A stretch of DNA of 64,000 bases from contig NW_026928842.1 in NCBI RefSeq assembly GCF_032062105.1, positions 62,001 to 126,000 of the forward strand, in the 5' to 3' direction. The position numbers and the translations under genes were made by a program. Positions 1 to 64,000 of this stretch are shown piece by piece. The notes beneath the pieces are model-generated. The model did no database searches and had not been told where the DNA came from. It saw only the letters and a program-made list of their open reading frames with translations. Positions within the stretch are counted from its first letter, which is position 1. Each line of letters begins with the position of its first letter. Source of the DNA: Saccostrea cucullata (Eukaryota).

Positions 1-12200: not shown

Positions 12201-13193
12201 GTTAAATATCTCTAAAATTCGCATAAACATTTTCGTATTTGTTAATTTTGAAATTATCCTATTTCTTTTACAAATACAGATAACATTGAAAAAGGCGAAC
12301 CTTTTCAGCAAGAGGTGTTAAAACGAAGACGTCATGTTATTGGAACCGATAACCATCCCATCATTGGGTCAATCATGAACAATATGGGTGTAATGTATGA
12401 AAGAAAGAAAGATTTTCGTAAGGCTGCTGAATATTATCGAAACGGACTTAAGATCAAAGAAGAAACAAATGCGCCACTAAAGGCAATTATAATATCTGAA
12501 ACAAATGTAGCCCGGAGTTTACTAGAAAGTGGACAGGCCGAGGAAGCAATTATTCTGCTGGAGAATAGTTTCAAGCGTCTCGATGATTTTCCATCTCTTT
12601 TTAGCGATGCAAAATCTTTGCTTTGGGAAGCAATGGGCAACGCATTTATTAAGTTGAACAATTTTGAGGAGGCAGCGGAGTCTTTCAAGAAAGCAATAGA
12701 ATATCGATCTCACAGTTCTGCCATGGATCATTCTATTTTAGGTTTGGTATGTTTGTATGCCAAAAGTCTACTGGCGTTGGCTGAATATGAGAAAGCTATA
12801 AAGGAAATAAAGAAAGGTCTTTGTTTATGTGACTTAATCATTAAAAATAACCCAACGAATCCTACTATCATTCTAACATATGAGAAGTTAATGGAAGCGC
12901 AATTTGCTTTAAAGAGGAGAAAGGACTTGGAGAAAACCTATGAAGGTGGAATAGCCGAATTCTATCGGTTGATTAAAGTGTACGAGAATTTGAAGAACTT
13001 CAATAAAAGGCAGGATGTGTTGGACCATCTTCGGAAGTTCAAAGCAAGATATGCTGAAATGCTTGCACAGTTAAATGGTGAAATACCCGTTGAAGGCTGC
13101 ACTAATAATATAGTAACTGTTGTATCATTTTGTACGCTGAGAGTTATTTGTGTGGTGTTTCTGTATGTGTGCATGAAAATTAAAGAACAATAA
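9246..13193 (+). CDS. NB-ARC-like STAND ATPase + winged helix + TPR repeat protein, copy 2 (~823 aa, 8 exons, hydrophobic C-terminal tail)
   Basis: Exons 9246-9942, 10172-10285, 10365-10508, 10698-10934, 11056-11168, 11455-11603, 11908-12011 and 12280-13193, all GT-AG, total 2472 nt in frame. Motifs: FIGRRSEL, Walker A GLKGIGKT, Walker B IIVFDNAE, CEGLPLAL, RFDIHGILR, and kinesin-light-chain-type TPRs (HPIIGSIMNNMGVMY..A..YY..GL.IK). Confidence 0.9.
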
Positions 13194-14153
13194 CTCTAAA
13201 TCTGTTTAAAGAGATATTTGATTACATTTACAAAAATGTCCAGCATTATTTTCAGATTTGTAATAATTATCTTTATGTGCTTTTGACTGAGGGTGTACAA
13301 ATGATTCAATTAGAAGGACTTGTCAACATGTATCATGATAGTGGAATCGAAGGCTGCACTAAGGACCAACATTTTTACCCTTTTGGCTCTGAATAAGCGG
13401 ACGTTCTTACATCTCTCCAAGGGGTAGACATATATGTTACGATATGAATTTGAATGCAGTGATATTGCAGAAACCATGATTATAATAATACTTACGCCAT
13501 ATTTAAATTGCCAATAAAGCTTGGAACTTTGACCAGTGCGTACAGTCCGAGTAATCTATTGAATTCTTTTCTCACTTTTGAATTATTGAACACAAAAGTA
13601 TAAATAGTTTTCATATTCATAAGATGTTCCCGAAAACATCTTTAAGTGTTAAGCACTATGAAAAATACAAACCCATTCTACATGATTTTTTTTTAAATTT
13701 GCGTAATTTACTTTATTTATCATATTTTCTGACAAGAATGCATATCATGTATAATTTCTTAGCATCATTTACAGATATTTTATTTGGATACATGGCATGT
13801 CAAATCAACATCATTCTAATAACGAGTCTGTGTCTAAAATGATCCATAAATCACGTGTTCAATATTCACATCAATTCATTGAAAATACTATTTAAGATTA
13901 GCGAACATAGATCTTCTTCTAGAGCATGATATTTATATTCAGTAAGTGAGTACATTTTTCAAATATTCTAACAAATCATGTGATGGGGTCCATGCTTTCA
14001 TCAATTCACTGAATGTGCGGTACTTTCTATTCAATTCTGCTTCTGCTTTTGCATTTCGATTTCTCCTACAAAACAAATATAGAAATATATATTGACACGA
14101 CGTCTTATAAAAACACTTGACAAACATAAACAAATCAATAATTGTAACCTTAC

Positions 14154-14425
14154 GTTGAATCCTCCTATGCCACCGGTACTGTTGAACATATCCGACAGCT
14201 TTTAAATCAACATGTTTTAAAACATCTATCAAAAATCCTGTATTTAATAATCTATGCCTCCGAAGATAGTCAAAATCCTCTTCAATAGAACTATTGTTGA
14301 GTACCCTTGATTGAAGGCATTTCATTAATTCTTGTTTCCACGCCTGGAAATTCTCTCCATTGTATTTGCTATCGTCCAAGTATCTTTTAGTTAAGGTATT
14401 TAATATCTCAGTTTCCTTAAAGAAT
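14154..14425 (-). CDS. Coding exon with death-effector-domain (DED)-like pattern; gene limits unresolved
   Basis: TTTTACAG acceptor (14426-14427) and C|GTAAGG donor after 14154. The peptide ...LMKCLQSRVLNNSSIEEDFDYLRRHRLLNTGFLIDVLKHVDLKAVGYVQQY fits the DED helix 4-6 hydrophobic pattern (F..L....L....L.D.L..V......V..Y) by eye only. Confidence 0.4.
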
Positions 14426-15719
14426 CTGTAAAAGTCAGTAAGAATAGAGCAAATTCGAACATAAAGAGGTATGATGTGAATGCAATTATGCTGATCATTT
14501 TTAAATAAAGTTTTCTTATTATATGATAGTATTATTATAATTTGGAAGGTCGAGAGAGAGAGAGAGAGAGCAAATGCATAACTAGGGCTAATTGTAACGG
14601 GGACCGTTACAGATGTTCCCCAAACGCTCCCCATGTCCCTTTTCGTGCCATAGCTTTTCCTGTAAGACCTTTTATAAATATACTAAGCATTTAAGGATTT
14701 CATTGAAAGATATAAAAGTTACAATGATATCAACTATATATCGTTTAATGTTTTGCATGGGCGCACACGTACATGTACATGCATCAAACTCCATACAGTG
14801 TCGTTATACGAATAACGCCACTGCCACAGGCTTTCCAAACTTTTTCCAAAATCTGGAAAATTGGTTGAACTAGGTCATATCAAAAGGCCTGTGGCAGCGA
14901 TGATATGGAGTTGTAGCGTAACGTAATAAGCTGTTTGGAGCTTGGTACATTGCATATGCAAGATGATCATGGCATGTTGGTTAAGCGATTAACACAGAGA
15001 TACAGAAAGTTACCACATTTCAAGTATATATCATTTTTTGAGATTTTAAGAGAGAGAGAGAGAGAGAGCTAACCAATCAAAATGAAAGTCAATTTTAGTT
15101 CCATGCATAGAAAAGGGATTTTCCTTTAATCTGTTCAGATTTTTTTTATATATATCTCCTCTCTGGTCATTTTGACAACTCTGGTACCTGTGCCTAGTAA
15201 ATTTTATATACTATGTAAATAAATATATACATGTACATGTAAAGGTTTTTGACCGGAACTATTTATTTTTTCCAATGCATTGGAGGCTACTTTCTGGGGT
15301 TTACAATAGATATTCATAAAGACATTCGTATCAGCTAATGTGACCAATATTCTTTAAGACCCTCTTATTAATATATTTTTTGATATTTTTTTTACGAAGG
15401 GGCGTACATGTATATTGATTTTGAATTTCTGGGGATTGCGTAATTCTAAAAGAAATCAATTAAATTTCAAAGGTTAAATAAACAAAGGATGCTTGGTATT
15501 AAAATATTGTTTCAAATCAGTAGAATTGAATGCTATTAACGACATCCGAATAAATACATGTAAACATAGAAGGCTTATATACCAACTTTGTTCATCTGTA
15601 CTTTAATTTCAAACACGACAGGATTTGTAATTAATGAAATTAATAATTTCTATATACTTTGGAAACTCACATCAAATATTTTAATACTCTTTCTTCGAGC
15701 TCTTTTCTGCAGTTTCCTT

Positions 15720-16655
15720 AAGATGTTATGTGGATCCGAGGTGTAATTTGAGCTTTACAGCGATTCTCTACTTTGTGTGTGTGGGGGGGGGGGTCTTTCT
15801 ACCCTTGGGTTAAGGTCAAAGGTTAAGGTCGATTTCAAGTTCATAGGTCAAGGTCATTTTGGTAAATAGCTAATATCAACATTTTATTCAGGTTACTAGT
15901 GACCTTGACCTAAGTATCAAGGTCAAGGGTAAAAAGATCTGCTTCAGTATGTTACATGTCTTTACATTTAGAAGTTCTTAATTCTGCATGAACATCAAAA
16001 GACTTAAGTATACTGTCGTTTAACGCATTGTGTGTGCGCGCATATGCATGACGTCCTTGAATTTACTTTTGATGGTAGAATAATGTAGGCATTCATTATA
16101 TCTATTCATATTCGAAATTTCACCCTGTATTATTGAGAACTAAGAAAGTTTTAGGCATTTAAACTTTTAGCCAATCAGATTGCAGCACACGTGCATGTGC
16201 GTGCGTTCATGATTATTCTTATACATCATGCTGTAGATCTTCATAATGTATGACTATGTTCAAAATTTCAAAGGATTTTGTCAGAAAACAAAAAAGATAT
16301 AAAGACTTTAGTTTCAGCCAATCGGAACGAAGCGCACGTGCATGCGTGTGAGATCTTGCTATTTTGACCATGTCATCATGTCTATACTACTATTATATCC
16401 TTATATTATGAGTTTCAAAGCATTTCATCAAAAATTTAAAAGGTTACGGCTATATCTATCATATTGGTCATTTCACGCGTTACACGTGTGCGCACATGCA
16501 CGCACGTGCGCGCAAAATGACCTTCGTTCCGCACATCTACATAACATACCTAGTGACCCTAAAAGGTTTCACCTAGATCGGATGAGTAGTTTCTCGCGGA
16601 CAAAAAAAGTACCGGAGAAGAAAATTCTCAATATGTTCCCAAACTTCGTTTCATA
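15720..16655 (+). mobile_element. Degenerate Helentron/HINE-like element
   Basis: Repeated GGTCAAGGTCA/TGACCTTGA and GCACGTGC motifs, with a 3' end resembling other HINE ends (CAATATGTTCCCAAACTTCGTTT). Confidence 0.4.
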
Positions 16656-17459
16656 ATTAAAACTGGGTGAGATCGAACAAAAATTGCTTCCAAATATTCT
16701 TCTTAGTTATATTCCGTTTACATAAAATGCGTAATAGGGAAAGTAACTAAAATGATGCCAATTATTAAATAGAGAAAGAAAACAAAATAATACTGTGATT
16801 TGATAGAGAAAAAAATATCTACTCACAAATATACGTATGCCATAATTTCCATACACGAATCATTTAAACCCGTTTATCTTTTTTCGTCTTTGAATCTTTT
16901 CTCTCTCGAGTTGATCTCTCTTCTTATCTTAAAAATCAATATGCATACAAAAGATTAAAAAATTTTCAACAGATTCAAACCATGCAATTGCACTGATAAA
17001 TTCCTTAATAGTTAAGTATACAAACTGAACATGTATTTCATGCGTATTTAGAAATTACATGCATAAAATTTGTTCACATTCAATTTTGAAAAATTAAGAA
17101 ATTCATAAATAATTATATATATATATTTTAAAAAGGATATGTCTTAATTTCCTAAATAGATCGTGTGGAAGAAAAAAAAAACTATGGAAGTTTTTTTTTC
17201 CAATAAACGTATTGGTACAAATGAAATAGTTTTATTTTACATTTAACTAAAAAGTGTAAGCTTATTTTTTTAAATTAATTGTTGTAAGGATAAAATGAAT
17301 ATTAATGTTAAAAATATACATAAACGAAGTATTTGTTATTTAAAAATAATACATATATTAGTAAGAGTATTCGTCAGAAAAACAGGCGAATATTTTTTCG
17401 TAAATAAAAAAGTATACAAGAGTAAAATTTATTAAAAAAATTAATTTGAAGATAAATTG

Positions 17460-17830
17460 TTTTTAGTTAATCTAAGTCGAAAGCTTAACTGAACCTTTTC
17501 TGATCAAAACGTTGTTGTTGTTGTTTTCATGACCTTGTCACATTTTCATCTTCCAGACCCAACAGCATAATTCCAAACAAACGTAGCATACTTTATCCTT
17601 GGGTAATGTTTAAACTAAGGGCCACACCATCCTTCATTGGGGGATAATTACAAAAAGGAAACAATAGGTGGGATCAATTGAAAATCTGCTCAAGAACCAC
17701 TGGACCACATGTGAGTTTGTTTAACTCATGATCTCCCAAAATAGTTACGTCTTTAGGAACGATTATAGGGAGTACATTTGATAACTATTGACTCAAAACT
17801 TTTTTACTTAGGAAATACCAAACTTAAAAA
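17460..17830 (-). mobile_element. Degenerate fragment of the Cg170-carrying Helentron family
   Basis: TTTTAG...GAAAGCTTAACTGAACCTTTTCTGATCA...CACATTTTCATCTTC...CTCAAGAACCACTGG is a diverged reverse complement of the 3' end at 1070-1206. Confidence 0.5.
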
Positions 17831-18460
17831 TTGTCTTCATTACGAAAATAATGAAGGAAAGTCTTTCCACCCCCCCTTTTTTTTTTTACAGATATTGACA
17901 GTGTGTCTTTTCTAATGAGCAACCATTAGCATGTAATATGATGTTGTTTTAGTACTCATTTGATTACAGTGGTGCTCTTTCATTTCTATGATAAACACAC
18001 AGGTTATTATTAACATTCTTTATAATTTATGAAAACATAATTAAAACGTACGATTTTTTTAGCAATGTGAATTCTTTGCAGAAATGAACATTTTTTCTCG
18101 ATTGTTAAGAATGATTAATAACGTCCGTTATAAGGCTGATAAATTCTCAATTATTGAAGCAGGATTGCTTTCACAGGAAAACGCAGATTCATACAAAGAG
18201 TTGTTATAGGATATCCTTCAACAAGGAAATCCTTTTTTTTTAATTCTCAACCCACAAAACCTATGTTCAGGGTCAAGTATTTTCTAAGTCATAAAATATG
18301 TATTATTTGCAGAAATGAGAGGACCTTACTAGGAAGTATATTGTATTTTTAACGCTAAATCTAAATCTTTTTACTAAATATTGCGTTAGTGCTGCTTGAG
18401 TTGTTGCACTCGATTACATAACGACAGCGTATGACCTTGATTTCAAGGTGATGAAGAAAA

Positions 18461-21400
18461 ATGGCGATCTTTGTGGGTAGACGGAGGGAGTTGGAAGAAT
18501 TACGAGAAATGTGTCGTTTTTCTGATTTGATTTTGATCCATGGATTGAAGGGGATAGGAAAATCATCTTTTGTAAAACAATTTTGTGAAAATATAAACCA
18601 CATTTTTATCGACGTTCGGCGGAGAGAGGAAGATCCTTTACAACTAATTGAAATGTTAGAATCAGAAGTAGGAGGGATCCGAAGAATAAAGAACTGTGAG
18701 ACAAATAAACCATCCGTTGAAAATAGCGATTTATTAAAAACTGATAATGCTTATTCAGCAAGTAACCGGAGACAGGAAATCGAAATGCTTTTAGTTTTGG
18801 ACAATGCAGAAGAAATATGCATCGATTCAGGATCAATTTCCACATTGACTTCCATTTCCACATTATCTGGTGTGACAATTTTGATTACATCAACCTTCTG
18901 TCCTGTCGAGATGAATGAACAGATAATAGAGCTACCTTTAAAACCCCTTTCACACACTGATGCTCATGAACTTCTCAAAACTATTTGTCCCTCAATGGAA
19001 GAAGATAATTATTTTGTGTGCAAAATTATTGAATTGTGTGAAGGGATTCCACTTGCTCTCCAGATAGTAGGGTTAGAATTAGAAAGTAGATTACTTACAC
19101 CAGAAGATCTGGTGATTCTTCTCACTAAGTCCAGACTGAAGGTATTAAGTCAAGAGTATTTTCCAAAAAATGATCAGATAGGTAATATTTTTTTCAATCT
19201 TTGTTAAATGACTAAGAATGTGTTTATTTTGTCTATCGCACAATACCTAGTTGCGTTTAATTTAAAATGTAAAAAGTACCGCCGTCTAAACAATTGACAA
19301 ATACTAAAGTTTATAAAATACATGAGATATTGGCAACATTTGATAATTTGATTTAAGATTTTTTTTTACTAATGGGATAGATATTGTTGAAATCTTATTG
19401 AATGAATGAGTGGTTGTTTGCTTGTTTTAATTTTTACGTCCCATTTGATAATTTTTCACTCATGAAGATATATTTCTATATCCGGTGAAATGCCAACTCA
19501 TTCATGGGGGAAATCTGTTTGAAACTAAATAGTTAAAATGCTTTACTTGTTCTCCTATTGCAGACTCAACTTACAGAGAATTTCTAAATAGGATATCTGA
19601 ACCATTACAAGACGCGCTATCGACATTAAATTATATTCCAGGGACTTTTAACGCGCATGAGGCTTCCAGCATTTTGGGTACGTACAAAATCTATTACCTG
19701 AAGTGATTCACCTCTTTTCTGAAATCATTTTCCAGGTAGAAATATTAGGCAAATATATATCCATTCTTTAAAATCTTCTATAACTTGGTAAACCATATAT
19801 TCGCTTTTTGATATCACTTAGTGTCAATCAGCATCCGAGACTTATCTTTTGGTTATTTCACTTCAAATCTCTAAACATTTTTTTTTTTAAAATAAACAAT
19901 CGATGTTGTTTTACAAGTTCATCTTTGCATTTCATTTAGGTGTTGACAATGTCAACATTAATAATACTCTACGTAGCTGTAACCAATATCATCTGATCTT
20001 TAAGAGTGAATCTGCCAATAGATACGACATCCATGGGATATTGAGAGATTGTGTGAAGGAATTCATTAAAATAAAGCATTTACCAAGTAATTATACGAAT
20101 AGAAGTGATTGCATGAGTCTTAAACATGTATCGTTGCTTAAGGTTTCAAACTGAAATATTCAGTATTGTATTATAAAAATTATAAAATTCAGTCAGTTTC
20201 AATCGCCTCAATTTTAGGTGTTCGAAAGAGATTTTGTGAAACTTTTTCAAGGATTTTACAAGAGATTGAATCACGATCCAGCACTGAGGATTACTGTTGG
20301 GCCATGAGTCAGTTTAGTTTAGAATATGGTAATATCTGGAAACTGTTTAAAGAAGTGATTAATTGCCCCTCGGACTGTTATCACGTGTTTGTAGAATTAG
20401 CCACCACGCTTACCATAGGGAGGGTCCTGCTGAAAACAATGACACTATATCGTAAGTCTGTAACTTCATAAATCGGTGTCTGTTTTGAATTTATCGTATA
20501 AACTTTAATATGTATATTGTTTTAACTAACCAACAGAAGCAATGATTGAATTTTTCGGCCATTGTCTAGAAAGAACTAGGTTGTTTGGGCAAGAACTAGA
20601 CGAAGCTAGAGTACTATCAGGATATGGACGAGTTCTTACAAATATTACGGTAAAATATTACAAGAATCATGTGAAAGACGAAGGAATACGAAATTTATTC
20701 CTATAATAAATCAAATCAATTTTAAACGCTTCTAAAATACAATACTAGTATATATATTTTTTTCCAAAACCTTCATATAAAATCATTTTCTGCAACCATA
20801 AAAAAAAAATTAATTGGGAAAAGTTGTCAAATGTTTCTTTTACATCCATCATTATAATATAATTGGTTTAAAGGTCAGTTTCTGTTTGCAAAAATTTCCT
20901 TTACTTATTAAAACAAAAATGTTCAAAGGCAAAGTATGAATTTTTATCCCAATATGTTCTACAGGGAAACTTAGTTGAAGGTGCTGAGATGTATCAACGA
21001 GCGTTAGATATAAGGAGACGTCATCCCAAGACTCGTGATTATCATCTGGCCTTTCTTCTTCAGAGCTATGGATGGAACCTTGGAATGCAAGGAAAATACA
21101 AGGCTTCTTTAAAGTATCTTTCATAAAAGATTTCAAACAATTATTTTTATGAATTTTTTATGTATGAATTTATTATGTAGGAATTTTGACTTTTGTTTAG
21201 GTACCTGAGAGAGGCTTATTGTGTTGAACAAGGTTTAGGAATGTACTCCGAAAGACTCATTTTACAGACATTGCAATCTTTGGCCTTATTCTACATATTT
21301 TCGGGTAAGAATTTTAAAAAGAAATATAAGCATGATGGTGGGATCTTTTTGATCTTTAAGCTAAGCATATATTTCTTTCATGATTATTTTTTAATTGCAG

Positions 21401-22200
21401 ACGATATTGAAAATGGCGAACAGTTTCAGGTTGAATGTTACAAAAGAAGATTAAAAGCAATAGGGACGAAAAATCACCCAATAATGGGGTCTACGCTAAA
21501 CAACATGGGTTGCATGTTTTTAAGAAAAGGTGACATAAATACAGCACTCGACTATCAAAGACAAGGTTTAGAAATAAAGATTTCAACAGGAGCCCCAGTG
21601 AAAGACATAGCTCTCTCTGAAAGGGATCTTGCAGAAACCATTTTAGCTAAAGGAGACTATAGTGAAGCCATTACACTGTTGGATCAAGCGCTCACTCGTC
21701 TACAAGGATTTCCCGGACTTTTTGATGACGCCAAGGTCTTGTTATTAAAAACAAAAGGGAAATGTTATTTCAAAGCACGTGCATATTCTGAAGCAGGTAG
21801 ACATTTCCAAAAGGCCATTGATCTGAAATTGAAAACATGCGAAGAAGATAGCTTTATGGTAAAATTATATTGCTTATATGCAGATGTTCTCCTTGCTCTT
21901 GGAGAAAATGCAAAGGTGGTCAGAATATTGGAAAAGGCCCTTTTTAGAAAAGACAGTTTCATTCAACAGACACCTACAAATAAAAGTTTATTTCATTCAT
22001 ACAGAATTTTACTCGAGGCACATTTTTCTTTAGGGAACAGGGAGGAATTGTTTAGAACATATTATGATGGATGTTTTGAATTGCAAAGACTGATTAAGGT
22101 TTTTGAAGAAGTTCCGAATTTTTATAGAAGAGCGGAGATGTCAGAAAATCTTCAAAAATTCACAGAAAGATTTAAAGAAATGAAAAGATTTTTAGATTAA
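18461..22200 (+). CDS. NB-ARC-like STAND ATPase + TPR repeat protein, copy 3 (~793 aa, 8 exons, no hydrophobic tail)
   Basis: Exons 18461-19181, 19564-19677, 19940-20086, 20218-20451, 20537-20649, 20965-21113, 21201-21304 and 21401-22200, total 2382 nt in frame. Motifs: FVGRRREL, GLKGIGKS, LLVLDNAE, CEGIPLAL, RYDIHGILR and TPRs. Same intron phases as copy 2. Confidence 0.9.
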
Positions 22201-22859
22201 ATTAATATAATCTTAGCGTACACTGTATCTATTCAAAATGAAATTCAATATCGTTTGTTTTAAGAGTTGTAAGGAAAAAAATTAATAAATTAATTGCTCA
22301 TTTCTACACTTAAATTTTGTATAAATAAAATGAATTTTATAACAGATAGAACATAACTTGTGTTTGGCTTTTTGTTTGTTAAATAAGACACACTTTAACT
22401 ACAAAGCTGATGGAAAATAAAGGCAAAAAAATTGCAGTCAGTGATAAAAGTTAATCTCAGTAGTTTGTCATAGCAGACTAACATAAAAACCGCATTGTAA
22501 AACCTTTGAGTAAATTTGGGACATTTTTATTCCATAATCTTAATTGGTTCAAAAATATCTTTTTAGTTACTCATTTTATTCACAGTTACTCACATTAATG
22601 AAATATATATGAAACAAAAAACTAATTCTTAACATTTTATGCACAAATTGTAACGGCTAAGAAAAACAGATACATAACAAAAGTTGACAGAATAGGTTTA
22701 ACAGCAGCTGTAAAAAATAAATTGTAATAACAATTAAAATAATCAGAATAGACACGTATCGAAGTTTGCAAATTAATAAACTATTTTTGTCATATGCAAA
22801 GTTCTGATTTGATTTTACATTTAGATGTTAAAAAAAAATGTAAAATACAAGAGTAAAAG

Positions 22860-24985
22860 TTAAAAACCACGATTACCCGCAGAGATGCATCGGAATCCAT
22901 CTTCAAATTTCGTACATTTACATGTTTTATTGGGTAAACATTTCCCAGCGTTCATACAGTCAGAATCTTTTACACACACCTCTGTGTTTATAATAGTAAA
23001 ACAAGGACATCAAGCTATTTATACAATAAATTCAATCATAATCTAAATAAGCTCTTAGTTTCTGTAATCATTAGGCTAAAAGAAACATATATTTACTACC
23101 TTCGCAGTGCAGTCCTCTGATTTCTGGAATTACTTTCTTACACGTACATGTTCCATCACTATTACAGGTTCCACCATGTTTACAGTGAATGTCTAGTGTG
23201 CATGCTATCAACAATAAACTTAAATGTATTAATACAGATCTGTACATATAAATGAAAATCAGGGATAGGACTTGGGAGTTGGGAATTAAAAAACATATTC
23301 AAGCACCAATACTCTAGCAGTAAAAACAACTTTAAAAGCTCAAAATGTAGAAAAAAAGTCGCTTATAGATAAGATACGTTGCTATATCAAAGAATTAAAA
23401 TAAAATATTGGTGTTATCTATTCTCACCTACACACCAGGGGCCATGGAACCCTTGTTTACAGACGCACCTATGCGGCGCCCCAGAGCAGGTGCCTGCAAA
23501 TCCACAGGAACCATTCACTGACGGATGGCATGAGTCTAAATAATTAGAAATACATACATAGTTGTTTATATTTTTGTAAGATTACGATAGCTGATGTTCA
23601 GCATTTGGAAGAATTGATCAATTATCTTTTCAAAAATAGCAAAAAAAAAAAAAAATAATAAGAAGAAAAGACACAACACCTTCACAATGCTTTCCGTAGT
23701 ATCCAGTAGGTTGATACCCTATATCACACTCACATTTCCTAGGAATCCCTACGCATGCGCCGTGATTGTTGCAAGAATCTGGACCATCACACTCATCTAC
23801 GTTTTACAAAATAAAATTATATGTAATGTTTTATTGATTAATTACTCAAATAATTAAATTTTTTCTACCAAGATCTCTCAGTATAAATTGAATAGACGGA
23901 TCTTTGAAAAGGTAATTTGATATTAATAATCTCAGAAAGTATTGAACATTTTTACGAATTTTTGAACTTCCTGGGAATAACAATCGAAAGATAACTTCAT
24001 GAGAGAAAGAAATCCGTGAAAGAAAATTGAGTTGGATCTTTTGATAGCATGATAAGAAATAGTAATATAATGTACGTTCATTGACAGTATAATATTTAAA
24101 AAAAAAATACATTACTAAATTTTTATAAGTGCTTAAAATGAATCATTTTCAAAGGCAATGGAAGTTAGAGGTACTTTACCTTCACATCTAATTCCGTAGA
24201 AGCCCTCTTGACATACACATCTCCCCTCCTCACAATAGCCGCCATTACGACAAAAAATGGTCGTACAGGTATCTGATGATGAAGACACTAACACTAAAGG
24301 TAGAAATAAATGCACATCTTAAAGGTAACGAATCATTCATACTTTAATTTCTCTCATTTAAGTTTATTGTACACTGTTGTTTTATATGATATTTGCATGT
24401 AAGAAAACAGAAAATTTTACATTTTACATTGATTTGTTTGAATTGGCAACATGCTTTGGGCGGAGTTAGTTCAGAAAAAACTTACACCTCTATTGCAACA
24501 GATTTTATATTACATCTCTTGAATGAAACAAGTAAATACGACATTTCAATAATCTTTTTAAAAAGAAAAAAATCAACCATGTATACCATAAATACTTTGG
24601 TAAATCATGATTTCTGTCAATATCTTCATTGATATCTAGACCAAAAAAAAAAACCACATTATTTTAATCTTGACATTCTTATTGATATAATATTTTTGGG
24701 AACAGAAACAAATAATAAATAAAGGCAATTACTTTTGTAGAATTTATAATATGATATAATTGTTTAAAATGTATATAAAATCAAATTTAAATTTCATTTG
24801 AAATAAGATTTCAATTGCACACTTATATTAATTTACACAGTGTGATAATAATAACACGTAAAATCTACAAATAAATAGAAAACAAAGGGTGTGAAATGCA
24901 TCTAAAAGCGTAATCATGACCTCTACAAGAGTGAGTTGCTGAATAAGAACTAAAAGCAACGACAAAGAGACTACAATTGTAAGTC
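22860..24985 (-). CDS. Small, probably secreted protein with five EGF-like modules
   Basis: Phase-1 one-EGF-per-exon structure: ~24180-24290 (CTTIFCRNGGYCEEGRCVCQEGFYGIRCE), 23680-23796, 23428-23535, 23100-23204 and 22860-22981 (ends GNRGF*). Signal-peptide-like exon at ~24921-24984 (LTIVVSLSLLLVLIQQLTLVE). Start codon and 5' joins unresolved. Confidence 0.8.
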
Positions 24986-26110
24986 TTAAATATATAGGAA
25001 AAACACAATACCTTCCCCATTTTCTTGGTCCAACCTTAAATCTCCGTCGAACACCATATGTTGTTACCTTCCATTTCTAGGTTATAACACCAATAAGGAT
25101 TTTCTATAGTAAATAACAGTTACATGTACTGTAGTTTTCTCTCTAGATCAAACCTTAATTCTGTAATGCAAATGAATTTTTATTGGAACTTATTTGATGA
25201 GATGTAGAACATCGATTTCTCTTAAAATCCACGTCTATGATACATGTTGTGAAGTTAAACTTGAGTATATAAGTAATCGTTTCTTTTGATACAAATAAAA
25301 AATCAAAAAAAAATGAATGTAATATAATAATACGAATTGTAATATATGTGATGACTTCAGCATTGCTTTTTAATAATGGCAAAATTATTATAGGGTATGA
25401 AAGTAGGAATAAAATATGTTTTCAATTTTAAGAACTTTGTATTCTTAATGGAATTTTGAGCTCAAAGTTTGTTATCTCCATATATTTCATGAAAAGAAAA
25501 AAATGCAGACAAGTGGCATAATACTATGAAGTTTAACCGTAAAACATTTTTCTCCTTCCCTTAGTTTCTCATATGATTTATAGTAAAAGAAATAAATTAC
25601 TGCCTAGTTTGTTGGGTATGTGAATTCAGGGCAAATTTACATTTACAAGGATCAAAACACAATGCTTAAACATTTTTGTTATGAACTTTCATTACAAAAA
25701 TGTTTACTCATTGTGTTGTAGTCCTTCGTTATATTTTTAATTTGTCCAGAATTATCATACTTCTTATTAAATTCTTATAATTGAAAAAAAAAAAGATTAT
25801 TTCTGCGTTCGTGCCCTAGAATAATTTGGCATTATATACTGTTAAATAGGTACTTATTTACGGCTGCCATTTAAAGTTGACATCTTCAAAAAAATTTTAT
25901 TAGGTTTTACCCTCACCTCAAACTGAAATTTCTTACTAAGGAATGAATTGTAACGGTTATTCCGCTTTGCCAGTCTAGGGCTGTAAATAACAATATCAAT
26001 TTGAAATTTTATAACCGAGATATTTTCTTCTCTCTCTCTTGTACAGTGATAAATTAAAATTTAAATTCGACATTTTTGAATACAATTATAATTAATCTAC
26101 AATACATATC

Positions 26111-26898
26111 TAAGCAATAAATCATTATGTTTTGAAAGATATAGTACCATAACTGGCTAAATCATTGTATTGACCGAAAAACAGCAATAATTTATAATAT
26201 CTTAAAAAAATAAGGATTCATTGCTTATATTTACATTTTTTAAACGCTCTGCCTTTATTGCGAAAGCGATTTATATTTCAAATTCCATGTATTATCCTTT
26301 GTGTAAGGCACTGTTTAAGGAAGGGCAAATGCAATAGCTTCTAGCAAATATTAGCGTGATTTTTGATTTTCGCTGATGACGTTGCACTTCATCGGTGTTC
26401 AACGTTTGTGACGTAAAATTAAAAGGCATGCTTTAACTGTCATAGATTTTAACACACTATATATTTACATTACACGTGTTTTCTGCATATAAAGTGGATG
26501 GAAATCTATTGAATCTATCTATTTAAAACATCATAACACGGACAGGATGCCGAAAGGATAAAGCATGCGTTTTAGTTTAACGTCATAAGCGGAATTAAAA
26601 AAAAAACACGCTTACATTGACCAGAAGCTGTTACGTTGGCTCTTCCATCAATTGTAGCTTACACAAAGAATAATACATATGTTTTTGAATATAAATCACA
26701 TTTTCAGTCAAGGTTGAGAGTTGAAAAATGTAAATATAAGCAATGAATCATTTTTTTTTAAAGATATAGTCTCATAACTGCAACGGTGGGTGCAAACAAA
26801 TTTTCATAACGCGCTAGTTAACGCGCGTTACTCATTTGTTTGCACACACCGTTGCAGTTATGAGACTATATCTTTAAAAAAAAATGATTCATTGCTTA
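26111..26898. mobile_element. Foldback/palindromic non-autonomous element with hairpins at both ends
   Basis: Near-perfect hairpin at 26737-26898 and a degenerate twin at 26111-26227. Inner arms are also inverted (TGACGTAAAATTAAAAGGCATGCTTTA ~26410 vs TAAAGCATGCGTTTTAGTTTAACGTCA ~26560). Confidence 0.7.
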
Positions 26899-27109
26899 AT
26901 TATATGCCAAAAATGTAGTGAAAATATTCTCTGATATATGTTCACTTGAAGACAGTATATCACAAATTACCCATGTACATGTATGCAAATGTCATACAAC
27001 GAAAAAAATTTCTCCCTTCCTTGTTTTTAATTTCTTTTTGCACAGCTTTTAATGGGGACTCCACAAAATTATTTGAAATAGAAATGGTGTGAATTATCAA
27101 CTGTCATTC

Positions 27110-27656
27110 TAGCTGCAGAACTGTAGCTCGCCGAAAAATATATTGATAGACCGGAGAGCTACAGTGCCACCAATTGAAAAAACTGTATATTTATTGCGCA
27201 CAAAAAGTTGCACTTGTGTATGGATTAATTCTTCCAAATTCTTACCATAATAAACTCTTTAAAAAAAAATCAGATTTCAAAAAATTCCGCAGTCTTCTAT
27301 CAAGTACTTTCGTAGTTGACATCTACACGAAGCGCATTAGGCAGAATTTTCTTACAAACCAAAATGGCAGTATAAACTAACAAAATTTTCTATGATCTCG
27401 ATTTCAGGGCCAGGAGGGCTATAAACAACAACTATAAGGTATGTTTTGTTGTGGATACAGTGAAAGATTATGTTAGGAATACATGATTAGTAATATTTTG
27501 ATATTATAGTTTTAAAAACACGGAGAAAGAAATCGAGAAACAGCCCACGTTCTTGTGCTCAATAAATATATACCGGTAGGTTTTTTTTTCAATGGGTGGC
27601 ACTGTAGCTCTCCGGTCTGTCAAATTATTTTTTGGAGAGCTACAGATCTGCACCTA
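27110..27656. mobile_element. hAT-like MITE
   Basis: ~70-bp TIRs (TAGCTGCAGA...GACCGGAGAGCTACAGTGCCACCCA / TGGGTGGCACTGTAGCTCTCCGGTC...TCTGCACCTA). 8-bp repeat CTGTCATT at 27101-27108 and 27657-27664, with one base of slack on the left. Confidence 0.75.
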
Positions 27657-28450
27657 CTGTCATTACAACTTCTTGAGCTTTGCAACATTAGCAAAATTAA
27701 GCAGATTCCCTTTTTAAAACTATTATTATTAATTCTTTAAGTTACACTTATTAATTACATTATATAATTATAAAATATAATTATAATCAATAATAATATT
27801 ATTTAATTACAAATAAATTGTAATATAACATGGCAAATAGAAGACCATTCATAAATTTATTTCAGCACAATTCATTACTTTTATATGAATGTGTTACACA
27901 ATCTATACAATATAGTTCTGAGATGACAGAGTTCAGCAATCTTTTGAACAGATAAATATACACACAAGAGAATTGTCTCGTAGGATACAATGTCTAAATT
28001 CAGCACTCAATATAGAAGTTTCGCTTACATTTTACATAAAAAAAAACATTTTTCCATGGATTGTCAAATTTTAATTGATTTGCACTCTGTAGACAAATGT
28101 GAAAAATGAAATCTCTACAAGTGAGTATATATATAGAGTTGTATAGGATATATTTTTCGCAAATATTGAAAGTCATCTAAAATGGATAAACAAATCATAC
28201 AATATATCTCTGAAGGTATATCCAAACTAAAAAATTGAGGACGGATTCTAGCAACTACCTGAAAACTACCACCTGAAAGTGTAGGATATTAGTTATGAAT
28301 TTTACATTTCAATGTATCTACAAAATTACACGATATTTAAATACATATAACAAAATGAGAACGCTCAAGATATTGCTATATAAAAAGAAAAAAAAGTTTC
28401 ATTATTGTATGTTCCGATAAAACATTGAATTTGTTGTTTTATAGTTTCTA

Positions 28451-31400
28451 TCACAGATTATCATAGGAAGACAATGGGCGCACGTCTGAATTACTGCCTC
28501 CTTCGCCTTGCTTTATCTCTTTAGATTTTGGTCTAGATTTCCGATTTGATTGTGACCGTTTTGGGGTTGACTTTGGAGTTGTTTTTCCTACTTCATTTTT
28601 CGTGGGACGGTCCTTCTTTGGGAACGGGGACACGGGTCTAGGGTTTCCTCCTGAGGCTTCACTTCCGGGCTTTTCTTCCTCACTGTCATGTTCTATTGAC
28701 ATGTATTTCTGTCGAATGTACACGAAAGGTTTCGATTTCTGTGGCTTCATCGGTTCCGTGTCCGGAGGAGGATTTGCTTTCGGAAGCTGTTTTGGTTCTT
28801 TACCATGTGTTTTTGGTAGATTTTTGATTGGATCGGGATCTTTTTTCTTCTTCGAGAAAAGCTTTTGCATAAAGCTCACATTAGAAGAACTGGCCTTTTT
28901 CTGCGATTGAGGTTTCTTTGCTGAATCCTCCTCTGCCTTCCCTCTTTCCTTAGGAAGGGAAGAGGGAGTTTGATTAGGATTAATTTTCAAAGACGAAAAG
29001 TCCATTTTGGCGTCATTCGAAATAAATGAACTATCTGAGTTGCACGAAATAAATGACGCCGTTGATTCGGACTCTGTTGAGGATGGCCTTGAAGTACCCG
29101 TAGCCTTTGGAAATTTTGGTTTTACAACAGGCGTTATATCCAATGAAGTGTTACTACCTGTGTGAACAGGAATACGACTTGGGGATTTATTATGCTGTTT
29201 CTGATTAATCTTATATTTCTTGTTCGGTACCGTCGCAATTTTTCCTGGCGCTGAATTATATCGGGGCATTTGATTGCTGTTGTTTGTGTTCCCAGGTAAC
29301 ATTGTCTCATTTCCCCCAGTATCACGAGGAAGAATATCACTTTTATTGAGGGACTCTTCTGGAGGTAGCAGTGTCTTTCCTTTCAATGTTGTTATTGGTT
29401 GTGGTTTTCTGTCCCCCTTTTTAGCTTTTCCAACATCGTTGGATTGTGCTATTAACTGTTGGACATTTTTCTGTCGTTCTTGTTCCGTTGCGTCAATAAC
29501 GTCATTTGAGTTCTCTTTAGAAGACAGCTGATCTTCCGATGAACTTTTCCAAGGTACATCCGGCATATTTTTTTGAGTAGGACTTTGTAACCGCTGTGAC
29601 ACCTTTTGTAATTTTGAAATGCAAGCCGCCATTTTTCCTTCCGCGACAGAGTTTGTTTCTGTGAGGGTGGATGCATCAGATACCTCTATCTTGGGAGTCA
29701 TGGTGAGTTTATTTGCTGTATCATGTACTGTCTTATTCCCGAAAACATTTTCAGCTATCTGTCTGGAATTGCTGAAAGTACTTGTAGCTTTATCGGATTT
29801 TGCAATGTAAAATGTCATTGTCCCTTTCGAAAATAGATGCCGAATTGGTGTGGACGTTTCTTTTTCAAATGTCAGTTTTGGAAGAGTGTTAGTGCCTACA
29901 TCAATTATCTCCTTTCCTTCCTTGTCCTTCCTTTTCGAATGCTTCCATACTTCTGACTCATTAAGTTCAACTTCGTTTGCTTGGGGAAAAGGAATAACGA
30001 ATGTCTGCGTGGCAGTCTCGGTATCTGGAGCAAAATCCGTTGATGTGTAATCATCCACCATTTCAATTGGATCACCAAATTCGTCTATAGATGGTTCCGA
30101 TGACACAAGATCAAATGCAGATTCGGGGATAAGAAAGAGTTCGTCTCCTTCTAATTCACTCAATAAACCGATGTACGGTAACGATTCGGTTGATGTTGCC
30201 ATATCACAATATTCAATTGGTCTTTGATCAAAATCACGCGAAGTACCTATTGACTTGTCAAAGAGATTAATCATAGAGGTTTGTGTTGAAGTTTCTGTGA
30301 ACATTAGAGAAGACTGGCCAAACGACATAGCCATAGTACCACGGTCGTGTACATCAGGTGGTGAAGGATTTGTTGCTGTATCAACCCTTTGTACAAATTC
30401 TTCTAGGCTCACGTTTGTTGACTTGTGCTTTGGAGTTGAGCATTTTCCAAGATACATGTCTGTTAGCGATCTACTCTCTGGTAACATATCTGATGTACCT
30501 ACACTGGCATCGATGATTTGTTTTATATCAGTGCTTGTCTCTTTTGTTTCCGTCATTAAATCTACAAATGTTTGAGCATCCTGGCACTTTAATCTTTCGG
30601 TCAATGTTTCATTATCTTGAACAACAAGTGTGGTCTCAGTTGTCGAGTCTTTTAACTTGACAGTTTCTGTATGTGTTGCTTGGTCCATCAGTATTAAGGG
30701 GTTTGTCTCCACACTAGAATCTATTGTTGCCGGCCGAGGCGGAGATATGCCTGTACTGACCAAAACAGGATTATGTGTTTCAGTCCATTGGTCTGTAGTT
30801 GTTGATTTAGTAGTATTTGTTTCTTTATCTGAAAACACAGCAGAGAATGTCTCTGTGCTTGCTTCTACCATTGTGGGACTCAGAGGTGGTAGCATTTCTG
30901 TTAAACTCGACTGACTGGAAAGCCTATCATTCGAACCTCGACTATCTACGGATCCTTTTCCTTTGAATAGTTTCAGTAGACCACCATGCCAAGATTTTCT
31001 ATTTTCAGAAGATCCCGATGGTTCCCAATGATCAGTCTGAATACAAGAATTTGACATATTTATTGGTTGTGTTAAAGTATTCATGTCTTGTTGGTTGGGT
31101 TTTACTTGCAAACCCTGATCTGAGACGGAAATTGGCGTCATTTCCGTCACTGCATCTGCCTTCTCACAAACTACAGTAAAGGTTGACCTATCAGTTGTGG
31201 ATGGCGGATCTGTCCAGGTCTCAACAGAAGAGTGACAGATCGTCGGCATGGTGGTTTCACTGTCCATAAGAGAGACTTTAACGGTAGCCGTGCTTTTATC
31301 TGTTTGTCCAGCATAATCGGTCCCAATTTTCTTAGTGGACTGAATCACTTTCGGAGTTTGTGTATCACATGTTTTATTTTCTACTTTGGTTTGCATTTCT

Positions 31401-33217
31401 GAGTCTCTTGTACGGGGTGAATTGGTGACAGTAGATGCATTTCTAGTTGGCACGACTGGTTTCATTTCCATAGTTGTCATTGTCGTTGTATCTCGAGTAG
31501 ATATCTTATGTTTCTTTTCATTGATACACTCTAAAATGATCGGATCCAGAGCTATTGTTCTTGTTTCTCGCTGAGGCATGCCTGTCATTGCACCACAAGA
31601 AAGGCTTCTTTCTGGTATATGTCGCAAGTTCGGAACAGAGAGACTCATTTCGTCTACACTTTCATTTGACATGGAAAGATCAGTTTGAACTCGCCTACTC
31701 CGTATCAAACTTCGTCTTCTCCGCCGCCATTCTTTGGGATTTCCCTCTGCCGAATCAAGGACAATAACATCTTGAACACAAGGGGCAGTGTTGAAATTTG
31801 ATGAGGCAATGTTGACCTCAGATTGTAAATCTTGACAGCATTTCACACAAATACCGGAACCTTTAGAGCCAACATTTGAAAAGGTTTGCATACAAGCATC
31901 AACGGTTGGAACTGGTGTCAGGGAACGAAGGCTACTTTGCGAACCCATTTTATGTCCGTAGTAGTTTGTGACCTCTGAAGTGTAACTGATTTCCATTTCA
32001 GATGCCACAGAACCAGTTTCGGAGAAGCTTTGTATGCTACTTTCTTTTGAACGCTTGGCCCATTCCTCATTTGCAGAGTCGTCAGTCTGGCATCCAAATG
32101 AATTCTTCTGCAGATCCATTGAATATTCTGAATTTTCATTTTCATCGGAATTACCATTGAATGTGATCTTTCCGAATTTTATTCCACCTGGAACAAATCT
32201 AATTTTAGTTGTAAAGTTGGTTACATCTTCTGGAGGTTCGGGAAGAGTGGGTTCTAAAAGCGATACTAGTTTGTTCTGCATCTCTTTCTTTAATAGTAGC
32301 ATTTCAACACCTTTGTCCCTCATTATAATATCTGTCAAGTTACACGCATTTTGAAGCCCGTCTAAGTTTTCTTGGAGCCAGTCTTTATTTTCAAGAAAAG
32401 ACATGATGTTTTCACCAAAATAAGATTCAACTTCTTTGAGCAGCTCTTTTTCAGTTGATCGCACTTGTTGGATATAACTAATAGCCAGGTCTCGTATATT
32501 TTCTCTCGTCTCCTTCAGAATCGTTTCACATTGATTCATAATACTGATTCGATCTTGGACAACCTCGTATCTGCTTCTACAGTTATTCAACAATGATTCC
32601 ATGGAGGATTTATATTTCGAGTATCCTTCGTTGAATGAACATATTTCATGGTCCCGATGTTCCTGAAAAGTGCATACAACACAAATACAGGCATCACAAG
32701 GTTCGCAGTAAAATCGAACAATTTCATCTGGATGAACTTTACATTCAATATCTTTTTCTCCCTCAACATCAATCAAGCTATGATTCTGCGTGACTTTTGT
32801 TGTTAAATGTAATTCAACACAGGCCTTACATAGCAATTTTGAGCAATCTAGGCACTTTGAACATGCATCGTTGCTTCTTGGTCTAACAGTATGGCAAATT
32901 TCACATGGTGGGATTTTCAGTGGTCTTTTTCTGTCAATCACTTCCGTCAGATTGGCCAATAAAAAATTATCTGGAAGACGTCGAACTCCACCTGTAGGAA
33001 TTTCTGTTCGTTTGCGACATAGGGGACAGGTGACGTGGCGGTTGTATAAAGAGTATCGAGAACGCGTGTTTTCCGAATCCACATGCTGCTGAATACATTC
33101 TGAACAAAACGTATGTAAGCACGTTAGTGTTTTTGGGCTTTTGTATGGTTCCAAACATATTTTACAATGAAGGAATTGGTCACTAATTTCCTGCATCAGC
33201 TTCATATTCGTAGCCAT
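28451..33217 (-). CDS. Intronless TRIM/RBCC E3 ligase (RING, B-box1, B-box2, coiled coil; TRIM2/3/56-like N-terminus) with a ~1200-aa repetitive, disordered C-terminus, 1588 aa
   Basis: RING CKIC...CLHTFCSEC...CPLC followed by LPDNF. B-box1 CEIC...CLDC...C..C...H; B-box2 CKVH....FYCEPC...C..C...H..H; helical coiled coil. First ATG at 33215-33217 (the track's start at 33241 is GTG). No NHL, filamin or SPRY domain recognisable. Confidence 0.92.
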   Translation of the reverse strand: MATNMKLMQEISDQFLHCKICLEPYKSPKTLTCLHTFCSECIQQHVDSENTRSRYSLYNRHVTCPLCRKRTEIPTGGVRRLPDNFLLANLTEVIDRKRPLKIPPCEICHTVRPRSNDACSKCLDCSKLLCKACVELHLTTKVTQNHSLIDVEGEKDIECKVHPDEIVRFYCEPCDACICVVCTFQEHRDHEICSFNEGYSKYKSSMESLLNNCRSRYEVVQDRISIMNQCETILKETRENIRDLAISYIQQVRSTEKELLKEVESYFGENIMSFLENKDWLQENLDGLQNACNLTDIIMRDKGVEMLLLKKEMQNKLVSLLEPTLPEPPEDVTNFTTKIRFVPGGIKFGKITFNGNSDENENSEYSMDLQKNSFGCQTDDSANEEWAKRSKESSIQSFSETGSVASEMEISYTSEVTNYYGHKMGSQSSLRSLTPVPTVDACMQTFSNVGSKGSGICVKCCQDLQSEVNIASSNFNTAPCVQDVIVLDSAEGNPKEWRRRRRSLIRSRRVQTDLSMSNESVDEMSLSVPNLRHIPERSLSCGAMTGMPQRETRTIALDPIILECINEKKHKISTRDTTTMTTMEMKPVVPTRNASTVTNSPRTRDSEMQTKVENKTCDTQTPKVIQSTKKIGTDYAGQTDKSTATVKVSLMDSETTMPTICHSSVETWTDPPSTTDRSTFTVVCEKADAVTEMTPISVSDQGLQVKPNQQDMNTLTQPINMSNSCIQTDHWEPSGSSENRKSWHGGLLKLFKGKGSVDSRGSNDRLSSQSSLTEMLPPLSPTMVEASTETFSAVFSDKETNTTKSTTTDQWTETHNPVLVSTGISPPRPATIDSSVETNPLILMDQATHTETVKLKDSTTETTLVVQDNETLTERLKCQDAQTFVDLMTETKETSTDIKQIIDASVGTSDMLPESRSLTDMYLGKCSTPKHKSTNVSLEEFVQRVDTATNPSPPDVHDRGTMAMSFGQSSLMFTETSTQTSMINLFDKSIGTSRDFDQRPIEYCDMATSTESLPYIGLLSELEGDELFLIPESAFDLVSSEPSIDEFGDPIEMVDDYTSTDFAPDTETATQTFVIPFPQANEVELNESEVWKHSKRKDKEGKEIIDVGTNTLPKLTFEKETSTPIRHLFSKGTMTFYIAKSDKATSTFSNSRQIAENVFGNKTVHDTANKLTMTPKIEVSDASTLTETNSVAEGKMAACISKLQKVSQRLQSPTQKNMPDVPWKSSSEDQLSSKENSNDVIDATEQERQKNVQQLIAQSNDVGKAKKGDRKPQPITTLKGKTLLPPEESLNKSDILPRDTGGNETMLPGNTNNSNQMPRYNSAPGKIATVPNKKYKINQKQHNKSPSRIPVHTGSNTSLDITPVVKPKFPKATGTSRPSSTESESTASFISCNSDSSFISNDAKMDFSSLKINPNQTPSSLPKERGKAEEDSAKKPQSQKKASSSNVSFMQKLFSKKKKDPDPIKNLPKTHGKEPKQLPKANPPPDTEPMKPQKSKPFVYIRQKYMSIEHDSEEEKPGSEASGGNPRPVSPFPKKDRPTKNEVGKTTPKSTPKRSQSNRKSRPKSKEIKQGEGGSNSDVRPLSSYDNL

Positions 33218-34507
33218 TTTTTTTAACCGATCCTTTCGCACAAAGGTTCTCAGTAAATATTCACATACCTTTTAAATTGTTCTCACGAAGCTGTTTTCTG
33301 ACAGTTTTGACAATATCAATAAACTTGGAATAACTATCAGTTTTGATCAATCATTCAAAAATCTGAAAATACCAGTTTTACATTTTCTGACGTCACCTAA
33401 GTGCCGCCTCCAGCTGATTTTGGGTGAGTGCAGTTTTTTCTCTGGCAATTTTGATACCGAGGATGATCCTTTATCTGCTTACATCTCTCTATCATATTAA
33501 TAAGTCAAGAGTTCCCGAAGAGCAGTTTTGATAAACCTAACAGCGGGGTCACCATAAGGCATGAAAGCTATAAAAGATGCGTCATTTCCATGGTATCCGT
33601 TTCACTGTAATCAGCAATCATAATCTTTTTTCAAAAATAGTGATCGATGCTATTTTGAAAGTAATCTCCTTGTCATTTCCATTTTTTAGCATCAAACATT
33701 TTGAAGATCCGTGTAGCATTTCATTCAGGAGTGAGCTTAGCTGCGGTAGAGGGCACCTTTTTGTAAATTACGACTTGGCAAACGTTGTTACAACGTGCTT
33801 TTCCCGTGTTTTAATCAAATGAAGGATGGGATAGCATTATCACTTCTGATGTGACCTGAAAGATAGAAGTAAATCTGTTTCAAACCAATGAGAATAATCT
33901 AAATTTAACATTTATTCATCATAATTCATTCTTTAAATATAGAAAACTCTAATGCATAATTTCGATTTTTTTTTTTTACAAAAACGACATGTAAATTAGA
34001 AAAGAAATAAATCTTTGAATATAACTATGTATTTTTAACGCAGTAGAAACCAATCTGGTGTTTTAAGCACCAAAATGTCATTTTTTTTTTAGCCCCGGCG
34101 AACGAAACAAATTTGTTACATCACTCCTACAGCGCGCACCTGATCGTAATTGCCCTCATCAGCAATTTCTGCTTGCTCAATAAAATTTGGGTGTCAAGAT
34201 ATTTAAAGCTCATCATGTTAAAACAGATCTTGCAAATCATCTTAAGCTATCACTTGATCTCCCTTCCCTGGCTTACTTTTGATGTAAATTAGCCATGTAA
34301 CAAAGAATTTGAGAATGGTTCCAGAAAGGAAATCTCTCAGGCGTACAGCACACATTGATAAGCGTACATTCTGTGTTAGTTTTAGTATATACTACAGTGT
34401 ATAGGTATGAAAAAAATCTTCCATTAATTAAAAACTTCTCATCAAAAGTTCAAACTTATCACAATAGCCTATTATTTGTATTAAACTGCACTCATTTTGT
34501 CTAGGTA

Positions 34508-35596
34508 CGAGGGTTGATCCAAAAGTAATGTCACAACTTCGATAAAATTTCTCCTAGTCGACGTAAATTAACAAAATTTTACATGATGGAAGATATATTT
34601 ATTTTAAATCAGTTCTGAAAAATTCAAATTAAAATGATTGATACTTTTCAAAATATCGAATTAAACACAAAGTGCGATTATGGTAGTCGCCGCACCTAAA
34701 TAACGTCATAAAACGGATATGCGCCGTCACACACTTTTAAAAACGCCTTCCTATCGTTTTATTTAAAAAAATGATATTCACGAAACATTCACATATTTTA
34801 TTTTCTTTAAGATAAATTGGCACCAATTGTACACTTTATTTATAATTTAATCCTTCATCAAAATTCTTTGAACAATACCATAAGACAAACTTAAAAGTGT
34901 CTCATATCACTCAAACTGCCACTAATCTCTTTTACGACAACGTCGACGCCATTGAACGTTTCCACCCAACCTCCTATCTTTCGGTACATATTATGTATTT
35001 CTGTCCCCAAATGATCATTTATTTACCTATTACCCGCCCAAAATCTCTGAAACCATCTATGAACAAATCTCTCGTTGACATTCTTTCCTTTGCGAGTTTG
35101 ATTTACCATCATAACTGTTTCTACTTGTGATTTCCCGATTTTGAAGAAAAAATACATTACAACTCGTTTCGGTGTTTTATTCCATTTCGACATTTCCTTT
35201 CTGCAATACATCAGATATAAACAATACTGTTTATGATGAAAAAAAAAACAATGCTGCCATTTAATTTTTAACTAAAGATTAGAAAATGTCGTAAATTTTG
35301 TCTTTTGAAATATTGGACGATTAGACGATTTTTTAGATACTTTTTTAAATGTGTCTGTCTTTTTTCATTCTAACAATATTAACTTTAAAACGTAACGTTT
35401 ATTTATGACGCGGCGACACCCCCTATGTTTAATGTTTTAAACGTCTATAAAATGAATTCAATTAAACATTGTGAAATGAAATTTTCAATTTTGATTAGAT
35501 TTATGTTTCTGCATCTTTTGGTGCATTATCTTTGATGATATGACGCCAAATATTAAAGATATGGACACAGTGACATTACTTTTGGATCAACCCTCG
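34508..35596. mobile_element. Non-autonomous Tc1/mariner element
   Basis: Perfect TIRs CGAGGGTTGATCCAAAAGTAATGTCAC / GTGACATTACTTTTGGATCAACCCTCG with TA on both sides. Confidence 0.85.
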
Positions 35597-49288: not shown

Positions 49289-50455
49289 ATGAACGATGCA
49301 ATATCAGAATTAAGAAAACGCGGAAAGAAGAAAAGTAAAATAGAACAACTTCTCTTGGTGGACCACAGTAATATATATTTTGAAAATGAACGACTTGCAG
49401 AACGTCTCGCTAAGTTCTTGGATGAACTTCACAAAGACAAACATAGACAGGAGATGGTCCGCAACATTGAGATCCAAGAGCTCAAACGGGAAATTGACAA
49501 CCTTCAGGCAATGAAAGATGCCTCGTCAGCACAGACCAAGAAGTTCCTACAAACTCTAGAGAATTATTATACATCTAGTGCAATACCAAAACCTGAGAAG
49601 AAAACCAGACCTCACACTACTGGAAGTTACTTCAAGAAGTCACGTGCCAAATCAGAAGAGCGGGAACGGACAGAGAAACCAAAAAGCAAAACAAGAGCAG
49701 TCAGTGCCAGTAGACACGAAGAATCAGTAAGTGAAAAAGAATTCGAAAGAGCGAAGAAGCGCGAAAAACGTGCCCCTGCAGACGACACAAAAACTGATGA
49801 TCAATCCGAAGGTGACAAAAAGAGCCGTACTTTAAAATACCCAGAAGACTGGTATACAACTGTGCTACCTGCCTCTGACAATTGTTTAAAGAAAATTCGA
49901 CAACAATACAGAAGGGAGCAGACTGCTCCAACAATAACATTATCAAAACGATCAAAAAAGTCTGACAAATCTAAAGATAGTGCAAAACCTCAAACTAGTA
50001 CTGCCACTGGGCAAAGAGGTCTAAGTCGAGAAAAGACTGAAGACATGAAACAAAGATCAGGAGTAAATACGGCAGGGAACCGGAAGAATTCTGTTGCAAC
50101 GGAAGTGAGCAAGTCAGACATTGACGAAGAGATAGAGTCAAAATCCCGAATCAAAATGGTTTGCCAGCAAAAGTCAAAACCGGTGATGATGTCTTTGAGA
50201 CAAATGAGAGAGTTAACAGGAATGGACGGAAACAACGACAACATGCCAAACAAAAGGCAGGAAAGACTAGACAAACAAATACAGGAAACGAAAGTCAAAT
50301 TTCTATCGTTAACTCAGAGGGTTAAGACATTTGTTAAGGAACTGGACGAAAAAATTGCTCAAGATTTAGAAGACTCTAAACCTAAGGAGAATGAATCTCA
50401 TGACGATATGTATTCTGGAATATTGCCACCAGATCAGGACGCTGTGCCAACTTAG
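49289..50455 (+). CDS. Uncharacterised 388-aa protein: N-terminal coiled coil (weakly CCDC190-like pattern), K/R/S/T-rich disordered middle, C-terminal helix
   Basis: Long uninterrupted ORF in AT-rich DNA. Acceptor TTCTAG at 49254 upstream of the ATG at 49289, and AATAAA at ~50686 and ~50918. Family not firmly recognised. Confidence 0.75.
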   Translation: MNDAISELRKRGKKKSKIEQLLLVDHSNIYFENERLAERLAKFLDELHKDKHRQEMVRNIEIQELKREIDNLQAMKDASSAQTKKFLQTLENYYTSSAIPKPEKKTRPHTTGSYFKKSRAKSEERERTEKPKSKTRAVSASRHEESVSEKEFERAKKREKRAPADDTKTDDQSEGDKKSRTLKYPEDWYTTVLPASDNCLKKIRQQYRREQTAPTITLSKRSKKSDKSKDSAKPQTSTATGQRGLSREKTEDMKQRSGVNTAGNRKNSVATEVSKSDIDEEIESKSRIKMVCQQKSKPVMMSLRQMRELTGMDGNNDNMPNKRQERLDKQIQETKVKFLSLTQRVKTFVKELDEKIAQDLEDSKPKENESHDDMYSGILPPDQDAVPT

Positions 50456-51671
50456 GATTTCATCACATGTAGTACTCCAAAAATACCCATGTCTTTAAAA
50501 CGCCAGAATCATGTGATACTGATAATATGAAGTAATCAACAAGGGAAATAATGTTTGTTACATATTCGATATACATGTACATGTATTGAGATTTCCAGTG
50601 GATCATAATTCTGCATTTAGAATAGTGGATACATGTACATATGCCAAAAATTGTTAACGTGGTTAACATGATGTTCCTCATGTCAATAAACTTTCAGTCC
50701 GTTTTACATATTTACAAATACATGTATGTTTACTCTAAGTTTTGAATTTCATGTGCCATCCATATGTGTAGTGTTTTTGTTGGTGTATGTACGCCTTGGA
50801 TAGATGGTGATGGATATATTACAGTGTAATTAATCAATTCAAATTTACAACAAAACCTGTCACAATCGATATTTTAAAAAAATGCTTTTGATGCAACAGA
50901 TATGTATTTTGTGTTCAATAAATACCATATGTTTAAATTATTTTCCATTTTAAGAGTTGCATATATAGGTGTATATAATTTATTGGTGAATATATCACAA
51001 TATTGATAAAAACAGAATGAAATATTTATGAACATGAATTGATGTGGATTTTGATATGATGTTTCACAATGATGGATTAGTTACACATTGGGTATTATTT
51101 CTAAACTGTACAAGTTAACTCACTACAAATTTTTCTCTTATCTTCTGATTCAATTGAAATGAAATTAATGCTTAAATTAGAAATTTATTTTAACAGAATA
51201 TACCAAATAAACATTTGTTCCATACCAACAAATCTACCCACAGAGTGACATGGGTCCATTCATAGTACATGTACCTCTAGCTAGGGGATTTAAATTTTAG
51301 CGATGGTTTGAAATGATAAAAACCAAGGGTTTTTGAAATATATTAATATGTACAATAGATATGAAGGCTGATATCCAAAAAAAGAAGAAAAGAATGATGC
51401 AAGTTGAAATGTATTCACTTAAAATATTAAGAGATAACACTTTTCCTTAATCAACTTTATTAATTTAATCTATTTTAAAATGAAACATAAACATATTTCA
51501 AACCAAAACAAAAAAATATAATATTTAATATTCAACTGATTGACAAAGTATTTCATAGTCATGGAAAACAAGCAATCAAAATATTAATGAATCTTTAACT
51601 TAATTTTAGTCTGGCTTAAATAGAATTCAAAAAGAGGGTTAACAAATCAGAGATCAATCAATTCAAATGAA

Positions 51672-52088
51672 ATAAGAGATGTTTGTAAAACACTTATGTC
51701 CCCATCGGAATTTTAGAAAGTCCAAAAGGGCATAACTCTGTCAAAAATGGCGCGATCATACCCAAAACAAAACTTGACCTAGATAATCATCTGATAAATC
51801 TATAACTAAATTTCATTTCAGTATGTGCACCCTCGGCAAAGAAAATGAATGGAAACTGCAAATAATTGGAATTTTTGTAAGTTCAAGGGGCATAACTCTG
51901 TCAAAAATGGCGCGATCTTACCCAAAACAAAACTTGACCTAGATATTCATCTGATATATCTGTATACCATATCTCATTTCAGTTTGTGCAACGGTTGTGA
52001 AGAAAATGAACGGAAACTAAGTGGACCGACCGACCGACAGACAACAGCAAAGCAATATGCCCTCCCTTCTTCAAAGGGGGCCATAATA
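51672..52088 (+). mobile_element. Helentron/HINE-like element with two ~161-bp repeats
   Basis: AAGGGCATAACTCTGTCAAAAATGGCGCGATC at ~51726 and ~51887, an (ACCG/ACAG)n tract, and a 3' hairpin CCCTTCTTCAAAGGGG. Confidence 0.75.
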
Positions 52089-52612
52089 AGAGATACATAA
52101 TGTTCACCTCAAAACAGCAATAATTGCATAATATGTTTTACTGCTGCAAATGAAATGTGATGAATATCTTTGATGAAGTTTATTAACCAGTAAATACTGT
52201 TCTTATCACAGACTTTTCATCAATAACTATATAAAATACATTTTCGATTGGTAAATGATCATGCCTACATGACAATATAAGTAAAAAAATATATATATTT
52301 TAAAAAATGTGCAAAATTAATGATTTCATTAGTAAACATGAAAAATGTTGACAAATAAAAAATTAACTTTGGTATATCTTTTACTAAGTATATAATGGAT
52401 ATATAAATTATAATTAATTGCAGAGAAGAAAATGTCATGAAACTCTTGCTAGTAAGATAATCATAACAATCATGTATAACACTTATCAAATCATTCTATT
52501 GCAATTCCCTTATGTACATTTCATGTCACTCTATCACAGTTAGTAATAAAAAAGAAAGAAGTTAATAACTTTAAAAAAATTGAAGTTGAGCATGCAGTGT
52601 ACCTTTGCTGGA

Positions 52613-55600
52613 TTAGAGATCTCTTAATTTGTAGGAGACAAGGAATGGCTCTGAAGGTTGCTGTGTGCCTACGACATGCTTCATGCTCTGTTAAAAACAA
52701 ATGAAAATGTCACTAAAAAACGGTCTGTAGAAAAAAAATGCAAAAATAACAAAAAGTTTAATATACATGTATTTCACATATTATTGTAGAAATATTTACA
52801 AAACAAAACGCAGGACCCTCAAAAGTTTTACACTTCATTATATTTATGTTTTGCTTTTTCTTTTTTAAAAAAGTTAAGTCCCAAAGATTTCGTTTTGGAT
52901 TTTAGAATTTTTTTTATTGAATGTAAAGATTATAAGCAATGCTCACAGGTTTAGGAATGTTCTCCGACAAAACATTGACATCAAACTTATAGAGATATAG
53001 GGCAACGAACATCTGTAACTCCATCTGGGCATACCATCTGCAGAAACATCAAGTTTTATATCGTACTAAGTGAACTGTTGCTTTATTTTAAAATATAACA
53101 TTACAGTTATAATATGTGACTTTTTATACATAAATTAGACATAGACAGACAATAGATATAGGCAGACCTCCCAGGACATTGGTAACGCCCACCACCGAAG
53201 GCAATAAAACCATCCAAGAACAAATTCTTCTCCAGCTCTGTAGTCTGCCAGCGGTCCTTTAATTAATAAATTTATGACATTTAATATTTCAAGCACTAAC
53301 GGTTCTTTTCCTTCACTTGAAACTTATTATCTAAGAGCAATCTTGAAGTTATATCTATGTAGTTATAGCAATGTGTGATCTTACAGGATTCTATCAAAGC
53401 TATAGAATTCCTAAGTTGGAGTTAGGATGACTTTTTCTGTAAGTTAATCTGAGTGAGAATTTCATTCATAGTTATTGAATTCTTTAAGTTGATCTGATTA
53501 CAATATTCTATCATAGTTATGAAATTCTGAAGTTGATCTGAGTTATACATTCTATCATAGTTATAGAATTCTGAAGTTGATTTGAATATAACATTCTATC
53601 ATAGTTATAGAATTCTGGGGCCCGCTTTATAAAAGAACTTACGACTAAGACCAAAAACTTCAGATTATTGTGAAATTTTGCAAAATTAATAATTCTCTTT
53701 GAAATTGTTTGTGTAAAAATATCTTACCATATTCCTTTTAAAAAGTTAAAAATAATGTTCGATATAATGTTAATTAAAAAATTATATGAAGAATCAAATT
53801 TGGTCATAAGTCATAGGTCCTTTTGTAAAACGGGCCCCTGAAGTTGATTTGAGTATAACATTCTATCATAGTTATAGAATTTTGAAGTTGATTTGAGTGT
53901 GTCATTCTATCATAGTTATAGAATTCTGTTTGTTGATTTGAGTGTGCCATTCTATCATAGTTATAGAATTCTGAAGTTGATTTGAGTGTGTCATTCTATC
54001 ATAGTTATAGAATTCTGAAGTTGATTTGAGTTTAACATTCTATCATAGTTATAGAATTCTGAAGTTGATTTGAGTGTGTCATTCTATCATAGTTATAGAA
54101 TTCTGAAGTTGATCTGAATGTGTGTTATAAATTGAAGTTAATTTGAGTATAACATTCTATCATAGTTATAGAATTCTGACTTTCTATTATAGTATGATTC
54201 TGAAGTTGATTTCAGCATAACATTCTATCATAGATAAAGAATTCTGTTTGTTGATATGAGTGTGACATTTTACCATAGTTTTAGAATTCTGAAGTTGATG
54301 TGAGTGTGACATTATATAAATATTGCATGTAGTTCTATTATAGTTATAGAATTCTGAAGTTGATTTCAGCATAACATTCTATCATAGATAAAGAATTCTG
54401 TTTGTTGATATGAGTGTGACATTTTATCATAGTTTTAGAATTCTGAAGTTGATCTGAGTGTGACATTATATAAATATTGCATGTAGTTGTAACATTGAAA
54501 ATTTTCACCCCAAGAAAACCATTGTCAACCGAGGCACAGCTGAGGTTGACAATGGTTTTCGAGGGGTGAGAATTTTCAATGTTACACTCAACTACATGCA
54601 ATATTTATTACATTATACTGAATGTTTTATACAAATACATATAACAGTGAACCGTGCATGCATAAATTCTGCGCAGTCGCTATTTTTTGGAATATCACCC
54701 GTCATCAAGCAATGTTGACTGTTGCTACGCTGGAGGGCGTTGCTTCATTATTCAGTGGGTAAGACAGTGAAGTGGTGACTTCTATTGTTCTATTGCCTCA
54801 GATCTTTCACTTTTCATACCCATTTCACACATATCCGCGTTTACCATGGGGGGTCTGCGTTTCCCAAGCGGGGTCCATGGTAACTTTTTTCTTGTTTTAG
54901 TATATACTTTTTTTAACCTGGTAAATTACAGGGGGGGGGGGGGGGGTCCTGCCTCTAGATCCGGGCATGGTAAAATTCTGAAGTTGATGAATGTGTCATT
55001 CTATCATAGTTATAGAATTCTGAAGTTGATCTGAGTGTGTCATTCTATCATAGTTATAGAATTCTGAAGTTGATTTGAGTTTAACATTCTATCATAGTTA
55101 TAGAATTCTGAAGTTGATGAATGTGTCATTCTATCATAGTTATAGAATTCTGAAGTTGATCTGAGTGTGTCATTCTATCATAGTTATAGAATTCTGAAGT
55201 TTATTTGAGTGTGTCATTCTATCATAGTTATAGAATTCTGAAGTTGATTTGAGTGTGTCATTCTAACATGGTTATAGAATTCTGAAGTTGATCTGAGTGT
55301 TACATTTTATCATAGTTATAAAATTCTGTTTGTTGATTTGAGTATGCCATTCTATCATAGTTATAGAATTCTGAAGTTGATTTTGAGTGTGCCATTCTAT
55401 CATAGTTATAGAATTCTGAAGTTGATTTTGAGTGTGCCATTCTATCATAGTTATAGAATTCTGAAGTTGATTTGAGTGTGCCATTCTATCATAGTTATAG
55501 AATTCTGAAGTTGATTTGAGTGAGTCATTCTATCATAGTTATAGAATTCTGAAGTTGATTTGAGTGAGTCATTCTATCATAGTTATAGAATTCTGAAGTT

Positions 55601-58600
55601 GATCTGAGTGTGTCATTCTATCATAGTTATAGAATTCTGAAGTTGATTTGAGTGTGTCATTCTATCATAGTTATAGAATTCTGAAGTTGATCTGAATGTG
55701 TCATTTTATCATAGTTATAGAATTCTGAAGTTAATTTGAGTATAACATTCTATCATAGTTATAGAATTCTGTTAGTTGATATGAGTGTGACTTTCTATTA
55801 TAGTTATAGAATTCTGAAGTTGATTTCAGCATAACATTCTATCATAGATAAAGAATTCTGTTTGTTGATATGAGTGTGACATTTTATCATAGTTTTAGAA
55901 TTCTGAAGTTGATCTGAGTGTGACATTATATCAGAACTTCATCAATTATTCTGTAGGTTGGTCTGAGTAGGACATTCTTTCACTCAAGCCTATAGCAATT
56001 ATTTAAAAGGAAGGGGGAGGGGGTATTCTCCCAAAAAAGAAAAGAACAACAAGCAAAAACATTTTGAAAAGTAAACTGTCTACACTATACTCAGAAAATT
56101 CCCCCCCTCCTCGTTCTATGGGTTTGTCTTTATAACTATACGGTGAACTTGGAGAAACGTTCTTACTGGATTAAATGTATGTGGGTGGGGGAAATATTTT
56201 GGGTCCCTGTGACTCCAGTATGGAGAAACCATCAGCATGTCTCCTTTAGGTATCGTGTAATCCTGCAAAACAAAAATAATATAAATTGTAAAGCACAATA
56301 TTTGTCCCGTTTATAATATTAAAATAGACATGTGAATCCTCATAAAAAATATCACAAGTTTATTAAAAAGATTTAATTGATAACAGAAAAAATACAGAAT
56401 TTTTATGCACTTTGATTCCTGGTAAAGCATCTTTACTGATAGAAGATGACTGATTTTTAAGATCTAAAGATAAAAATTTACGAAAATCCCCTGACCCTGA
56501 CAGTAAATGATGTCATGACTCTGCGTGTTATAACTCCTACAGGGTGTAAACGTACTGCCTCCAATATACAACTCCTCAAATACGGCATCTTTCTCAGAAA
56601 ATCCTCGTTAAACTCCCATTGGTCCTCTGTCAAGGTTATTAACTTTTTTAAATACATACAGTCAAACTTAACAGGAGAGAAATTTAACTTTGAGATATTC
56701 AAAAATTCAAGATATGTAATGAGGGGAGCAACATAAAGAAATGGTGGTTGAGACTACAGTGTATTAACTAACTTTGACTTATCCCTTACATTTAAAATAG
56801 TGTTTCAGATAATGAAATTCAACTGAGTGTAATAATCAAAGAATTATTTTTAATTCAATTGATAAAAATGCACCTTTTTAATATGGGACCTTTCATTATT
56901 GCCTCCATTATACTCAGTTGCATGCACGGAGAGCAGTCAGAGCACATCCTTCACTGTGGAAAATGGTAGTTTTTTTTATAATCACTTTTTTTTTTGGGGG
57001 GGGGGGGGTTGAATTGGGCTGAATTGTATGTATCATCAGAATTTTTATGCATACATGTCTGTTTGTACTATTGAAATTATACTAATTCTTAATCTCATTC
57101 TTTAACACATACTTCTTGTTTCTCTTTTGAAAATTTGCTAAATTATGTTATACATTGCAGCAAATATTAATGTTACTTACAGCTAAAACTCTCACATAAC
57201 AGGCTGAATTACGGTATAATAAAACATGACTGATAACATCGCAGAGGCAAGTGGTTGATGATTCAGTACGTTCCTCTCTCGATGGTGAATAACTGATTCA
57301 CAATCTTAATGACTGTATACTGGCAAATAATTTGTTTATCTAAATTTGATTACACTTGTCTCTGCCAAGAAAACATGTTTTTCTTGTGTTTTAAAGTCGT
57401 TGCAACAAAATCAAATAACACAGAATTAGATAAAAATCTTGTTAGCTTCAGAGCCTAGCTTGCTTTACATTTGAAGAATCTAACATCTGTTGTATCAGAA
57501 TTAATTAAAAACATTTCATTTTATTATTTATTTCATTTTTGGCTGCCAGAGATGAAATCACATGACCTTGACAATATTTTTATAAGTTAATTTTTAAGAT
57601 TTATTTTTCTGAATTTTTCGGAAGCATCATTTGATGCATAAAATTCAGTGTGTCATTTGATAAGAACTTTCATAAAAATTTCTTTGAAATCGGAGATATC
57701 TTGTAAAGGAAATGAAATCATCCAAAAACAACCTTCATCTTACTTATTTTATTTTTATATTGCAGCCTTTCATTCATCAGTGTCTAACATATGGCTTAAA
57801 TTCATAATCTGAGAAAAAAAAATTAAATAAAATCTCGAAATATATATATTTGTCCTCTTCCCTTGACAGCAAATAAACAAAACTAATACAGATAAACATA
57901 GATATATCATCATCTATTTTAATTCTGATAATCTCTACATCATACTCAGAAAACCTTTTTTCCAGAGCCTGGGAAAGGTTTTCTTATCTCGGCTGTCATT
58001 TCAGAAGTTTTGTAAACATTTTTTAAAGCTTTTTTATATCATTAAAAATTGAGCTAAAGATCATCTGATTTTAGGTCACCCAGTGCTAAAATATCTTTAG
58101 TGTAACAAGTCATAAGAATGTGTGGTGGGGCAAAATTATTTAAAAACTCAATTAAGTGCAAGGAAATATACATTAAGGAAGTAACATTTTAAAACTTTTC
58201 ACAGATAACTCCAATTGCATCTTCTGGCCTTTTTGGCAAGCTCAGAGAAAATACTTCAAATGTATTGACATCACTAGATTTTAAAAATTTAGTCACTTCC
58301 AAGTTCCTACTGGGTATTTAGTAATTTATTGGATAGACAGAGTTGGATGTCTTTTTTGTAGAAATTTAGGTCTTTACATTCAAAATTAAATTCCCTGTTA
58401 TACAGATAAAAGGCCTCTCTACATTTATTTCAAAGTTTAAGAGAAGGGGGGGGGCATCATGGCTGCCTATGTAACACATTCAAATTTGTTTTTCCAGAAG
58501 TTGCGGTTGAGATAACAGAAAACAGTGACCTAACTATAGGCAACACATGTCATAATTTTTCTATCCAATCAGAATTATATGCTAATATTTCAATTTCTAA

Positions 58601-61600
58601 GTTTTTTTTCTCTGTGATAACTCTTTGAAAGTGTGCAGAGTTGATTTCTTGATAATTCTACCGGAATGTTAATTAGGCAGGTTGATATGCCTAATACACA
58701 TGCAAATCTCAGGCAACTGCTTTTGTGTTTGACGTCAGTGGGCGTGGGAGTCCTCATGTAATTTAAATCTATGTCTACATATTTAAAGTCTAAGTCTACA
58801 ACTTTATTTCACAATGAAATGGAAATATACGGAACCACTGTCTAGCTAGTATAATAGTATATGCCAGGGACATTAACTATAGTGGGAAACATGGGATAAT
58901 TCATGCATAACGGGCGAAGGCCATTATGCAAATGATCCCATGTTTCCCACTATTGTTGATGCCCTCCAGGCATACTATACTAACTAGACAGTGAATCCTT
59001 AAATAAATTTCTACGATAGCATATTGTTTACTAGAATTCACTATCCAGTATCTACTAAATTTTTTGTGTTCATGTCTTCTAAATACATTAAGGATCAAGG
59101 TCTGTGTAAACCTGGAATAAGTGTGTCAAAACCAAAAACTTGTTAATGAATAGGCACAGAGCCCAAAATGTCAGCTACGAAAAAAAACAAACAAACAAAT
59201 AAATAACCATCTGGCTCACGTGATTAAAAAAAAAATCTGAAGAGAAGTGTAAATAAAGATTGACTTACAGGGACAGCATTAGCCAGCGAGGCCCATAGAA
59301 GCAGAAGAGCGTAATTCGGAGCATGAGGTCGGTCTGTGATGCTGATCAGTGTCTGTAAAACTGTCTGAAAAACATAAATATAATGGTCATTTGTAACTGA
59401 ACTATCTCGAAAAAATAGTTTATGGTGCTTTAGCTCAGATTTTGAGAAAGATTTTTAAGGGGATACATTAAATGTGCAGCAACAGTTCATAAAATACTGC
59501 TGAAAAACTGATTTCTGAAGGGACAAATACCTTCCTTATTTACATAAAAATACTAACAATTTCATTTAAAGTATTTTTTTCCATCGGGTATTCTTAAATA
59601 TTTAAATTTTTTCTGCATAATGCATGCATAAATACTTTTCATGATATGTAACATTAAATTTTTTGTAGACCACCAAATGAAATTAACCCAGTTAGATAAG
59701 GCAGTAGAAAGAGTGAATGGGTATTATTTTTTCTCCTCCACAACCCCCCCCCCCCCCCCCCCCACACACATATTTACTTAATGCTTCATTAGATGACAGT
59801 TATTAGCCTCTTCCAACAGTATTTAAAAATGAATTTTTTTTACTTTCCTTGGCCACAGCAGGAATATAACAAATTCCTAGAATCAACTATTTTATCTGTA
59901 CCTGATCATTGTTTTTTCCTTGACTCTCTAACTTGGTCACTACTCCTCTGAACTTAGACAGAAGATACTGTTTTGCTGTAGACCAGTCTCTGTTACCAAT
60001 CAATGGAAAAAAAATAATTTTATAAAAAACACCTCTAGGCCTCAATATATGATGCATAAATGTGTGTGTTTCAGTGGCTGGGAAAATACAAGTTTAGATT
60101 TTTTCAAAGAACTGACTTTACACTTTGTAATTCTCTGGATTGTAACAGGGCTAGTCAGAAAATCTTCTTTAATACTTGGCAACAACAAAATAAGGAACTC
60201 ATTACCAGTTTTAATTTATCAGCTTAAAAATTATCATTTCAAAGCCCAATTCCTCTTTCACCTTCCCCCCTTTCCAAAATAAATAAATAAATATAAAAAA
60301 GAAAAATTTTTAACTTGGTGAAGAAAATTGTGTAATATATCACACTGTCACAAGGGAGATAAATCTGGTATACATTTGCATTACAACATTAATTCAAAAT
60401 CTATGTGTGCATGAACACTTCGTAGGAGTGCAAAGATTAAAAATAAAGTATGTACCGACCGATATTCATTATAACAAAACTTAAATAATAGTCTCTTATA
60501 ATAAACATTTGAACTCTGATGTATTATATGGTAAGAGTTCTTGCCACCTACTCATAGTGACTGAAATTATTTTCATTTCAAGGAATATATACAACAACAT
60601 CAGTGATAGTGTTTGTACCTGATAAACATTGGAGGTAATCTTGCTCCATATTCAAACTGTTCATCAAATATAATAAAATGTTTACACAGCCTTTCAAATT
60701 CCTGAAAAAAAAAATCTCAAAACATTAGCAAGAGTTGTAGAGACCTGTACTTCAATTAATTATAAGAATTAACTTAAGCATATATTGTAGAGTTTTACCT
60801 CTGAATTCTCTATAGGAAGAGTATTATCACCAAACAAATTATTTATAACACCACCATACATAGTTTTCCTGACTAAATCGAACAAATCACCTTCCCCTGA
60901 AATTGTTAAAAAAAATTATTGTTAGTATATATAAACAAGCCCCTCCCCCTTCTCCAAAATAAATTTTCTGACCAATATTAATTTTACCTTCTGGACCAAA
61001 CACGCTGAGTATTCTCTCTTTAAACTGCTGATGTAAATGAGGTGTGACCTCACTCAGACGTGAAGAGGCTAGTCGTCCCTTCAACATATCATGAATCTTG
61101 GTGTGGTTCTGCATGAAAGACTCCTCACTGATAGAGGCTAGAATAATGAATATTTTGTTTTGATTTTTAAAAAGAAATTAAATTTTTATGTGTGATGGTA
61201 AACTCTTTTAAACGCATACTGTAGCTACAAACTAAGGTATCCAAATTGTAAACTTACTAATATGCACATGTTCCTGTTCTCAACTCAAAATTTTGAAGAA
61301 GAAAATTAAACATTATCAACAGTATTGGTGATGCATTTGGCTCTTTACTGCCTAGAGCTCACTACATATAGATACACATACCCACGTTCTGTACTGGGTC
61401 CTGTACCGCTCTCTGGAAGTCCACATTAGAAGACTGAAAGAAATGATGGAAATCCTCATTCTCTGTCAGAAAAGTCAGTCTCTCTCCTGCCACACTGAGT
61501 GTGAATATAGGACCAAGCTGTTGGAGATAAAGTTATATCATAGGCCTTTAGATCGCTTAGAAAAAAAAAATTGAGGTGTTGAAAAATTTTTTTTTTTTTT

Positions 61601-62442
61601 TTTACACACAATTTTTTTTTTCAAGCGATCCAAAAGCCTGTGAGTTATATATACATTTAGCTGTAATCCACAATGGTTCGTGTGGCGGTATTTAGGGAAA
61701 TGTGTTGTATAAAGCAAACAAACTCATATCAATTATTGAAATAAAACCCATGAAGAAATAAATTTCTGGGTCATGGGTATGTGCAAAATCCAACAAAAAT
61801 TTAACATCCTTTACAAGTTTAAATATTAACGTTCAAGGCTCAATATCCATGGACTGGTGTTTTTATACTATATTCAGAAAGCTAGCTTAATTCTTTATGT
61901 TCAAAAGTCTTGAATTTAACAGCACGCATTTATATATTAATACAAATAATTAAGTACAAGTGAAAAATAATTTCTTCCCTTTAATAAAAAGAAAATAGGA
62001 TGTTCCTTATTTAGTTTACCTGTAAAGAAAGACTTTGGTTATGTTTACATCTAGGAGTGATAAACGAGTTATCTCCCTTGAAACGCAATGCATGTGTATT
62101 TTGCATGTTTACATCCCCAAATCAAGTATAAGCACCAGTGTCACGTCGAGTTGAAATATTTGGAGATAAATATGAAATGTTCTTCTCAAATATGTCTAAT
62201 GATTATTCCTGTACCGGATAGTTTAAAGTACAAACCTCCCTCCTCTTTTTCTCTATGAAAGCTAATGGTGCTATCCCAAACTCAAAAGCACATCCTAACC
62301 ATGGAATCCAACCTTCATACGATGGCGGGTATTTGTTATTTTGCAGTCTTTTCCTATATAAAAAGAAGTAAATAATCGAGAGAGCAAGAATTAATGAAGT
62401 TAAAAGTGTCGCAGGTTCAAGCGAAAGTGAAAGCACTTCCAT
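52613..62442 (-). CDS. CYP39A1: Cytochrome P450, CYP39A1-like (24-hydroxycholesterol 7-alpha-hydroxylase family), 13 exons; exon 8 anomalous
   Basis: Exons 62236-62442, 61382-61517, 60988-61137, 60799-60896, 60619-60701, 59902-59989, 59269-59364, ~59088-59174, 56496-56626, 56167-56262, 53168-53256, 52947-53037 and 52613-52687. Motifs: N-terminal TM + GWIPWLGCA, FEYG, LLWASLANAVP, EAVRL (ExxR), heme FGGGRYQCPGR and HVVGTQQP. Confidence 0.88.
53618..53837. mobile_element. PIF/Harbinger-like MITE
   Basis: TIRs GGGCCCGCTTTATAAAA / TTTTGTAAAACGGGCCC with a 3-bp CTG duplication, splitting a minisatellite unit. Confidence 0.75.
54471..54607. repeat. 137-bp hairpin at the end of a repeat-element fragment
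   Basis: TAAATATTGCATGTAGTTG..AACATTGAAAATT.TCACCCC..GAAAACCATTGTCAACC, a loop, then GGTTGACAATGGTTTTC..GGGGTGA.AATTTTCAATGTT..CAACTACATGCAATATTTA. Confidence 0.8.
61532..61650. mobile_element. Small hairpin MITE remnant in CYP intron 1
   Basis: AGGCCTTTAGATCGCTT.GAAAAA vs TTTTTCAAGCGATCCAAAAGCCT inverted arms. Confidence 0.45.
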
Positions 62443-62558
62443 GTTCGGTGAACTGTTTGTCCGAGGAGTTCCAAAGGGCACCTGACAATGACCTTCACCT
62501 TGTAACAACGTGAAGCTCTTCAACGAGATACGACAGATCGATTTAGAAAGAAGTCAAA
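62443..62558. promoter_or_regulatory. Putative bidirectional promoter / overlapping 5' UTRs of CYP39A1-like and OSCP1
   Basis: The divergent start codons are only 116 bp apart. Confidence 0.6.
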
Positions 62559-64000
62559 ATGTCGTACAAAACTTTACCACTTCTATTTATTAACCTCGGT
62601 GGTGAAATGATTTATATTTTGGATCAAAGACTAAGAGCTCAAAACATCCCAAATGAAAAATCAAGAAAAGGTGAGTGCAGAATTATTAATCCATTCTTCA
62701 GAAGGTGCACTTACATGTACAGTTATCAATATCATACCTGTATTCTACATTCGCTTTGAATTTACAAAATTCAGTTACAAATGACGAGCCCATGTGGTTA
62801 CACAGCATGAAGAATTATTTTAAAACTTTCACGTAGAACAAAGATTGTTCTTGGAATTTTTACATGTTATAGTCTATCTTTCTCTTAATCTCTATGTTGC
62901 AAAATGTATGTTTAGCTGCATAACTGAATAACTGAAAAACTCTCTCAAATTAAATTATGAATAATTCCAACTTACACAAATTCCTATTTAATATGGCCAG
63001 TACAGGGAATTTTCAGCATGAAGTGTATGCAGAATATCAGACACTCCTTCCAAAGGACCTTTAAGCCGATGGTACTTTTGCTAAGACAGGTCAGCCCAAG
63101 AGCTATGACCATCATTAAGACATATTGCCAAAGATTAAAAAAATCAAATGGTTCATCCAATTGGTACATGCACATATAAGTCCAAAACTTTTTGTGTCCA
63201 AATAATACTAATCATATTGACCGGTGAGTTTGAACAGGGGCTCAATGAAGTCTATAAATTTTCTGACAGATTTCCAATTCTTTATCAGATGTCATGTGAT
63301 ATTGAACAAAGCATATTATTTAAATATATACCGATGTCACTGTAAAGACATAATCAGAGTTTCTTTATATGAAAAATCAAAAAATACTTCCACCAATTTT
63401 TCAGAATCTAATAAGATTCCACTGCCCCAAAATGATTCTTGGTCCTTTTGAAATTCCTCTGTAAAATAATCATTTTATCTTTAAAAATATGAGAATTATA
63501 CATTAAGCATTTTTAAACCATGGACAAACAAAATATAACAGATACAATCAACTAAATTGGAAATCTTGTCTAACAGATAATTTTTCTTTGTACAAGGTAC
63601 ATGTATGTGTATTATATACAGTGGACCTTCAGATATCCGGACCCCAGATATCCGGATGCTTCAGTATCCGGACGACTTTTCATCGGAACGGAATTTTTAA
63701 ACGCTATTTTGTCTTGTTTAACTGGTAATTCAGATATCCAGACGCTTCACATAGCCGGACAAATTGACTTAGAACCAAAACGTCTGGATAAATGAGGCTC
63801 CACGTGTATATGGACCAAGCTATCTCATATGTTGGACCAGCCTGTCAGAAATGTTGAGAAAAGGGGTCATTATATACCAGCAGTTCATTTACCATTTCTT
63901 ATCAATTTGTGCCAATTTTGATTTGTATATCTATATTTTTTCTCCATTTCACAGTTCTACATGATATCATATCTACAATGTTCCACAAAAGATTCATGGA
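62559..64000 (+). CDS. OSCP1: OSCP1 (organic solute carrier partner 1 / NOR1), exons 1-2, continues beyond window
   Basis: Exon 62559-62670 encodes MSYKTLPLLFINLGGEMIYILDQRLRAQNIPNEKSRK (G|GTGAGT donor). The exon from 63955 encodes VLHDIISTMFHKRFM. Together they match the conserved OSCP1 N-terminus. Confidence 0.93.
63619..63806. mobile_element. Pogo/Tigger-like MITE in OSCP1 intron 1
   Basis: TA-CAGTGGACCTTCAGATATCCGGAC ... GTCTGGATAAATGAGGCTCCACGTG-TA, with internal ATCCGGA repeats. Confidence 0.6.

What the first reader, a model, noticed from the sequence alone, without database searches (positions are those of the whole stretch)
29640..32100. TRIM E3 ligase with about 40 TQT-like motifs at ~12-aa spacing: candidate extreme multivalent LC8 (dynein light chain) scaffold
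Seen: after the RBCC module the protein is not random low-complexity sequence. It repeats [D/E/N/T]-x-x-[T/I/V/M]-[Q/x]-T units, e.g. SFGCQTD, DACMQTF, RRVQTD, DTTTMT, NASTVT, DSEMQTK, TCDTQTP, DKSTAT, DRSTFT, NSCIQTD, EASTET, DKETNT, DQATHT, DSTTET, TKETST, ETSTQTS, DKSIGT, DMATST, ETATQTF, DVGTNT, EKETST, DKATST and DASTLT. I counted roughly 40 by eye, mostly 11-13 residues apart in the core (~30500-31510). Known: LC8/DYNLL binds (D/S)KxTQT-type anchors, favours Asp at -4, and zips disordered partners such as ASCIZ/ATMIN, Nup159 and KANK into ladders. TRIMs of this N-terminal type usually end in filamin/NHL domains. Inference: the substrate-binding domain has been replaced by a very long LC8 ladder, possibly giving an LC8-concentration-tuned ubiquitin ligase or a rigid spacer rod.
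Basis: partly seen in the sequence, partly recalled or inferred. Interest (0 to 1): 0.8.

Follow-up and report, generated by a model that had tools for sequence, protein, structure and literature searches.

The report
TRIM ligase with 40-rung LC8 ladder
An oyster ubiquitin-ligase gene, conserved across molluscs, annelids, brachiopods and ribbon worms, has a floppy tail with about 40 evenly spaced docking sites that most likely bind the small hub protein LC8; if they do, the tail would form a jointed rod with more than twice as many LC8 sites as the best-loaded partner I found described.

Summary
A single-exon ORF (28451-33217, minus strand, 1588 aa, Saccostrea oyster) encodes a TRIM2/3-like RBCC with no filamin or NHL domain, followed by about 40 [D/E/S/T/N]-[K/R]-[G/S/A/E]-[T/V/I]-x-T units (26-28 by strict tests). 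The register is 12 aa: bare anchors pair at distance 12 in 322 cases against 20 expected in molluscs, and 229 against 31 in non-mollusc relatives. Spacing within blocks is fixed across Mollusca; hinges vary. With only two positions fixed, the flanks reproduce published LC8 rules. AlphaFold finds no fold. The oyster's own Kank has five such units at the same spacing, without homology. Only 3 units are true TQT, so this resembles KANK1's weak-site cooperative rod (15 LC8) more than ASCIZ's sensor. The ladder ends at a near-invariant helix, then a basic tail with SxIP. The long form is one clade, related to a short TRIM with 2-4 motifs found across protostomes. LC8 binding and ligase activity are inferred, not shown. 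I found no paper on the gene and no earlier scan note on it.

The parts
28451..33217 (-). Complete single-exon ORF, 1588 aa TRIM protein (P0001)
   Evidence: RNA contigs of a related oyster cover it without intron joints
33017..33166 (-). RING C3HC4 (aa 18-67); the linchpin Arg68 follows directly
   Evidence: Pfam PF00097 E=6e-10; Arg at this position in 60 of 62 homologs
32780..32905 (-). B-box 1 (aa 105-146)
   Evidence: invariant or nearly invariant Cys/His columns
32636..32752 (-). B-box 2 (aa 156-194)
   Evidence: PF00643 E=4e-8
32168..32626 (-). Coiled coil and L2 linker (aa ~198-350), ending in the FxPG motif
   Evidence: match to TRIM3 8amr over query aa 148-332, E=1e-30
31679..32101 (-). 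Three isolated proximal xQT motifs (anchors aa 377, 444, 511); aa 511 is fully conserved, aa 444 poorly
31031..31492 (-). Block A: 12 units in continuous 11-12 aa register (anchors aa 597-727) plus one at aa 580
30491..30865 (-). Block B: 11 units in continuous register (anchors aa 789-907), almost free of indels across Mollusca
30185..30388 (-). Block C: 5 units (anchors aa ~948, ~960, 979, 991, 1009); the register of the first two is uncertain by 1-2 residues
30107..30187 (-). Conserved acidic-hydrophobic insert (aa 1011-1037) inside the array, partner unknown
   Evidence: conserved columns; low-confidence short helix
29999..30055 (-). Block D: 2 units (aa 1059 and 1071, the latter a TQT)
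29657..29902 (-). Block E: 4 + 2 units (aa 1110-1146, 1173-1185); the most conserved block
29579..29641 (-). Near-invariant amphipathic helix (aa 1193-1213, core CIxKLxxV) at a fixed distance after the last motif; candidate LC8-promoted coiled coil or partner site
   Evidence: only confident element in AlphaFold; present in 49 of 50 mollusc and 16 of 18 non-mollusc long forms, with the last anchor at the same distance in 51 of 65
28454..29575 (-). Basic, Pro/Ser-rich C-terminal tail (aa 1215-1588) with mollusc-conserved short motifs
   Evidence: K+R 67 against D+E 42; alignment
29225..29263 (-). RxNSAP segment (aa 1319-1331), 14-3-3 mode-I-like site
   Evidence: 42 of 50 mollusc orthologs; function inferred from consensus only
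29168..29179 (-). SxIP motif (SRIP, aa 1347-1350) in a basic Ser/Pro context; candidate EB1 / microtubule plus-end site
   Evidence: Sx[IL]P after RxNSAP in 30 of 50 mollusc orthologs, none in non-molluscs
28691..28873 (-). Two further conserved short segments (FMQKLF plus basic run at aa 1449-1460; PFVY segment at aa 1496-1509)
   Evidence: PFVY-type in 46 of 50

Best explanation
A TRIM E3-type protein whose ~830-aa disordered tail is a hinged LC8 (DYNLL) ladder of the KANK1/Nup159 type. Shown: the RBCC, the array, the strict 12-aa register, flanks matching LC8 rules, predicted disorder and deep conservation. Inferred step 1: the RBCC coiled coil makes an antiparallel dimer, and the two tails leave near its middle (general TRIM architecture, partly from my own knowledge). 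Inferred step 2: a few canonical xQT sites nucleate LC8 binding, and runs of individually weak sites (8-aa motif plus 4-aa linker) fill cooperatively, zipping the two tails in parallel with stacked LC8 dimers. At about 3.5 nm per LC8 (KANK1: 15 dimers, 53 nm), blocks A and B would each be rods of about 40 nm, and the whole up to about 140 nm with flexible hinges. Inferred step 3: the last LC8 sits next to a conserved helix that pairs or binds a partner, presenting the basic SxIP tail to microtubules. The protein would then be a tether of fixed length that holds a RING module about 0.1 micrometre from a cytoskeletal anchor and assembles only when enough LC8 is present. The cellular site and substrate are unknown. 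The confidence given is for LC8 binding the array as a ladder; for the microtubule-tether role alone it is about 0.35.
For: Alignment-free pair distances of bare [TVIC]xT anchors peak at 12, 24 and 36 (322/225/164 against ~20 in 23 molluscs; 229/181/126 against ~30 in 13 non-molluscs). With only -1 and +1 fixed, the logo gives D/E/S/T/N at -4, K/R at -3, G/S/E/A at -2, 0-2% Pro from -6 to +1 and D/E/P at +2, the positional rules of PMC6607443. In-block spacing is 12 in 436 and 10-13 in 542 of 547 ortholog measurements, while most hinges vary about 1.3- to 4-fold. A PSSM built only from non-mollusc units finds 28 units in the query (shuffles 2.6) and 5 in oyster Kank (shuffles 1.0, max 4). Oyster Kank has five units at exactly 12-aa spacing yet no homology to the TRIM (E=0.29). 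Human KANK1 binds 15 LC8 through non-Q anchors such as VNT, TNT and TST with 3-4 aa linkers (PMC12803091). AlphaFold pLDDT is 39.8 and 44.1. Short paralogs carry canonical TQT-type sites right after the RBCC. An LC8 gene is present in the genome.
Against: No binding experiment or complex model. Many TQT peptides do not bind LC8 (PMC6607443). The units also prefer V/I at -8 and T/L/V at -6, and anchor pairs are enriched at distances 5 and 7; single-peptide LC8 rules do not explain this. The alignments behind AlphaFold were shallow (36 sequences). The Kank control rests on 5 units. SxIP is limited to molluscs and not universal there.
Confidence: 0.75

Rival explanations
1. The 12-mers fold or self-assemble without LC8, as a two-sided beta-solenoid or as an in-register beta zipper or fibril between the two chains of the TRIM dimer, with VxT and TxT as the two strands of each turn.
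For: Strict period and intolerance of indels fit any stacked repeat; secondary beta-branched preference at -8/-6 and peaks at distances 5 and 7; low-confidence long strands in AlphaFold.
Against: No confident fold in two runs (pTM 0.17 and 0.22). Neighbouring units share little beyond -4, -1 and +1 (mean column identity 21%). Steps of 10, 11 and 13 and a Pro-rich unit (aa 823-834) are fixed inside block B. Isolated single units are conserved (aa 511). The short paralogs have only 2-4 scattered units, too few for a solenoid.
Confidence: 0.1
2. The array is a ladder for another dimer of the same fold class (Tctex/DYNLT, DNAL4 or a lineage-specific LC8-like protein) rather than, or as well as, canonical LC8.
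For: The anchor lacks the Gln that LC8 prefers. Dynein IC-LC towers stack Tctex and LC8-like dimers on adjacent sites (PMC10886578).
Against: The flanking preferences match LC8 position by position, KANK1 shows that canonical LC8 accepts such anchors, and only one LC8 type was found intact in the genome (a lower bound).
Confidence: 0.07
3. ASCIZ-like sensor: LC8 binds with partial, heterogeneous occupancy and tunes ligase activity or turnover according to LC8 level. This shares LC8 binding with the best explanation; the figure is for sensing being the main role.
For: Very many sites, mixed predicted strengths and several hinges; an E3 module could feed back on its own or a partner's stability.
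Against: ASCIZ has strong sites with mismatched linkers. Uniform short linkers with weak sites give homogeneous saturated rods in KANK1. A sensor would not need spacing fixed across Mollusca.
Confidence: 0.15
4. Thr-rich low-complexity or mucin-like spacer, or an array of phospho- or O-GlcNAc sites, with no repeating partner (database names include 'mucin-4-like').
For: Thr 17% and Ser 12% in the core; automated names.
Against: Motif counts and periodicity far exceed shuffles; motif Thr are conserved and other Thr/Ser are not (0.79 against 0.32/0.23); the N-terminus is a RING, not a signal peptide.
Confidence: 0.03

Closest known systems
KANK1 L2 linker-LC8 rod (PMC12803091, preprint)
   Same: Long disordered linker after a coiled coil; weak non-Q anchors; 11-12 aa pitch; blocks separated by hinges; proposed role as a rod of set length near microtubules
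   Different: No homology; no KN motif or ankyrin repeats; about 40 candidate sites (about 50 in annelid and brachiopod forms) against 15; attached to a RING-B-box-coiled-coil module
Nup159 LC8 (Dyn2) domain, and dynein-2 / axonemal IC-LC towers
   Same: Stacked LC8 dimers on two chains with short linkers (4-5 aa in Nup159) serving a structural role
   Different: Only 3-5 sites, strong and easily predicted in Nup159; no ligase module
ASCIZ/ATMIN (PMC5963919)
   Same: Many LC8 motifs in a disordered tail, conserved across animals
   Different: 11 sites (7 in fly), mismatched linkers, heterogeneous occupancy, transcription-factor sensor
Class VII TRIMs TRIM2/TRIM3 (PMC9732051), and invertebrate TRIMs auto-named TRIM56/TRIM45-like
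   Same: Closest RBCC among solved structures; linchpin Arg kept
   Different: No filamin or NHL domain; two B-boxes; the long and short forms group apart from the other oyster TRIMs sampled
Short paralog (L002, G000:C12972, ~594 aa) and its orthologs from molluscs to flatworms, syndermatans and Priapulus
   Same: 50% identical RBCC in one exon, no NHL, LC8-type motifs right after the RBCC
   Different: Median 3 motifs in a ~200-aa tail, with more canonical TQT sites; also uncharacterised as far as my searches show

Membership tests
TRIM/RBCC | RING with eight zinc ligands | tested here: met
   PF00097; C18, C21, C33, H35, C38, C41, C64, C67 invariant
TRIM/RBCC | One or two B-boxes followed by a coiled coil | tested here: met
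   PF00643 plus conserved B-box 1 ligands; alignment to TRIM3 and TRIM28 coiled coils
TRIM/RBCC | E3 ligase activity | not testable with these tools
   Linchpin Arg in 60 of 62 homologs, but TRIM3 shows that such RINGs can be inactive (PMC9732051)
Class VII TRIM-NHL (TRIM2/3/32/71) | C-terminal NHL domain, usually after filamin | tested here: not met
   No such Pfam hit in the query at E<=1 or among the precomputed domains of its homologs
Multivalent LC8 clients (KANK1/Nup159/ASCIZ type) | Motifs lie in a disordered region | tested here: met
   AlphaFold pLDDT 39.8 and 44.1; a prediction, from shallow alignments
Multivalent LC8 clients (KANK1/Nup159/ASCIZ type) | Thr/Val/Ile at -1, Thr at +1, polar at -4, large or basic at -3, no internal Pro, D/E/P at +2 | tested here: met
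   Logo with only -1 and +1 fixed against the rules in PMC6607443
Multivalent LC8 clients (KANK1/Nup159/ASCIZ type) | Gln at position 0 (canonical strong site) | tested here: not met
   3 TQT and 8-9 xQT among about 40 units; also not met by KANK1, a proven binder
Multivalent LC8 clients (KANK1/Nup159/ASCIZ type) | Short uniform linkers and a nearby dimerisation element | tested here: met
   12-aa pitch; RBCC upstream and a conserved helix downstream
Multivalent LC8 clients (KANK1/Nup159/ASCIZ type) | Demonstrated stoichiometric LC8 binding | not testable with these tools
   No multimer prediction, LC8Pred or experiment available here
KANK family | KN motif, ankyrin repeats, sequence homology | tested here: not met
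Thr-rich beta-solenoids (e.g. 12-residue insect antifreeze proteins, recalled from memory) | Uniform Pro-free tandem repeats with a constant small inward residue and an autonomous fold | tested here: not met
   Position 0 variable, Pro at +2 to +4, no confident fold, no informative PDB match

The most novel reading that the evidence does not exclude
A spiralian TRIM uses 40-50 stacked LC8 dimers as a hinged molecular ruler of about 140 nm or more that separates an active RING ligase from a cytoskeleton-binding tail. This would be the largest LC8 assembly I found described and an E3 whose reach is set by a hub-protein ladder, grown by expansion from an older 2-4-site LC8 clamp.
Probability: 0.45. 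Interest if true: 0.82.

Novelty: new variant of a known kind. Interest (0 to 1): 0.68.

Why it matters
[quoted passage not shown] This gene appears to be an independent, convergent case that is much larger and conserved across several phyla. It comes with a natural series (2-4, about 40 and about 50 sites) that makes the pitch, cooperativity and length rules directly testable. It also supplies hundreds of natural non-Q motif variants for training LC8 predictors, and it joins an LC8 ladder to a TRIM ligase, a combination I found no report of.

Tried and rejected
An ELM-style strict regex found nothing; rejected as a test because KANK1's sites are also non-canonical. A PDB search with the array profile gave only KHDC3/FILIA 12-mer repeats at E=0.31; not significant, and the paper checked does not mention LC8 or dynein. 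A PDB search with a 3-unit profile gave chance hits only, so it neither supports nor refutes; it did not recover dynein intermediate chains. The same profile on the genome found mainly this gene. ESM Atlas gave no usable hit. AlphaFold gave no fold for the array or block B, so no fold search was run. Literature searches for TRIM plus LC8 and for ortholog gene ids found nothing relevant. The mucin name was rejected. The careful tree did not finish; the quick tree was used. The big protein search was used once because the range claim rests on absence. Only 20 of its new hits were looked up and most had no name, so absence from vertebrates, insects and nematodes is not proven. An LC8-peptide complex could not be modelled because the folding tool takes single unchanged chains.

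Full report
Gene and organism. The finding lies in one uninterrupted ORF on the minus strand, 33217 to 28451, 1588 aa. Its 90% cluster contains XP_061176454 of Saccostrea echinata, named 'mucin-4-like', so the window comes from a Saccostrea rock oyster; the species was not determined. Contigs from RNA libraries of a related oyster cover the whole coding sequence with no intron joints; contigs show presence, not level or tissue. Pfam finds a RING (aa 18-67) and a B-box (aa 156-194) and nothing after them. The best solved relatives of the N-terminus are TRIM3 and TRIM2 (E=1e-30 and 1e-22). A second B-box is evident from invariant Cys/His columns, and the linchpin Arg after the RING is kept in 60 of 62 homologs.

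The observation. In aa 370-1200, [DEN]xx[TVIC]xT occurs 27 times against 5.2 in shuffles (maximum 14 in 5000). Only 3 units are literal TQT and 8-9 are xQT. There are 37 non-overlapping candidates, 26 with the +1 Thr conserved in at least 80% of 20 divergent orthologs. A hand-built list in register that adds non-canonical units reaches 40. The +1 Thr is conserved at 0.79 against 0.32 for other Thr and 0.23 for Ser in the region.

The register. Without any alignment, and fixing only [TVIC] at -1 and T at +1, anchor pairs pile up at distances 12, 24 and 36. The counts are 322, 225 and 164 against about 20 expected in 23 molluscs, and 229, 181 and 126 against about 30 in 13 non-mollusc long homologs, which include Lingula and the annelid Paralvinella; most are unnamed. 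The mollusc sequences share ancestry and are not independent; the non-mollusc set is a partly independent repeat. The layout is three proximal xQT sites, one more site at aa 580, block A (12 units), a hinge, block B (11 units), and then shorter blocks of 5, 2 and 4+2 units.

What the units look like. The free positions reproduce the published LC8 rules. At -4 the residues are D41, E17, S15, T9 and N7%; at -3, K31%; at -2, small residues. Proline is almost absent from -6 to +1, and D/E/P lead at +2 (rules in PMC6607443). Position 0 is mixed (S, E, Q, M, N, A, G), so most sites should be individually weak. That is the design reported for human KANK1: anchors such as VNT, TNT and TST with 3-4 aa linkers, no binding as single peptides, but 7 and then 15 LC8 dimers bound cooperatively into a hinged rod of about 53 nm (PMC12803091, a preprint). 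As an in-genome control I fetched the oyster Kank exon. It has five such units at exactly 12-aa steps. A matrix built only from non-mollusc TRIM units finds 28 units in the query (shuffles 2.6) and 5 in Kank (shuffles 1.0, maximum 4). The two proteins are not homologous (E=0.29), so the match is convergent. An intact LC8 gene is in the genome.

No fold of its own. AlphaFold gave mean pLDDT 39.8 for aa 565-1215 and 44.1 for block B alone, with only low-confidence extended strands. The one confident element is a helix at aa 1193-1210. It is present in 49 of 50 mollusc and 16 of 18 non-mollusc long forms, with the last anchor at the same distance before it in 51 of 65 cases. Beyond it lies a basic Pro/Ser-rich tail with mollusc-conserved short motifs, among them RxNSAP (42 of 50) and Sx[IL]P (30 of 50). 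These point to 14-3-3 and EB1/microtubule binding by consensus only.

Evolution. Full-length orthologs occur in bivalves, gastropods, cephalopods and a chiton, and in Lingula, annelids and the nemertean Lineus. Among full-length long forms the rule-based count is mostly 24-40 in molluscs and up to 48-52 in Lingula, Paralvinella and unnamed relatives, generally above the shuffle maxima. The long forms are one clade in an RBCC tree (SH-aLRT 99, quick tree), and it follows the species tree. The closest paralog in the genome (L002, 50% identical RBCC) belongs to a short family with a median of 3 motifs in a ~200-aa tail and no NHL. That family is found in molluscs, annelids, nemerteans, brachiopods, bryozoans, Macrostomum, Seison, Pomphorhynchus and Priapulus. 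In the exhaustive search, full-length members score about 300-570 bits and generic TRIMs about 180-225. An Acanthaster protein at 256 bits is the nearest deuterostome hit that I could name. No vertebrate, insect or nematode member was seen, but few hits could be named. The simplest history is an old RBCC with a short LC8 clamp, duplicated in a spiralian ancestor, after which one copy expanded the clamp into a ladder; the root rests on distant outgroups.

Mechanism. TRIM coiled coils form antiparallel dimers (PMC9732051). That the C-terminal parts leave near the middle of the rod is my own knowledge of TRIM structures. LC8 binds two client chains in parallel, so it would zip the two tails from the RBCC outward. 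Twelve residues equal an 8-residue motif plus a 4-residue linker, the pitch at which LC8 dimers stack in KANK1 and Nup159. At about 3.5 nm per dimer, blocks A and B would be rods of about 40 nm each and the whole tail up to about 140 nm, jointed at the hinges and capped by the conserved helix and the basic tail. I put LC8 ladder formation at 0.75. The role as a tether of fixed length between a RING module and microtubules is more speculative, at about 0.35. One feature stays unexplained: the preference for V/I at -8 and T/L/V at -6. It may reflect packing between stacked LC8 dimers, or support the rival of a self-made beta structure (0.10).

Comparison and verdict. It is a TRIM, but not a class VII TRIM-NHL, not a KANK and not a mucin. 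It works most plausibly like KANK1 L2, with more than twice as many candidate sites as KANK1 (15), ASCIZ (11) or Nup159 (5). Searches found no paper on this gene or on an LC8-ladder TRIM, and no earlier scan note on it. It is a new variant of a known kind, well supported by sequence evidence and unproven at the bench. Interest 0.68.

Noticed in passing
window 8231-22200 (+): Tandem cluster of NB-ARC/STAND and TPR exons (NLR-like genes); Pfam confirms NB-ARC at 9231-10157 and 18461-19207 and TPRs at 8231-9124, 12315-13193 and 21193-22200. Already noted by the scan.
   Followed up: partly
L002:937-2724 (-), G000:C12972: Uncharacterised short paralog, RBCC plus about 4 LC8-type motifs (two xQT), conserved across Spiralia and in Priapulus; a candidate minimal LC8-clamped TRIM.
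   Followed up: partly
L012:2829-5909 (-), G000:C13104: The oyster Kank exon carries about 20 LC8-like units of two kinds (RSVGVG-type and DSGTNT-type), suggesting that the KANK1-LC8 rod is conserved in molluscs.
   Followed up: partly
PDB 12dl_LA / 24mc_O, KHDC3/FILIA aa ~130-370: KHDC3/FILIA of the oocyte cytoplasmic lattice has ~12-aa repeats of the EAATQP type, resembling LC8 motifs with Pro at +1 (E=0.31 to the array profile, not significant). A possible unrecognised LC8 ladder; the one lattice paper checked does not mention LC8.
   Followed up: partly
G000:C16637:556660-556911 and G000:C13725:32266-32517: Two LC8 matches with identical scores, probably haplotigs in a 1.17-Gb assembly, plus a third copy with an internal stop at C20884.
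   Followed up: no
window 49277-50455 (+): 392-aa Lys/Glu/Ser-rich ORF with coiled-coil character and no Pfam match.
   Followed up: no
window 62203-62523 (-) and 13939-14634 (-): The first looks by eye like the N-terminal exon of a cytochrome P450 (membrane anchor then Pro-rich hinge), with no Pfam hit on this piece; the second is an unassigned 231-aa frame inside the NLR-like cluster.
   Followed up: no
P0039 vs P0040 (Ostrea edulis), P0053 vs P0054 (Crassostrea virginica): Annotated isoforms of the orthologs differ only at the C-terminal end; the RBCC and the array are unchanged.
   Followed up: partly
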